This document shows, one piece after another, positions 1-64,000 of a DNA stretch of 64,000 bases. Each line of letters starts with the position of its first letter. Position 1 is the first letter of the stretch. The position numbers were made by a program, and so were the translations under genes. Source of the DNA: Octopus vulgaris (lineage: Eukaryota); NCBI GenBank assembly GCA_951406725.2, contig OX597823.1, forward strand, positions 64,604,001 to 64,668,000. The letters run 5' to 3'. The notes under the pieces were generated by a model that worked only from the letters and a program-made list of their open reading frames with translations, was not told where the DNA came from and did not search any database.

Positions 1-36
1 TTGCATACAGGCTTGTTTCTTGTAGCTCTCTCCAGC

Positions 37-110
37 TTCTTCTTCTTCTTCTTCTTCTTCTTCTTCTTCTTCTTCTTCTTCTTCTTCTTCTTCTTCTTCT
101 TCTTCTTCTT
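37..110. repeat. (TTC)n microsatellite
   Basis: Perfect TTC run, seen directly; explains the poly-Phe ORF 1..318. Confidence 0.95.
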
Positions 111-1119
111 CCGCCTCTTCCTCCTCTTCCTCCCTCTACCCCTCCTCCCTCCTTCCATTTATGTTGCCTCCTCACAGACACACACACATGCACACATGCA
201 TATCATACAGCTTGCCATACAAACATACCTACAAACGCACATTTGTGCGTGCACACAAATGCACCTGCATGCTTGTATGTGTCAATATATAAATATAGCC
301 GGTTATTTGACACATTGAACCACCTACATATACAAAAAAGCAAGCATGTAAACAACAAATATATGAATACACATCCATAGATCTATCGTATCTGCTATAT
401 ATATATATATATATGAAAAAGTTAAACCATTTTCTGAATTATGATTTTAGGAAAAGATAGCATTAAACTTTTAATACGTTTCCTTTTGGCTTAACATTCT
501 TTTATTCTTGCATCCTGCCTTTATTCTCGCCGGAATATGGAACCAAATATCAATAAAGTGATGCTGCAAATTTTTAGCTTAGTGTGTGCTGAAAAATTCA
601 GCAGCTTTTGCTAATAATAGTCAAAAAAAAAAAAGAAGAAAGAAGATAGCAAAAAGCTAACAAATGAACAAACTGCCCTCAAAACTTTAAAATTATCTAA
701 ATTCTAGAATTTTCTTAAAGTATTATTATTAACTTTCATCATCAAAGTTGAGTGAAATTAGTATAAAATCATGGAATTTTATGACTAGATTATTCCATAA
801 CAAAATAATACAGTGAAGAATTTGGTTAGCTTTTCTTCAGTTAATTTTTCTCATAACTTTAATAAAAAAATAAAAGCTCATCAAATCTTTTTTGAACTTT
901 TCTGTTCTATTCTATACAAAGGCAATTAGATTATAAAATGCACTGTTTGATATGCAAATACAGATGCGTATATCTATGTATATATGTGTGTGCATGTGTG
1001 TGTATGTGTGTATGAGAATAGATAAAAGATAATAGGAAGGAAGATACACACACATGTATATTATATACTATATATATATATTTATACATGTGTGTGTATG
1101 TGTGTGTGTGTGTGTGTAT

Positions 1120-1329
1120 ATTCTTTTACTTATTTCTGTCATTTGACTGTGGCCATGCTGGAGTGCCACCTTTAGTCGAGCAAATCGACTTTGGGACTTA
1201 TTTTTTGTAAGCCTAATACTTATCCTATTGGTCTCTTTTGCTGAACTGCTAAGTTACGGGTATGCAAACACACCAGCATCAGTTGTCAAGCCATGCTTGG
1301 GGGACAAACACAGACACACAAACATATAC

Positions 1330-1335
<6 letters not shown>
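1120..1335 (-). mobile_element. tRNA-derived SINE family A, 3' half
   Basis: Reverse complement of the family-A tail (ccagcatggcc.cagtcaaatgac..aaa.aagtaaaag) seen in many copies in the window. Confidence 0.8.
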
Positions 1336-1378
<43 letters not shown>

Positions 1379-1421
1379 GGTACATATATATATATATACA
1401 TATACATATATATATATATAT

Positions 1422-2143
1422 CATCATCATCATCATCATCATTTAACGTCCGCTTTCCATGCTAGCATGGGTTGGACGGTTTTGACTGAGGGCTGGCAAC
1501 CAGATGGCTGCACTAGGCTCCAGTCTTGATCTAGTAGAGTTTCTACAGCTGGATGCCCTTCCTAACGCCAACCACTCCAAGAGTGTAGTGAGTGCTTTTT
1601 ACGTGCTACCTGCACGGGGGCCAGTCAGGTGGTACTGGCAATGGCCACGCTTGAATCTTTTACATGTGCCACCGACACAGGTGCCAGTGAAGCGACATTG
1701 GTAACGATCACGCTCAAATGGTGCCCTTTTACGTGCCACGGGTACAGAAGCCAGTTAGCTGCTCAGGCAACGATCACGCTTGGATGGTGTTCTTGGCACC
1801 CTACTAGCACAGGCATAAGTGCCAGTAAGGCGACGCTGGTAACGATCATACTCGAATAGCCTCTCTATCAACAATCACACTTGTATGGTGCTCTTTGCAC
1901 CCTGCTAGCATGGATGCCAGTCATCGAATCGATTTTGATTTGATTTCACTTGCCTCAACATGTCTTTACAAGTTTAGTGACCAAAGAAGGAAAAGCTATG
2001 CATAAGTGGGCTGGTTATGCTCCTGGCATAGGCCATGGGTTATGGTTTCATCTGGCTTGCCAGGTCTTCTCGAGCACAGTATATTTCCAAAGGTCTCGGT
2101 CGCTGGTCATTTCCTTGGTGAGGCCTAATGTTCGAAGGTCGTG
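1422..2143 (-). mobile_element. 5'-truncated RTE-clade LINE 3' end with (GAT)n tail
   Basis: Minus strand from 2143 reads HDLRTLGLTKEMTSDRDLWKYTVLEKTWQAR*, resembling an RTE ORF C-terminus. It is followed by a UTR with gtggcacgtaaaa repeats and a (GAT)n tail. Colinear with 62272-63060. Confidence 0.7.
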
Positions 2144-2175
<32 letters not shown>

Positions 2176-2474
2176 TATATGATTGTAAATGAATGTCACC
2201 ATCATACAAGTGGTGTTCTTTCATTACAGCCTTGTATGAAATTATGTCAGATCATTGGAAGCAGGTGTAGGTGGGTGACAGGAAGGGCATCCAGCCAATT
2301 CCATCCAACCTATGCAACCATGGAAAAGTACACATACAATGATGTTAATGATGATGATACATATACATACCTACATACATTCATGCATACATACTTATAT
2401 ACATACATATATATATATATATATACATATACACATATATATACATACATATATACATATAGATATATATACAT

Positions 2475-2512
<38 letters not shown>

Positions 2513-2513
<1 letters not shown>

Positions 2514-2670
2514 GGCACAGATGTGGCTGTGTGCTAAGAAGCTTGCTTCCTAACCACATGGTTCCTGGTTCAGTCCCACTGCCTGGCATCTTGGGTAACT
2601 GTCTTCTACTATAGCTTCAAGCTGACCAAAGCCTTGCGAGTGGATTAGTAGATGGAAAGTGAAAGCAGCC

Positions 2671-2672
<2 letters not shown>
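2513..2672 (+). mobile_element. SINE family A, 5' half
   Basis: Head aggcacagatgtggctgtgtg...ggttcagtccc with A/B-box-like motifs, ending in (TA)n. Confidence 0.8.
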
Positions 2673-2718
<46 letters not shown>

Positions 2719-3144
2719 TGGGCTGCTTTTATTTGGTTTTTGTATTTGATTTGCAAATTCATGTGAATTCATGTGTTAAAACAAATTTTTTTTGTGTCTT
2801 GGGAGAGGTCATTATGCCAATAATAATAATACATGCACAGGTTCAGTTCTACTTCGTTTTATTATTAGTCAATTGTCTAAGCATCTAACCTACTAGCTAG
2901 TCAAAGGATTGCTTGTTAAACATACTGGTTAAACATTCAATTGTTTTTTTTTTGTCTGTTCATCATCACTGACCTTGCATCACTGGTTGCAAACTTTTCA
3001 GTGACTCGTGATCTCCCAACTCCCTCTGGAGTCTGCTTTCATCTCTCTAAAACCTAGTCCTATGCCTCTGTGTATGTACGGATGTTTGTATGGATGTATA
3101 AGTGTGTGTAGTTTAGAAGTGGGTTAAGAGTGAGGATTAATGAA

Positions 3145-3181
<37 letters not shown>

Positions 3182-3329
3182 CATGTATATGCCTGTGTGT
3201 ATGTAATTGTGTGTGCACTTACATGGCTGCTTGTATGCATTCTTGTGTGTGTGTGTGTGCACTAGCCATCTGTGCCCTCATTCAGGAATCACACTTTTGT
3301 CTTTATTGTTTTATTTTTGTCTGCTGTAG

Positions 3330-3461
3330 ATTTAGGGGTTTATGCTTGTGGGGGTGTGGTATGTGTTGAGGGTATGGTGTTTTAGGGCTTGGTGTGTGTT
3401 TAAGGCGTGGCATGCATTTAGGGTGTGGTATGCATTTAGGGTGTGGTGTGCATTTAGGGTG
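3330..3461 (+). repeat. 18-bp minisatellite containing TTAGGG
   Basis: Units like tttagggtgtggtatgca, about 7 degenerate copies. Confidence 0.75.
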
Positions 3462-3702
3462 TCCTATGAGGAGGGGAGGAGAGAAGAGGGTAGGTATGTG
3501 TGTGAGCATCTGTGCATGTATATGTGTTTATCTATGTGCATAGAGAAACACATATGCATGCACAGGTGTATATGTGTGTGTGTGTGTGTTTGTGTGTGCA
3601 AGAATGCATGTGTGTGTGTTCCTGCATCCATGTGTGTGCTTGTTTTTCCTATGGTGAAATGGGGAGGTAGGTACATATGACACACACACATATACACACA
3701 TA

Positions 3703-4081
3703 CACTACCGTCAGAAATTAATTAGCACCCTTGATTTGCTCTTCACTCAAGGTATGTGCTGTCACCTAGTGGCCATATCTCCAACTATTGCTTTGTTGCG
3801 AGTTCACTATTGCACAGAACGATGACGTAACTTTGTTTGCAGAGCAGTTTGAGAGTCTACAGCCTTATGATGTTGACATAGCAGTGCAACAACAACTTGG
3901 AGTGCGGATACAGACAAATCTTCCTTTGTTTAATAGATATAGGTAGCGCCTCGCAAGGACCGAAACACACCATACTAAGTTTTCTCATCGCGTAAGACGT
4001 TTTGAACAGCTCATAGGTTAATTGATTTAACCTATTTAATGTAGAAATTTGAGAAGTGCTAATTAATTTCTGACGCAAGTG
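3703..4081. mobile_element. Tc1/mariner-type MITE
   Basis: TA|CACTaccGTCAGAAATTAATTAGCAC ... GTGCTAATTAATTTCTGACgcaAGTG|TA: terminal inverted repeats with TA duplication, no coding capacity. Confidence 0.85.
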
Positions 4082-5607
4082 TACATGCACAGGAACACAT
4101 GCACTTAGTCATACACATGCATGGGCACAGGAATACACACACACATACAAGAATATACATATACATACATACAAACACACACATGCACACCTACCCTATT
4201 TTTTTCCTCCCCTACAGGAAAGAACATGCATACACATGAGCAGAAGAACACACACACACACACAAACATGTTTGTATATTTTTAGAATGGCATTGTAGGG
4301 GAGGTGTGAAGGGTTAGATATGGTCAATTTTAACATAAAACAGGTAGAAAATTTGGACTGGATGTGGGTGGATGAAATGCCAAAGGGTTAATGTGTCCTT
4401 CTTTTTTTTAAAGATGCTAATACGAGATTTCAGAGAATTTGGCTGCTATTTCCTGCAGGTCAAGCGACCACTTAGTGATTTCCTCTTAAATATAACTTTA
4501 AAAATAAAGGCTATAATATAGTTTTAACTTTTCGTTTTTTTAATTTAAAAAAAAAAAAACAAAAAAAAACAATTAGAAAACATGTGTTTCAGCTTTTGGC
4601 ATTTTGTAATGTTCGTAGCATTATATCGGAGAATCTAAAGAAATATTTGAACTTTGCACTGTCTCCGCTGTTTGTTTTGGTTAAATTACTAGCTTTGATT
4701 GTTTACAGACAGCAGCTTACTAAATATTGTCTCTTCTTTCGGCAGCTTCAAGAGTTTTTGACTCAATTATGTTTTTATCGCACATCATATGCACTTCATT
4801 TTCAGTTATATTACAATGCTGCCAAATGTTTATAAACATTTTTCACTCCGTTGTTATCAATTATTTAGAAAAGAACAAAAAAGAAAGAGAAGAGAAACAC
4901 ACCGAGCAACAATGATATCATTAAGATATTAAATCTGCTATGGTAAAATTATGCTACATTATGCTGTATTATACTATATTTATGCTAAATGGCTAGATAA
5001 GAAGAGATTTTTTTTTCTTGCTTTGAGGTGGTTTGTTTTTTTTAGCTTTCTTCCTTTCATTGATTCTTGTTTCTTTTCTATTTTGCCCACATCATAAATT
5101 TTGTGTTATTGCTTGTTTGTTGTTTTTGTATTTGACAACAATGTTGTTGTTGTTGTTGTTTACGCTATAAAGTCTCTATGAATAGAACAAGTTGTGCAAA
5201 TTTTATGACTCTGAACTAAGGCATTGTAGTAAGCTGTGGATATTTATGAGAACTCCTTTGATTTATTTATTGCCTTTCAAATTCCTGGAGGTAAAGATTT
5301 TCCAAATATCTATTAGCATGAGCAGAGAACTATTAAAGCCTTAGAATATTGAAATAGTGTTGCCCAATTAATTCAATTGGTGTTTCTCGTCAATCTCTAT
5401 AAAACCACTATAAATTCCTGCTGAGGAATTCCATTGATAAATTTGTGCAGAGAACTTCCTTTTGCCTTTGCCATCATTAGTTTTTCATCTGCACAATTAT
5501 GATCGCCATATCGTACACACTTTAGCCACCCCTTCTCCCTCTTTCTCTCTCTTCTTCCCTTTCTCTTTCTCTCTCTATTTCTCTTTCTCTCTTATCACAC
5601 CACTTAC

Positions 5608-5755
5608 TGTACATGTCCCCTTTTGAGTTTATCACCCATAAGCCAAGTAAATATTTATCAAACTGGCTAGAACTTGCAATGAAATCATGACAGGGGGCTG
5701 TCAAAATTCTAGAAAATCTTCCATACTGACATGAATCAATTACAACAAAGAGAGC
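5608..5755 (-). CDS. candidate internal exon of an unidentified host gene
   Basis: ttttcag| acceptor, open non-repetitive frame ALFVVIDSCQYGRFSRILTAPCHDFIASSSQFDKYLLGLWVINSKGDMY, and |gtaagt donor. Protein not recognised. Confidence 0.4.
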
Positions 5756-6863
5756 CTGAAAATGTTGTACCATAAACTCATGCAGAATTTACATAATAGT
5801 TAAAAGAATTTTCTGTTAGGACTAAGACCGTGCATGTTTTTGCATTTAATGTTTTCGCTGAAATGTCCATATGATTTGAATATTTAAGCATTATGGAGTA
5901 GAATGGTAAGATTCTGATATGCTGAGTATGCAATGCATATTTGATGCATAGCTTTGCTATCTCATTTTACTTTGGCTTTCTGCCTGTGATTTCTGCCCTT
6001 AGACTTTAGCCTGAATGATAAGTTCCCTGAGATCTAATTTGCTTTTGAAATATTATAGAGAGATAAAACTTTTAGTTTTAAGATATATATCCATTAAGAA
6101 TTATAGGAGACCATCTGATGTTGGAGAGCTTAAAACTTTCAGTTTTAGGAGATTTTTGAAAATATCCTTTTACAATTCCCTTATCTATCATAATATTTTA
6201 TGAGTTGGTTGCTGTTTAAACCAGAGCCAACTCTGATTGAGTCAGCCTATAATCAAAGGTATGTTGACCCTGCAATAGGCACTCTGTGTTTTCTACATAG
6301 AGAGACAACAATAACCAAATGTGTCCTTTTTCAAGATGGTAGGGTGCAAGTTGAGGTAGATTTGTCTGCTATTTCCTGGAGGTCAAGTGACCATGAACAG
6401 ACCCCATTGCTGGCTTGTGAAATAAATGGAATCTGTTCATGGTGACTTTGCCTCCAGGTAATAGCAAACAAATTTACCTTATGAAATGGATAGGCTCGGT
6501 GAGCAGTTAATGTTCCTGAAACAAAATAAACTTATACAATATTCTGAAATACACAATACAGTCCCTAAATAATGAAAGCACTGTGGAAGTGTTTGTATGG
6601 ATAAATTGTACATATGTTCACCATCATCATCGTCATCATCATTGTCATCATCATCATCGTTTATTGTGTTGGATGGTTTGACAGGAGCTGGCCAGGCAGG
6701 AGCCCACATCAGATTTCTGGGTCTGTTTTGGCAGGGTTTTCACAGTTGGATGCCCTTACCTAACACCAACTACCCAACAGAGTGGAGCTTTTTATGTGGC
6801 ACAAGCACAGACGTATGTTTAATAAACATACTTTCAGCCATATTGTATAGATAGTACCTGTGC

Positions 6864-7462
6864 TTAACACTTTAGCATTCAAATTAGTCTGTCAAAATTA
6901 ATGTTTATATGTTCACATTGTTTTATATTAATCATGCAGTATCTCGTAGCTTTGAGATTTTGATAAGGTAGTTGTTAATCTCTCTATATATAAAGCTGAA
7001 GTTGTCTGTGTATGGCAGGTTTGGTAGCCTTCAACTAACACTATTTCCTCCGAGACCCTGTGGCACAAGTTGACCAAAATTGAGAGTATGATAGAAAAGG
7101 CTTGCTCTTCCTTCTGTAGAAGAAAAACTTCAAATCGAACCATGTTAACACCAAAAATTATTTACATCAAAAAGGTGCTTTTTTTACGATTTTTTGACTG
7201 CTGTGTCGCCATTTTTCGGTGTATTTCAACCAGAAAAATGTTCACTTAAAGAAAATAACAAGCTACATAATGCAAAATTTTTACTTTTCAAAAATTCCTA
7301 TTCTAAAGGGTCGAAACAAAACCGAGCATCGCTGGGCGATACTGCTAGTTCTTAATAATGGTATTGTTGGGTTGGTGTGAGGGACCAGATTTGGCCAGTT
7401 TGAATATAATACAAGTAGAACATTTTGGCTACATATGGCCAGTTTAAATTCTAAAGGATTAT
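6864..7462 (+). mobile_element. piggyBac-like MITE (TTAA-CCC...GGG-TTAA family) interrupted by a Helitron
   Basis: Ends ttaacactttagcatt / aattctaaaggatta. Homologous copies at 4270-4391, 9948-10589 and 62068-63088. Confidence 0.6.
6979..7348 (+). mobile_element. non-autonomous Helitron
   Basis: Starts TC(tctatatataaagctg), ends ccgagcatcgctggg hairpin then CTAG. Inserted between A and T with no TSD, splitting a MITE. Confidence 0.8.
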
Positions 7463-7988
7463 ATCACAGGTCTCTCTCTCTCTCTCTCTCTTTCTCACTT
7501 TGCAGAACAACTCATCAAACTTGAGAATAACTCATCTAGTTTCAACTAATTATTGCCATCTTAAAGATTATTAGCTAAATTACACCTTAACAAGAGAAAT
7601 TGGTTGACAGCCACTTCAAAAAAATACAATGAGTAGCATTTGTTGATTGTATTTATTTGCATATTAGTACTTTGTGAGCAAATTTTATTAATTAACTAAA
7701 GTGCTGAGATAGTGTGTGTATATAATTAGTGAATTAATTTACATGTATTCGTTCAGAAAATATATATTCAGCCTTGCTGTGTAAATAGTCTCTATGGTTA
7801 CATCACACAGCTCTATAAGATATAGAAAAGCTTAATAAAATGACAATAACCAGTCAAAACTAGTTCCACAGTTCTCTGGCTTGTTCTGAAGACAAAGCTC
7901 TGTGGTTTTGCTATTAGATGTATTGACTCATTGACACTAAATCTACATTTACAAGGTATATCTATTTAAACTTTGTGTGGTAAGTAGC

Positions 7989-8396
7989 CAGGCACGAGAG
8001 TGGCTGTGTGGTAAGTAGCTTGCTTACTTACCACATAGTTCCGGGTTCAGTCCCACTGTGTGGCACCTTGGGCAAGTGTCTTCTACTATAGCCTTGGGCC
8101 GACCAAAGCCTTGTGAGTGGATTTGGTAGACGGAAACTGAAAGAATCCCATCGTATATATGTATATGTATATATATGTCTGTGTGTGTTTGTATATCTGT
8201 GTTTGTCCTCCCAACATCGCTTGACAACTGATGTTGGTGTGTTTACATCCCTATAACTTAGCGGTTCAGCAAAAGAGACCAATAGAATAAGTACTAGGCT
8301 TACAAAGAATAAGTCCTGGGGTCAATTTGCTCGACTAAAGGTGGTGCTCTAGCATGGCCACAGTCAAATGACTGAAACAAGTAAAAGAATAAAAGA
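7989..8396 (+). mobile_element. SINE family A, full length
   Basis: tRNA-like head, central (TA/TG)n tract, tail ending (gtaaaaga)n. Confidence 0.9.
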
Positions 8397-8631
8397 AAAA
8401 CACACACTAAAGTACTTTAGTCAGGGCCAGTTTTAAATGAATTAGACATATTTGTTCAAATTGGGCCCTGCACCAAGAGAGGGTCTTGACACACACACTC
8501 AAGCAGAGGACACTATAATGAATTTTTAGCATATCATTGTGGTTAATGTTGGAACCTTAAGCACTCAATGTTTTTTTACTGGGAATGGCATACTATACGA
8601 ATCATAAAACATAGGCGCAGGAGTAGCTTTA

Positions 8632-8804
8632 TAGGTGCAGGAGTGGCTGTGTAGGAAGTAGCTTGCTTACCAACCACATGGTTCCGGGTTCAGTCCCACT
8701 GTGTGGCACCTTGGGCAAGTGTCTTCTACTATAGCCTCGGGCCGACCAATGCCTTGTGAGTGGATTTGGTAGACAGAAACTGAAAGAAGCCTGTCGTATA
8801 AATG

Positions 8805-8835
<31 letters not shown>

Positions 8836-9057
8836 ATATGTTTGTGTGTCTGTGTTTGTCCCCCTAGCATTGCTTGACAACCAATGCTGGTGTGTTTATG
8901 TCCCCGTTACTTAGTGGTTCGGCAAAAGAGACCTATAGAAGAAGTACTGGGCTTACAAAAGAATAAGTCCTGGGGTCGAGTTGCTCGATTAAAGGTGGTG
9001 CTCCAGTATGGCCGCAGTCAAATGACTGAAACAAGTAAAAGAGAGTAATGAGTAAAA
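8632..9057 (+). mobile_element. SINE family A, full length
   Basis: Same architecture. Preceded by a short duplicate of its 5' end at 8611-8628. Confidence 0.9.
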
Positions 9058-9409
9058 GAAAGTAAGCTTCAGCTTTTATGGAGTAGAGGGCCCCACTAAC
9101 AATTCTCTAAATGAATCCCACATTTCTTAATGCTGGCCTTGTCTTCAGTTATGTAATACAATCTTCCAGCAAATGTGCTGATATGCAAATCTGTAAAATT
9201 GTTACCTATTATTTGTAGAATTTGTCATAAGTAGCTCTGAGCTGCTTCATCTCTCAGTAGGATGAACATCAGTAGAAGCTGTTAATAAGATGGTAATAAC
9301 CATTCAAAACTAGTTGAACTCTACTCTGGTTCATTCAGTAGAGAGAGCTCCATGGAAATTAAATGTAAGTTATGTAATTAAATGTAATTAAATGTAAGGT
9401 ATGTTTCTT

Positions 9410-9610
9410 GGTTTCCATGGCACATATATTTCCCACCTGGACAAGACACCGCTCCATCGCAGGATTACTCACTTTTGCTAGCTGAGGGGTCTTGAGCAAT
9501 GTGAAATGAAGTGTTTTGCTCAAGAACACAACACAGTGTCCAGTCCAGGAGTCAAACCCATAATCTTATCATGAGTCCAACACCCTAACCTCTAAGCCAT
9601 GCACCTCCAC
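9410..9610 (-). mobile_element. tRNA-derived SINE family E
   Basis: Minus strand head gtggaggtgcatggcttagaggttagggtgttggactc then tgtgttcttgagcaaaacac. Homologues at about 54030-54206 and 61700-61950. Confidence 0.7.
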
Positions 9611-9947
9611 AGAGAGAACGCCATGGTTTAACTACACAATTTATTTATGAACAGAACTGAATGTATGTTTTATTAAATGCACACTAAGGGGTACCATTCC
9701 TACATCTGGCACAGTCTGACAGCAAAATGCACAGGCTCTCTGGACTGTATCCAGAGAAGGGTCATTCAACTAATTGGCATCCATCCTCCAGCTTTTGACC
9801 CTCAGGCATGCTGACTCATCTTTCTGTCTCTTCTGTATTGTAATAGATGTTGGATATAGAAATTTGGAGTATTTGCCAAAATTAGGCTGTGATATTTCAA
9901 TTAACTAGGGGCAATGTGGATGATAGAAGGGCAAAAATTGTTGTTGC

Positions 9948-10589
9948 TTAACCCACTAGCATTTAAACCAGCCATATCCGGCCAAACTGTTCCATCTTTT
10001 TTAGATCAAACTGGCCAGATCTGGCCTCTCTCACCCACTCTATAATGACATTGTAAAAATAAACAGTCACAGCATCAAAATCTTAAAGCTATGAATTAAT
10101 CCATAACAGATTCAAACAGGCGCAGGAGTGGCTGTGTGGTAAGTAGCTTGCTTACTAACCACGTGGTTCCGGGTTCAGTCCCACTGCGTGGCATCTTGGG
10201 CAAATGTCTTCTACTATAGCCTCGGGCCAACCAAAGCCTTGTGAGTGGATTTGGTAGACGGAAACTGAAAGAAGCCCGTCGTATATATGTATATATATAT
10301 GTGTGCGTGTATGTTTGTGTGTCTGTGTTTGTCCCCCTAGCGTTGCTTGACAACCGATGCTGGTGTGTTTATGTCCCCGTCACTTAGCGGTTCGGCAAAA
10401 GAGACCGATAGAATAAGTACTTGGCTTACAAAGAATAAGTCCCGGGGTTGAGTTGCTCGACTAAAAGTGATACTCCAGCATGGCCGCAGTCAACTGACTG
10501 AAACAAGTAAAAGAGTAAAAGAGTAAAAGAATATTAATAAATTAGTATTACATTTGACAGAGTAATCTAACAGCATGCTAAGAGATTAA
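9948..10589 (-). mobile_element. piggyBac-like MITE interrupted by SINE A
   Basis: ttaacccactagcatt ... atgctaagagattaa ends; body is the reverse complement of the 6864 copy. Confidence 0.6.
10118..10530 (+). mobile_element. SINE family A, full length, CpG-retaining (young)
   Basis: aggcgcaggagtggctgtgtgg...gaaacaagtaaaagagtaaaagagtaaaaga. Confidence 0.9.
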
Positions 10590-11099
10590 CCTAAAGTTAT
10601 CCTAGATTCAGAAAACCAATGATTGCAAAGGTATTCCAGCTATGGCAGTCTCCTTTTTCTATATCCATTACTCCATTATCCAGTGCACCATTCTGAGTTT
10701 TAAGACTGTAGAGATTTGACTGCTATTTCTAGCAAGTTGGGTGATCACTTAGAAGATTTTTCATTGATTTGTCATCTTATTGTTGTTGAGGATGACGTTG
10801 CTTGTGGATACAACGAGATGGCTATCTCGTTGATTTACAATTTTATATCTGTGTAGACACTCCAAAGGATGGTTTTTAGAGGAGAAAACAAGATTGAATC
10901 TGCTTAAGACATACATTATTTCAATCACACAAACTGTTTTATCGAATGGTTATAATATCCAAAAACAATGTGCATTACTGCACATTATGTTGCAATAAAC
11001 TGCAACAAACTGATTCTCTTATTTCAAACAGTGTCTCAAAGAAGAGATTAAGTACATTTCATAATATAAAACTAACACTGAAAATTTTTTTTAGCATTA

Positions 11100-11163
<64 letters not shown>

Positions 11164-11558
11164 AGTGAATAGATAAATAAAATACAAACAAATAAGTAAA
11201 TTTCTCTTATCTGCTTACATTCATTTCTTATGAACTTTGCTTTCTTGCACATGAATTTTCCTTGGATTAAATGTGGCAGCACCAATATTTTAAAGGAAAG
11301 ATTAATATGCAATCTGCTGAAGTAAACATTTCTAAATTCAGGCAATATTCATGCTTTACATTTACACATATAGGTGAGAAGGAGGCATAAAAAAACAGCT
11401 AATATATGAGGCAAACTATACAAAAATAAAGCTGATGCAAAATCACACTTCGGATAATGTAAGATTTTCTTTCATTTAGATAACTTCCATCTGAGTTTCA
11501 AGTAATATGATATCCAAAAGTCTAATATATGAATGACTTAGCATGGAAACTTCATAGC

Positions 11559-11589
<31 letters not shown>

Positions 11590-12130
11590 TGTATGTATGT
11601 ATGTATGTGTGTGTATGTATGTATGTATGTATGTATGTATGTATGTATGTATGTAGGTAGGTAGGTAGGTATATATGTATGCATCTATGTATGCATGCAA
11701 GCTTGTATGTATACATGTATATATAAATATGCATATATATATATATATATGTATGCATGCAAGCTTGCATGTATACATGTATATATATATATATATATAA
11801 AACTTACTTGGAAAAGGATGCGTGGCATTCGCTCATATAATAATATAAATAATATATGCATATATACATACATATATGTACATACCTACATATATATACA
11901 TATGTACATGCATATATGGGTACAGGACATCAAAAAAATCGTTGAACACAATGAGAAACGAAAACATAAAAACAAAAACATAGAAACAAACTTTTTTTCG
12001 AACAACGAAAAGAGAACAAACAGAGAAACGAGACAAACAACATAAAGAATATTCCCCTTCTTCAGTTGTCCCTGTTTCAACTACTCCACATCAGGAAGGC
12101 AAGGACAAGACACGACTTCGTTGAAACAGT

Positions 12131-12202
<72 letters not shown>

Positions 12203-12292
12203 TGTTCTTACTTCTGTGCATGTGATCTCTGTAGGTGAAACTACATGGCCGCGGCCTTCGGGCTAAAACATTTTTAAGGATTTTAAGGATTT

Positions 12293-12458
12293 ATATAAAT
12301 TAGAAAAAAACACCTTTTATCAATTCAAAATGAACAATTATATTAAACTGTCTAGAAAATAACATATAATAGAAATATTAAAATTAAAATAACAATAAAA
12401 TACCGATGATTAAGTAAATGGCAAAAAATATAAAATAATAAAAACGTATATAATTGGT

Positions 12459-12489
<31 letters not shown>

Positions 12490-12665
12490 TAAACCAATTA
12501 TATAGGTTTTTAATTATTTTTTTTTTTTTTGCAATTTACTTAACCATCAGTATTTTATTGTTATTTTAATTTTAATATTTCTAATATATGTAATTTTCTA
12601 GATGGTGTAATTTAATTGTTCATTTTGAATTGATAAAAGGTGTTTTTTTTTCTAATTTTTATATA
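12293..12665. repeat. long AT-rich foldback with a (TA)n centre
   Basis: About 170-bp arms, e.g. aaaacaccttttatcaattcaaaatgaacaatta versus taattgttcattttgaattgataaaaggtgtttt. Confidence 0.85.
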
Positions 12666-12754
12666 TATATATTATATTGTGTGAAATTTGATTTAGTATT
12701 TCTAAATTGAATTTTTTTCCCTGTAAGTTAGGATTAATTTTCCCTCAAATAATT

Positions 12755-12811
<57 letters not shown>

Positions 12812-12812
12812 T

Positions 12813-12904
12813 AAATAAAATGAAACAACAAAGCCAAGGAAGTGTGAAAGTTTTCTAGTCCTAGAAATTTCACACTGCTTTGGTTTTGTTGTCTCATTTT
12901 ATTC
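12813..12904. repeat. short hairpin element next to (TA)n
   Basis: aataaaatgaaacaacaaagccaa..gtgtgaaa..ttctag / ctagaaatttcacac..ttggttttgttgtctcattttatt. Confidence 0.75.
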
Positions 12905-13247
12905 AACATGTTCATGCAGTCCTTCTGTAGCACTTACATAGCCTTACCTTCCTTTTGGGTCTTCTGGATACCAAAACCTCACATATTGCTTATATATATA
13001 TTTATAACATAAACTCAGGTGCTATGAGAGGAGGATGTATTTAATTAACCACTTAACGGCCTTAGCTTTATGACCGTTTCACAGCCTTCTTCATGTAACA
13101 GGTGGGAAATAAAATTATGTTTACATGTTTGCATTGGTATGCATTCTATGCATTATACATATTCACAAATCAAATCTGATAAAGGAACCAACTCATCAGA
13201 TCACCAGAACATCATGGTTGCATCAATGATTCAACTTTAAATATATA

Positions 13248-13658
13248 CTCTTTTACCCTTTTACTCTTTTATTTGTTTCAGTCATTTGACTGTGGCCCTG
13301 CTGGAGCATCGCCTTTAGTCGAGAAATCGACCCCAGGACTTATTCTTTATAAGCCTAGTACTTGTTCTATTGGTGTCTTTTGCCAAACCGCTAAGTTATG
13401 GGAACATAAACACACCAGCGTCGGTTGTCAAGTGATGTTGGGGGGACAAACATAGACACACAAACATATACGCACACATACACATACATATATACGACGG
13501 GCTTCTTTCAGTTTTTGTCTACCAAATCCACTCACAAGGCTTTGGTCAGTCCGAGGCTATAGTAGAAGACACTTGCCCAAGGTGCCATGCAGTGGGACTG
13601 AACCCAGAACCATGTGGTTGGTAAGCAAGCTACTTACCACACAGCAACTCCTACACCT
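13248..13658 (-). mobile_element. SINE family A, full length
   Basis: Reverse complement of 10118-10530. Confidence 0.9.
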
Positions 13659-14256
13659 ATATAGGCATAATTTACTCTTTATATATACAATGTATTGAAA
13701 CCCAAAATTAGGTTGGTTTGGCCAGTAAAAATAAAGATGTGCTGTTTCATATCAACTAAGGTGCTAGACAGAAGTTCAGGGAGTTGACCATCATTAATGT
13801 TAATAAAACAGCGGAAGGGATAAAGAGGAAGCAAAGTAATTCAATGAGATATAAGAAAATAAATAGCTTAAAAAGGATAAAAATTGCATATATAGAAAAT
13901 AAAATATACACACAATACAATATAATAGAATAGATATAATATAATATGATATAATGTAAATGGATTAAATGTTGAACAGACAGCAAGAGATATAAAGATT
14001 AAACCAAGAAATAGTATTGTGAAACAGGAAGATTCAAATATAGTTAAGAAGTTCACAAATCACATATAAAATCTTATAAACCTTAAATTTAATCATATTT
14101 TCTAATCGCAGCTAGCCAAGTGAACTGTGGTGAAACCAGAACCATAGTTTCACCTACAGAGAGCACATGCACAGAAGTAAGAACATACTAGAAAAAATGC
14201 ATAACCACTCTCATGCAAATGTATATTATTCATGTATGTGTATATATATATAAAAT

Positions 14257-14386
14257 ATTGTGTTCATTAAAACACATTAAGAGGCTTCCATCATAAGAAA
14301 GCCTTGCACTAGAAAGAGCAGTAAACAACTCAAACCAAGGCTTTCCTATGATAGAAGCCTCTTAATGTGTTTTAAGGTACACAATA
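14257..14386. repeat. hairpin/MITE-like inverted repeat
   Basis: aaaacacattaagaggctt..atcata.gaaagccttg / caaggctttc.tatgat..aagcctcttaatgtgtttt. Confidence 0.8.
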
Positions 14387-14986
14387 CTTTAAATGAATAA
14401 TATATAGTCTATTGACTAATTTTTTTTTTGTGCTAGGCCACTGGTAATAAAAATTTCTATAATTCTTATTACCCTAATATTACTTATATATATATATATA
14501 TATCTTTATATATATATATGTACATACATACATGTGTGTGTGTGTGTGTGTAAGTTGGCTCACACTTTGCTACAGATAACATGTAGCCCAGTACAAGCTG
14601 TTATATGGTCAGGCTCTTGACAACTAAATCAGCCACATTGTCAAGGTTACTTGGTGAGGAAGGGGATTTTCGTTGGATAATCTGTAGGGTAAAAACAAGA
14701 TTTATCAAAAGGCAGGTAAACTTTGTAGAGTCATCATCAGCCATCCAACAGTTGGAAGCGAGAACTCCCCAGTCTTCTTTCTAGGGAAATGCAAGCTCGG
14801 ATGTAACACACGTGACTTCATTTCCACTCCATGCTGGAGTGTGTAGTTCTTCCTTTTGGACAGATGCATACGTTGTTTAGAGAGTGAGATTGGTCCTATG
14901 CAAAGGCTTCCTTCTCTTTAAAAAGCCTCAAGCTCAGGCACTGCTTATTCTATACACACACACACACACACACTTGTATGTATGTC

Positions 14987-15549
14987 AAAATCGAAGTCGA
15001 TCAACATCAATGGAAATTGTAGCTGTGATACCAGTGCCGGTGGCACGTAAGCGAATCATCCAATCGCGGCCGTTGCCAGCGTCGCCCCGACTAGCCTCCG
15101 TGCCGGTGGCACGTAAAAAGCACCATCTGATCGTGGCTGTTTCCAGCCTCGCCTGGCTCCCGTGCCGGTGGCACGTAAAAAGCATCATCCGTCCGTGGCC
15201 GTTTGCCAGCCCCGTCTGGCACCTGTGCCAGTGGCACGTAAAAAGCACCCACTACACTCATGGAGTGGTTGGCGTTAGGAAGGGCATCCAGCCATAGAAA
15301 CATTGCCAGATCAGACTGGGCCTGGTGCAGCCTTCTGGCTTCCCAGACCCCAGTTGAACCGTCCAACCCATGCCAGCATGGAAAGCGGACGCTAAATGAT
15401 GATGATGATATATATAAGGGCATCCAGCTGTAGAAACACTGCCAGATTTGACTGGGCCTGATGAAGCCTTCTGGCTTCACAGACCCCAGTAGAACCGTCC
15501 AACCCATGCTAGCATGGAAAACAGACGCTAAACGATGATGATGATGATG
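14987..15549 (+). mobile_element. two tandem RTE-type 3' ends with (GAT)n tails
   Basis: gtgccggtggcacgtaaaa repeats, then ggcgttaggaagggcatccag...catggaaagcggacgctaaa(gat)n. A second short copy lies at 15417-15549. Confidence 0.75.
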
Positions 15550-15611
15550 ATATATATCTTTATATATATAAAACTGAGAATGTGTGTCTGTCTGTCTGTC
15601 TGTCTGTTTGT

Positions 15612-15905
15612 TTCCCTAAAACTTGAGAACTACACAACCAATTCCATTCAAATTTTACACATACCTTACTTAGGGTGCGGGGAGTGTCATCGTCAAAAAC
15701 AATTTTTAACTTTTTGCCTAGGGCGAGCCCACAGCAATATCATATCTTCTCCACTACGATTCCCTAAAACTTGAGAACTACACAACCAATTCCATTCAAA
15801 TTTTACACATGCCTTACTTAGGGTCCATGTAGTTTCATGGGCAAAAAAAAATGTTCAACTTCTTGCCTAGAGCGAACCCATAGCAATATCATATCTTCTC
15901 CACTA
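15612..15905 (+). repeat. about 148-bp tandem duplication inside the Helitron 5' arm
   Basis: ttccctaaaacttgagaactacacaacc...atcttctccacta occurs twice. Confidence 0.9.
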
Positions 15906-16190
15906 TTTCAGTGTTATGTATTAAAAGTGAAACAAAAACATTTCTCTATTTTATGTCAGATACTTTCACTTTAAAATAATAATAATAACAATTCAATTAT
16001 ATGTAGTAAGTAATAATTAAAATCAAACTAAAGTGTAATATAATCGTAACATAACAAAAGTAAAAATAGCAATTGGTATAAAATTGCATCAATGACTTGA
16101 ACTTGAATAAGTGGTTTCACATGAATGAGAATAAATTAAAAATAAAATTAGCATGCAGAAATGGAATAGTCCAGATGAATAATAAAAAAT

Positions 16191-16244
16191 TATATTAAAG
16201 AAAAGACTATTGTCTATAAAGTATACAATGTAGAGAAAAAAGGT
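16191..16244 (+). pseudogene. decayed Tx1-type ORF1 fragment, left part
   Basis: Reads YIKEKTIVYKVYNVEKKG, comparable to YDKRTIVYRVCANERKR in the unit-1 ORF1. Confidence 0.6.
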
Positions 16245-16260
16245 CGTTTTTTTCGGCTCC

Positions 16261-17996
16261 GTGTTTTTTTTTCGGCTCCTGAAAATTCGGTAAAAAAGAA
16301 CAAAAAAGGTTGTTGTTGTTGTGGAAATTCTGAACGGCGTTGACGCGGTTTCGCGTTTCGCTCGTTCAGCGCGTTACACTTTTTCTGTTTTGGCGGCCGT
16401 TTTCGGTCTGTCAGACAGAAGGAAATGGACTATGAGTCTTTAACAGACTTGTCCACGACGGATGAGGAACTGGAACAGGCAATTGCAGTGAAGCTGATGG
16501 AGGAAAAGGCTGGAGTTTTTGAGTCTTTATCAGACTTGCCTATGTCTGAGAAGGAGCTAGAAATGGCAGCAAGGAAATTGGAAGACAAGCTGAGTTATAC
16601 CTATGCCGGTGTAACCAAGAAGGCGGAAGAGAAAGGGGTCGACATGGTCAAGTTGCCAAGTTACCAGAAATACATGAAAAAGGAAAGCGGTGAGGTGGAA
16701 CTATCACCGACACCCAGGAGAAAAGAATGGTATGATAAGAGGACCATTGTTTACAGGGTGTGCGCAAACGAAAGGAAGAGGGTAGAAGTTGTATCCATGG
16801 AATGGATAGAGGAAGCCCTGCGAAGAACTGAGGAGGAAATAAATTTTCTGACTCGAGGATCCAAGTACGGGACCGTAGTTGTGCATTTTAAAAGTGAATC
16901 GGCAGCGAGGAAGATGGCAGCGAAGGCGGTGAAGTCGGAAAAGGTAACACTGTTACCTACGTATTTAAACAGGAGGATTACACGAATAAGGGTGGAGGGA
17001 GTGCCACCAAACGTGGAGGCAGAATGGATTGTGGCGGCTGTGATCAGCGGCCACGAGGACGAAGTGGATATTCTCCATGCCTCGGTTAAGTCCGAGGGCT
17101 GGAGAGGCGTAACAGTGGAGCTGAACGTACAGGCAGAGACCGAGGTACTGGTGGACCTGACGGAAAGCATCAGACTGGGAGAAGTGATCATGAGAGTGTG
17201 GGTGGAGGGCAGGGCTCCACGTTGTTACAAGTGTGGCCTGAGGGGTCACATAAGAGCCTTCTGCCCTCCCCCAGGGAAAGAAATGGATCCTGAACCAGAG
17301 AGAGAGAAGCAGAAACCAGAGGAGAAGGAAACAGAGGAAGAGAATACACAGAAATGGAAGGAAGCTGGAAGTAAGAGGAAGAGAAGAATATGTGGAAAAA
17401 AAGAAAATAATATGGAACTCCAATCTACCCCAAAACCTCCCACACCCTCTGAGTCCCACCCTATCCATGCAGACATTGAACCCACCCGCTCCCCCCCAAC
17501 AAGAAAACAAAAGAAAAAAAAGAATACACACACACAAGAGATTGAAATCGAACCCAGGCCGTACATTTGTACTATGACTGAACAGAGGGAAGTTAAAAGT
17601 CTAATGGAAGAGTATAAACGGTATGATGTTGGAGAGACTAGGTATGCTGTGATTGAAAAAAAGAACATAGGTGAGTTTATGGGGAGGTGTGAAAGGGAGA
17701 ATTGGGAGGTGAAAGATATAAGAATGAGCGATGAATTCGTGGAAAATATGAATGAGTATTTCGGAGTAAGAATGGATATGGAATTTATTCGTATTGGCAA
17801 AGAACATTCAAGTGACTATGAAAAACAAAGGACAGGTAAGTGATGCTGACGGACGGGGCCGTTGGTATCGCTTTCATTTTATCATTTTTTTCGTTTAACA
17901 CTTCATGTTCATATAGTTTAATTATAATGTTCTATGTCCCCATGTTTTGTTATGTCCGCCATTCTTCGTAGCCCCTTAGTGGGTAATAAAGAAATA
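16261..17996 (+). mobile_element. ORF1-only (HAL1-like) Tx1-clade element, unit 1
   Basis: CpG-rich 5' UTR, single ORF1, U-rich 3' UTR, tail gccccttagtgggtaataaagaaata. Flanked by cg(t)7-8cggctcc duplication (16245-16260 / 17997-18013). Confidence 0.85.
16425..17843 (+). CDS. Tx1/L1-type ORF1 gag-like protein (RRM-like region + CCHC knuckle), intact, 472 aa
   Basis: CYKCGLRGHIRAFC (CX2CX4HX4C) preceded by VEGR; colinear with the ORF1 upstream of the RT in unit 4. Confidence 0.85.
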   Translation: MDYESLTDLSTTDEELEQAIAVKLMEEKAGVFESLSDLPMSEKELEMAARKLEDKLSYTYAGVTKKAEEKGVDMVKLPSYQKYMKKESGEVELSPTPRRKEWYDKRTIVYRVCANERKRVEVVSMEWIEEALRRTEEEINFLTRGSKYGTVVVHFKSESAARKMAAKAVKSEKVTLLPTYLNRRITRIRVEGVPPNVEAEWIVAAVISGHEDEVDILHASVKSEGWRGVTVELNVQAETEVLVDLTESIRLGEVIMRVWVEGRAPRCYKCGLRGHIRAFCPPPGKEMDPEPEREKQKPEEKETEEENTQKWKEAGSKRKRRICGKKENNMELQSTPKPPTPSESHPIHADIEPTRSPPTRKQKKKKNTHTQEIEIEPRPYICTMTEQREVKSLMEEYKRYDVGETRYAVIEKKNIGEFMGRCERENWEVKDIRMSDEFVENMNEYFGVRMDMEFIRIGKEHSSDYEKQRTGK

Positions 17997-19727
17997 CGTT
18001 TTTTTTCGGCTCCTGAAATTCGGTAAAAAAGAACAAAAAGCGTTGTTGTTGTTGTGGAAATTCTGAACGGCGTTGACGCGGTTTCGCGTTTCGCTCGTTC
18101 AGCGCGTTACACTTTTTCTGTTTTGGCGGCCGTTTTCGGTCTGTCAGACAGAAGGAGATGGACTATGAGTCTCTAACAGACTTGTCCACGACAGATGAGG
18201 AACTGGAACAGGCAATTGCAATGAAGCTGATGGAAGAAAAGGCTGGAATTTTCGAGTCTTTATCAGACCTGCCTACGTCTGAGAAAGAGCTAGAAATGGC
18301 AGCAAGGAATTTGGAAGAGAAGCTGGGTTATACCTATGCCGGTGTAACCAAGAAGGCGGAAGAGAAAGGGGTAGACATGGCCAAGTTGCCAAGTTACCAG
18401 AAATACATGAAAAAGGAAAGCGGTGAGGTGGAACTATCACCGACACCCAGGAGAAAAGAATGGTATGATAAGAGGACCATTATTTACAGGGTGTTCGCAA
18501 ACGAAAGGAAGAGGGTAGAAGTTGTAACCATGGAATGGATAGAGGAAGCCCTGCGAAGAACTGAGGAGGAAATAAATTTTCTGACTCGAGGATCCAAGTA
18601 CGGTACCGTAGTTGTGCATTTCAAAACTGAGTCTGCAGCGAGGAAGATGGCGGCGAAGGCGGTGAAGTCAGAAAAGGTAACCCTATTACCTACGTATTTA
18701 AACAGGAGGATTACACGAATAAGGGTGGAGGGAGTGCCACCAAACGTGGAGGCAGAATGGATTGTGGCGGCTGTGATCAGCGGCCACGAGGACGAAGTGG
18801 ATATTCTCCATGCCTCGGTTAAGTCCGAGGGCTGGAGAGGCGTAACAGTGGAGCTGAACGTACAGGCAGAGACCGAGGTACTGGTGGACCTGACGGAAAG
18901 CATCAGACTGGGAGACGTGATCATGAGAGTGTGGGTGGAGGGCAGGGCTCCACGTTGTTACAAGTGTGGCCTGAGGGGTCACATAAGAGCCTTCTGCCCT
19001 CCCCCAGGGAAAGAAATGGATTCCGAACCAGAGAGAGAGAAGCAGAAACCAGAGGAGAAGGAAACAGAGGAAGAGAATACACAGAAATGGAAGGAAGCTG
19101 GAAGTAAGAGGAAGAGAAGAATATGTGGAAAAAAAGAAAATAATATGGAACTCCAATCTACCCCAAAACCACCCACACCCTCTGAGTCCCACCCTATCCA
19201 TGCAGACATTGAACCCACCCGCTCCCCCCAACAAGAAAACAAAAGAAAAAAAAGAATACACACACACAAGAGATTGAAATCGAACCCAGGCCGTACATTT
19301 GTACTATGACTGAACAGAAAGAAGTTAAAAGTCTAATGGAAGAGTATAAATGGTATGATGTTGGAGAGACTAGGTATGCTGTGATTGAAAAGAAGAACAT
19401 AGGTGAGTTTATGGGGAGGTGTGAAAGGGAGAATTGGGAGGTGAAAGATATAAGAATGAGCGATGAATTCGTGGAAAATATGGATGAGTATTTCGGAGTA
19501 AGAATGGATATGGAATTTATTCGTATTGACAAAGAACATTCAAGTGACTATGAAAAACAAAGGACAGGTAAGTGATGCTGACGGACGGGGCCGTTGGTAT
19601 CGCTTTCATTTTATCATTTTTTTCGTTTAACAATTCATTTTCATAAAGTTTAATTATAATGTTCTATGTCCCCATGTTTTGTTATGTCCGCCATTCTTCG
19701 TAGCCCCTTAGTGGGTAATAAAGAAAT
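17997..19727 (+). mobile_element. ORF1-only Tx1-clade element, unit 2 (close paralogue of unit 1)
   Basis: Colinear with unit 1 over the full length, with scattered substitutions and the same tail. Confidence 0.85.
18158..19575 (+). pseudogene. ORF1 with one frameshift in a C-run near 19225
   Basis: ORFs 18158..19309 and 19306..19575 together match unit-1 ORF1. The run is C6 here versus C7 in unit 1, so it could be a sequencing error. Confidence 0.85.
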
Positions 19728-19747
19728 CACATGGAGGAAATCAATTT

Positions 19748-21510
19748 GCGTGTTGTTATCTGTGACTAGACGTTGAAATTTTGTTGTGTAAAGTGATTAA
19801 TATCGCGCGAGGCGTTTGCCTCCACGTTTGGAAACCTTCCGAAGAAGGTGAATTGACCCTCTAGTCATGGCGACTTACGCGGGGGTCACGGGAAAGAAAA
19901 ATAATGATTCGGCAATAATCGTGAAGGATGTTTTCTTTGAGAAGAGTAAACTCAAAGAATATGAAAAACTATTCAAAAGGGAGGGTGATAGCGTGAAGCT
20001 AATCCCCCCCGCGAAAGCAAAAGAGGACAAAGAAAACAAGACTGTAACGTATAGAACCCAGGAAAAAGTACAAAGAAACTGGCAAGAGTGGAGATAGCAG
20101 AGATCGAAAAATGTCTGGGAGACATAATGGATAAATCGACCTACGTGAGTAGAGGAAAAAATTTGGTACGGTGGAGGTGAGATGTGCAACGGAAGAAATT
20201 GCAGCCTCACTGGCTACCACTGTTCTAAGAGCGGAAACATTTATAATGTGGCCCTCATACAAGGGAAGAAGAGGGGTCCGGGTTAAAATCCCGAATATAC
20301 CCCCAGAAGTAAAAACAGAATGGCTGGCAACAGCTATTCTAGGAGCAGCAGAAGAGGAAGTGGAGGTGGAATCCTTTAAGGAGTCCAACGCAGTAAACTG
20401 GAGAGGATATGGGGTAGAACTGTGTTTGATGGCCACAAAAGAGGACATTGAAAGGTTCCCCTATAGAATAGAAATTGAAGACGAGAAAACCCTCAGTGTA
20501 ATTGTAGAGGGAAGAAAGCCAAACTGCTACTTGTGCGGGACAAGGGGGCACATTAAAAAAGAGTGCCCGTTATACGAATTCGTAGCGGAGTATGAGAAGG
20601 AAATTGAAGAAAAGAAGAATACGGTAAATGAAAAAGAAAACATAGAAAAGGAGACAAAACAACAAGAGAAAGGAAATAATAAGTCAACGAAGGAAAAAGA
20701 AATAAAAGAAAAGAAAGAAATAGAACCAAAACAGAGTCAGGAAAAGAAAAAGGAAAAAGAAACAACAGGAAAAAAACAAGAGAGAGATCAGAACCAAACG
20801 AAAAGAAAAGACGGCACACAAAAAGAAAAAGAAAAGGAACATAAAACACGAGAGAAAGAGAGAACAGACAAAGAACCAAAAAGACAAGAGAAGGAAGGAG
20901 AAAGAAAAGAAGGCAAAAAGAGAGAAAGAGAGAAACAAAGAGAGGAGAACAAGGAAGAAATAAGCCCGAAAAGAAAAACGAGAGAAAACGTAGGACGGAA
21001 ACAAGATTACTACAAGTTAATAACCTTCCATTTCAGCCCTGAAATGAAGGAATTGACATGTAGTACGGAGGGACATGTGTGGGTCAACAGGATGACTGAT
21101 CAGTGGCAGGAGACTGCTCTGATCCCCGAAGAAAGAGTCGCTGAGTTCCTCAGAGCAGCTGGAGAGAGTGTAATTTTTTACACGGGTGTTCGAATGAAAG
21201 AGCGGCTGCCTGAGGGCTCAGTGATTGACTTTAGAGACTTGAAAGGTATTATGGAATACGTGTGAGATTGTGAGAGGAGAGAGAAGAAAGAAGAGAAAAA
21301 AGAAAAAAAAAAAATTGTGAACTATATGTGACGAAAATGTAACCTCTCGATTCCGGGGATCGAGTGGGCATTTGCATCTCATTGTAAATATTCTTTCATT
21401 TGTCATTTTTATTTTTATTTTTTCCTTTTCTTGTCATTTCGCTTTCTTATTTTAAGTTCCCCGATTGTATTGTCCCCTCTATGTTCGCCCCTTGTGGGTA
21501 GTAATAAAAT
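19748..21510 (+). mobile_element. divergent ORF1-only Tx1-clade element, unit 3
   Basis: Flanked by the 20-bp duplication cacatggaggaaatcaattt (19728-19747 / 21511-21530); tail gccccttgtgggtagtaataaaat. Confidence 0.85.
19867..21265 (+). pseudogene. ORF1 (frameshifted near 20070-20160) with CCHC knuckle and K/E-rich linker
   Basis: MATYAGV start (compare YTYAGV in unit 1), GTVEV, IPPEVKTEWL, VEGRKPNCYLCGTRGHIKKEC. Confidence 0.8.
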
Positions 21511-21739
21511 CACATGGAGGAAATCAATTTATTGCGTTATTAGTAAGTTGATATATATTTTTGCTCTCATACTACTTATCTCTGTTATTATATACTGTTG
21601 GTCTACCTTTTTTGTCCATTGTTGTCTAACGGACGAAGTCAACCTTCGCGCGAAGACTTCGCGTTGGTGTTCCCCCTCAGTGGGGGAAAACTACAATCAA
21701 TTTAGATTACCAAAGGCTTGTTAAAGCCATTTGTTCAAG

Positions 21740-23122
21740 ATGGAGTCCCCCATCACTTATTCGCCCGTGACGAGCGAGGATGAATACCCGGCGTTGTCGC
21801 CAAGTAAAAAAGAGGCGTTGTCGCCAAGAAAAAAAGAGGCGCTGTCGCCGAAGAAAAAAGAGGCGGCGTCGCCCAAGAAAATGGAAAAACCAGTACCAGC
21901 ATCAACTCCAGCAAAAAAATTCGCTGAAGTGGCTGGGAAGAAAATTAAAAAAAAATTAACGTGGACAACCTGGGAAAACATGCAGACTGTGTGTAAAAAA
22001 GAGGGCACAGAAGTAACCTGTGGCTTCAAACGCCCAAAAATACAGGAGGATATTTCGAATAGGAGAATAATCTATAAGACATTCAGTATAACAAACAGAG
22101 CAATCCAAAAAATAGAGGAGAAAAAGATTGAAAACTGCTTAAAGCCAATAATGGATAAAATTACGTATATCAATCGAGGAAAAAGAAATACGGCACAGTG
22201 GAGGTGAGATTCACGTCAGAGGAGGTAGCGAAGAAGCTATCCATGGAACCCATCAAAGCGGAGGATATTGTTCTCCTACCCCTGTATAAAGGCAAGAGAA
22301 CTTCCAAAATCACTATGAACAACATCCCGCCAGAGCGGATGCCGAAGTCCTAGTGGCAGCAGTTATGGTAGGCCTGGAGGAAAAAATAAACATCCTCCAG
22401 GCCACCGTGGAGAAGAAGAATTCTGGAAAGGGCAAAAAGATAATAATAGCCATACAAGCAGAAGTACAAACCCTGGAAGAGATCCCAGAGACTCTAAGGA
22501 TAAGTGAAGAAGATGAAAGAGTCACAGTCTTCGTAGAGGGCAGAAAGCCGAGGTGCTTCGGCTGCGGTAAGAAGGGGCATGTAAGGGCGGAATGCCAGCC
22601 CCAACCCAAACCGCAGGAAGCACCTAAGCCAAAAGGAAAAAGAAGACAATGTGTCACCAGAAGCAGCGTCAGACGGCCCAGAAGGGAAGACTGAAGGTGT
22701 GGAGGTGATGGTAACAGCAGAACCAGCGGCGGAGGAAAAAAAGAGCGAGGAAAAGATAAATGAGGAGGGGTGGGCAAAAATTATCGGAAAAAAAAAAAGA
22801 AAAACGGAAACCACCCCTCCCAGAGTAATTTTAAAAAAGAAAAAAGAGTCAATGAACTCATATATGGCCGTAAAGCATCAAATAGCAGACTCGGAAACGT
22901 GTTGGCAGCCATGGCCAATGTGAGAGAGTAGAGAAAAAAAATGACTTTGTAATTTACAAAATAGACCGGAAGGATTACGGGCGGATAAAGTCAGAATTCT
23001 TCCATGACGTAGGCCCACTTAGGTTGGATGTAACATCTCCACATATATTCGAGGGCCTACGTCAGACTCCCCCACGAGGCCCAGAAAAAGAGAAGGAAGA
23101 AGAAGAAAAACCGAACCACTGA
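21740..23122 (+). pseudogene. LINE ORF1 with several frameshifts, N-terminal SPKK repeats and CCHC knuckle
   Basis: Pieces 21731..22207, 22353..22694 and 22651..22923; VEGRKPRCFGCGKKGHVRAEC. End coordinate approximate. Confidence 0.8.
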
Positions 23123-23136
23123 TATAAAGGTAAGTA

Positions 23137-26100
23137 ATGGATTACATTTATGTTGGTTGTTTAAATGTGCGCGGCCTGGGAGCAGGCTGGAAGCAAGGTC
23201 GCTTCCTGCATGATATCAGGTCGCGTAATTTAGATGTTATTGTTGCTACAGAAACCCGGCTAGAGGGGCCAAGAGGTCTACTCCCGCTGTTTGACGGCTA
23301 CGAGAGTTTTTTCTCTCCTGGCAGTCCTACAGGCGGGAGTGGGGTGTTGGTCCTATTAAAAAGAAACCGGGTTTCTGAGAAAAAGTTAATTTTTGCAGAT
23401 CCAGAAGGTAGGCTGGTCGTCATGGATTTGACGTTCAGTAATGGTAAAGTTATCAGACTGGTTGCAATTTACGCACCCAACCATACAGGGCAAAGTGATT
23501 ATTTTCGTGAACTAGAAAACTTTCTTGGTACTTCGCATTCATTAGTGGTGCTAGGAGACTTTAACACAATTTGCAAAGCGGATGTGGATTGTGTTGGCTC
23601 GTGTCCAGATAGAAAAGGCAACAGTGGCTTCATGGAACTGCTAAGCCGCTTTGAGCTAGCAGATCCTTATAGGCTGGAATTTCCGAACGCTCCATTGTGG
23701 ACATGGTCAAACAGCGACGGATCTTCCAGGTCGTATTCTAGATAGAATACTAATTAGAAAAGTAGACAGTAAAATAGCTAAGTGTCCACAGTTTTACCCG
23801 ATCAGCTACAGTGATCATAAAATGGTCACTTGTAAGCTTGACATAGATAAGGTTAAAAATAGAGGATCCGGTTACTGGAAACTTAATACGTCCCTTTTGG
23901 CGATTAAGGAGTACAAAGACCGGATTAGGAATATAATTCAGAGGGCACTATCTGGTACCATCATTAATAACAAATGGTGGTACGCCCTCAAACGAGCCAT
24001 CAAGTTTGAGTCTATTAGATATAGCATAGGAGTAGTGGCTAGAGAGGCTAGAAGGGAAACTACTCTAGTTAAGGAATTAGAGGAAGCCATGAAAACTGGC
24101 TCTGCGGCTCAGGTGGCGGCCAAGAGACTGGTGTTAAACCAGCACCTCGAGGCCAAACACATGGGCTGCATTGTCAGGGCTAGAATCCGTCATATGGGAT
24201 GTGAAGGAATCAACGCCGTGAGATGGGCCCGAGTGGTGGAAGCTCAGCATGGTAACGATGCCACGATTCGATCTTTGACGAACCAACAAGGTGAGTTGAT
24301 AAACGAACCCGAGGAGATGTGTGAGGCCTTTCAGGAGCACTTCGCTCAGCTTTTCGGTGAGTGCGGCGGACTGGATAGGAGGAGGGCCTTTACGGACCTA
24401 CTCGACGGTCTGCCGCGCTTATCGGGGCGAGATGCGGAGGGCTGTGAAGGGCCAATCACGCCTGAGGAGGTGGTTGAGGCAATGGCGGACTGCGGCGCGG
24501 GCAAGGCGCCGGGTTTGGATGGTCTACCCTATGAGTTATATAAGAGTATGCCAGACTTGTTCGGGCACCTACTGGCGGAGGTCTACGCGAACTGGCAGCA
24601 GAACGGGCTTATACCCAGATCTGTGCGCCGGGGAGTAGTGACTCTCGTCAGAAAGGACCCGAGCAAGGGGGAGTGCATTGATAATTTCAGGCCCATCACT
24701 CTGCTAAACACAGAGTTGAAGATTTTGGCCAAAGTGTTATCGAAAAGATTGGCGTGTGTCGCGGATGGTCTGATCGGAGGGGCACAGACATGTGCCGTTC
24801 CGGGCAGATCCATTCAGGATAATCTCCATCTAATGCGGTACACTATAGAGGGGTTTAATAGTGATTCTGGCAAGGGTGGGGCACTGGTCCATTTAGACCA
24901 ATCTAAAGCTTTTGATAGGGTCGACCATCGTTACCTGGTATCTGCCCTGGCACAGTTCGGGCTGAGCCTTGGATTCCTCAGGTGGATTATCGAAATTTAT
25001 GATAACATCGACTCGGTAGTTCGGGTGAACGGCTTCTTGTCGAAGCCGTTCAAAATCAAACGCTCGGTTCGTCAAGGGTGTCCGCTCTCCCCGCTTTTGT
25101 ACGTGATGGCTCTTGAGCCATTACTGCGAAAACTGAGCGGCATCCCGAGACAGCCAGGTAATGGAAAATCAGTGTCAGCGTACGCGGATGACATCACCAT
25201 CATCGTAACCGAAATGGACCACCTATGTAAAGTAGGCAAGGCCATAGAGGTGTACGAGACGGTGACAGGAGCAAAAGTTAATCGCGAAAAGTCAGTCGGC
25301 TTGCAACTCGGCACCTGGAGAGGCAAGTCGATGCCTCCTGACAGCGTCGTGGGACGTTGGACGGAGGGTCCGATTAAACTGCTAGGGGTCTGGTTCGGTC
25401 CAGACCTCCAAATAGAGAAGAATTGGGGCGAGGTAACGAGCAAGGTGGCTGCAGTAGCCAAGACCTGGTCTTGGCGGTGGCTATCCCTGAAAGGGAGGGC
25501 GGAGGTGGCCAATGTGTTTATCGCATCGGTTATCACCTACCGCCTTTCCGTCGTTCCTTGCCCTGATTCGTGGTTGATCAAGTTGGAAAGACAGCTCTTC
25601 TACTTCTTGTGGAAGGGCGGGAAACCACTGTGAAACGCTCTACTTGCTGTCAACAACCGTTAAAGGGTGGGCTAGGGATGCCTTGGCTGATGATGCGCAG
25701 ACATGCGCTGAGGTTAAGACATCTGTGGCTCTACCTGGATGGTGAACGGGTGTGGTCTTCGCTAGCAAAACTGATGTTTCCCAAGTTCACTAGTTTCGGT
25801 GGATGGGAAACCTGGCTGAGTCGTAGATCGAAACTTGGTACTTGGTACACGGAGTGTCGCAAGGGCTCTCCTGCTATTCCGTCGCTCGGGCAACGCCTGC
25901 GGTGGGGGTTCCACCACTTTCTTCTATAGAGGGTTGGTAGAGGCGGAATGTGAAGATACCTTGGGGGAAACCCTAGGTCTCGACGATAATCAGCTGGCCA
26001 GTCTGTTCCGACGTACGTTCGAGCCAAGGACACTGGACAACTTCCAGAAGTCTCTGGCATGGCAATGCTACAGAGGAGCTCTACCTGTTCGGGATAAACT

Positions 26101-26532
26101 CGCAAGGCACGGTGGCCAAGACAGTCCGATATGTCCAAGATGCGGGCGGGATAGGGAAACCGTCCCGCACGCGATTGTTCATTGTCCGGACGTGTCTGAG
26201 GTGTGGGTTTATGCCGAACACCTGTTGTCAGGTACACGAAGAGTACAGCTGTCGACTGAGTCGATTACAAAAATTGACCCACCGGATTTCCTCGTGAATG
26301 AAGGTAAGTTTCGTTTTCTCGTTGTAGTAGCAATGCGAAAGAGGTGATATGGAAGACGAGAATGAAAGGTTTACAGTCAGGCAAGTTCATCTCCGGCCCT
26401 GGTTTGATGAATTATTTCATCTTTCACCTGAAAAGGAAGATAGGGCTGGAGAGAATATGCCTGACTAGGAGAGCGTATGAAGAACGATGGAAGGATGTAG
26501 CACGGAAGTTGCGAATGAAAGTTACAACATAA
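23137..26532 (+). pseudogene. LINE ORF2: AP endonuclease + reverse transcriptase + C-terminal CCHC finger (about 4 frameshifts)
   Basis: APE motifs LNVRG, ATET, IYAPN, LGDFN, SDH; GYWKLN; RT motifs KAPGLDG, FRPITLLN, LDQSKAFDRV, SVRQGCPLSP, YADD; CPRCG..ETVPHAIVHC. Confidence 0.95.
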
Positions 26533-26780
26533 ATGTAATACCAAGTGCAACCAAAAGTATCAGTGGGGAGGCGGGGCTCGTGGGGTCCGAGCTAAACCCG
26601 CACCCACTCCACCCGTAATGTCTTCCGGTCTGTCCTATCATTCGATTTCTGTCCATTTATTGTTATTCATGAAAATTTTTAAACCCGATTTATTGTAAAA
26701 ACCCATTCGTTTGTCTGACCCCATCATCAGAATGTATTGTCCCATCTGTGTTCGCCCCTTGTGGGTAATAATAAAACAAC

Positions 26781-27062
26781 ATGGAGGAAAGCACCTTCGA
26801 AAAGTGTCTTGGTGCGACAATGAAAGATATCTAATCAGAGGCGGTAAATTCACTACAATAGAAGTCAACGGAGCGTGCAAGGGAGTACTCGACTCAAACC
26901 TGCAAAGTGGAAATATTTTATTTTTACCTTTATATCTGGGACGTAGGACGTCCCGGAAAAAAATTTAAAATGCTCCCCACCCAGAAGTAGAGGTAGGCTG
27001 GATTGTAGCCACACTTCTATACAAGAGGGAGGACAAGATACAATTGATCGAAATTACAAGAG
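26781..27062 (+). pseudogene. decayed Tx1-type ORF1 fragment, right part
   Basis: MEESTFEKCL.../YLIRGGKFTTIEV...ILFLPLYLGRRTSRKKI*NAPHPEVEVGWIVATLL aligns by eye with FLTRGSKYGTVVV...TLLPTYLNRRITRIRVEGVPPNVEAEWIVAAVI. Confidence 0.8.
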
Positions 27063-27267
27063 ACGGGCTAACAATTCCAAGTCTGTTATATATTTTGAGT
27101 ATTGTTATCACTAGCGATATCAAGATATAACTTTGTATTTTGTATTTTATGTGTAGATGTATATATATAGATGTACATGTACATGTACACATATATATAC
27201 ACATATATATACACATATATACATGCACTAGCACTATGACCCGGCAACGACGGGTCTTTAATGCTAG

Positions 27268-27304
<37 letters not shown>

Positions 27305-27486
27305 ATATGTATGTATATATATATATATATACAAGACATACAATCCAACCAGTTTAGGTAGCAAACATTCAGGGATGATTATAAGTGTATATCTATCGTT
27401 CCAGTCAATATAACCACTTGTTATTATAGGTGGTTCCTCTATTTGACATCTGAAAGTGTATCACAAATGCGTGAGTATATATTTAT

Positions 27487-27639
27487 GTGGGCATGGCTGT
27501 GTGATAAGAAGTTTGCTTCCCAACCACATGGTTCTGGGTTCAGTCCTGGCACCTTGGGTAAGTGTCTTCTACTATAGCCTCAGGCCAACCAAAGCTTTGT
27601 GAGTGGATTAGGTAGATAGAAACTGAAAGAAGTCAATCT

Positions 27640-27640
<1 letters not shown>
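27487..27640 (+). mobile_element. SINE family A, 5' half
   Basis: Family-A head ending in (TG/TA)n. Confidence 0.75.
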
Positions 27641-27688
<48 letters not shown>

Positions 27689-28155
27689 ATGTATATATAT
27701 ATATGTATCTATATATCTGGTCTTCCTTAAAACAAATTTGCCCAGACTTGTGTCTCAGAGGGGAACTTCCTATGGTCATTCATGAATGAAGAGAGTCTTT
27801 ATTCTTTAATATATATATATATGCAATGATTAAATCATATTATGCTCTTTATGGTATTTTGTTTCGTGCATGATCCACCAGTTCTCATAAAAATTGTCTT
27901 GCATGAAACTGGTCTGAAGCTCAAAAAAAATGTTGGGGTTCATTGCTGTACAATGTAACTGAAAAATAATAATTACAGATCTTAAAAACTTATTTGAGAA
28001 TTCCTTCTATAGAAAATCCGTAGAGATGACCTTAACATGATTTAAATGCACTGCTAACACAGTAGTACATTGTATTGACTTCTGAAAATGTTTAATATAT
28101 TTCGTAGTAAGTTATGGTTGCATAACAAAATACCATATGCCTACAAGTCATATAT

Positions 28156-28453
28156 ATGTTATGGATTGGGTCTGCCCCTCTGGCAAATCCCCAACATGTC
28201 ATGTAATGTTATGGATTGAGTCTGCCCCTCTGGCAAATGCCTGACATGTCATGTAATGTTATGGATTGAGTCTGCCCCTCTGGCGAATGCCTGACATTCA
28301 TGTAATGTTATGGATTGAGTCTGCCCCTCTGGTGAATCTCTGACATGTCATGTAATGTTACGAGTTGGCCCTGTCCCTCTGGGGAATCTGACATGTCATG
28401 TAATGTTATGGATTGGCCCTGCCTCTCTGGCGAATCTGACATGTCATGTAATG
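28156..28453 (+). repeat. 48-50-bp minisatellite, 6 units
   Basis: atgttatggattgagtctgcccctctggcaaatgcctgacatgtcatgta, contiguous with no spacers. Confidence 0.9.
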
Positions 28454-29055
28454 TGTGTACACCTATACACATATACAAGCACATACATAGATACACACAC
28501 TCACACACACACATATATATACATATACGTACTCATATACAAATGAACTAATACATACAAAGAATAAAATGAAAATACATACCTATTTAAATATACATAC
28601 ACTTATACAGAAATGGATACATATATATGCATATATACACACATATCAGAATATATGCATATATATATATGCACATATATACATATAGATATTCATACAC
28701 ATGCACAAATGCATACATACACATATATATATATATATATATCTCAATAAAGCAAATGTGTTTGCAAGCTCGAATGTAAGCATATAGCTAATCCATAACG
28801 GCAAAAAAGTAAACACTTGTATTAGATTAAATCTGCCAGAGAGATTATGAAAGCAATTTTACTGACATGTGTACAGTAATAATTAATAATTAATAATAAT
28901 AAAAATAAAAATAAAATAAATCTAAGGTAGAGGTAATCAGGAGCAAAAAGAAGTTTTCAGGTGCAGGATTAGAGAACCAAAGTAGTCATTAGATGGCAAC
29001 AACTTCAATAATTTGTAAAAGATAGTTAAGCTGTAAAATATGAGTGCAATGGACT

Positions 29056-29452
29056 GTGAGCTGGCAGAAACGTTAGCATGCTGGGCGAAATGCTTAGCGG
29101 TATTTCGGCTGCTGTTACGTTGTGAGTTCAAATTCCACCGAGGTTGACTTTGTCTTTCATCCTTTCGGGGTCGATAAATTAAGTACCAGTTACGCACTGG
29201 GGTCGATGTAATCGACTTAATACCTATGTCTGTGGTTGTTTGTCCCCTCTATGTTTAGCCCCTTGTGGGTAATAAAGAAATATAAATAGGTATTAAATCT
29301 GTCTTTGTGTTCCGAGTTCAAATTCTGCCAAGGTTGACTTTGCCTTTCATCCTTTCGGTGTCGATAAACTAAGTACCAGTTGCATACTGAGGTCGATCTA
29401 ATCGACTGACCCTTCCTCAAAAATTTCAGGCCTTGTGCCTAGAGTAGAAAAA
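29056..29452 (+). mobile_element. SINE family B dimer; first unit has a Tx1-type tail
   Basis: gagctggcagaaacgttagc...gagttcaaattcc head. Unit 1 ends tgtcccctctatgtttagccccttgtgggtaataaagaaata (29282). Unit 2 restarts at ggtatt (29289) and has a different tail. Confidence 0.85.
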
Positions 29453-30076
29453 AATACACTGGTGTGTTATATATTATTGGGTAACAAGTAGTTTTTAGAA
29501 TAGCAGAATGCTTGAATATGGTCTAATACATTATCTGTTGCTTAGGTGAGACCAAATTTTGGTTAACCGTAGTTTTGGAAATTATGCAAGTGCATTGATC
29601 TAGGTTATAAAGTTTATTAGTATAAGTGTAATAATTAAGTGTAAGGTTAGTTATAGTTAGCACATAGGAACAATTTTTATTTAAGGTGCTGGCATTTTAT
29701 AATTAATTTATCAAGTAGATTAATGATATTTGGTTTAATTTTATTAATATGGAATTCCTCGGAAATACAGAGCCACATGATTCTCTGAATCCACATCTTA
29801 TCTTATACAACAAATTTATACATACATACATACGTACATACATACATATATGTATATATTTGTATCTTAATATACAGGAAACATCAAATAAAATAACTAC
29901 AGATATTGCTGAAGCATACTGAGCAGTAGAAAAAACTTTGTATACAGAACTCAAACAACATTAAATTAAAATCACCATCTCTGCATCATAATAAATGTAT
30001 ACACTCCATTTGCAAACTTAATACGATGGAGTTGTGTGAGATTAAATCTCTCCATAGACGTGATGTCTTTCAAGCA

Positions 30077-30111
<35 letters not shown>

Positions 30112-30170
30112 TGGAGTGAGATAAGCATTATCACTACAGTGACACATGTAAAATGGCAGACGGGTCTTAC

Positions 30171-30209
30171 CTTTGTTGAGGCTTATCAATGCTGTGCACT
30201 GATTGTCAC
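30171..30209 (-). CDS. possible 39-nt micro-exon
   Basis: tttaagcag|...aaag|gtaaga; open frame DNQCTALISLNK. Splice signals are the only support. Confidence 0.2.
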
Positions 30210-30372
30210 CTGCTTAAACAAATTTCATATCATGATATATAGGAGACAGTGAATGAAAAAAGAATTTCATTTAAGCATATGGCAATCGAGTGCACAGCTA
30301 TGAGAAGCCTCAACTTACAGTTATGCATGTATACATACCTTCATACATATACATACTTATATGTATACATAA

Positions 30373-30418
<46 letters not shown>

Positions 30419-30566
30419 GCACACACATATATATAAATATATACATACATACAAATATATATATATATATACACACATAAATATATATATATATACACAA
30501 ATATACATATACATATATATAAATATATATATATATGTTTGTGTGTGCATGTATATATATATAAAA

Positions 30567-30618
<52 letters not shown>

Positions 30619-30860
30619 GTGTGTGAATATAGCTTAGTCAGCTTCTTTTGATTTCTTCTTTATATCTTTATATATTTCTCTTTCCTTTCATTTTTATACA
30701 TTTATCATTTGATAGTTGCCAGATCATTGTCATATTTGTAAACTATTATGATGTATATATGCTTACAGACATACTGTGTATTTATGTATTTGTACATACG
30801 TATGTGCACATACACATATATGTATACATACACACTCACACACACACACACACATATGTG

Positions 30861-30893
<33 letters not shown>

Positions 30894-30896
30894 GCG

Positions 30897-30930
<34 letters not shown>

Positions 30931-30940
30931 CACATATGTG

Positions 30941-30971
<31 letters not shown>

Positions 30972-31100
30972 GCGTATATATATATATATATGAGTGTGTG
31001 TGTGTATAGAAAGAGAGAGAGAGAGAAAGAAAGAGGAGAGGGGGAGAGAGAGTGAGAGAGAAAGAGAGTGATGAAATAATGATGAATGGAGAGATAATTG

Positions 31101-31347
31101 TCTCTAAAATTTATTTAATTAAAAATCATTTCTTGCATATTAAATTCCAACACATGTTTCCGCTGAATAAGTCCCTTACGGTCCTTTTGATGTTTGATGT
31201 GATAATTTTGGGCATCTAATTGTCTAATATTAAATCAGTTATAGTATAAAGCTATTACATCAAAGGACCCTAAGACCCTTATTCAGTAGAAACACATGTT
31301 AACATTTAATATGCTGAAAAGGATTTTAATTAAATAGTTTTTAAAGA
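31101..31347. repeat. degenerate foldback element
   Basis: aattaaaaatc..gcatattaaat..catgtttc.gctgaataag..ggtcctttt-gatgt versus acatcaaaggacc..cttattcagtagaaaca..atttaatatgc..gattttaatt. Confidence 0.75.
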
Positions 31348-32132
31348 TGTGCCACTCTCTGTTCTTCTTTATTTTGTCCTGACAAATATGAATTCTACAT
31401 AAAATCCTTAAATGCAAACTCAGGATTTATCAATCAAAAGGGGTACAACTTAAAATTGTTTATTCTAAAGTATTCTAAATGTTTCCTTGTATTCAGTTAG
31501 CCAAGTTTGGATTTTAACAGATGCGCTTAAAAAATTCCTATTCCATTGCCTCATTATGTATGTATATGTATGTATGTATGTATGTATATCAATCATCATC
31601 ATCGTCATCCAGCATGGGTAGGACAGTTGAAAGGAGCTGGCAACTTAGAAGACTACACCAGGTTACTGTGTCTGTTTTGGCAGGGTTTTTATAGCTGGGT
31701 GCCCTTTCTAACACCAACCACTCCACAGAGTGGACTATATATATATATATATACATTTAATAGACATTTAATAGAAATTTAATAGACATTTAATATTTAA
31801 TTTTCAATATTTCATTTGTTCAATAAGACAATCAATACTTTATTTCATTTCTTTCTTACTATATATTCTATATCCTATATTAATATTATAAGAATATAAA
31901 TAAAACATAAAAAAACAGACAGAATTAGAATTCTTTTGAGTAATATATTCTTCTATACACAATCATACTAACCCCTTTGTGTGTATATATATATAGTTAC
32001 AGTATATTCTGTTAAGAACATAGTAGAGTACAGTATAAAGCTTGTCCACCTTCAGATTTACCCTGTACTATCCAGTAGTAGTATTATACGTACTTCCAGG
32101 TTTGTGTTTGGGCATCTGTTGTGTGTGAATAG

Positions 32133-32361
32133 ATAATGGAAAATATTTGGAGTTAACAGGAAGGAATACTGTTGGACATTTATTTTTCAATCACAACAAT
32201 TGTTTCTATGCAACATACTTTTCCAGGCATATTGGTACTTGATTATGCAACCGTTTGCATAATCAAGTACCTGCATACCTGGAGAACTACATTGTGCAGA
32301 AAAAAATTGTAGTGATTGAAAAATAAATGTCTTCTTGTTGACTCCAAATTTTTTCAATTAT
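32133..32361. repeat. foldback/palindromic element
   Basis: Centre ggtacttgattatgcaa-ccgt-ttgcataatcaagtacc; outer arms gacatttatttttcaatcac / gtgattgaaaaataaatgtc. Confidence 0.85.
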
Positions 32362-32552
32362 ACACGCACACACTCACACACACGTATAGATACACACACT
32401 GAAGCATCATCACCATCGTCAACATTTAAGGTCCATTTTCCATGTTGACATAGATTGAATGGCTTGACAGGAACTGGCAAGACCAGGGGCCTCACCAGGT
32501 TCCATAGTCTGCTTTGCCTTGATTTCTATAGCTGGATGTCTTTCCTAATTCC

Positions 32553-33370
<818 letters not shown>

Positions 33371-34553
33371 TCACTCAACTACAGTACTAGTTGAATAATA
33401 CTCTTAAGGCCGCAAAAAACTCACATACTGCATCTTTCGGGCTTGTTGCTAATTTAATTCATAACCAAATTGAAAACTGTTAACATTTTTGTAGAGGACT
33501 GGTCCCTAGCTACATTTTGGCATTAAAAAATTGAGATTTGATCCTGTAGAAAAAGTTTATATCAAAATTTATAGCAACATTATAGGAGAGTAAGTAATGC
33601 CACCAATCGAGTTTAGATCTAAATAACTTTTTTTTTTATAAAAGCAAAATATATTCATCTTAGCTTGAATGATAGAAGAAAGCATAAAGAATTTCACAGT
33701 TTTGTTCCCATGCAACAAAAATTTGTATCAAAAAGTTGTGAGGTAAAATATCACCAGAAAAATATAAGGCAAAAACTGGATTTAAGTATAATTAACTTTG
33801 TTATTTTAAAAACACACTATATTTTAATTAAATGATAGATTTAATTAAATGATAGAGCTCAATTCAAAGAATTTCATGGTATCAATCTCATGCAATGAAG
33901 TTTAAAAACAAAAAAGTTATGAGCGTTTGTTTCTGAAATTTGAGGGTGATAATATAGTGCTATACTTTTTCATGAATACAGTTCTATAAGGGTGCTTTTA
34001 ATATATGTTACCGGTGTCATTGAGGTTAGGAAAAATTATCAATGACACCGTGAATTGAAACATTTGACACATTATTTATTAGCATAATAGCATAGCCTGG
34101 AAAAAACATGGATTACATGGGAAAATGCAAGCAAGAGAAATAACATTCTTAAGATTATAAACTTGGAAAATTACAGGACATCTTATTACACTTAGAAAAG
34201 TTCAGGACATCTTATTACATCTGGTAAAGTACAGAACAAAAATATTTTTACTTAGAATATTGCAGCTAAGGATAAAATTTGAATATTAAAAATTATTTGA
34301 TTTTAATTTACAAGGTAACTTTATAATTAACAAAATACCCTCACAAGAGTACTTAATAAATGAGAGCCAGAAGTATCAATATAGCTAAAGTTTTATGCAA
34401 TGTAGAATAGTATATATGGTAGGCAGATTCATTATGTAAAAAATAGGCATTGGGTCAAGACTAAAAATGTGAAGACTTGGCAATAACTTAGGCAATAACT
34501 CAAGCAAATTTTACTGTGAATTTGTTGTTATAGGTAGATTTTACTGCAATATA

Positions 34554-36191
34554 CACTGGCGAAAATAAATTTAAGACTGAGATGATAAAAGTTCTATTTC
34601 TCACAAAATACTTTGTTACTAACACCATAAAAATTATTTTTATCTGTTACACCTCATGCAGAATTTATTTCTCTTTCGAATGATGCAGATAATAACTATT
34701 TTTATACTACTTGTAGAATTCTAATGCTAAATTAATATAAACGTTTCAAATTTACTGGCAAAATTAGTTTAAGACCGTATCATTATAATTTTATTTAAAG
34801 CTTAAGATTGTAGCAAAAATGAGCAACAAGAACGAAATAGATATTAGTACTTTGTGCTGTAGCCCTTATTTTTAATAATGGCTGAACAATGCCTCGGTAT
34901 TGAATTCACTAAGTGATTACAAAATTCTATGGGAATGTTTTGCCATATCTCATTGATATAGTCGAATAATTGTTTTAGATTAGATGGTTTTTTAGCATGG
35001 ACTTTTTTGGAAACATAAATCCACAAGTTCTCAATCAGATTCAGGTCTGGGCTCTGGGGAGGCCATTCGATTATGCCAATTTTATGGTGATCAAAAAATC
35101 CCATAACCTTTTTGGCTTTGTGCACAGGAATATTGTCCTGGTGATAAATAGCCCCTTGAGGCATTTGGTGAGTCAAATATGGCACAACATTATCCATTAA
35201 TAGATTCATATAACCTACACTATTTAGCTTTCCATCAACTTTAACTAGAGGGCCAACACCAAAGCTACTAAATGCTGCTCACACCATCACACCCCTAACA
35301 CCCACTTGCGCCATCGTTTTCAAGCATTTCAGATGGAATTCCTCGGTTGGGCGACGTCTGATGTATGTTTTACCATCTGATCCAAATATACAGAAGCGTG
35401 ACTCGTCATTCCAAAGGACCCTGCAACAATCTTCGGCAGTCCATTGAGCATGGCTTTTTATGAAATTAAGGTGTTTGAGTCGACTTTTTTGGATATTATT
35501 GACGTTTTCCTAACAATTCGTCATTGCAGTCTAAATTCTCTCAAATGGTTGTGGACAGTTTGTGGTGTAAAAATAAAACCATTCTCATTGGACAATTGTT
35601 TACAAATGTCAACGGCTGTCAGCATTCGGTTGCCTTCAGAAAGTCAGTGGATTCAATGGTCCAACTGCACCGTCGCTTTTCTTGGGGGTCCAGTCCTTTA
35701 CCAATCTTTATATTGACCAGTCTCCAAGTATAACTTCCATGCTTGCACACAAGCCATTTTACTTCACTTTAGTTACTTGCTGATGTTCAAAAAGGAAACT
35801 TTTTGCTGGTGGAGTAATATGATTTTTACTCTCGTGACTGTACTGAGGCTACGTTGTTTTCCTATTATTAATCAATTGTATAATAACGTTAAATTATAAC
35901 ACTATATAGTGCAGTTAGGCTAGTTGTGTGACCACCCATTTTGGCAAAAAAATTTGCATATATATTACATAGTCTTAAACTAATTTTGCCAGTAAATTTG
36001 AAACATTTCTATTAATTTAGCATTAGAATTCTTCAAGTAGTATAAAAATAGTTATTGTCTGCATCATTCGAAAGAGAAATAAATTCTGCATAAAGTGTAA
36101 AAGATAAAAATAATTTGTATGGTGTTAGTAACAAAATATTTTGTAAGAAATAGAACTTTTATCATCGGTCTTAAATTTATTTTCGCCAGTG
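34554..36191 (-). mobile_element. Tc1-family DNA transposon with IR/DR ends
   Basis: TA|cactggcgaaaataaatttaagac ... gtcttaaatttattttcgccagtg|TA; about 220-bp TIRs, each with an inner direct repeat actggcaaaattagtttaagac. Confidence 0.95.
34844..35757 (-). pseudogene. Tc1 DD34E transposase, disrupted
   Basis: WNDESRF, QDNIPVH and SPDLNLIENLW, with 34 residues between the second D and E. 5' boundary approximate. Confidence 0.9.
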
Positions 36192-36640
36192 TATAACTAA
36201 TTTTTGTATTATTCTATTTATTGTACTAACTAATTATGTTCTACTATAATTTTTTATAACCTATTTTCAAATTTCTAATTATTAATTAATAATTAAAAAA
36301 ATGAATGTTTTTAAAGTGCAAAAATTATTTTGATTGAGTTATCTTTCATTTTTAATAGAAGTAACAAGTAATAACAAATAGAAATAATAACTTGTAATAA
36401 AAATTTTCGTTTTAATAAAAGCTAATATTTTCTAAGCCTAAATATTTTATTTGAAATTTTATCCTTAGCTGCAATATTTTAAGTAAATATTTTCTTGTTC
36501 TGTACTTTACAAGATGTAATAAGTTGTCCTGAACTTTTCCAAGTGTAATAACTTGTCCTGTAATTTTCCAGATTTATAATCTTAAGAATATTATTTCTCT
36601 TGCTCGCATTTTTCCATGTAATATGTATATTCTTTTATTA

Positions 36641-36845
36641 TTCTTTTACTTGTTTCAGTCATTTTGACTGTGGCCAAGTTGGAGCACTGCCTTTTAATCA
36701 AAAAAATTAACCCCCTGGACTTATTCGTTGTAAGCCTAGTACTTATTCTATCAGTTCTTTTGCCAAACTGCTAAGTTACAGGGACATAAACACACCAACA
36801 TCAGTTGTCAAAATGTTAATGGTGGGACACGCACAGACACAAACA
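36641..36845 (-). mobile_element. SINE family A, 3' half
   Basis: Family-A tail, reverse complement. Confidence 0.75.
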
Positions 36846-36945
36846 TAAAAATATATGTATATATATATATATAGATAGATAGATAGAGAGAGAGGGAGAG
36901 AGAGAAAGCACTGCCAGCCATAGACTGCACTTTAAAATTAGAGAT

Positions 36946-36983
<38 letters not shown>

Positions 36984-37812
36984 GAGATAGAAAGAGAGTG
37001 AGAGAGAGAGAAGGAGAGATGTGTATATATATATATATATATATACTTATTATTATTATTTCATCCATTGTTGTCAAAAATGATTAAGGACACCGCATGG
37101 AAGAAGAAGACAGGGAATGGTGTGTCCAGCTGTGGTCAATGAGTCCATTACATGCTCAGAAGGCTATGCTGCATGTTGAGGGCATTGGTGGCCTATTGGG
37201 ATTGAAGACAATGGGTTGGCTCTGGACTTGCATGGTTCTCACTTTCTTTGTGCCCATGTGATCTTGTTCTTTTGGCACCTCTGTTCGTGCAGATTTGCCT
37301 GGGGAGCAGTCTTGTGCTTGCACTTCCTAGGAATCAGGCTTGATCTCAGAGCTTTTACACACATGTACTCACACACACTAATGCACATGTATATATAAAC
37401 ACAGGTCCATATGTGATGAAATAGACTCCAAAGACTGGTGTTGGTCTGCCTTGGCAATACGTGTGTCATTTAGTAAAATGGACAAAAAAGAATGCAGTGA
37501 ACTTGCCATGGGGAGTGGAAAATGCAATATTTCTTGTTTATGGTGAAGCAGACAGGAGAAAAATTAATGAGAGTCAACAGACTTTTACATCCTGGCTGCA
37601 ACTGATAAGGAATTCAAGACCACAGAAACTTCATTTACATTATTTATATTATTTACATTTGACGGATATTTGTCCTCATCTTGCATGTTGTTAACACGTT
37701 TCGGCTGATATTCACTCCAGCCTTCATCAAGTGTCTTGGCGAAATTTTGAACCTGGGTTCTCATCCTAAGGTATTTTCCAATGTTATTATATTTATTATT
37801 ATTATTGTTATG

Positions 37813-37868
<56 letters not shown>

Positions 37869-37870
<2 letters not shown>

Positions 37871-39000
37871 TATGTTTGACTTTTGCTTTATATTTGTACA
37901 AGTTGGCTCCAAGTCTCACCCAGAGACCTCAAGAGACAACAGGGTTGGAAGTTCATGTTGTTGTTATGCCTAGTGTGCCATATATTTGGGGGGTGGGGAT
38001 GTTGTACTAATGAATGTCTAAAAATAAAAAAAAAAAAAAAAAAGGTTTTTTTTTTTTTGTTTTTTTTTTTAAACCGAAAATTATGTTTGTTTTAAACCTT
38101 GAGATTACATAGAGAGTATTTTGCGTAGGATATGAGCAGTTCCCATGAGCACTATCTTTTGAACTTCTGCCATTTTTGGGTTTCCTGGTATCTGAGTTAG
38201 GTAGCTATCAGCCCCTTTTGCTATCATTCCCAGGGCACCTATGACAACAGGTATTGTTTTAGTCTTCAGCTTCCACATTTTGCTGATTTCTATTTCAAGA
38301 TCTTTATATTTGCTCAGTTTTTGGTAGGTCTTGACAGATACGTTTATATCGATTGGGACAGTCATATCAATGAGGAGGCATGTTCTTTGTTTGAAGTTTT
38401 TCAATATGATGTCTGGCCTATTTGCATCTATCTTCCTGTCAGTTTGAATGGTGAAGTTCCAGAGGAGTGAGATGTGGTCATTTTCAAGCACTGGGGGTGG
38501 TTTGTGTTCCCACCAGTTTTTTTCATGGGGCAAATCCAGGTTTTTACAGATTACCCAGTGAATATATTGTGCAGCTCTATCGTGCCTGTTGAGATACTCT
38601 GTAGGCGCTAGAAGACTGCACTTGGAGACCACATGGTCAATGGTTTCATTTTGTTGCTTGCATACACGACACGTTGGACTGCTTCTGATCTTTAATATGT
38701 TGGCCTGGTAGTTTCTTGTTGGTAGGCATTGATCTTGAGCTGCTATGATAAACCCCTCTGTTTCAGATTTTAAGCCAGAGGCCATTAGCCATTGATGGGT
38801 CAGGGCTTTGTCGATATCTGCATTATTCGCTCTCTTTGGGTATTTGCCATAGAGAGGTTTTTCTTGCCATTTATTATTCAGAATATCTAAGGCCGCAGTT
38901 TTGGCACGGGTTTTCATGCGCCTAGCTTTTTCTGTGCTTGTTTCATGCGCCTAGCTTTTTCTGAGCTTGTTTTATGCGCCTAGCTTTTTCTGTGCTTGTT
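37869..39000 (-). mobile_element. 5'-truncated R4/Dong-like RLE non-LTR retrotransposon in (TAA)n
   Basis: ORF C-terminus and 3' UTR, flanked on both sides by (TAA)n. Confidence 0.85.
38105..38917 (-). CDS. C-terminal CCHC finger + restriction-like endonuclease domain (partial ORF)
   Basis: CRVC..ETIDHVVSKC, RHD, RPDII..LLID, K..KY.DL, IPVVIGALG: the R2-group RLE signature. Confidence 0.9.
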   Translation of the reverse strand: MKTRAKTAALDILNNKWQEKPLYGKYPKRANNADIDKALTHQWLMASGLKSETEGFIIAAQDQCLPTRNYQANILKIRSSPTCRVCKQQNETIDHVVSKCSLLAPTEYLNRHDRAAQYIHWVICKNLDLPHEKNWWEHKPPPVLENDHISLLWNFTIQTDRKIDANRPDIILKNFKQRTCLLIDMTVPIDINVSVKTYQKLSKYKDLEIEISKMWKLKTKTIPVVIGALGMIAKGADSYLTQIPGNPKMAEVQKIVLMGTAHILRKILSM

Positions 39001-39018
39001 TTATTATTATTATTATTA

Positions 39019-39081
<63 letters not shown>

Positions 39082-39170
39082 TCACTGCCTGGAATCGAAC
39101 TTAGAATCTTGGGGTTATTAGCCTGCACTCTTAACCTCAAGATTCCAAGTCAATTCCAGGCAGTAACCGG

Positions 39171-39253
<83 letters not shown>

Positions 39254-40592
39254 CAATAATAATAACATCGAAAAATACCTTAGGAATGAGAGCCCAGGTT
39301 TGAAATTTCTCCAAGACACCTGATGAAGTCATATATATAAATAAACACAAATATATATATATATATACATGCACCACACATGCATACACAAATGTAGATG
39401 TCGTTTATTTGAAATATTGCTTTCTTTTCTAAAAGTCACAAAACTAACGATGTGCATAATCTAGACAGTGTGTATAATTTAGAGAATGAAACTTAGTATA
39501 TTACTGCTATCTATATAATTGAACTGATGCATAAATTCTGAAATCAAGTATTGACATAGAGAGAAGGTTTGAAGGCTAAATTCAGAAGTAACATAATAAA
39601 TACACCAATGCATTTAGCCCACAGTGTAGGAAGTGCTATCTTTTCCCCTCAATTCACAAACTTCTGTAGAAATAACATATAATTTGAGAAAAGATGGTTT
39701 ATGGTAATATTTACTCTGTATTTGACTTGCTTACCAAGCAAGCAGTTTATACATCAGAAGTTAGCAGTTATATTATTGTTTATATGCTAGCAAATTGTAA
39801 ATTTAAACTTAGGCTGGTTTATATTTTAAGAGATTCCGTGTTTATTGGAATTGTCAAGTTAATATGTAGGTTGAAAGTATGAAAATGGTAATGTGAACAT
39901 ATTTCAATTATCTCACTTGAAGTCGAGTTGTAATTATGGTGGCTGGAATACAGAGAGTTAGTAGTGGAATTTGCGTGTTTATTACAGGTTTCACTTCCGA
40001 CTAAAGACGCTTGATTGTGATTCTGTATGATCTACTAAAAACTACGCTGTATTAATTACTTTTAAGGTTTTTAATATCTCACCAATATATTCAATAAAAG
40101 TTATTCTGAAGCCATTTGTTTCATGTGCTGCGATGTCCTATGACACTGACGAAAGAAAATTCCATAACATATTGCATGAAATATATTTAGTATTCGTTTC
40201 ACGTTTATAAGTCGTTTGAAATAGTCATCCCACTTTGAAATCAATAGCTTTACCAAATTAATTATTATCTTGTAAAAACAGTCAAAAATATTTGTTGAAA
40301 CATGTAGTAGTCTTTCACAAATATATAAAATTAAGTTTGCACATTGTTAATATATTTCCGATAAATTGGACAGTAAATTTGATACAATCTTTAGAACACC
40401 AGAATAAATACATGATAACTTAGTAATAACTAAGTTTTGTCCAGCATCAAGGTCATTTTATTGTCTGCTTTAACATAGAATTCTATATTTTTGATGGGCC
40501 AGATATACAGCATTTCTGTGGATTTATTTTAGATACAGCCTAAACCACCACAATCATACAGTTTTCAGCTTCATCCCACTGCTCACCATTAT

Positions 40593-40795
40593 AATCATCA
40601 TCATTTAACGTCTGCTTTCCATGGGTTGGACGGTTTGCCTGAGGTCTGGCAAGCCAGTGGGCTGCACCAGGCTCCAGTCCAATCTGGCGATGTTTCTACA
40701 GCTGAATGCCCTTCCTAATGCCAATGACCTCAAGAGCGTAGTGGGTGCTTTTTACATGCCACTGGCACAGGAGCCAACAAGGGGGCACTGGCATC
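40593..40795 (-). mobile_element. RTE-type 3' end fragment
   Basis: Matches 1422-1630. A similar fragment lies at 42140-42380. Confidence 0.7.
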
Positions 40796-41202
40796 TGGTG
40801 AAAAATATATTTGACCATCTTATTCTAAGCCCCACGTTTTTTTAAGTTAAATTGGATAGATAAATGGTTCTCAAATTGAAAAATAACATGTTCCTTTTCC
40901 ACCAAAAATAGTGAAATATTTTGTCCCTACTTCTCTCCTTATTGATGAGAAGCCAAAACATTGTGCATCCTTATAATTCCATTTTTTTTGTTCATCATGG
41001 TGTTGTTGAGGTTTAAAAATGTCAAAAATAATCTTAATTTGATTAGTTTTGGCATTTTCCTACCCACTTTTTAATTGTCTCAGCCATTCCATTCTTGAGG
41101 GGTCTGGTTCTTCCCAATGAGAAATGCTGGGGTAGATTACACCTACAGAAGTTCATTAGATTGACTGCATTTTCTTGGAAGACACACTACTTATTTTGTT
41201 AG

Positions 41203-41352
41203 GTGGCTGTGTGGTGAGTAGCTTGCTTATGAACCACATGGTTCTGAGTTCAGTCCCACTGTGTGGCACCTTGGGCAAGTGTCTTCTACTATAGCCTTGG
41301 CTTGACCAAAGCCTTGTGAGTGGATTTGGGAAACTGAAAGAAGCCTGTCATA

Positions 41353-41413
<61 letters not shown>

Positions 41414-41611
41414 ATGTGTTTGTGTGTCTGTGTTTTTTCCTGCTAACATTGCTTGACAACCAATGCTGGTGTGTTTATATCCCCATAACAGCGTTTCGGC
41501 AATAGAGACCGATAGAATAAGTACTAGGCTTACAAAGAATAAGTCAATTTGCTCGACTAAAGGTGGTGCTCCAGCATGGCTACAGTCAAGTGACTGAAAC
41601 AAGTAAGAGTA
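41203..41611 (+). mobile_element. SINE family A
   Basis: Head, (TA)n and tail present. Confidence 0.85.
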
Positions 41612-43695
41612 AACTAGTTCAATACCACCACTGCTGCCACTGCCGCCGCCACCACCACCACCAACAATAACAAAAACAACAACAGCACCAGCACCTGGCC
41701 TTGGATGCCTATAATAGTATATAATTTGTTGCTTGCACTTGGACTAGCTTTCTGGTCTCTTTCAACTGCTGTAAGATTAATTATTTTACATGTCCATGCA
41801 CTGATTTTATCTTGCCATTATGTGTATGTGCAATCATTTTTTTTTAATGAACTAAACTGAATGGATTTAATTCAGGTCATTGTTTCTACTTGCAAAATTA
41901 AATTAAATTAAATTAAATTAAATTACCCTATCTTCCACCAGACGAGTCGACATATTATATAATGTAAACATTCAATCATTGTCACTATCTTTCCAAATGC
42001 TGTTGCGTTATATGTGGAATTTTTAGTTCTCAAAAGTCATCTCAGTATAAAGTTGACCAACCGTTTTTGGCTGTAAATTTCAGTGTTAAAAATTTGATTT
42101 ATATGCTCCAAAATACAGTATTATATATTTTATTCTTGTCGTCGTTGTCGTCGTCATCATTTAACGTCCGCTTTTCATGCTAGAATGGGTTGGACGATTT
42201 TGACTTAGGGCTGGTGAACCAGATGGCTGCACCAGGCTCCAATCTTGATCTGGCAGAGTTTCTACAGCCGGAGGCCCTTCCTAATGCCAACCACTCCGAC
42301 AATGTAGCGGGTGCTTTTTATATGTCACTGGCGTGGGGCCAGTCAGGCAGTACTTGCAACAACCTCACTCGAATCTTTTTACATCCATTTTAATTATTTT
42401 TATCATTTACAATATTATCTGATTCAGTTGTTTACAGTTGGCTACATATAGGCCTTTTACATAATCCTCTATGTAGCTTGTCAAATTTCTCTTTTCTTAT
42501 CTCTCACTTATCCACAGCACTTCAGCTGCTAATCCCTATCCATCCTCAACTTTTTTTTAACACTCTGCATGACATTAAGTTATATAAATCAGCATTCTGA
42601 ATAACATAACATTTCCTACTCTCAAAAAATAAATATTATGGATGCCTTTTAGTGGATGCCATAAATATTATGGCTGCCCTTTCTGAAAACAGTCTTAGCA
42701 GTCCTGCTGAAAGTGTCATGGACACTGCCCTTTGACCTCTGACGAAACCACATAAAAAACAAGTCACAGAAATCTGTGAGGAGCAACATCCTCAAACCTT
42801 ATTTTATCACTTCTTTAATTCTGACTATTCTAGATGTATCTCTGTCCTTTTCAATCATTACACACTCATATAAACAGTATTGATCTACTCTGTTGCAGAG
42901 TTATGTACAATATATAAAGGTCCTAAAAAAACTACTATACTATATTATATAGGTGTGGCTTTGTGGTAAGGAGTTTGCTTTCCAACCACATGGTTCTGAG
43001 TTCAATCCCACCATGTGACAGTTTGGGCAAGTATCTTCTACCATAGCTTTGAGCTGACCAAAGCCTTATGAGTGAATTTGGTACACAGAAACTGAAAGAA
43101 GACCATCTGTGTGTGTGTGTGTATGTGTGTCCTCCCAACATTGCTTGACAACTGGTGTTACTTTGTTTCCATTCCTACCAAATCCACTCGCAAGGCTTTG
43201 ATCAGCCAGGGGGTGACAACGGTATTTTTTTCTGGTTCTTCATTTTCTACATTCAAATGCTGCCATAAGCTGTTTGGGTGTGAGGCTTAATCTTTGATTC
43301 AGTAAATAAAAAAAGGAAGGAAAAAGGCACCTGGCACTTTAAATGCCTTTAGTGGAATCCATTCAGTTGCAAGCATTCTTTGGGGTTAGGTCTCCACAGT
43401 ACCATCAAGTCTGTATTCCTCCAGCCATAGACACTTTGTAATGGGTCTTGGTATTACTCTTCGCTCCTGACAGAAAGGCAAAATAAAACAAAAACAAAAG
43501 CAAATAGAAAAAAAAACACATATCTCCCTTAATTCACACTCAGCCATCCTTTTCATGCCACTGTCTTTAAAAATGTATTCACTGAGTAATGAGGTCCTAT
43601 CTCTGTAAAAACACTTAATATGTAAAAAAAAAAAAAGAAAGGGTCAGAACGACCATGGTTGTCATAAGTCTGCCCATCCAGGATAAAAAAGGAGA

Positions 43696-43696
43696 T

Positions 43697-43759
<63 letters not shown>

Positions 43760-43760
43760 G

Positions 43761-43837
<77 letters not shown>
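43696..43837. repeat. (GATA)n microsatellite
   Basis: Seen directly. Confidence 0.95.
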
Positions 43838-43838
<1 letters not shown>

Positions 43839-44679
43839 GAAAGAGAGAGAGACTATGTGTAATTTGCTCTCCTCTATTGAACTTTATCTATCATATTTTC
43901 TGGCATGAAAATCAATTTTTCAGACCAAATTTTACAGCCTTAAAGAAAAAGACACCAAGATGCCTTTGGTAGATGCAAAAATTCCCTGTGAAATGGCAGC
44001 AGGATTTAGAAAGGTAGTGATGGTGTTCACATTATACACTCTGTCTATTTTTATTTGCCAGGAAATACAATAACAATGTCTAACTAGCTCCTCTGTCTAC
44101 TTTAACATTCATGACAAATCACACCAGTCATTAATTATCAATGCAATGAAAACTGAAGCTATTCACAAATTAACCTGAAAAATGAGGAAGGAAGAAAGAG
44201 AAAAAAACTCAAAAACACGCAGACAATCTCAAATTGCAAAATATTATTTTTTATATATTTTAGATAAGATGATTTAATTCTTTGCATAATTGAACAGTAA
44301 TGAGACACCACCACTTTCAGTAACTACGAACTGCACTGTGCGCATACTTTATAATACAATGCCTCTTCCTTCTCATGTCCGTTAATACCATTCTTCTTCT
44401 TCTTCTTCTTCACCTTCTTCACCTTCTTCACCTTCTTCACCTTCTCCTCCTCCTCCTCCCCCTTCTTCTTCTTCTTCTTTTTCTTCTTCTGCTTCTTCTC
44501 CTCCTTCTCCTCCTCCTCCCTCTTCTTCTTCTTCTTCTTATTCTTCTTCTTCTTCTCTCCTCCACCTCCTCCTCCTCCTCCTCTTCTTCCTCCACCTCCT
44601 CCTCCTCCTTCTTTTTCTTCTTCTTCTTCCTCAACTTCTTCATCTTCTCATTATTGTTGTGGTCATCATCATCCTCATT

Positions 44680-44990
44680 ATTATTTGATGAACGCTTTCA
44701 GCTTATTTTGCTTGGCAGCATGATAGAAAGTGTCAGCTGTCCACAGCCAGCAGACTATGGTGACACTTGTTAACTAACCGGTCATGTTTCAAGAACCCTG
44801 CGAAGAATTCTTGTAGTTCCACGCAATGCTGATTTTTGTAGGTGTTCTATCTTTACACTTGTACCAATCTTTTTGAGCCATGCTGGTAGTTCAGTTCTGA
44901 TGCTTCCAAGTACACCAATTACTATTGGTATCACGTCCACTCTCCTCATTGACTACAACCTTTGTATTTCTCACTTCAAATCGTTGTATT
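44680..44990 (-). mobile_element. degenerate R4/Dong-like LINE 3' fragment
   Basis: YNDLK*EIQRL*SMRRVDVIPIVIGVLGS...LQKSALRGTTRILRRVLET*, homologous to the end of the 38105 ORF; TAA repeats on both sides. Confidence 0.75.
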
Positions 44991-45234
44991 ATTATTATTA
45001 TTACTTTTTTTTTTCTTCTTTCAAATTTGCTTCCATTTCTTGCCGAGTGTCTTCCCGACTCCTACGGCAAAGAAACTCATAGTATACATTGGTAGGCCAT
45101 TAAACCAAACTCAATAGTTCGTTCATTTAAAAAAATTTTTTTTTTTTTTTTAAGTTAAATTAAAATACATGAGCAGCAACAGTTCTCACATCGACAATGC
45201 TCTTTTCAATACGTGTGATGTACCAGTTAAGACA

Positions 45235-45281
<47 letters not shown>

Positions 45282-45282
<1 letters not shown>

Positions 45283-46035
45283 TCCACACACTCGTTCAGT
45301 GTTTGGGCATTGCTGACTTGTGGGGTTATGTCAAACTGCTGCTATCACATGTAGGATGGATTTGTCTGTCAACTGAGTCTGTAGTGTTGATTGTCCTACA
45401 GCTCTTCTTCAATCAGGAAGGCAAGGCAGTTTCCCTTTTCCTGCTGATTGTAGTGAAAGAGGTTATTTGGTGAACAAGGCTGAAAGGCATAAGGACAGAT
45501 ACATTCCTTTTTGGTAGAGCTCTCATTGATTTCTTCAAATTGCACTTGAAAAGGGAACTGAGGGTGGAGAGAGAAGAGCTGCCCTCAAGTGAGTTTGTTG
45601 AAAGGTGGGTAAAAGTTGCAAAAATGGCAAGAGTGGAGGGTTCTTTTCTAAGTGTAGACCTGTGAGTTGGAGAGAAGGAATTGGAGAGGGCACTTGCTCT
45701 TAGTGTTCAGGGAAATCTCGGACAGTGGGGTTCCTATATTATCTCTAAAGGTCATATTGTATAAGGAGGGCTACATCTCTATCACCCACCTCCCTTTTTT
45801 TTTTTTAAATCCCTTTTTTTTAAAAATCTTTGTCTACTATGTATATTTCCCTTCCTTTCTTTGAATACTGTGTATACTTACATTTTTATTTATTTATTTA
45901 TTTATTTATTAAAAACATTATTTTTGTTACTTATTTAATTATTTTATCAGTTCATTATATGTAAACTCCAACATTTTATGTCTGTCTCTGTATTGTCACC
46001 CCTCATCCTTCACCTTGGTGGCAAATAAATGAAAT
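45282..46035 (+). mobile_element. old 5'-truncated Tx1-clade LINE 3' end
   Basis: FHTLVQCLGIADLWGYVKLLLSHVGWICLSTESV aligns with unit-4 PHAIVHCPDVSEVWVYAEHLLSGTRRVQLSTESI. U-rich UTR and tail tattgtcaccc...ccttggtggcaaataaatgaaat. Confidence 0.75.
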
Positions 46036-46052
46036 CATCAGCATTATTATTA

Positions 46053-47308
46053 TTGGGTTGTCTGGAAAGTTCGTGCCAATTTTTAAAGGAAACAAGAAGG
46101 TCAATAAATACTTGCCATTACATTTTTAATCAACCAAATATGAACCATTTTGTTGCATAAAGTGTCTCCATCTTTCCTTTAACTTGAGGTGGTTTCAGGG
46201 CAAAGAATTCATCAAGGTATCTTTTTACATCATCCAAGGAATTGAAATTTTTACCATTAAGACTATTCTACAGAGACCTGAATAAGTGGAAATCTGAAGG
46301 AGCAATATCTGGTGAATATGGAGGGTGGGGTAACACATCCCAGCCAAGCTGCAGCAATTTTTGTCTGGTTTCCAAAGGAATGTGTGGTCTTGCATTATCA
46401 TGTTGGAAAACAACAACCTTTCTGTTGGCCAATTCTGGATGTTTCTCTTGAATTGCTGCTTTTAATTTGCCCAGTTGTGTGCAGTATTTCTCAGAATTAA
46501 TTGTCTGGTTACTTGGGAGAAGCTCATAGTACAGAATTCCTTTCCAATCCCACCAGACACAAAGCAAGACTTTTTTAGGGTGAAGACCTGCTTTTGGGGT
46601 GACTAAGGGTGGCTCATGTTGCTTACTCCTGGATCGCTTTCTCTGAACATTTCAGTAGATAATCCATTTCTCATCACCTGTCTCAATTTGCTTTAAAAAA
46701 AGGTGCATTTTCATTCTGTTTATAAAGCGAATCACAGATGGAAATGCGATCCAAAAGGTTCTTCTCACTCAACTCATGTGGTACTGAAACATCGTAGTGA
46801 TTTGTGTACCTAAACTTTACCAGGTGCTCATGAACAATGGATTTTGATAGGTTGAGGCTTTCTACCAATTGTCAGGTTGTGCAATGTGGGTTATTCTCAA
46901 TTAATGACTTGATTTGATCATCATCTATAGTGGATCGTCTGCGTCTGACTGATCATTCTTTATCAATAAGGCTACAAATTTCCAGCTCAGAACCTTGTGA
47001 ACCACTTCCGTACAGTTTTTTTGATAAAGAAACATCACTGTAAACTGCGCATATTTCTTTGGTCGCTTGTGAGGCATTTTTCCCTATATGGAAAAAGAAA
47101 ATGAACTTTCTTATCTTCCATTTTAAAGGGTTACAGAATTAACACTAGTTATAATAGGAACATAAACCTTCTTCCACAAAAAGATAGCTTAAACTGTGCT
47201 CTAAATGGAGGTGTAGTCAAATCCTATTTCATGGACTTAACCATGTTCTATAAAATAAGTCAAAAGGTAAGCCACTATAAATCGGCATGAACTTTCCAGA
47301 CAACCCAG
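46053..47308 (-). mobile_element. mariner element
   Basis: TA|ttgggttgtctggaaagttcgtgccaattt ... aaatcggcatgaactttccagacaacccag|TA; about 1.26 kb. Confidence 0.95.
46126..47121 (-). pseudogene. mariner DD34D transposase, disrupted
   Basis: VPHEL, TGDEKW, HDNARPH, YSPDIAPSDFHLF; D-34-D spacing. Confidence 0.92.
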
Positions 47309-48525
47309 TAGTTCCCTTGCCAATCCAGTTAGGTGAGCAGCAATCCTGATTATGTGCTGATTGCACCTGTGATAATTGGTCCAGCCCATGGACAGCATGG
47401 ACAGAGGATTTAAATGGATGGTGATGATGATGATGGTCACATTCACTTTGGTGGTGGAGGAAAAAAAGAGACAAAGATGAAACCAATATTTCTTACATTT
47501 TTGTGCTCCTTAAAAAAAAATTCCACAGATTCTAAACAAAACAGAATTGGGATCAATGTAATGGACTCTAACTCTTTTCCCAAATTCAAGATTTTGTGCC
47601 TTTATTAAGAAATACTTATTAAAACGGTATTTTCACCATTGGTCAAAATACTCAGTGGCATTTCTACTGGCTCTTGATATTCTGAGTTCAAATTCTGCCC
47701 AGATCAGTCTTGCCTTTTAACCTTTCAGGGTTGATAAAATAAAGTACCAGTCAAGTGCTGGAATTTGTGTTACTGACTTGCCCTTCCCCTCAAAATTACT
47801 GGCTTTATGCCAAAATTAGAAAGGATTATTAAAATGCATATGAAATATCTCTCTGGCAGCAAATAGAAGATTGAATATTCCTCTATTGATGCAGCTATTT
47901 CTTTTTTTTTTCTATTGCTTCCATTCTCCTTTTTTGTTCTCAAATTATTCAAATTTTTCCATCCATTGGCACGGATATAATAACTATGTCAACCAGACCG
48001 ACATACAGACAGGCGATTGTGATTCTAGAATTTATGATTCTTATGATTCTACAGTTTTGTGTGTCCTGCTCCCTAATAGCTATTCCCCACCCCCTCCTAC
48101 CACCACCACCTCCACCATAACCACTACCACCACTCTGCTGCAGCTGTTGCTGTTTCTGCCGCTCTCTCATCTCTGCTGCTACCAACACCACCACCACTAC
48201 CACCTCCACCACCACCACCACCACCACCATCGCCACCGCCACCACCACTATTAGTGCCCAAACAAACAGCACCAAGATATTCAAAAATCATGATCGATTC
48301 ATACGTTTCTTTGTTAGCTGGTGCCAAAATCTATTGCCTTTCTTGTACTCGATTTACATTTTACCTTATTACAGAAGAACATAATTCAATTTTAGTCAGG
48401 TAAAATGGGTTACTACAACTGATTAGTTTATTTGCAAATAGAATGGAATTTTTGAAAGCTACTCTTCTTGAAAGATAGATTAAAAAAAAAAACAAGAAGG
48501 TAAAAACTAAATAACCCAAAACAAG

Positions 48526-48686
<161 letters not shown>

Positions 48687-48939
48687 CACAAGTAGTATTT
48701 GTTATAGGAGACACATTATATTGTTGTTATAAAGCAAATAGCAAGTTTATTATTACATGTTGAAGTTTGCATCCCCAAACTGATGCTGTATTCATGACAA
48801 ATAAACATCACATCACAGTTTGAAATGTATGAAATGGAAGCTGGCATTGTATGCCACTTTTTTTTATTCTCCCCCGACACAAGCAAAAAGACATTGAAAT
48901 CAATTTTTTTAAGTATGTTGTTGTTGTGGTTATTATTGT

Positions 48940-49384
48940 TAAGGTGGTTAGCATGGTAGAGTTTTTAGGTTTATTTTATTTTATTTTTTTTTCAGCATGT
49001 CTGACAAAATGCTTGGCAGCATTTCATTTATATTTCATGTTCTGAGTTCAAATTCTGTCATGGGTGAATTTGCCTTTCATCCTTTCGTGGGTCTATAGAA
49101 TAAATATCAGTTGAGCAATGGTGATCAATATAAATGACTTACTCCTGTCCCCACCAAATCGATGGCCCTGTGCCAAAATTTGAAAATATTTTGCATTCTG
49201 AGTTCAAATTCCACAAAGAGCAACTTTGCCTTAAATCATCTTGGGGTCATATAATAAGTATTAGTTGAACACTGGAGTTACGACTAGCTCCTGACCTAAA
49301 ATTTCAGGTCCTGTCCTTATAGTAGAAAGGATTATTATTATTATTATTATTATTATTATCATCATCATCATCATTATTATTATC

Positions 49385-49425
<41 letters not shown>

Positions 49426-49680
49426 CAGTAGTAGTAGCAGTAGTAGTAGCAGCAGTAGTAGTAGTAAGGTGGCAAGGTGGCAGAATCATTAGCACACCGG
49501 GTGAAATGCTTAGTGGTATTTTGTCTGTCTTTACACTCTGAATTCAAATTCCTCCGAGGTCGACTTTGCCTTTCATCCTTTCGAGGTGAGTAAAATAAGT
49601 ACCAGTTGAGCACTGGGGTTGATGTAATCGACTATACACCTTCTACCCATATACCAGGCCTTGTGCCTATAGTAGAAAGG

Positions 49681-49681
<1 letters not shown>
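48940..49681 (+). mobile_element. cluster of SINE family B copies with (TTA)n tails
   Basis: Repeated tctgagttcaaattc..ctttgcctttcatcc cores at about 49040, 49196 and 49537. Others at about 47680, 50245, 58665 and 59193. Confidence 0.75.
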
Positions 49682-49736
<55 letters not shown>

Positions 49737-49752
49737 CATTATTATTATTATA

Positions 49753-49925
49753 TAGTTGCAGGAGTGGCTGTGTGGTAAGTAGCTTGCTTACCCGCCATAT
49801 GGTTCCAGGTTCAGTCCCACTGCATGTCACCTTGGGCAAGTGTCTTCTACTATAGCCTTGGGCCGACCAAAGACTTGTGAGTAGATTTGGTAGACGGAAA
49901 CTGAAAGAAGCCCATCGTATATATG

Positions 49926-49958
<33 letters not shown>

Positions 49959-50175
49959 GTGTGTGTATATGTTTGTGTGTCTGTGTTTATCCCCCAACAT
50001 CGCTTGACAACCGATGCTGGTGTGTTTACATCCATATAACTTAGTGGTTCGGCAAAAGAGACTGATAGAATAAGTACCAGGCTTACAAAGAATAAGTCCT
50101 GGGGTTGATTTCTTCGACTAAAGGCGGTGCTCCAGCGTGGCCGCAGTCAAATGACTGAAACAGGTAAAGAGAGTA
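49753..50175 (+). mobile_element. SINE family A, full length
   Basis: Matches 10118-10530. Confidence 0.9.
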
Positions 50176-50635
50176 AGGCAGTGAGCTGGCAGACTCACCA
50201 TGCTGGATGCAAATGCTCAGCAGCATTTTGTCCATCTTTACATAATGAGTTCAAATACTACTGAGATCGACTTTGCCTTTTATCCTTTCAGGGTCAACAA
50301 AATAAGTACCAGTTATCAAGCAACAGGCTTGATGTAACTGACTCGCCTCCTCCCCCAAATTTTCATGTCTTGTACCTATAGAAGACAAGCTTATTATTTC
50401 TATAACAAATTTTTCTTGATAAATGCTGTATTTACACATTATCCACTGGATGTGACCTAAACACCTGAAGTATATAGCCGATACAATGATCCTAATTTGA
50501 GAAGGGATAGGACTGGATAACTTCAAATTAGAAAACAAAAAGGAAAAAGATATGTGTACATGAGAGCTTGATAAATATTCTATAGAACTATGAAATTTAA
50601 GGTGATAGTGCTCATCATACTATGTATGCAATGTC

Positions 50636-50839
50636 TCTCTTTTACTTGTTTCAGTCATTTGACTGCGGCCATGCTGGAGCACCACCTTTTAGTCAAGCAA
50701 ATCGACCCCAGAACTTATTCTTTGTAAACTTAGTATTTATTCTATCAGTCTCTTTTGCTGAACCACTAAGTTATGGGGATGTAAACACACCACCATCGGT
50801 TGTCAAGCAATGTTGGGGGGGGGGACAAACACAGACACA

Positions 50840-50906
<67 letters not shown>

Positions 50907-51070
50907 GTACAACAAGCTTCTTTCAGTTTCTGTCTACGAAATCCACTTACAAGGCTTTGGTCCGTCAGCGGCTATAGTAGAAGACACTCGCCCAAGGTGC
51001 CACGCAGTGGGAATGAACCTGGAACCATGAGGTTGGTAAGCAAGCGACTTACCACACAGCCACTCCTGCA
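50636..51070 (-). mobile_element. SINE family A, full length
   Basis: Reverse complement match. Confidence 0.9.
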
Positions 51071-51154
51071 TCTGTTAGGATTATTTTCAGTGGTGAGACA
51101 TGAAGTTTGAATGAGAGTAAATGAGTAGGGAGAAGGTTCTCTGTCACTGTTACT

Positions 51155-51191
<37 letters not shown>

Positions 51192-51473
51192 AATCTACTT
51201 GTCTGCCATCTTTCTGCATTCCAGCCAGCTTGTCTATCTCTCTCTGTATGTCTCCCTACCTGCCCAAATACCTAACTATCTCTGTCTCCTTGTCAGACAA
51301 TATAGATAAGCATTAGAAGCTAAACTGACAACAAACAACATGTCTATCTATGTATTTTATTTGTCTGTTATCCAATATTTATATCAATTTTCTATCTCAA
51401 CATGCTGTAACGTTATTTTCTCACATTGTTATAATAAACCACATTTGACAACATCCATATTAACAATTATAGC

Positions 51474-51529
<56 letters not shown>

Positions 51530-52096
51530 TGATGATAATGATAATAATAGTGATATTAATAAATTATTTCAGACACCTGAACAGACTGCTGTGTATGTTA
51601 AAATCATCATTATTTATTCTCTAACTTTTCAAATGGCATGTAAACATACCTCATCACGACTTTACCTATTACCAAGAGTTTGCATGTTGGAAGTTTTTCC
51701 TATGCTATGTTTATTTGTCTGTCTACATTTACTGTTCACAATATGAATTAGCTGGCACTAAAATCTAGGATTGGAGTTTCTATTATTTGATGTTTCAACT
51801 TGTTGCTGGTACTTTTAATCATAACCATATTACATTGTGTTGTCTTGACTGAATCAGATTGCGATTTGATAAAATTTTCGTTTTTGGTCGTTTGGAAATT
51901 TTGTTGTTTTTTTTTGTTGTTTTTTTTTGTTATAGGGGAGACGAGGGGGGTAAGTGGAGAAAGAGAAAGAGAGAGATAAAGAAAGAAAGAAAGAGAGTGA
52001 AGAAGAGAGGATTAGAGAAAGAAAGAGAGACAAGCAGACAAACAAAAAGAACAATATACACATGCATATACACATACACATACACACATACACATT

Positions 52097-52150
<54 letters not shown>

Positions 52151-52321
52151 GATATAGATATATATATATATCCAAATATATATATATATATATAAACATA
52201 TACTCACACATGTATGTATATGCATGCATGTGTGTATAAGAGAAGGACAGAGAGTAAAGGAGAGGGGTAGAGAAGGCATACAAATATATATATTAAATAT
52301 ATATACATATATATGAATTTA

Positions 52322-52365
<44 letters not shown>

Positions 52366-52418
52366 AACACATACTCATATGTATATTTATGTATGCTTGC
52401 GTGTATGCATATGTGTGT

Positions 52419-52456
<38 letters not shown>

Positions 52457-52661
52457 CAGAGAGAGAGAGATAGAGATGTATTAAGTTTTCAATAGTATTT
52501 TCACTCTATATTTCAACTTGGCACATAACATTTGCTGAATAGCAGAAATGTTATCGTTAATAGCAGTCCATTTGTAATTCATTTTTACCACCACTACCAA
52601 CACCAGCACTAGCACCAGCACCACTGCTGCTGTCGTCACCATCATCGTCATCGTCATCATT

Positions 52662-52703
<42 letters not shown>

Positions 52704-53339
52704 TCTCTCATTTGCTTTTTTTTCTTGTTTTTTCTTGTTTTTTTTCTTGTTTCTTTCTTCTTTTTGTTTTGAGTGGAAATAAATTACAATGGTCAAAAGA
52801 ATTTCGAATTAGTGTAGAAGTCTAATATAATGTAAACAAGTAAACAGATTCAAACAATATTACAGCTTTGCTGCAATAAAGTTTCCATCTATTTTATTAC
52901 ATGTCTTTCTTGTGTAGACTATTAATATTGGAGATTCATTGTGAGTGAAATATATATTTTATTAACGTTTGAAATATTTGATACCTTTTTTCTTTTTTTT
53001 TACTCTAATTTTTCACTTTTCTTACTCAGAGGAGAATTGGCAGTGCCAATAACTGTTTCTTCAGGTTTACCGTCATTCATGGGAAGAAGAGAGGGAAGGT
53101 GGGAATTGACCTTAGACAGACCACCTGAGCCCAAATATTTACAATGATCTGGACTCAGTTACAACAGCTACAAACACCCAAGGATCAAATGGCCGAATGC
53201 TGGTTTTAAACCAGCTGATGTGTTAAATCTACTAAGAAAAGGGCAGAAACTGTCCCTCCATTGTGCTTCAACATAGTTTCTGCATGGTGTGTTTTGAATT
53301 CTCAAGAGTTTGGTTGACCTGAGAATTTGCTGGAAGAGA

Positions 53340-53709
53340 ATTTGCACCATCTGAGTGTGATTGTTGCCAGAGTGGCAATCTGGCTTCCGTGCTGGTGGCA
53401 CGTAAAAAGCACCATTCGAGCATGATCATTACCAGCATTGCCTTACTGGTACCTGTGCCGGTGGCATGTGTAAAAGATTCAAGTGAGGTCGTTGCCAGTA
53501 CCGCCTGACCGGCCCTGTGCCGGTGGCATGTAAAAGCACCCACTACACTCTTGGAGTGGCTGGTGTTATGAAAGGCATCCAGCTGTAGAAACTCTGCTAG
53601 ATCAAGATTGAAGCCTGGTGCAGCCATCTGGTTTGCCAGCCCTCAGTCAAATCGTCCAACCCATGCTAGCATAGAAAGTAGACGATAAACAATGATGATG
53701 ATGATGATG
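53340..53709 (+). mobile_element. RTE-type 3' end with (GAT)n tail
   Basis: Reverse complement of 62272-62680. Confidence 0.75.
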
Positions 53710-55885
53710 CTCACCCAAGATGCTGCACAGTGAAATTGAAACTGAAGACATGTAGTTGTGATACAGACTTCTTAACTACAATTTCATGGCCATGTCCATT
53801 TTCCTTCCCGAATCATGTACTATTCACACCCATTCACATTGAGCATTATCCTCTACATCGTGTAATATACCCTTCATTGTATAGAGTTAGTGGTTAATTA
53901 CCTAGTTTATTTATTAAACAACTGAGTTTTTTAATATAAAATAAGACATACAAACACACATACACACACACACATGTATATATTTATAAAATGGTTAAAG
54001 TTCCTTCTCGTGACATATAGACTCATTGGGTTGGTTTCCTGCTGGACAGGACACCGGAATACTCATTTTTGCCAGCTGAGTGGGCTGAAACAACATGAAA
54101 TGAAGTGTTTTGCTGAAGAACACAACATGTCACCCAGTCCAGGAATTGAAACCACAATCTTATGATCATGAGTCCAACACCCTACCCACTAAGCCATGTG
54201 CTTCCACTACACACAGACACACTGTTGTCATCATCGTCATTATCATCATTGTCATCATGTGTCTGTATTCCATGTTGACATGGATTTGTCAGTTCAACAG
54301 GATACAAGCCAGAGACTGCATTAAGCTCCAATGTCTGCTTTGGTGTGATTTCTATGGTTGTCTATCATTCTTTAACACCAATCACAATACAGAGTGTACT
54401 TGGTGCTTTTTATGTGACACCGGCATCAATGAGGTTTGCCAAGTAACTCACAAGACAAAACCTCTTGAATGACTTCGAGTGCAGTATTGAGGGATATGGA
54501 TTTGTGCTAGGTTTTGAGAAGCAAACGTGTGATAGAGGGACAGGAACAACATCTTGATGTAGAGGAGATACATGTCTAAACCATCAGGAAAAGGAGAATG
54601 GCTGGTGGAGATGAGGTGTTAGGGTTTACCCTCGAGGTAAAAGAAGTGGCTGTGTGGTAAGTAGCTTGCTTACCAACCACATGGTTCCAGGTTCAGTCCC
54701 ACTCCATGGCACCTTGGGCAAGTGTCTTCTAATATAGCCTAAAGGTGCTGCTCCAGCATGGCCACAGTCAAATGACTGAAACAAATAAAAGAGTAAAGAG
54801 ATGAAAGCATAAGGACGGAGGAATCATATGAACAAGAAATCTCAGTGTTTTTGGCATTTATCTCATGAAGTGGTTTCCTATTTACTGCAGCCTGGACCAT
54901 CATGATGATAATAACATTTTACCAAGAACTACATTAGTCAATATTTCTTTCCAGTTTTTAATTGATTCTACTCCTTCCTAACATATGATGCTTAGTGCCT
55001 GTGTTAAAGACAGGACTGTAATTTTTTGAGGGTAGCTGCTTTTTCTAGAAATTTGAGCCGCCACAGAGAGACTCATCTAACAGCAGTATTTGTGTAACAT
55101 TATTGTTTTTGCATAGCTCTAGTTCTCTTGAAGTTCTTCTTCTAAATTTGGCAAGTGTGTTGCAGTCTCTCAGTTAGGAAACAAAATAGAAACCAATAAA
55201 ACTAGTGATGATCTATGCTGGAAAGTAGATAAATGCTATTAAAAAACAAACAAGAAGGTGGTCAGGAAATGGTTAATAAAATTCCTAAGTCACTCAACTT
55301 ATTCATAGATTCTATTTTCATATAGTTTTGTTCTTCCTTCTTTTCTGAGATCTTTATTATATAAAAATTCCTCTCTTGTGTATCATCTTGTGTTTTAAGA
55401 ACTGAATTCTTTAACGTCAATGTGACTGTCACAAATGATTAGGTACCAGAATTATTCCCCATTGTCATATACCTCCAAGACTGTTCTATTGTCATTGTTG
55501 TTTAGTTTGAGTTCAGCCTGATCCAATAAACCTCTGATCAAAGATATTCTTTCTTTATCAATTTTTGTATATCTGTAACTACATTATGCAATGTAGGCTT
55601 CCCATTTTTAAGATGGTCTGGTGGGATTTGAGGATATATGGTTGCTGTTTCTATCATGTCAAGAGACCAAATGGAAACCCTATCATTAGTTCATGTTTTC
55701 ATATTATCCTTTGTTGTTGACGATGCTGATGATGCCACTGTTGCTACTTCAGAGCTCTTTAAGTGGATATTGAATGTAATCTTTGATCTTTCCACGCTGT
55801 AAAAAAATTTAATTACCAGATATATAAAGAAAAATTAATTACTAAGCATGTATTGGCTAATTGCTGCAATTGAGACTGAAAGTGA

Positions 55886-56082
55886 GGAGAGAGAATGTGA
55901 AAGAGAGGGAGAGAGAGAAATGAGAGAGAGAGGGAGAATGTGAAAGAGAGGGAGAGAGAAATGAGAGAGAGAATGTGAAAGAGAGGGAGAGAGAGAAATG
56001 AGAGAGAGGGAGAATGTGAAAGAGAGGGAGAGAGAAAATGAGAGGGAGAATGTGAAAGAGAGGGAGAGAGAGAGAGAGAGAG
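55886..56082. repeat. compound purine repeat with gagaatgtgaaagagaggga units
   Basis: Five recurrences of aatgtgaaagagaggga. Confidence 0.85.
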
Positions 56083-56169
56083 CTGTTGTTACTGATGCTG
56101 ATTAAGCAAAGGATAGCCTTCTTCTAGCAGACAAATGAACAAAGGCATTTCAGTTATCTTCCATATTTT

Positions 56170-57022
56170 ATGTTTTGCTTGTTTCAGTCATTGGACTGGG
56201 GCCATGCTAGAGTACCAACATGAAGGGGTTAGGGAAACAAGTTACCCGCCAGTACTTATTTTGTTTAAGCTTGGTACTCAGTCTATTGTTTCTTTTGTTG
56301 AACTGCTAGGCTATAGGAATGGAAACAAACCAACACTGGTTGTCAAGTGGTGATGCTGGACCAGACACCACTTGACAGTGAACTGGCAGAAACATTAGCA
56401 CGCCGGGCAAAATGCTTAGTGGTATTTCATCTGCTGTTACATTCTGAGTTCAAATTCCACCAAGGTTGACTTTCCCTTTCATCACTTCGGGGTCGATAAA
56501 TTAAGTACCAGTTACACACTGGGATCAATGTAATCGACTTAATCCGTTTGTCTGTACTTGTATGTCCTCTCTGTGTTTAGCCCCTTGTGGGTAGCAAAGA
56601 AACAGGTATTTCATCTGCCGTTACGTTTTGAGTTCAGATTCCACCAAGGTAAACTTTCCATTTCATCACTTCGGGGTCGATAAATTAAGTACCAGTTACG
56701 CACTGGGGTTGATGTAATCGACTTAATTTCTTTGTCTGTCCTTGTTTGTCCCCTCTATGTTTAGCCCCCTGTGGGCAATAAAGAAATAGATGCTGGAACA
56801 GACACAATGACATAAAAGCACACACACACACACACACACACATACACACACACACACATATACACACATGCATACACATGACAGGCTTCCAGGCTTCTTT
56901 CAGTTTCCATCTACTAAATCTACTCACAAGGTTTTAGTAAAAAACTTGCCCTAGTGTCTACACAGTGGGACTGAACCTGGAACCATGTGGTTGGGAAGCA
57001 TGCTTCTTACCACACTGCCATA
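56170..57022 (-). mobile_element. older SINE family A interrupted by a SINE B dimer
   Basis: Tail at 56170-56368, head at 56880-57022. Confidence 0.7.
56369..56788 (+). mobile_element. SINE family B dimer, both units with Tx1-type tails, 17-bp TSD
   Basis: Tails ttagccccttgtgggtagcaaagaaac and ttagccccctgtgggcaataaagaaata. TSD gatgctgga(c/a)cagacac at 56352-56368 / 56789-56805. Confidence 0.85.
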
Positions 57023-57729
57023 CCTTGTAACTCCATTACCAATTTTTTAAGAATGCAAGATGTGAAGTAAGGGATATTTAGCTGTTAATTGTAACAAGTC
57101 AAGCAACCAGATAGAGGCATTCTCTTTGGCTCAGAGTGGACAGTAGGAGGTGGAAAACATGTTAGAAGGGGAGAAATAAAATGGGAAGGAATGGTAGGAA
57201 AAGATAGAGTAAATGTATAGGGAAAATGTTGAAATAGAGAATTAAAAGGAAGAGGAACAACCATGGTCTATGTTTTAAAAGCACTCATACACCCTGTTAA
57301 GGGGATGGCATTAGGAAGGGCATCCAGCTGAACCTGGCAGATCTCTCTAGCTTGTCTGGTCTTGTGGAACCATCTAACCCATGCCAGCATGGAAAAAGGA
57401 CATTAAAAGATAATGATGACAATGATGATGATGATGATAAATGTGCGTGTGAGTATGTATTTATATAAGTAGATAAAAGGGATGGAAGAGGTTATTGTGT
57501 ACTACAATTGTTTCAAAAATCACTATGTGTGTTACATAAGATTTTGAATATCCATAACTGTTTGGTGTATTTTCTCATTAGGTACACATGACTTTTATAA
57601 TTGAAAATAATCTTTACTTAATGCATTGATTAATGAATTTTACTGATTAATTCTTCAGTCATCTAAGTTTCTATACAAGCTGTTGTGCTAGAGACTAACA
57701 AATCACAATAACTCGATTAATCCTTCTAC

Positions 57730-57733
57730 ATTA

Positions 57734-57789
<56 letters not shown>

Positions 57790-58241
57790 GAGTGAGAGAG
57801 CAGTGCATGCCATCAGTGACACTGGGGTACAAATATACATAGTCCAGTACACCCCACCCATGACTACCCATCTGATAAGGGTACACCAGACATGCATCAC
57901 AACCATATGTGCATGACATGGAGATCTCATATCAAGATGAACAGTGCAGTCAAGGCCCTGTCAGAATTTTCTTCAAAAGGTCTCTGCATAAGATTTGTTT
58001 AAGGAGGGTTATGATGCTCCCCCACTACCTCTGCTCATGATCAGAGATGCACATATCATCAACCACTAAGGGACATGCTCAACTGGTTGAGGTCAAACAA
58101 CTGATAAGCAAATTTGCAGTATTGAGCAGAATATTTGCTGCAGGCTATCTTTTTCACCAAGACAAAACATGCCCATGCTAACACTTCCAATCTGTTAAGA
58201 TCAGAAGCCATGAAAGCCATTGCTTTGTACTGCATCAGGGC

Positions 58242-58278
<37 letters not shown>

Positions 58279-58575
58279 GAGTGAAAGAGCAGTGCATGCC
58301 ATCAAAGTGACACTGGGGTAAAATATATGAAGCCCTGTATACCCATCATGACAACCCATCTGATACCAGGCACATGCATTACAACCATATGTATGCAACA
58401 TGATTATCTCATATCAAGATAAACATCACATGACCTTGCAGGTGGGGCCCAGTTAGAATTTTCTTCAGGTTGAATAGTTCAAAAAGTCCTTGAATAAGGG
58501 TTGTTTAAGGATGTTGGTACTGCATTAGGGCATAGCCAAGAGAGACAGTGCCTGGTACTGCATCAGGGCATATTA
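57730..58575 (-). mobile_element. tandem copies of a (TAA)n-tailed interspersed repeat
   Basis: gagtga.agagcagtgcatgccatca...atcaagat occurs at 57789 and 58278, each abutting (TTA)n. Confidence 0.6.
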
Positions 58576-58811
58576 CTACTACTACTACTACTACTATAGT
58601 AGTGAGCTGGCAGAATTGTTAAAACACTGGGCAAAATGCTTAGTGGTAGTTTTTCTGTCTTTACATTCTGAGTTCAAATTCTGGCAAAGTCGACTTTGCC
58701 TTTCATCCCTTTGAAGTTGATGAAATAAGTACCAGTTATGCATTTGGGTTGATGTAATCGACTTGCTCCCTCCTCCAAAGATTCAGGTTTTGTGATTATA
58801 ATATTATTATT

Positions 58812-59064
58812 TTTTTTATCTCAGGTTTTTTGGTTGTAACTCTTAGAGTCTTGAATGTATAGCAGGCTTGCTTCCTACAGCCTATGGTACCATGCTATAT
58901 GTTATTTTCAGCTATCTAATACTTTCCTGATTATTCTGTGATACCAAGGAGGCAAACCTTTTTGTAACAGTTCTGCTGGGAACTCTATTCCAATTTCCTT
59001 TATATTCCTCTTGATACCTTTTAATACTGTCTCCAAGGACCCAATAGTAATAAGCATTATCTTC

Positions 59065-59065
<1 letters not shown>
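58812..59065 (-). mobile_element. very degenerate R4/Dong-like 3' fragment
   Basis: Frameshifted IGSLETV...ELLQK..LLG..RIIRKVLDS* between TAA repeats. Confidence 0.55.
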
Positions 59066-59130
<65 letters not shown>

Positions 59131-60944
59131 CATCATTATCATCATCATCATCATCATTGAAGAAGCAAGCTGGCATTTCGTCTTTCTTTACGTTCTGAGT
59201 TCAAATTTTACCGAGGTCGACTTTGCCTTTCATCCTTTCAGGGTCGATAAAATATGTACCAATTGAACACTGAGGTCGATCTAATTGACTTGTCCCCTCC
59301 TCCAAAATTGCTGCCCTTGTGGCAAAATTTGAAACCTTTATTATTATTATTATTATTATTATTATGATGTAAATACATATGAATGTATGTATGTATGTTT
59401 ACATTTCTTCAATATTGCAATGGGACTTGTGCATACATTCAATAATAATTATATTGGTGTTTATCTCTAGTTTCTGCAGTGTGGAGTTGATCAGAGACAC
59501 AAATCTACTGATAGACACGAAAAGAGTCTATGGCATCAGGAGATTTTCTTATTATTAGAATTTATCTTAGTTCTACAAACTAATAAAAAAGCAAGCAATC
59601 ACCATATTCACAGTGTTACCATCACTTGCTGAAATGAACTGTTTTACATTGAAGTATATAGTTACAGTGGTATATACTTCATAAATGAAATATATTACTA
59701 TGAAGTGTCTATTCAGAACTAGGGAAAATGGAACATTTAGAAATTTAAGTGTACTGGCCATGAACACAATGTAGGGAGCTGTTGAAAGCTTGGGAATTAT
59801 CGACAACCTGGTTGCAGGTTCCTTAACTCTTGGACAGCTTCAAAATGAGTTTTGGCTGCATTGATCCTCTTCCTTCAGTGCCTGTTACTGTCAAACTGAC
59901 CACTTGCATCAAACTGATCCCTTAACTTCTGGGATCTGTGAGACTGACTTCTTCACTCTTCTCTCAGACTCCTTGGCTACTAGTCTCTATTAAATTAACC
60001 ACTTAATCTAAGTCAATGCCTTAGGTCTCTCTCTCTCTCAATGAAAGTGAACTATGAGCTGCTTTTCTCTACCATGCTGATTTCTTTCACTGCCAGACTG
60101 ACCGCTTGGCTACTTATCTTCAATCCAATCTTTAAGTTGTTGATCTTTACTGAACTGTCTTTTTGATTGTCAGAGGTCTTTATCAAAGTATATATCTGAA
60201 CATTCTTTTATTAAGGGATTCAGGTTATAACTTGTAATGAAGTCTAATGTAATGGAGTTGATACACAGTAACATTGTAACATTGACATTAGGCTAATGAT
60301 ACACAAACAATTTTTTTAGAAATTCTAGTTGATATCGGATGGATGTATTACTATCTTACTGTTTTGCTCTTTTTCTAGTTCCTATTGATGGGCTTGGTTC
60401 GTGCTGGAGTGTTGTTATCGATTGACAGTTTTTGTAAAGAAATTTTTTTCTAAAAACCATTAAAAAACCCCATTTACTTAGTGAACTTTTAAATGGTTTC
60501 AAGATAGTTCTTCTATTGAAACATTTTTACATAATGACTCAATTGTTATCTCACTATCTTTGATTTAGAATTCTAAGGAATGGTCAGAGTCTCAAGATCT
60601 ATTTATTTCCAAAGCAACAACAAAATCTTTCAAAACGAAGCTTAATTTTAGATGAAACTCTACAGATGGTGCCTTGATCAAGTACAATGGATGCAGGGAT
60701 ATAGCCCAAGTTATTCAACTCTGTTACTTACAATGAAACATAGTGTTCTCCTTACCATTTCCCCAGAGCTTTCAAACATAGTCTGTTGATTTTTGTATTC
60801 AAAGTTGTATTTGAAAGATATAAAAAGCTCACTGTTCCATTATTTTGTCAAAGTATTATGGCAAAATTTGTAGAAAAGAAGTTAAGCAAGTTTCTGGCAG
60901 CTTCTGACTCTGGTTCAAATTTAATTCTTGCTTGAGGGAAGTTC

Positions 60945-61080
60945 AATGTGTAGCAAGAAGCTTGTGGTCTGGTCGTGAGTTCAATCCTACTGTATATCGT
61001 TTTAAGCAAATATCTTCCACTATTGTAAGAGCCAACCAAAATATTATGAGTGGATTTGGTAAACAGAAACTGGAAGAAGT

Positions 61081-61138
<58 letters not shown>

Positions 61139-61495
61139 AAGGCATCCACTAGAAACACTGCCAGATGATGGGCTGATGAGCTCTGCCCAGATGAACTACC
61201 ATGCTGCATGGAAAACGGATGCTAACGACGTATGATATGATGATGATATATATATATATATATATATATGATGTATATATATATATATTTTGGGTGGGTG
61301 TCTTTGTGTCATTGTTCATAGCCCACCATCACCACTTGATAACTGGCACTAGTTCGTTTATGACTTAGCAATTCGGCAAAAAGAGATTGATAGATAAGGA
61401 CCCGGCTTAAAAATAAGTACTTGGGCCAATTTGTTTAACTAAAGGCTGTGTCCCAACATGGCCACAGTCCAAAAACTGAAACAAGTAAAAGATAA
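60945..61495 (+). mobile_element. old SINE family A with an RTE-tail fragment inserted
   Basis: Degenerate head, (TA)n, gaaggcatcca...(gat)n insert at 61138-61247, then family-A tail. Confidence 0.6.
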
Positions 61496-62067
61496 CTGGA
61501 CAAAAGCTCCCAATCTTCAGCTGTCTCTTTTCATATTCCCTCCCCTCCCCACCACTTGTGGTCATTGGGTGCCTTTAGCAAATCCACTCTGTCGCAGGAA
61601 TTCAAACTAGGTTTTTAGTGTGAGTATAACTTCTTCTACTCCACCAGTTGTGGGCATCTTCCTTCCTTGGTATAAGTAGGTAATTAAAAACTGAAAACTC
61701 TACATGGTTAAAGGTAAAGAGCTCATAAGGGCCAATTTCCCAATTTCTATTTTGTATAAGTTCCCCATCTGGATGGGATGCTGGCCCATCACAGAATTAC
61801 TCATTTTCCCCATCTTAGTGAACTGGAGCAATGTGAAATGAAGTATTTTTTGCTCAAGAACACAACACATTACCTGGTCCAGGAATCGAAACCACAATCT
61901 TACGATTATGAGTCCAGTGCCCTAGCCACTAAGCCACATGGTGCCTCCCCTACTCTACATGGTTGCATGACCTGCAGAAAATAGCAGCCTAGTCTCCCTC
62001 TAATGTTGGATGTATTACACTTAAGACAAAAACATAATGATCACAACTAAAAGGAATGTCTTTGATT

Positions 62068-62271
62068 TTAACCCTTTCACATTCAGATTACTCTGTTGAA
62101 TGTAATACTTATTTCTTCACATAGTTTTGAATTAATCATATATTATCTTGCAGCTTTGAGATTTTGATGGTGTGATTAATTATTTTTTAAAGTGGCATTG
62201 TAGGGTATGTGTGAGGAGAGGTCATATCAGACCAGTTTGAACATAAAGTAAGTAGAATATCTGGGCCTCAT

Positions 62272-62331
<60 letters not shown>

Positions 62332-63088
62332 GTTGAATGTCTGCTTTCCATGCTAGCATGGGTTGGATGATTTTGACTGAGGGCTGGCGAACCAAATGGC
62401 TGCACCAGGCTCAATTCTTGATCTGGCAGAGTTTCTACAGCTGGATGCCCTTCCTAATGCCAACTACTCCAAGAGTGTAGTGGGTGCTTTTTACGTGCCA
62501 CTGGCACGGAGGCCAGTCAGGCGGTACTGGCAGCAACCTTGCTTGAATCTTTTTACACATGCCACCGGCAGAGGTGCCAATAAGGCGACACTGGTAACGA
62601 ACACGTTCGAATGGTGCCTTTTACGTGCCACCAGCACTGAAGCCAGTTAGCCGCTCTGGCAACGATCATGCTCGGATGGTGCTCTTGGCACCCTACTAGC
62701 ACAGGCACAAGTGCCAATAAGGCAATGCTAGTAACGATCACACTTAAATGGTGCCTTTTATGTGCCACTGGCATGGAAGCTGGTTAGCCACTCTGTTAAA
62801 GATGGTGCTCTTTGCACCCCGCTAACACAGATGCCAGTCATCGAATTTGATTTTGATTTCACTTGCCTCAACAGGTCTTCGCAAGCAGAGTTTAGTGCCC
62901 AAAGAAGGAAAAGGTATGCATAAGTGGGCTAGTTACGATCCTGGCATAAGCCACGAGGTTATGGTCTCATTTGGTTTGCCGGGTCTTCTCAAGCATATTT
63001 CCAAAAGTCTCGGTCACTAGTCATTTCCTTGGTGAGGCCTAACGTTCGAAGGTCGTGCTTCGGCTGATTTAAATACTAAAGGGCTAAA
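62068..63088 (+). mobile_element. piggyBac-like MITE interrupted by an RTE fragment
   Basis: ttaaccctttcacattcagattactctg ... aatactaaagggctaa. Confidence 0.6.
62272..63060 (-). mobile_element. 5'-truncated RTE-clade LINE 3' end with (GAT)n tail
   Basis: Colinear with 1422-2143; begins KHDLRTLGLTKEMTSDRD. Confidence 0.75.
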
Positions 63089-63859
63089 TATGTTCAGTTA
63101 TGGCAGTTATAAATTCTAAACAACAACAGCAACAGTGATAATGAGGACATTAATAACAACAACAAGAACGGTAGTAAAATAATATAGCTTCTTTGTGTTT
63201 TGGAAAAATAGAATTCCTTATTTTGTCAATATATCAATATTACATAACCACTCATGCCAGCCACTCTTGAAACAATAAACGACTACAGTAACAGCATTAC
63301 ATTCTCCTACAAGCATTTATTCAACTTAAAATATGTCATTAGATCCAACAAATTGTTTTATAGAACAATATCCACTTCAGATCTGATATTTATTTATTGA
63401 ATAAACACAAATATGTTATGAAGTAGAACATTTTTTGAATATTTTTTTCATATTTCGTATCTTGTTTTGTCTACATAAACTGAAAATAAGAATATAAAAT
63501 TCCTTCATTCAATGAAATGTTGTCTATAAAATGTCTATATATCAATTGTTATAGGTTTACATAAATATATAAATACATACATACATATACAAACACATAC
63601 ATACAGAAACATATGCACACACATATACATATATATATACAACTGAATCTTATATATACACACACATACATATATATATACATACATATATGTGTATATA
63701 TATATATATATATACATTTATATATACACATATACATACATATATATATGCACATATATACATATATATGTATGTATGTATATCTATACATAATATACCC
63801 GTGCTAGCGCAGAAAACGGACGTTAAACGATGACGATGACGACGACATACATACATACA

Positions 63860-63945
<86 letters not shown>

Positions 63946-64000
63946 TATAAATATGTCTGTATGTATGTATGTATTCTCTTTCTTTTCTTATATTACTGCT

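Follow-up and report, generated by a model that had tools for sequence, protein, structure and literature searches.

LINEs with a preference for particular sites require a multicopy target, and where new targets come from is an open question. In the main text of PMC4494074, several Tx1 families are described as targeting transposons: Tx1 inserts into Tx1D (a piggyBac element), Tx1-Mar and SINEU into Mariner-N4_AMi and Tx1-9_AMi into a Harbinger element. The Xenopus precedent given in an earlier note on this DNA, Tx1L inside Tx1D, agrees with that text, in which a family is considered target-specific if >20% of its copies are flanked by one target repeat. The locus described here lies in a 64-kb stretch of Octopus vulgaris DNA (the window; all features given below are on its + strand). 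As in PMC4494074, a putative L1/Tx1-type LINE and dependent partners are inserted at set positions of a non-autonomous DNA transposon present in many copies, with tandem copies around a target-site duplication and, possibly, two preferred sites per host. The differences are that the present host ends like a rolling-circle element (that main text has no instance of 'Helitron'), that the partners encode ORF1 and that the target in turn is a piece of a LINE ORF1; moreover, specificity was measured there, whereas here target use is read from one locus.

Other described systems share parts of this arrangement. In bat Helitrons with nested retrogenes, e.g. HelibatN424 (excerpts of PMC4224331), retroposed DNA likewise enters a Helitron and gets multiplied; the cargo reported there is host mRNA with poly-A and duplications, acquired in a single insertion, whereas ours, a tailless piece of LINE ORF1, serves in turn as a site for further insertions. 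The lepidopteran Hel-2 and the oyster Helitron/Cg_HINE, as presented in excerpts of PMC4344730, PMC7992393 and PMC7492417, resemble our host in their 5' TC, 3' hairpin with CTAG, A|T site, CTGT/GTCY run near the 5' end, central tandem repeats and size (~1.1–1.2 kb); the ends of our host are unlike theirs in having no perfect inverted repeat of at least 7 bases, and these excerpts report no LINE stack. HAL1, HeT-A and Ag-Sponge, which come from the L1, Jockey and CR1 clades, also carry ORF1 only and rely on an autonomous LINE (excerpts of PMC5786205 and PMC5753468), but here two ORF1-only families, both distant from the neighbouring LINE, are stacked inside another transposon. Transposon-targeting Tx1 families and Helitron-amplified retro-inserts are thus already published separately. 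A 2026 paper on O. vulgaris repeats (PMC13282606) lists L1-Tx1 and Helitron families, with no nesting in the part of it that was available. No report of a LINE that targets Helitrons turned up in our literature search; such a case may be recorded in Repbase, Dfam, subscription papers or the supplement of PMC4494074, which lay outside it.

The reading that we favour, and regard as somewhat better than an even bet, is that a multicopy element of ~1.2 kb with Helitron ends contains an ORF1 fragment into which four retroelements were inserted serially by a site-preferring endonuclease and reverse transcriptase of L1/Tx1 type.

A multicopy host with Helitron-type ends

The host begins with a Helitron-type 5' end (15557..15611), where A15556 is followed by TC at 15557, a TA run, AAAACTG and a (GTCT)n/GTTT microsatellite whose (GTCT)3+ run at 15586 is the sole one within the window. 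Two 148-bp central tandem repeats follow (15612..15905; 89% identity to each other), whose number appears to vary among copies since contig joints jump back by 143–147 bases, and then an AT-rich left body (15906..16181), multicopy in contigs of the public runs X4 and X8. On the other side of the stack, the right body with its mixed TA/CA microsatellite (27081..27224) leads into a Helitron-type 3' end (27225..27267), in which a GACCCG/CGGGTC hairpin (27239–27257) lies within an ACTAGCA/TGCTAGT inverted repeat and is followed by CTAG (27264–27267) and a T. Both termini proposed in the earlier note, A|TC with GTCT repeats at 15557 and hairpin with CTAG|T at 27267, are present in the sequence and enclose the stack; they agree with the 5' TC and 3' CTRR of Helitrons, and the GTCY microsatellite and central tandem repeats are features listed for Helentron-type HINEs (excerpt of PMC7492417). 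The terminal 44 nt have a predicted fold of −11.7 kcal/mol (z = −5.1), equalled by none of 200 shuffles. A loose pattern (6-bp hairpin + CTRRT) has six matches in the window, where 40 shuffles average 0.9, and is by itself weak evidence for a Helitron end; a strict scan of the window with a 7-bp stem did not pick up the end at 27267. A comparison of 15557–15640 with 27190–27267 found no perfect non-simple inverted match of 7–12 bases, unlike the subterminal inverted repeats expected at both ends of a Helentron-type HINE (DINE-1, Cg_HINE).

It might be argued that the body is one repeat to which the CTAG end or the TC start is foreign or incidental, so that the host would not be a single Helitron. 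Both termini have been seen in this window only (15500–15619 was masked and the contig comparison stopped at 27147), and between the right body and the 3' end there is a 77-bp microsatellite. The two ends are nevertheless in the correct orientation and split a single TA tract at A|T, although within such a tract a short duplication could hide; in other copies, too, GTCT runs stand in front of the 148-bp unit (contig loose ends before 15760–15761), and the layout is that of published non-autonomous Helitrons (excerpts of PMC4344730 and PMC7992393). We consider a composite host very unlikely.

Neither half of the host has a second copy in the 64-kb window, and a 24-base motif from the right half had no match in metagenome and viral contigs. 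The test proposed in the earlier note, i.e. a search for the two halves joined elsewhere, had a positive outcome: three public runs, each from a different study, have contigs in which the left and right halves are joined via 11 extra letters. Loose ends before 26779 (11 contigs in X1) and before 26782 (34 contigs in X1, 23 in X4 and 19 in X8) extend back into 16224–16242 of the window, and the X4 loose end coming from the left side opens with matching letters (18 contigs, agreement 0.59). The empty join was thus seen in at least three of the four runs compared (X1, X4 and X8), with none for X5 among the 24 rows listed. The empty element measures 1,186 bp and exists in many sequence variants across the three studies, which supports the view that the two halves are one multicopy element, as had been suggested. 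The ~1.2 kb predicted to remain after removal of the stack agrees with this size, except that ~11 letters of the empty site are absent at the present locus; the left half ends at 16242 rather than at the 16244 first given. In every run containing them, both host halves had a summed contig depth several-fold above that of family A or unit C (see below), a measure which is not a copy number and is used here only as agreeing with mostly empty hosts. In the raw-read runs X22 and X23, 46 and 87 reads matched (of 12.9 million each), mostly <90% alike to the element; as these runs share the organism label of X1 and yet hardly contain the element, organism labels are not to be read as species. For annotation, such stacks conceal a 1.2-kb repeat within 11.7 kb; the host would be mistaken for a LINE fragment.

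A LINE ORF1 remnant at the landing site

The landing site lies within a decayed LINE ORF1 fragment of ~370 bp (16182–16242 plus 26779–about 27070). No ORF1 relatives were found by a word-based protein search; they were found by a full HMMER scan, in which 115 of 144 independent ORF1 homologues match 26779–27140 at E < 1e-3; a profile from which window sequence was excluded gives an iE of 2.7e-17 on the same segment. The right piece (26779..27072) corresponds to profile positions 72–173, starts with a copy of the direct repeat described below and is multicopy. The left piece (16182..16242; profile positions 50–69) is weak when taken alone (profile iE 0.32), although the score of its 14-residue end is reached by none of 105,512 background peptides. 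Nineteen of the 20 homologues touching the left end (E < 1) also match the right part; in 12 of these 19 the spacing is as expected for the 11-letter gap, within three codons, and the other seven are not collinear. The landing site as a known RNA gene was ruled out with Rfam (25 weak matches, mostly TA repeats, none at the gathering score), and ARAGORN predicted no tRNAs.

The sequence on either side of the landing site is therefore, as judged by homologue and profile matches, LINE ORF1-derived and not Helitron-specific, contrary to the earlier note, which took the target for Helitron sequence. Contigs have loose ends before 16181–16184, i.e. at the left edge of the remnant, and other copies of the host element likewise contain it. 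Since its protein similarity is collinear across the stack and it is present in other host copies, the host has likely amplified the LINE DNA that now serves as target. The target thus appears to be LINE DNA spread by a second class of transposon, which would give a new target a traceable origin. A possible second landing site is located at the right edge of the remnant (27072..27080), where tail-like letters are joined in other copies; contig joints from 26777/26779 to 27080 have short sides (20–23 letters) and are a lead only.

Since all four units have the orientation of the ORF1 piece that is their target, it could be imagined that the remnant pairs with the ORF1 RNA of the incoming element and so guides its insertion. 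By blastn (word 7, E 0.01) the remnant has no DNA match in any of the families A, B and C, the likeness being at the protein level only (32–37%), and the part of each unit that joins the target is the 3' tail, not ORF1. With DNA similarity absent, we rejected such homology-guided targeting, which we regard as extremely improbable.

Four units of three families and their junctions

The stack consists of four head-to-tail units belonging to three families, of which A1, A2 and B contain ORF1 only. Unit A1 (16243..17994) has an open frame of 472 aa (16425–17843) with a CCHC knuckle, and a 16-bp direct repeat at its 5' end. Unit A2 (17995..19727), of the same family, differs from it at 47 of 1,733 columns and has a frame shortened to 383 aa. 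Unit B (19741..21510) represents a second ORF1-only family, with two frame changes and without any trace of ORF2. Unit C (21524..26778) is a full-length, broken LINE, probably of L1/Tx1 type judging by its domains, and carries the shared 3' tail. Its ORF1 (~21740–22900) has a zf-CCHC match, and its ORF2 (~23137–26520) encodes an APE endonuclease (PF03372), a reverse transcriptase (PF00078) and a zf-RVT domain (PF13966); the solved structures nearest to the endonuclease are L1 endonucleases (E = 2e-8 to 2e-6). None of the homologues listed is named Tx1. Atlas look-alikes of the A1 ORF1, which is homologous to that of C, have CCHC, RRM and ZCCHC3-type RNA-binding domains (scores 0.90–0.92), and ORF1s with an RRM-like domain and a CCHC knuckle fit Tx1 (PMC5203782). 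A1, A2 and B show the traits of ORF1-only LINEs: ORF1 is present, no ORF2 similarity was found and the 3' tail is that of the partner. The A1 ORF1 is only 23–40% identical to the ORF1s of B and C, which argues that A was not derived from C itself.

The tails of A2, B and C (one unit per family) each stand directly before (C)ACATGGAGGAAA, and these three units end at the identical point of the target. The motif CATGGAGGAAA occurs three times in the 64 kb, every time directly behind the tail of a unit. Units B and C are flanked by a direct repeat of 12–13 bp, CACATGGAGGAAA, a likely target-site duplication, copies of which are found at three junctions (19728..19740, 21511..21523 and the start of the right remnant piece). 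Repeated use of one base together with a target-site duplication is seen for A2, B and C and is not seen for A1. The CATGG repeat is missing at the left junction and at the A1/A2 junction, from which it follows that A1 used a different sequence. The same tail terminates three SINE-like copies elsewhere in the window, outside the host, and so does not determine the target; at 29236, 56558 and 56742, matches to the tail were considered as truncated LINEs and rejected as such, being ends of this SINE-like repeat.

It could be objected that no targeting took place, one founding insertion or a few having built the stack and other filled copies having arisen through hitch-hiking with the host or through segmental or tandem duplication. 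Helitrons do amplify retroposed cargo (excerpts of PMC4224331), the ORF1 remnant itself shows carriage by the host, head-to-tail A-to-A joints reach a depth of 656 in X4, and A1 and A2 have letters in common. This explanation, which we hold to be very improbable, has to accommodate three families, with ORF1s only 23–40% identical, whose ends coincide and are separated by a direct repeat; this requires no fewer than three independent insertions into the same spot of a 1.2-kb element. For A1 and A2, local duplication could apply: the letters they share, unlike the X4/X8 majority among the rows listed, number six. The idea in the earlier note that LINEs use a multicopy rolling-circle element accordingly stands as regards the multicopy host and the single target point of A2, B and C, and falls short in that the target is a LINE ORF1 piece; the companion idea of a Helitron carrying LINEs is supported only for the 370-bp ORF1 remnant, present in other host copies.

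Proposed growth of the stack

Under the serial-insertion reading, an ORF1 fragment would have entered an ancestral host copy and rolling-circle transposition would then have multiplied it. The ORF2 of a C-like family would nick just before (C)ACATGG and prime on the shared A-rich tail, leaving a 12–13-bp duplication, and A and B, lacking ORF2, would borrow the C-like enzyme through the shared tail. Because only the left copy of the duplication keeps the upstream context, the stack would grow leftwards, in the order C, B, A2, A1, and the ~11 bp of target may have been lost through the insertion of A2 or by later deletion.

Alternatively, the elements may aim at transcription starts, in which case TATAAA in the remnant (16215–16220, two of its codons) would provide a cryptic promoter, with the host as just one type of target among several. 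The start of unit A is found 30 bases downstream of this word and, in the empty form, the CACATGG site 38 bases downstream; since the sequence at which A1 ends does not resemble CATGG, position may outweigh letters, and leftward growth is compatible with an upstream cue. However, the left half (30% GC) has three TATAAA in 686 bp, giving ~7% by chance for one at 25–40 bases upstream; A2, B and C end at one base though their distance from TATAAA is 38, not 30; and the possible second site has no TATA upstream in the remnant-bearing form. We consider a promoter cue rather unlikely. Whether the endonuclease reads a sequence or a promoter is testable here, given that the site is short and defined, that host copies are both empty and filled and that there is more than one client family.

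A more elaborate scenario, to which we give somewhat less credence still, is one of reciprocal niche building: a LINE inserted at a Helitron site at ~27072 and left an ORF1 piece, the Helitron spread this piece genome-wide, a word resembling TATA in the codons of that piece created a further landing site for the LINE and the ORF1-only elements depending on it, and entire stacks continued to be moved by filled Helitrons.

Frame damage grows rightwards along the stack, with no lesion in A1, one in A2, two in B and, in C, two in ORF1 and four in ORF2, a gradient based on just four units.

Ends and empty copies of the host element

The earlier note had described a stack of LINEs inside a putative non-autonomous Helitron, and the ends on which this rested are present at the locus. 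The 5' end (A|TC at 15556/15557) is followed by a TA run, AAAACTG, a GTCT run and two 148-bp repeats; at the 3' end, a GC hairpin (27239–27257) precedes CTAG|T at 27267. For the final 44 bases, a fold of −11.7 kcal/mol is predicted (z = −5.1, compared with 200 shuffles). The 5' pattern is unique in the 64 kb, whereas a loose hairpin-plus-CTRRT pattern has 6 matches in the window versus 0.9 in shuffles and is therefore, taken alone, modest evidence. The flanks form a single TA tract, divided at A|T. Such marks are those published for non-autonomous Helitrons (accessible parts of PMC4344730 and PMC7992393). The GTCY run and central repeats of the oyster Cg_HINE elements are similar to those of the host; unlike what the accessible text describes for these elements (PMC7492417), perfect subterminal inverted repeats were sought in the host and none was found.

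The 3' end (27225–27268) is nearly palindromic: hairpin and CTAGT are legible on either strand, and the hairpin is flanked by ACTAGCA/TGCTAGT. Joints jumping back by 143–147 bases in the 148-bp central repeat (15612–15905) suggest longer arrays in other copies. The host lies within the GAT/TA tail of a repeat (15030–15555) that is built of tandem units of 62 bp and 136 bp; similar sequence is also found near 57300–57440.

The left half (15557–16242) and the right half (26779–27267) had been taken for one element of about 1.2 kb. Contigs of public runs were aligned to window positions 26450–27147, and those of runs X1 (11 + 34 contigs), X4 (23) and X8 (19) depart from the reference at 26779–26782 and return to the window's left end via ∼11 letters (AAGATTTGAAC in X1). 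The halves are thus joined as proposed, with the size refined: the empty element measures 1,186 bp, and ∼11 bp of the target have been lost at this locus. For run X5, no empty join was among the 24 matches listed for the runs, a listing that left out 435 further matches. On the left side, 18 X4 contigs depart after 16242 with similar first letters, a group that is mixed since the agreement is 0.59. The left half is present, in part, in 20 of the 24 public runs listed (10 studies). The stack is nested in a multicopy host that also exists empty. Summed contig depths, which are not copy numbers, are 148k–1,328k for the host halves versus 18k–165k for family A in X4 and 49k–239k versus 1.6k–11k in X8; against the 3' part of unit C they are 198k–1,234k versus 15k–79k in X4 and 120k–1,739k versus 10k–194k in X1, where the ranges overlap. 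These values fit mostly empty hosts, as agreement rather than as a measure. Over 15500–17990, the raw-read runs X22 and X23 hardly contain the element despite carrying the same organism label as the best-holding run; a related repeat is present in X23.

Units and junctions of the stack

The stack consists of four units, head to tail and all on the + strand. A1 (16243–17994) has an open ORF1 of 472 aa; A2 (17995–19727) differs from it in 47 of 1,733 columns and its frame is cut to 383 aa. B (19741–21510) belongs to a second family with ORF1 only, and C (21524–26778), which frame changes have disrupted, carries ORF1 and an ORF2 (APE endonuclease, RT and zf-RVT). No ORF2 similarity was found in A1, A2 or B, and all four units have a common 3' tail. 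The window contains three copies of CATGGAGGAAA, which directly follow the tails of A2, B and C; this sequence is read as a 12–13-bp target-site duplication and is absent from the left junction and from the A1/A2 junction. A 16-bp direct repeat at the start of A1 may represent duplicated first bases of A2 or a family trait.

TCAATTT opens both B (19741–19747) and C (21524–21530), which are of different families, after the direct repeat; we take it to resemble an initiator motif. An A-to-A, head-to-tail joint in X4 (17990 to 16245, depth 656) suggests that family A arrays are common elsewhere. Outside the host, the 3' tail of the units is also carried by a SINE-like repeat (29055–29281, 56378–56604 and about 56605–56787), two copies of which are directly consecutive at 56.4–56.8 kb; this repeat probably relies on the LINE machinery of the stack for its mobility.

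An ORF1 remnant at the landing site

The ORF1 of A1 matches the right half at 26828–27049 (tblastn, 32% identity, E = 6e-8). From 150 ORF1 relatives, 6 matching via several stretches, mostly the short knuckle region, were set aside; 115 of the remaining 144 reach E < 1e-3 against the right half, and their profile aligns to 26819–27064 (iE = 2.7e-17). Over its final 60 bases, the left half resembles profile positions 50–69, the right side corresponding to 72–173. The left match is weak by itself (iE = 0.32), but its 14-residue score lies above those of all 105,512 background peptides, and the spacing is as expected within 3 codons in 12 of the 19 homologues matching both sides. Other copies have ∼10 additional letters at 26863, where alignments of this copy are gapped. 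On this evidence, the stack interrupts a ∼370-bp piece of ORF1 (16182–16242 plus 26779 to about 27070) that is devoid of knuckle and tail and belongs to the multicopy host. Left of 16181–16184, X4 (12 contigs) and X23 (4 reads) carry on with different letters, which by eye appear to prolong the ORF1 likeness; a donor family probably exists.

Tail letters are joined to 27080 via 4–6 host-matching letters in X1 (depths 296 and 79) and X4 (724, 2 contigs), which puts tails at about 27072, and in most of the best alignments the ORF1 similarity stops at 27061–27073. This coincidence with the remnant edge suggests that the remnant was inserted at about 27072 and later trimmed, rather than captured at random. 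The older site is a lead, because the short sides of these joints span 20–23 letters only and the tail also occurs on the SINE-like repeat.

Known systems and a possible mode of growth

The stack in its Helitron-type host is a real feature. Published Tx1 families target piggyBac, Mariner, Harbinger and LTR elements, and dependent SINEs, copies in tandem and the use of two sites in one host have been described for them (PMC4494074). Bat Helitrons have amplified retroposed mRNAs (PMC4224331, in part), and LINEs with ORF1 only have been described in three clades (PMC5786205). Unit C, putatively Tx1-type, works like a Tx1 element. No published case of a Helitron-targeting LINE was found in the open-access literature searched, and the available portions of the 2026 O. 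vulgaris annotation and its supplement make no mention of the nesting (PMC13282606).

We lean towards a 1.2-kb multicopy host with Helitron-type ends and an ORF1 remnant, stacked by L1/Tx1-type insertions that arrived one after another at a preferred site. Judging from the junctions and established LINE biology, a C-like ORF2 would perform target-primed reverse transcription at (C)ACATGG, with A and B mobilised in trans via the shared tail. The cue may be either the sequence or a promoter: a TATAAA at 16215 stands 30 bases ahead of A and 38 ahead of the CATGG site, but the 686-bp left half has three of these hexamers. With site-preferring insertion, only the left repeat copy would retain the upstream context each time, which would explain leftward growth of the stack. 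Frame damage (0 in A1, 1 in A2, 2 in B, 2 in ORF1 plus 4 in ORF2 of C) fits this direction, over four units only.

One of the closest named RT relatives comes from a cuttlefish. Eleven ORF2 relatives from the limpet Patella caerulea, the P0074 cluster (P0074 itself is 33% identical to unit C), bear near-consecutive locus tags (SNE40_003393–003415) and probably represent copies of a related LINE arranged in tandem.

Follow-up and report, generated by a model that had tools for sequence, protein, structure and literature searches.

We found that a 10.5-kb stack in the genome of Octopus vulgaris, which comprises the ORF1-only units A1, A2 and B together with unit C, carrying both ORF1 and ORF2, lies entirely within a broken piece of ORF1 of a further lineage, D, and that this dead piece is common to a high-copy Helitron. 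With a probability of roughly 0.5, an older D insertion is the likely source of the piece, and the likely reason why present-day elements cut it is that the Helitron has made it abundant and harmless to hit, rather than its past as ORF1. All positions refer to the window, the whole 64,000-nt stretch of contig OX597823.1 that was analysed, and the features are collected in Table 1.

Table 1. Features of the Helitron, the ORF1 fossil and the inserted units, in window positions.
Feature	Position	Strand	Remarks
Left arm of non-autonomous Helitron	15557..16242	+	5' TC after A, (GTCT)n, two 148-bp internal repeats; ends in left ORF1 piece
Fossil, left part (lineage D, first strand of RRM1)	16181..16242	+	family-wide in-frame stop 16191-16193
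Unit A1, ORF1-only element	16243..17995	+	ORF 16425-17843; predicted tandem RRM and CCHC knuckle
Unit A2	17996..19727	+	97.5% identity to A1; one frameshift
Target copy CACATGGAGGAAA, A2/B junction	19728..19740	+	
Unit B, ORF1-only	19741..21510	+	frameshifts present
Target copy CACATGGAGGAAA, B/C junction	21511..21523	+	
Unit C, L1/Tx1-type element (Tx1 from architecture)	21524..26776	+	ORF1 from 21740; ORF2 23137-26347; frameshifts in both
Fossil, right part (target, remainder of RRM1, first half of RRM2)	26777..27072	+	
Right border of ORF1 homology	27072..27079	+	C-type tail joined here in some contigs (X15, X3)
Helitron right end	27073..27267	+	(TA/CA)n, 19-nt hairpin 27238-27256, CTAG end then T

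The flanks of the stack are one interrupted ORF1 piece

With the stack excluded, the fossil measures about 380 nt (about 16181 to about 27072) and covers RRM1 and half of RRM2; an earlier sequence-only reading had set its limits at 16191-27062, and the flank peptides that it quoted all lie where it placed them. That reading also held the flanks to be colinear with ORF1, which the profile HMM bears out by placing 16182-16241 at positions 53-72 (iE 0.15), the stretch from 26775 at position 75 onward (iE 0.09) and 26825-27064 at positions 94-176 (iE 4e-17); this HMM was built solely from 101 library proteins, themselves retrieved with a profile of which the flank pieces were part. The profile match is thus significant, and the two flanks form a single sequence. 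In direct comparison, the right flank matched the ORF1 of A1 (tblastn E 2.5e-8, 32% identity over 78 columns) and that of B (E 1e-4), and the score of the X-joined flank pieces against A1, B (after re-framing) or C was reached by none of 2000 shuffles. The 17-residue left piece is weak when taken alone, its scores being reached by 10, 464 and 16 of 2000 shuffles for A1, B and C, respectively; 13 of 15 of its residues match the library protein P0077. At E<=0.01 the right flank was matched by 91 of 150 library proteins, and a full HMMER scan at E<=0.001 showed ORF1 relatives to be plentiful (1178 library clusters). No Pfam family was found for the two fossil pieces, and word-index protein searches returned no match for the right flank (87 candidates) or the ORF1 of A1 (1240 candidates).

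The HMM gave no match past 27064 and no tail-like match occurred past 26793, in agreement with the earlier statement that the remnant has neither zinc knuckle nor 3' tail. Since both of its ends are missing, it was also correctly described as something other than a normal 5'-truncated retrocopy. The absent knuckle, together with several stops and shifts, marks the fossil as a fragment and not a working type I LINE ORF1. The ORF1 family is predicted to fold as RRM, A1 being the member modelled: its ORF1 model (pLDDT 95.4) has two predicted RRM-type domains and a CCHC knuckle, and the best Foldseek matches are tandem-RRM proteins (E ~3e-5, whole-chain TM 0.3-0.4). This predicted architecture resembles the type I ORF1p of diverse L1/Tx1 elements, as excerpts of PMC5203782 describe it, whereas the fossil retains just RRM1 and half of RRM2.

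The empty site and the decay of the fossil

Public contigs contain the empty site. The left flank continues into the right one in three of four runs (X15, X3 and X20): the letters preceding 26779 equal window 16224-16242 at 19 of 19 positions in X3 (15 contigs) and X20 (1 contig), and nearly completely in X15 (14 contigs). For X17, no contiguous-flank row was present among the loose ends listed (24 of 261). Empty copies hold, after 16242, ten target bases that are absent from this copy, and they encode H-M-E-E-S at the start of the right part, where this copy keeps 12 of the 13 target bases. Two target alleles occur in empty Helitrons of X15 and X3, namely H-M (14 and 15 contigs) and H-L (24 and 23 contigs). 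In contigs of the organisms labelled A, B and E the fossil is contiguous and matches the Helitron in depth, and in G its depth is low; among the raw-read runs, X21 gave nothing on the Helitron and X22 little.

Several of the breaks are family-wide: the stop at 16191-16193 (contig depth at 16193 is essentially all A, the stop base), two extra bases in the A-run ahead of the target, and a shift near 26827. In addition, the base at 26900 is missing in most of the depth, giving a further frameshift, and the right part has a stop at 26966-26968. Because stops and frameshifts are common to most copies, the fossil is not kept as a protein. Other features are peculiar to this copy, such as the Y of YIKEK and the loss of 11 nt behind 26862 that other copies retain, so that the stretch from TTIE to LPLY is out of frame here.

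A non-autonomous Helitron carries the fossil

Helitrons insert between A and T without duplication; here an A at 15556 and a T at 27268, both inside (TA)n, flank the host. Its termini are TC at 15557-15558 and CTAG at 27264-27267, with the 19-nt hairpin stopping 11 nt before the end (z -3.5), and on these hallmarks it is classified as a non-autonomous Helitron; the available part of PMC4067079 gives the hallmarks as a 5' TC, a 3' CTRR and a hairpin of 16-20 nt about 11 nt from the end. The fossil is a common, dead part of this 1.2-kb element and makes up 32% of its empty form, so that a target within the fossil needs no special cause. The left arm has high contig depth, and the depth of the fossil equals that of the Helitron body, exceeding the inserted units 20-130 times: relative to the A1 median it is 21x (X15) and 126x (X17), and relative to the median of the unit C 3' UTR 42x (X15), 59x (X17) and 43x (X3), with contig depth serving as a rough guide. 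The earlier proposal that a Helitron-borne ORF1 piece acts as bait is therefore supported as regards the landing site, by this depth and its recurrence in several organisms, while the word "captured" may have to give way to "left by an older insertion".

Rfam gave 33 matches at E<=5, most of them on (TA)n and none at the gathering score; the target belongs to no known RNA gene. The metagenome locus L001, the one found with a 21-nt flank pattern, was set aside as a chance match on a bacterial-looking contig that has no further similarity to the window.

The inserted units

Unit C encodes an ORF2 with APE endonuclease, RT and zf-RVT domains (Pfam PF03372, PF00078 and PF13966) that is closer to L1 ORF2p (E 5e-49) than to R2 (E 2e-24), and these domains and matches assign it to the L1 clade in the broad sense. 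Its Tx1 label is putative and comes from the earlier sequence-only reading and from architecture; the 120 listed of its 738 matches include no Tx1-named protein. The 3' tail of C is common to A and B. The same 13-mer occurs at three junctions of this one locus, as follows from serial duplication, and the 5' end of A1 has no target duplication. Pairing of the element tails with the downstream target was not above that of shuffles (z 1.33, -0.04 and -0.69).

The fossil belongs to a separate ORF1 lineage

The fossil groups with six library proteins, P0077, P0142, P0036, P0045, P0104 and P0038, as a fourth ORF1 lineage, D, with support of 100/97 in a tree of 32 chosen rows and an SH-aLRT of 99 in a quick tree of 103 rows (9 of 112 trimmed rows excluded); the six proteins were chosen for closeness to the fossil before the tree was drawn, and the repeat-driven matches P0002, P0031 and P0086 were removed before trimming. 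Identity is 50-62% to the closest relatives and 35-38% to A, B and C. Grouping with C or A1 was rejected (p-AU 0.014 and 0.017), and grouping with B was not (p-AU 0.146); the trees thus place the fossil outside descent from A or C, and probably outside descent from B. At the DNA level the fossil shows no similarity to the ORF1 of A, B or C (best E 0.11), so that present-day insertion cannot be homology-guided.

Both the 13-nt target (H-M-E-E-S) and the 10 bases that precede it are in-frame coding sequence of D, and the region R-F-E-H-M-E-E-S-T aligns with K-F-E-Q-L-E-E-S-T in P0142 and L-E-Q-F-E-E-S-T in P0036. The stack members' own ORF1s agree with the 13-mer at 1, 6 and 9 of 13 positions (A, B and C, respectively). 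Within the six D proteins, a small set biased to open frames, three cross the target codon unbroken, three start downstream of it and none ends there; all six are short unnamed fragments, whereas long proteins with names occur among the A-, B- and C-like ones.

Origin of the target site

In the sequence of events that we favour, a D element would have entered an ancestral Helitron at or near 27072, and internal priming or deletion would have reduced the insert to about 380 nt. After decay into the broken form now common to most copies, rolling-circle copying would have spread the fossil widely, as its depth indicates, to a copy number probably of the order of ten thousand. By analogy with Tx1 biology, a C-type endonuclease may then nick at the boundary of the E and H codons; the insertion of B and C would duplicate 13 nt and thereby restore the site, that of A-type units would delete a short upstream stretch, and both A and B would borrow the enzyme of C-type elements. 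At the fossil's right border the Helitron is linked to C-type tails, with a depth of 683 and 101 in X15 and 724 in X3, and these joints favour the origin from an older insertion, although their short side is just 21-22 letters and they are listed in two of the four runs. Such a joint is a candidate second site, or else a deletion form, which could have arisen through a short ACAA match and then been copied by the Helitron. Against an older insertion stand the lack of a bracketing duplication above chance (the score was reached by 10571 of 20000 random 21-mers) and the lack of a piece-free Helitron among the loose ends listed (20 of 325 and 24 of 261).

Plain DNA capture, in which the Helitron took up a dead D fragment from elsewhere as filler or by end-bypass and the inserting lineage later adapted to the abundant repeat, is a possible but doubtful account; it shares the present-day mechanism with the favoured sequence of events and differs in origin alone, the common ancestry of fossil and inserting elements being a coincidence. 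It accords with the uptake of internal fragments by Helitrons (described in the accessible part of PMC6544945), with the abundance of ORF1 relatives and with fossil borders free of duplication. Some copies extend upstream of 16181 as in-frame D-type ORF1 (4 contigs of X17 and 4 reads of X22, compared with P0077 by eye), and in these two runs the whole depth at 16193 carries the stop base, as expected of a dead donor. However, a longer ancestral Helitron would account for the extended copies just as well, capture requires that two independent events coincided in one family, and it leaves the tails at the right border unexplained.

We consider it unlikely, and somewhat more so than capture, that the endonuclease evolved at first to cut ORF1 in the sister lineage D, a piece bearing the site later being picked up and multiplied by the Helitron and the attackers outlasting the dead D elements. 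An in-frame ORF1 target is predicted by such targeting and has roughly a one-in-three chance if the fossil is cut for its abundance. The in-frame D code of the target and its 10 preceding bases, the divergence of the stack members' own ORF1s at that place and the fragmentary state of all six D proteins agree with it, and two crocodilian Tx1 families prefer LTR retrotransposons, according to the part of PMC4494074 at hand. Also in its favour, 20 bases at the B/C junction match the ORF1 of A1 at 14 of 15 (10 of 3000 codon shuffles; a post hoc comparison in which three ORFs were tried), but this match, we presume, may reflect the duplication plus an initiator-like start. Against such targeting, half of the D proteins cross the target codon intact. 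The D residues Q-L and Q-F would require codons that depart from the 13-mer by two or more bases, and both H-M and H-L forms occur among empty Helitrons, so that the exact target may have originated within this transposon. The earlier suggestion that this lineage targets a related ORF1 is borne out on a single point, the target being in-frame code of a separate lineage, and lacks direct support. It is correspondingly improbable that one LINE lineage cut its sister's ORF1, helped to drive the sister extinct and now lives on the Helitron-amplified fossil of that gene. Finally, a fossil that is merely the oldest decayed member of this stack, or flanks that are unrelated insertions, would suit the shared orientation and broad ORF1 kind, but this highly improbable view is refuted by the empty-site contigs and conflicts with a contiguous fossil at Helitron-level depth in several organisms that lacks a tail and belongs to another lineage.

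Comparison with known systems and significance

The part of Kojima 2015 available to us (PMC4494074) describes Tx1 families that target other transposons: Tx1-Mar and SINEU in Mariner-N4_AMi, a Xenopus Tx1 in Tx1D, Tx1-9_AMi in Harbinger, and Tx1-8_Crp and Tx1-4_AMi in LTR retrotransposons. In those systems L1/Tx1-type elements and non-autonomous partners settle at set positions in a common transposon, in many cases as tandem inserts around the target duplication, and a single host may bear two unlike hot spots, as one Mariner does; the octopus stack probably follows this pattern. It differs in having a Helitron as host, ORF1-only units as partners and, as target, a fossil from the ORF1 family of the inserting group itself; that part of the account contains neither Helitrons nor an ORF1-fossil target. 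From the Helitron side, the excerpted text of PMC6544945 offers a parallel in insect Hel1, a family that bears and amplifies an internal foreign fragment, and that of PMC4067079 gives the Helentron endonuclease a probable CR1 origin, LINE coding sequence having entered a rolling-circle element by insertion or DNA transduction. Unlike both, the octopus fragment is dead, was not recruited as a protein and serves as a DNA target of related LINEs.

How a sequence-specific LINE acquired its target can usually not be traced, as the target itself carries no history. In the present case the target lies in coding sequence whose relatives are known, it occurs as two alleles and its host can be dated; whether the fossil or the specificity came first is therefore testable on one assembly. 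If the fossil came first and is cut for its abundance, the locus records a three-way loop in which a LINE relic is spread by a rolling-circle transposon and becomes a niche for later LINEs and their ORF1-only hitch-hikers; if specificity for D came first, it records direct conflict between sister LINE lineages, a parasitism preserved by a DNA transposon. For annotators, the locus is a warning that a very common octopus repeat contains a LINE protein fossil.

The flanking fossil is an ORF1 piece

The two flanks of the four-unit stack (A1, A2, B and C) had been described as parts of one decayed ORF1, and this observation is real and better supported than the sequence-only reading could know. The flank peptides quoted there are present in the window, and the A1 ORF1 matches the right flank with an E value of 2.5e-8. 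When the pieces of the fossil were linked by X across the breaks, none of 2000 shuffles reached their score against A1, B or C; the left piece by itself gave a weak match. The claimed colinearity with ORF1 was borne out by a hidden Markov model of 101 library proteins, which placed the three main pieces in order (largest, iE 4e-17), a mildly circular test since that set was recruited by a profile containing fossil pieces. The flanks form one sequence in contigs of the empty site, that is, of Helitron copies lacking the stack. The 'RRM-like' label also holds, as the predicted fold of the A1 region (pLDDT 95) has tandem-RRM proteins as its top structural matches; on this model the fossil would span RRM1 and half of RRM2, with the stack inserted near the predicted start of the first helix. 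Neither a CCHC zinc knuckle nor a 3' tail was found downstream of the fossil, as first noted.

The stack and its Helitron host

The element hosting the stack has canonical Helitron ends. Units A1 and A2 are 97.5% identical and, like B, carry ORF1 only; in C, which is frameshifted, ORF1 is followed by APE endonuclease, RT and zf-RVT domains. Among solved structures, the C ORF2 is closest to L1 ORF2p (E 5e-49, versus 2e-24 for R2), and a Tx1 label would be compatible with this architecture. In the tree, the C ORF1 lies at near-zero distance from a protein named from O. sinensis, adjoining an O. vulgaris one, which marks the window as animal DNA and Octopus as its likely source. The 13-mer CACATGGAGGAAA is present at the A2|B and B|C junctions, with a third copy after C bearing one mismatch. 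The B and C ORF1s are only ~32% alike, yet both units begin with TCAATTT (within 19741-19760 and 21524-21545).

Features of the stack, its host element and other repeats in the window
Feature	Position	Strand	Remarks
Units A1, A2, B, C	16243-26776		four units, head-to-tail
Helitron ends	TC at 15557; CTAG 27264-27267		hairpin stops 11 nt before end, z -3.5
5'-truncated LINE end	37872-39017	minus	281-aa ORF, zf-RVT, RPD-type nuclease-like motif; (AAT)n on both sides
Nested long inverted repeats	34100-36632		arms 88-94% identical, around a DDE_3 transposase fragment
Minisatellite	28143-28454		50-bp unit, 6.3 copies
Dispersed repeat, family D14	7987, 8630, 10115, 27473, 41190, 42942, 49751		~230 bp

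Empty sites and decay of the fossil family

In contigs covering the right flank, the 19 letters before 26779 are all identical to the left flank in runs X3 and X20, and nearly so in X15. After this match come ten bases missing from the window and then the target. The two flanks are therefore a single sequence to which the 13-mer is native, and the A1 junction has deleted the ten upstream bases. Empty sites carry two alleles, with H-M or H-L codons at 26779-26782 (14 versus 24 contigs in X15, 15 versus 23 in X3); all three junctions in the window have the H-M form.

The fossil family is dead as a gene: a stop codon occupies 16191-16193 in essentially all depth, the A-run before the target holds two surplus bases, the frame shifts near 26827, and most depth lacks a base at 26900; the stretch 26958-26983 is variable. 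Summed contig depth of the fossil equals that of the Helitron body, at 21x and 126x the A1 median and 42-59x that of the C 3' UTR. Divided by the depth of low-depth contigs (~10-30 in X15), this suggests on the order of ten thousand copies, although contig depth is not copy number. X15 may come from the sample that yielded the window; the organism and study codes of X3, X17 and X20 differ from those of X15. Just four X20 records match the fossil, which is thus rare there. Record 19 of X20 (organism G) is a low-depth contig that keeps the frame at 26862 and 26900 and has just five other differing letters over 143, each where the family departs from the window; it may belong to an old subfamily, have arrived by horizontal transfer or be foreign DNA.

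Parent lineage

Among 1.84 billion representatives scanned with a profile, 1178 matched at E<=0.001, and 150 of these were kept. Identity of the fossil to A1, B and C is 35-38%. To six short unnamed fragments (P0077, P0142, P0036, P0045, P0104 and P0038; lineage D) it is 50-62% over 45-84 residues, and the fossil groups with them at support 100/97 (SH-aLRT 99 in a 103-row quick tree). Grouping with C or A1 was rejected by the tree test, and grouping with B was not.

By eye, and using letters masked in the tree alignments, the 11 bases missing from the window copy encode E-A-R-F-E, as in P0104 and nearly so in P0045 and P0077, and the target with its preceding bases reads R-F-E-H-M-E-E-S-T, against K-F-E-Q-L-E-E-S-T in P0142; the target is therefore in-frame coding sequence of lineage D. 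Upstream of 16181-16184, four X17 contigs and four X22 reads extend as ORF1 (S-R-I-T-P-P, where P0077 has S-V-I-T-P-P), and this defines the left border of the fossil. All depth there carries the family stop base, so the extended copies represent either dead relatives or an extended Helitron variant, and were ruled out as a live parent; no direct parent was found among the scanned representatives or the contigs and reads of the runs. At 16184-16221, a D-type ORF1 piece is tandemly repeated in X22 reads, which add ~50 more ORF1 bases.

Origin of the fossil and targeting

No DNA similarity was found between the fossil and the stack ORF1s, which leaves no role for homology in targeting today; Tx1 targeting is set mainly by the endonuclease, according to PMC4494074. 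The fossil makes up 32% of the empty Helitron, and an insertion site within it is unsurprising once it is present; the point to be explained is its presence in the host. Its simplest source would be an older D-type insertion into an already targeted Helitron, to which we assign a probability of about one half (the odds for all three origin readings are judged, not computed). C-type tails at the right border of the fossil in X15 and X3 favour this origin; against it, the border joints have short sides, a deletion form would look alike, and a duplication bracketing the fossil was sought and not found. In these joints the C-type 3' tail runs directly into the Helitron at ~27072 and skips the right fossil part (depth 683 and 101 in X15, 724 in X3); they mark either another insertion site or a deletion form that was amplified.

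Independent capture of the fossil DNA by the Helitron, with the same present-day mechanism as an older insertion, is a less likely alternative source. Slightly less probable again is element-versus-element targeting, with a LINE endonuclease aimed at ORF1 of sister lineage D. In its favour, the target is in-frame, the stack's own ORF1s diverge at the site (1, 6 and 9 of 13 matches), and the duplication plus TCAATTT, reading M-E-E-I-N, agrees with 14 of 15 bases of the A1 ORF1 at 16832 (a post hoc test, equalled in 10 of 3000 shuffles), although TCAATTT may instead be an initiator-like start. Against it, three of the six D proteins read through the codon without a break, and D is better fitted by the empty-site allele absent from the stack.

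Relation to known elements and other repeats

For O. vulgaris, PMC13282606 lists 13 L1-Tx1 and 8 Helitron families as recently active, and the passages on them mention no nesting. Full-text literature searches, together with passages of PMC6544945, PMC4067079, PMC8869645 and PMC5203782, showed no case in which LINEs use an ORF1 fossil within a Helitron as their target. The target lists in the PMC4494074 supplements and the PMC13282606 repeat library may be relevant to how new this is. The stack is of the same kind as known transposon-targeting L1/Tx1 elements, among which its novelty lies in the ORF1 ancestry of the target.

Elsewhere in the window, the truncated LINE end is presumably of Dong/R4 type. 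The nested inverted repeats may be a Tc1/mariner-type element or a foldback, and the D14 repeat is probably a SINE.

Follow-up and report, generated by a model that had tools for sequence, protein, structure and literature searches.

Stacked ORF1-only elements, probably of two separately derived families, upstream of an L1/Tx1-type LINE in Octopus vulgaris

Introduction

In the 64,000-nt stretch of Octopus vulgaris DNA analysed here (the window), three short units that each encode an ORF1 stand in tandem in front of a full-length LINE. The locus raises the question whether such units are one-off deletions of autonomous LINEs or members of ORF1-only families that moved as units. An initial annotation had described them as two distinct, "HAL1-like" families with no trace of ORF2, whose ORF1 might be under selection. 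On the evidence given below, units 1/2 and unit 3 probably represent two separately derived, multi-copy ORF1-only families of octopus L1/Tx1 type, found here as stacked insertions.

Results

The short units (U1, U2 and U3; Table 1) are 1.73-1.76 kb long, lie on the + strand and are followed by the full LINE (U4). As first described, they are separate units of about 1.75 kb, each with its own 5' UTR, an ORF1 and a short U-rich 3' UTR (U1 152 nt, 41% T; U2 151 nt, 41% T; U3 244 nt, 37% T). U1 and U2 (family A) are 97.5% identical over 1731 nt; U3 was assigned to family B. The CpG-rich 5' UTR of U1 is a probable internal promoter, and comparison of the 5' UTRs of U1, U3 and U4 gave no significant similarity (best E 0.27). 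Among U1-U3, only U1 has an unbroken ORF1. Breaks in the ORFs number none in U1, one in U2, two in U3 and many in U4; several of these fall in short homopolymer stretches, and for that reason the break count was dropped as a measure of age order. The array is interstitial and is flanked to left and right by ordinary DNA. A scan of the whole window with Rfam at gathering thresholds gave 0 matches and ARAGORN gave 0 genes, so the junction sequences are not a recognised RNA-gene target.

Table 1. Coordinates of the array, its parts and related features in the window.
Feature	Position	Strand	Remarks
ORF1 relic, left half (insertion target)	16185..16243	+	older, decayed; ends ...GAGAAAAAAGG/TC
Unit 1 TSD, left copy	16244..16260	+	TC + first bases of unit 2; right copy ~17995-18013
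Unit 1 (U1)	16261..17995	+	ORF1-only element, family A; presumed youngest insertion
Unit 1 5' UTR	16261..16424	+	CpG-rich; CpG obs/exp 1.93 vs 0.47 (window)
Unit 1 ORF1	16425..17843	+	intact, 472 aa; from ORF list
ORF1/ORF2 stop-start junction kept in unit 1	17834..17845	+	AGGTAAGTGATG; also consensus splice donor
Unit 1 3' UTR	17844..17995	+	U-rich; ends in shared tail with AATAAA, without poly(A) tract
Unit 2 (U2)	~17997..19726	+	ORF1-only element, family A; variant differing from unit 1
Unit 2 ORF1	18158..19575	+	one frameshift (~19224-19230), within C run
Unit 3 TSD (21 bp), left copy	19727..19747	+	TCACATGGAGGAAATCAATTT; right copy 21510-21530
Unit 3 (U3)	19748..21509	+	ORF1-only element, family B
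Unit 3 ORF1	19867..21265	+	two frameshifts (~20064, ~20158), within A runs
Unit 3 ORF1 C-terminal domain	20999..21262	+	predicted beta-alpha-beta-beta-alpha-beta (ferredoxin-like) + short helix; AF2
Unit 4 (U4)	21524..26776	+	full-length L1/Tx1-type LINE; presumed oldest insertion
Unit 4 ORF1	from 21740	+	several frameshifts in unit 4
Unit 4 ORF1/ORF2 overlapping stop-start	23128..23139	+	AGGTAAGTAATG (UAAUG)
Unit 4 ORF2	23137..~26532	+	APE endonuclease, RT, zinc finger; Pfam
ORF1 relic, right half	26777..27064	+	in-frame stop + frameshift; 31-35% identical to units 1-4
SINE copy	29047..29281	+	ends in the tail of the array
Further SINE tails like that of the array	56580-56602 and 56764-56786

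U4 ORF2 has the L1-group APE endonuclease, RT and C-terminal zinc finger of the Tx1 clade, and U4 ORF1p is of type I (RRM and CCHC), again as in Tx1. The best PDB matches of ORF2 were L1 ORF2 (RT E 2e-46, endonuclease E 2e-8). By these predicted domains and PDB matches, U4 is classified as an L1/Tx1-type LINE. Among the best 120 ORF2 matches there was no named Tx1 reference and none named O. vulgaris. Type I ORF1 has been described for Tx1 elements (PMC5203782).

The ORF1 product of U1 starts with acidic N-terminal helices, followed by two RRMs (aa ~70-262), a CCHC knuckle (aa 266-281), a charged linker and a C-terminal domain (aa ~377-472). AF2 models of aa 71-280, made in blocks, had a mean pLDDT of 92-98, and tandem-RRM matches to the U1 model were returned by Foldseek (E 1.7e-5). 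The single knuckle noted earlier in each ORF1 was recovered as one CX2CX4HX4C motif, with Pfam zf-CCHC at E 0.067 (U1), 0.00014 (U3) and 0.011 (U4). The ORF1s of U1-U3 are of type I, with two RRMs and one CCHC knuckle; no L1 Transposase_22-type Pfam domain was matched in U1 or U3 at E<=1.

As first noted, a distinct C-terminal segment follows the linker; it is not peculiar to the ORF1-only units, and U4 and other relatives have a comparable one. Prediction of its structure, suggested at the outset, yielded a ferredoxin-like domain in U3 (AF2; pLDDT 86.2, pTM 0.77, from 9 sequences) but no confident fold in U1 (AF2; pLDDT 32-66). The best VIA match of the U3 domain was an ACT domain (Z 7.0, rmsd 4.1, 70 aligned), and Foldseek found nothing for it at E<=0.001; matches of this order (best Z 7.0) to a predicted model are usual for such an arrangement and indicate no function. 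ESM Atlas gave no usable feature match for either C-terminal domain, which does not imply novelty. For the U1 and U3 domains, hhalign gave probabilities of <3% (reversed controls <1%); the one higher value, 48% (E 2e-4), was for the P0019/P0025 group against the U4 group. A C-terminal "GK" was rejected as a family-wide mark, being found in 1 of 14 long homologues.

Core ORF1 identity was 33% between U1 and U3 and 35% between either of them and U4, with values up to 36% across comparisons, in agreement with the strong divergence reported before. For phylogeny, a quick ORF1 tree of 70 rows was built, and AU tests were run on 24 author-chosen rows of these with 5000 replicates, which is below the program's advice. 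A clade of families A and B was rejected (AU p=0.0004, 24 rows); the ORF1s of units 1/2 and unit 3 are thus not sisters. U3+U4 was also rejected (p=0.0004), and U1/2+U4 was not (p=0.054). The claims of two distinct ORF1-only families, and of units that are not recent deletions of U4, both stood up to these comparisons.

For detection of ORF2 remnants, tblastn was performed with 123 ORF2 queries. All 236 HSPs at E<1e-3 lay on U4, and no remnant was found in U1-U3 (best E: U1 0.19, U2 0.25, U3 0.068). The earlier wording "no trace of ORF2" nevertheless has to be narrowed, as U1 and U2 keep the ORF1/ORF2 stop-start junction: within the window, AGGTAAGTRATG was matched at 17834, 19566 and 23128 (U1, U2 and U4), 3 matches where 0.01 were expected, and the motif is absent from U3. 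UAAUG coupling has a precedent in SART1 (PMC3894237). Family A would have lost ORF2 directly after this overlapping stop-start codon. A consensus splice donor (AG/GTAAGT) lies at the ORF1 end of the same three units and is used by gene models. If transcripts of autonomous parents had ORF2 spliced out like an intron and were then reverse-transcribed, the breakpoints could recur without an ORF1-only lineage; this would explain both the identical structure of U1 and U2 and an inherited selection signal. This origin is highly improbable: the donor is still present in U1 and U2 and so was not used, the sequence past the retained ATG is unlike an endonuclease start, and U3 lacks the motif.

The LINE tail originally seen on the units was confirmed at the ends of U1-U4, in a more distant version in U1/U2. 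Together with 3 SINE copies, these make 7 occurrences of the tail pattern in the window, where 0 were expected. U3 and U4 agree at 91.5% over the final 47 nt of U3 (E 1e-13); for the U1/U2 tail, only 19 nt were aligned to U4 by blastn (E 0.39), and the pattern matched with 3 mismatches. Units end 3-5 nt past AATAAA in a conserved tail with no A tract. No common tail hairpin was found, the six tails being folded differently (z from -3.05 to +0.14). A 5' part joined to a LINE 3' tail and lacking ORF2, as found here, is the structure of an ORF1-present non-autonomous LINE.

The array is inserted in an older ORF1 relic. The left half of the relic aligns to family HMM positions 45-63 (iE 0.2), which is weak alone and collinear with the right half at positions 66-117 (iE 0.11) and 85-167 (iE 1.7e-14); the halves meet at positions 63 and 66. 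Target-site duplications (TSDs) of their own, as expected of retrotransposed units, were assigned to U1 (~17 bp), U3 (21 bp) and U2 (2 bp). A T-run+CGGCTCC motif is confined to 16247, 16264 and 17999, and the U3 TSD sequence has 2 matches against 0.05 expected. The U2 TSD is TC only, and the 5' junction of U2 is otherwise unlike the target. U4 has a TSD of 12-14 bp (ACATGGAGGAAA at 21512 and 26779); this 12-mer is confined to the U2/U3, U3/U4 and U4/relic junctions, in the last case as relic coding sequence. From the nesting of the TSDs we infer four successive insertions at one nick, in the order 4, 3, 2, 1; such reuse of a site is known from this locus only. TCACATGGAGGAAATCAATT was considered as a 5' head that U3 and U4 have in common, and was rejected, its first 12-14 nt matching relic coding sequence in the right flank. 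A self-targeting head that resembles the target is a slight residual possibility.

Nested junctions of this kind bear on whether the array might have arisen by tandem duplication or as an error of assembly, or be one composite element with several ORF1s. A family A end is joined to a downstream family B-like ORF1 in gene models P0004, P0048 and P0159, as such a reading would have it, and several frameshifts in short homopolymer runs point to base-level assembly error. The internal junctions, however, carry local relic flank sequence. U1 and U2 did not arise by local duplication, because each matches a different genomic variant: their four C-terminal differences are found again, in the same two combinations, in other gene models (U1 haplotype in P0001, P0003 and P0006; U2 haplotype in P0006, P0011, P0013 and P0014), and P0006 has the reverse variant order. 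A pN/pS below 1 (see below) is likewise at odds with neutral decay after local duplication, and this is the least probable of the readings weighed.

For analysis of selection, the ORF1s of U1 and U2 were compared. They differ by 19 synonymous and 17 non-synonymous changes, giving pN/pS 0.23-0.37 for kappa 1-8 (p 2e-5 to 2e-3). The first 530 nt hold 26 of the 36 substitutions (KS p=4e-4); the 4 synonymous and 6 non-synonymous changes beyond them are uninformative for selection. The suggestion that ORF1 is under selection was upheld for family A only, where one pair (U1/U2), with the signal mostly in the 5' third, shows apparent purifying selection. Because the substitutions cluster towards the 5' end, the signal could also stem from recombination with an autonomous sibling.

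Copies elsewhere in the genome were sought among protein matches. The family A C-terminus was found in 21 of the 165 ORF1-search matches listed, 19 of them at >=82% identity. Family B comprises 26 member sequences in four clusters (93-99%, same stop) on at least three chromosome-scale contigs; one copy lies in the window and the others are seen as protein ends only. The longest family B protein among the matches listed, P0155, starts at an internal Met, and none is a complete ORF1. Given the single family B copy in the window, it is possible that unit 3 lost ORF2 by deletion after insertion.

Many O. vulgaris gene models have taken in the family A C-terminal exon by splicing, with three such C-termini in each of P0001 and P0002; the annotation is thus contaminated. 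Together with P0069, P0004, P0048 and P0159, these two models point to arrays at other loci. Absence of ORF2 from gene models was dropped as evidence, as its control failed: only 1 of the 165 ORF1-search matches contains any ORF2, and O. vulgaris is named in none of the best 120 ORF2 matches, which leaves the test powerless.

Families A and/or B could be recent or one-off deletions of extant autonomous LINEs with near-identical ORF1, from which the selection signal would be inherited. Such an origin would accord with the clustering of U1/U2 differences in the 5' third of ORF1, with the single copy of unit 3 in the window and with the 80 L1-Tx1 consensus families of O. vulgaris, 13 of them recently active (PMC13282606). 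It is nonetheless unlikely. The two family A variants have identical ORF2-less boundaries and one ORF1-to-tail structure, so the loss was propagated and not one-off; P0069 appears to agree, with a family A ORF1 end, the tail and then the next head at another locus; and the stem branch of family A ORF1 is long (0.92). The evidence supports U1-U3 as ORF1-only elements that moved as units and belong to multi-copy families; the long life as lineages first proposed for them is a more tentative reading.

Discussion

Under the preferred reading of two ORF1-only families, each unit would be transcribed from its own CpG-rich 5' UTR, and its RNA would be packaged in cis by its own RRM-RRM-CCHC ORF1p, a need suggested by the pN/pS below 1. 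An autonomous relative, for instance unit 4, would lend its endonuclease and reverse transcriptase and would recognise the shared ~45-nt 3' tail and not a poly(A) tract. The endonuclease would nick the top strand at the same spot each time, just 3' of ...GAGAAAAAAGG, and a variable second nick would give TSDs of ~12-14, 21, 2 and 17 bp that take in the beginning of the element inserted before. The junctions suggest that the array grew leftwards, from U4 through U3 and U2 to U1, inside the old ORF1 relic.

Mammalian L1 ORF1p is of type II (coiled coil, RRM and CTD), and the mobilisation signal of HAL1 is a poly(A) tail. HAL1 derives from mammalian L1 (PMC5786205) and, like the octopus units, is a non-autonomous LINE derivative encoding ORF1p only, with repeated independent origins and ORF1 coding capacity kept (PMC5753468, PMC3627910). 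"HAL1-like" is therefore apt for the way of life (ORF1p, no ORF2p) but not for membership. The octopus units differ by an RRM-RRM-CCHC ORF1p, a predicted ferredoxin-like C-terminal domain (U3), a cephalopod host, a 3' tail common to LINE and SINE without poly(A), and repeated insertion at one site.

In Drosophila, HeT-A and further telomeric Jockey elements that have ORF1 only also form head-to-tail multi-family arrays with ORF2-bearing partners. About 40% of 396 Drosophila telomeric families are ORF1-only, and their repeated loss of ORF2 has been linked to telomeric arrays (PMC13534243). HeT-A and its kin belong to the Jockey clade, are telomeric, measure ~8 kb on average and are added to chromosome ends, whereas the octopus array is of L1/Tx1 type (partner ORF2 L1-group) and interstitial, with 1.7-kb units, TSDs and apparently endonuclease-dependent insertion. 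An interstitial counterpart of HeT-A/TART is a tentative extension, and we hold it to be doubtful. At least two old ORF1-only lineages, of independent Tx1-type origins and with no close autonomous parent, would persist by stacking at the target nick immediately upstream of autonomous elements at many loci. Proximity to the partner, possibly with read-through, would give access to ORF2p, ORF2 loss would be a consequence of site-specific array formation and not of telomere function, and the unit 3 ORF1 clade might be an ancient ORF1-only radiation. As for the two separately derived families themselves, their non-telomeric array, grown by repeated insertion at one nick, would offer independent material on whether array formation, and not telomere service, favours ORF1-only passengers.

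Ag-Sponge of Anopheles is likewise an ORF1-present, bipartite non-autonomous LINE, and differs in being derived from the CR1 clade (PMC5786205). The part of that source concerned with such elements gives Jockey, L1 and CR1 as their only sources; the octopus families would bring in a Tx1-type group and a mollusc host, two separate origins lying next to each other.

Tx1L, Keno and Tx1-Mar share type I ORF1 (PMC5203782) and show target preference that includes other transposons (PMC4494074); the octopus target lies inside an old ORF1 relic and is known at one locus. Tandem copies of the Tx1-driven SINEU-3, also a non-autonomous passenger, sandwich a TSD through sequential insertion (PMC4494074). 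The Tx1 passengers in the relevant part of that source are non-coding SINEs, whereas the octopus passengers encode ORF1p. Full LINE, ORF1-only elements and SINE thus form a natural series on one tail, in which it can be asked why a Pol II passenger would need its own ORF1p and a SINE would not.

Array anatomy and absence of ORF2

Four units lie head-to-tail on the + strand at 16.24-26.78 kb of the window. U1 and U2 (family A; 97.5% identity across 1731 nt) and U3 (family B) carry ORF1 only; U4 is a full L1/Tx1-type LINE with APE endonuclease (Pfam E 2.5e-10) and RT (E 5e-31) matches, and its nearest solved structures are human L1 ORF2 chains. The ORF1-only array is real, with stronger support than at the initial annotation: using 123 ORF2 queries, 236/236 HSPs at E<1e-3 were located on U4, and no ORF2 remnant was detected in U1-U3 (best E there 0.068-0.25). 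The named protein hits, with identities reaching 99-100%, all belong to Octopus vulgaris (5 of 5 in one set, 12 of 12 in another), which makes this species or a near relative the host.

Coordinates of features in the window
Feature	Position	Strand	Remarks
U1	16261-17995	+	ORF1-only, family A
U2	~17997-19726	+	ORF1-only, family A
U3	19748-21509	+	ORF1-only, family B
U4	21524-26776	+	full LINE: ORF1, APE endonuclease, RT, C-terminal zinc finger
U4 lesions	21740-26532		chiefly frame switches
Family A ORF1 internal 49-nt duplication	16433-16481 / 16520-16568		75.5% identity
Relic left half	16185-16241		HMM positions 45-63, iE 0.2
Relic right half	26775-26912		HMM positions 66-117, iE 0.11
Relic right half	26825-27064		HMM positions 85-167, iE 1.7e-14
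~60-bp short tandem units around GTGCCGGTGGCACGTAAAAAGCA + duplicated ~140-bp segment	15030-15260 and 15617-15905		directly upstream of relic; seen by eye
Tc1/mariner-like DNA transposon	34112-36622		DDE_3 ORF 34844-35209 (- strand)
Its outer inverted repeats	34112-34283 / 36451-36622		91%
Its inner inverted repeats	34581-34775 / 35972-36166		95%
Non-LTR ORF 3' part, 270 aa	38105-38917	-	zf-RVT E 7e-6; adjoins (ATT)n tracts; LINE clade other than U4's
SINE copies	29047-29281; 56374-56602; 56605-56787
Further SINE copies	49475, 58602, 59172 and more

The 5' UTRs of U1, U3 and U4 are unrelated by sequence (best E 0.27), with CpG obs/exp of 1.93 (U1) and 1.40 (U3) vs 0.47 for the window. The 3' UTRs measure 152 (U1), 151 (U2) and 244 nt (U3). 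ORF1 is unbroken in U1 only; there is a single frameshift in U2, against two in U3 and several in U4. Since many sit at short homopolymer runs, some may be assembly errors. U4, whose lesions are chiefly frame switches, shows few in-frame stops in the aligned frames; it may therefore be young and affected by base-calling errors instead of decayed. The 49-nt duplication yields two acidic helical repeats at the family A ORF1 N-terminus.

Across the window, AGGTAAGTRATG has only three matches against 0.01 expected: one at each of the ORF1 stops of U1 and U2, and one where ORF2 of U4 begins; U3 is without it. In U4, ORF1 and ORF2 meet in an overlapping UAAUG stop-start, as in SART1 (PMC3894237, excerpt). 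The earlier claim that no trace of ORF2 remains thus holds for coding matches, but U1/U2 keep this junction. The sequence behind it is not endonuclease, which suggests that family A lost ORF2 directly behind its own start codon.

Probable insertion history

The array is flanked by two halves of a single decayed ORF1 (relic; family HMM). The 12-mer ACATGGAGGAAA marks the U2/U3, U3/U4 and U4/relic junctions and has no fourth copy in the window; at the U4/relic junction it is coding sequence of the relic. Target-site duplications (TSDs) are nested: U3 is flanked by an exact 21-bp repeat (the ACATGGAGGAAA target followed by the opening bases of U4) and U1 by a ~17-bp repeat (TC followed by the opening bases of U2), and the flanks of U2 have TC alone in common. 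On the simplest reading, U4 would have inserted first and then U3, U2 and U1, all four at a single nick 3' of GAGAAAAAAGG. The same pattern, tandem copies with TSDs sandwiched between, is described for Tx1-driven SINEU-3 (PMC4494074, in part). Judging by their TSDs, U1 and U3 each came in as a whole unit.

Multi-copy families

Judged from one copy, U3 could also be a deletion made in place after insertion. Four clusters (93-99%) together hold 26 family B sequences, which share the same terminal stop and lie on at least three chromosome-scale contigs; the family B C-terminus was found in 7 of the 165 proteins stored from ORF1 searches. Family B is probably a propagated ORF1-only element. For family A, the C-terminus occurs in 21/165 (19 at >=82% identity), and propagation as an ORF1-only element is very likely. 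The same two haplotypes of four C-terminal residues distinguishing U1/U2 recur in other gene models; U1 and U2 therefore derive from different source elements, yet have one common ORF1-to-tail structure. Missing ORF2 in the gene models proves nothing, because ORF2 of any kind was present in only 1/165 hits and O. vulgaris was named in 0 of the best 120 ORF2 matches.

Three family A ends are spliced into each of P0001 and P0002; P0069 runs from ORF1 end through tail into a following head; in P0004, P0048 and P0159, an ORF1 resembling that of family B is joined to a family A end. These spliced predictions, with intron lengths unknown, point to arrays at other loci. More distant relatives of family A (P0008, P0042; 54-60% identity) and family B (P0048, P0162-P0165; 33-60%) have matching C-terminal segments; older subfamilies thus exist in both. 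The family A C-terminal segment with its splice donor serves as an exon in P0001-P0015, P0048, P0069, P0101, P0117, P0128 and P0159; in P0003, a host-like protein of 652 aa, it is the final exon. This is either contamination of the annotation or possibly exonisation.

Selection and phylogeny

Selection on ORF1 had been proposed. Between U1 and U2, ORF1 shows 36 substitutions (19 synonymous, 17 non-synonymous) besides one indel, and for this single pair pN/pS is 0.23-0.37 (kappa 1-8; p 2e-5 to 2e-3). Against selection as the cause, 26/36 changes are concentrated in the 5'-most 530 nt (KS p 4e-4), which makes a recombinant origin of this part possible.

Strong divergence of the ORF1s was confirmed, with core identities of 31-36% among U1, U3, U4 and relic. 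In a quick 70-row tree each of the four fell into a group of its own, and the stem leading to family A was long. AU tests (24 of the 70 rows, 5000 replicates) rejected A+B and B+U4 (p 0.0004 each) and did not reject A+U4 (p 0.054).

Protein structure

The U1 ORF1 model (67 sequences) was confident at aa 71-280, a region for which 49 structural hits at E<=0.001 (best 1.7e-5) match tandem-RRM proteins; one CCHC knuckle follows it. The predicted protein is type I, not L1 type, consistent with Tx1 (PMC5203782, in part). The C-terminal 93 aa of U3 were predicted as beta-alpha-beta-beta-alpha-beta (pLDDT 86). Best structural matches were ACT, procarboxypeptidase and EF-G domains (Z 5.5-7.0), with no Foldseek match at E<=0.001; the model would represent a common fold, and no function follows from the matches. 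The segment noted initially is present, but is no hallmark of ORF1-only units, because a comparable one also follows the linker in U4 and in several homologues. For the U1 and U3 segments, hhalign gave probabilities below 3% (reversed controls below 1%).

Tails and mobilisation

The units end in a common ~45-nt tail, whose pattern has 7 matches in the window (0 expected); three SINE copies end in it. The U1/U2 tail end resembles the SINE tail (AATAAAGAAAT) and the U3 tail is nearest to U4; families A and B may therefore use different partners. No common fold was found among the tails. The abundant SINE body carries the array tail in 3/11 blastn hits, and several others show another tail with (ATT)n behind it, which suggests tail swapping between LINE partners.

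In the proposed cycle, a unit would be transcribed by Pol II from its own 5' UTR, its RNA packaged in cis by ORF1p, and a partner ORF2p captured via the tail. A nick would next be made at a preferred site, followed by target-primed reverse transcription. The whole account (ORF1-only families, sequential insertion, borrowed partner ORF2p) is reasonably likely.

Comparison with known systems

The literature search found ORF1-only elements described neither for the Tx1 type nor for cephalopods; subscription journals, bioRxiv supplements, Repbase, Dfam and the repeat library of PMC13282606 lay outside it and may already hold the families. The 2026 O. vulgaris repeat annotation lists 80 L1-Tx1 families, and the terms HAL1, ORF1 and non-autonomous are absent from its main text and one supplement (PMC13282606). 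Excerpts of PMC9115989, PMC4758252, PMC10294476 and PMC8967140 likewise contained nothing on such elements. Non-autonomous LINEs with ORF1 include HeT-A (Jockey), HAL1 (L1) and Ag-Sponge (CR1) (PMC5786205, in part). HAL1 had several origins with ORF1 kept (PMC5753468, PMC3627910, excerpts), and ~40% of Drosophila telomeric families are ORF1-only (PMC13534243, in part). The initial label "HAL1-like" is apt for the way of working: families A and B work like HAL1 and HeT-A, but belong to neither.
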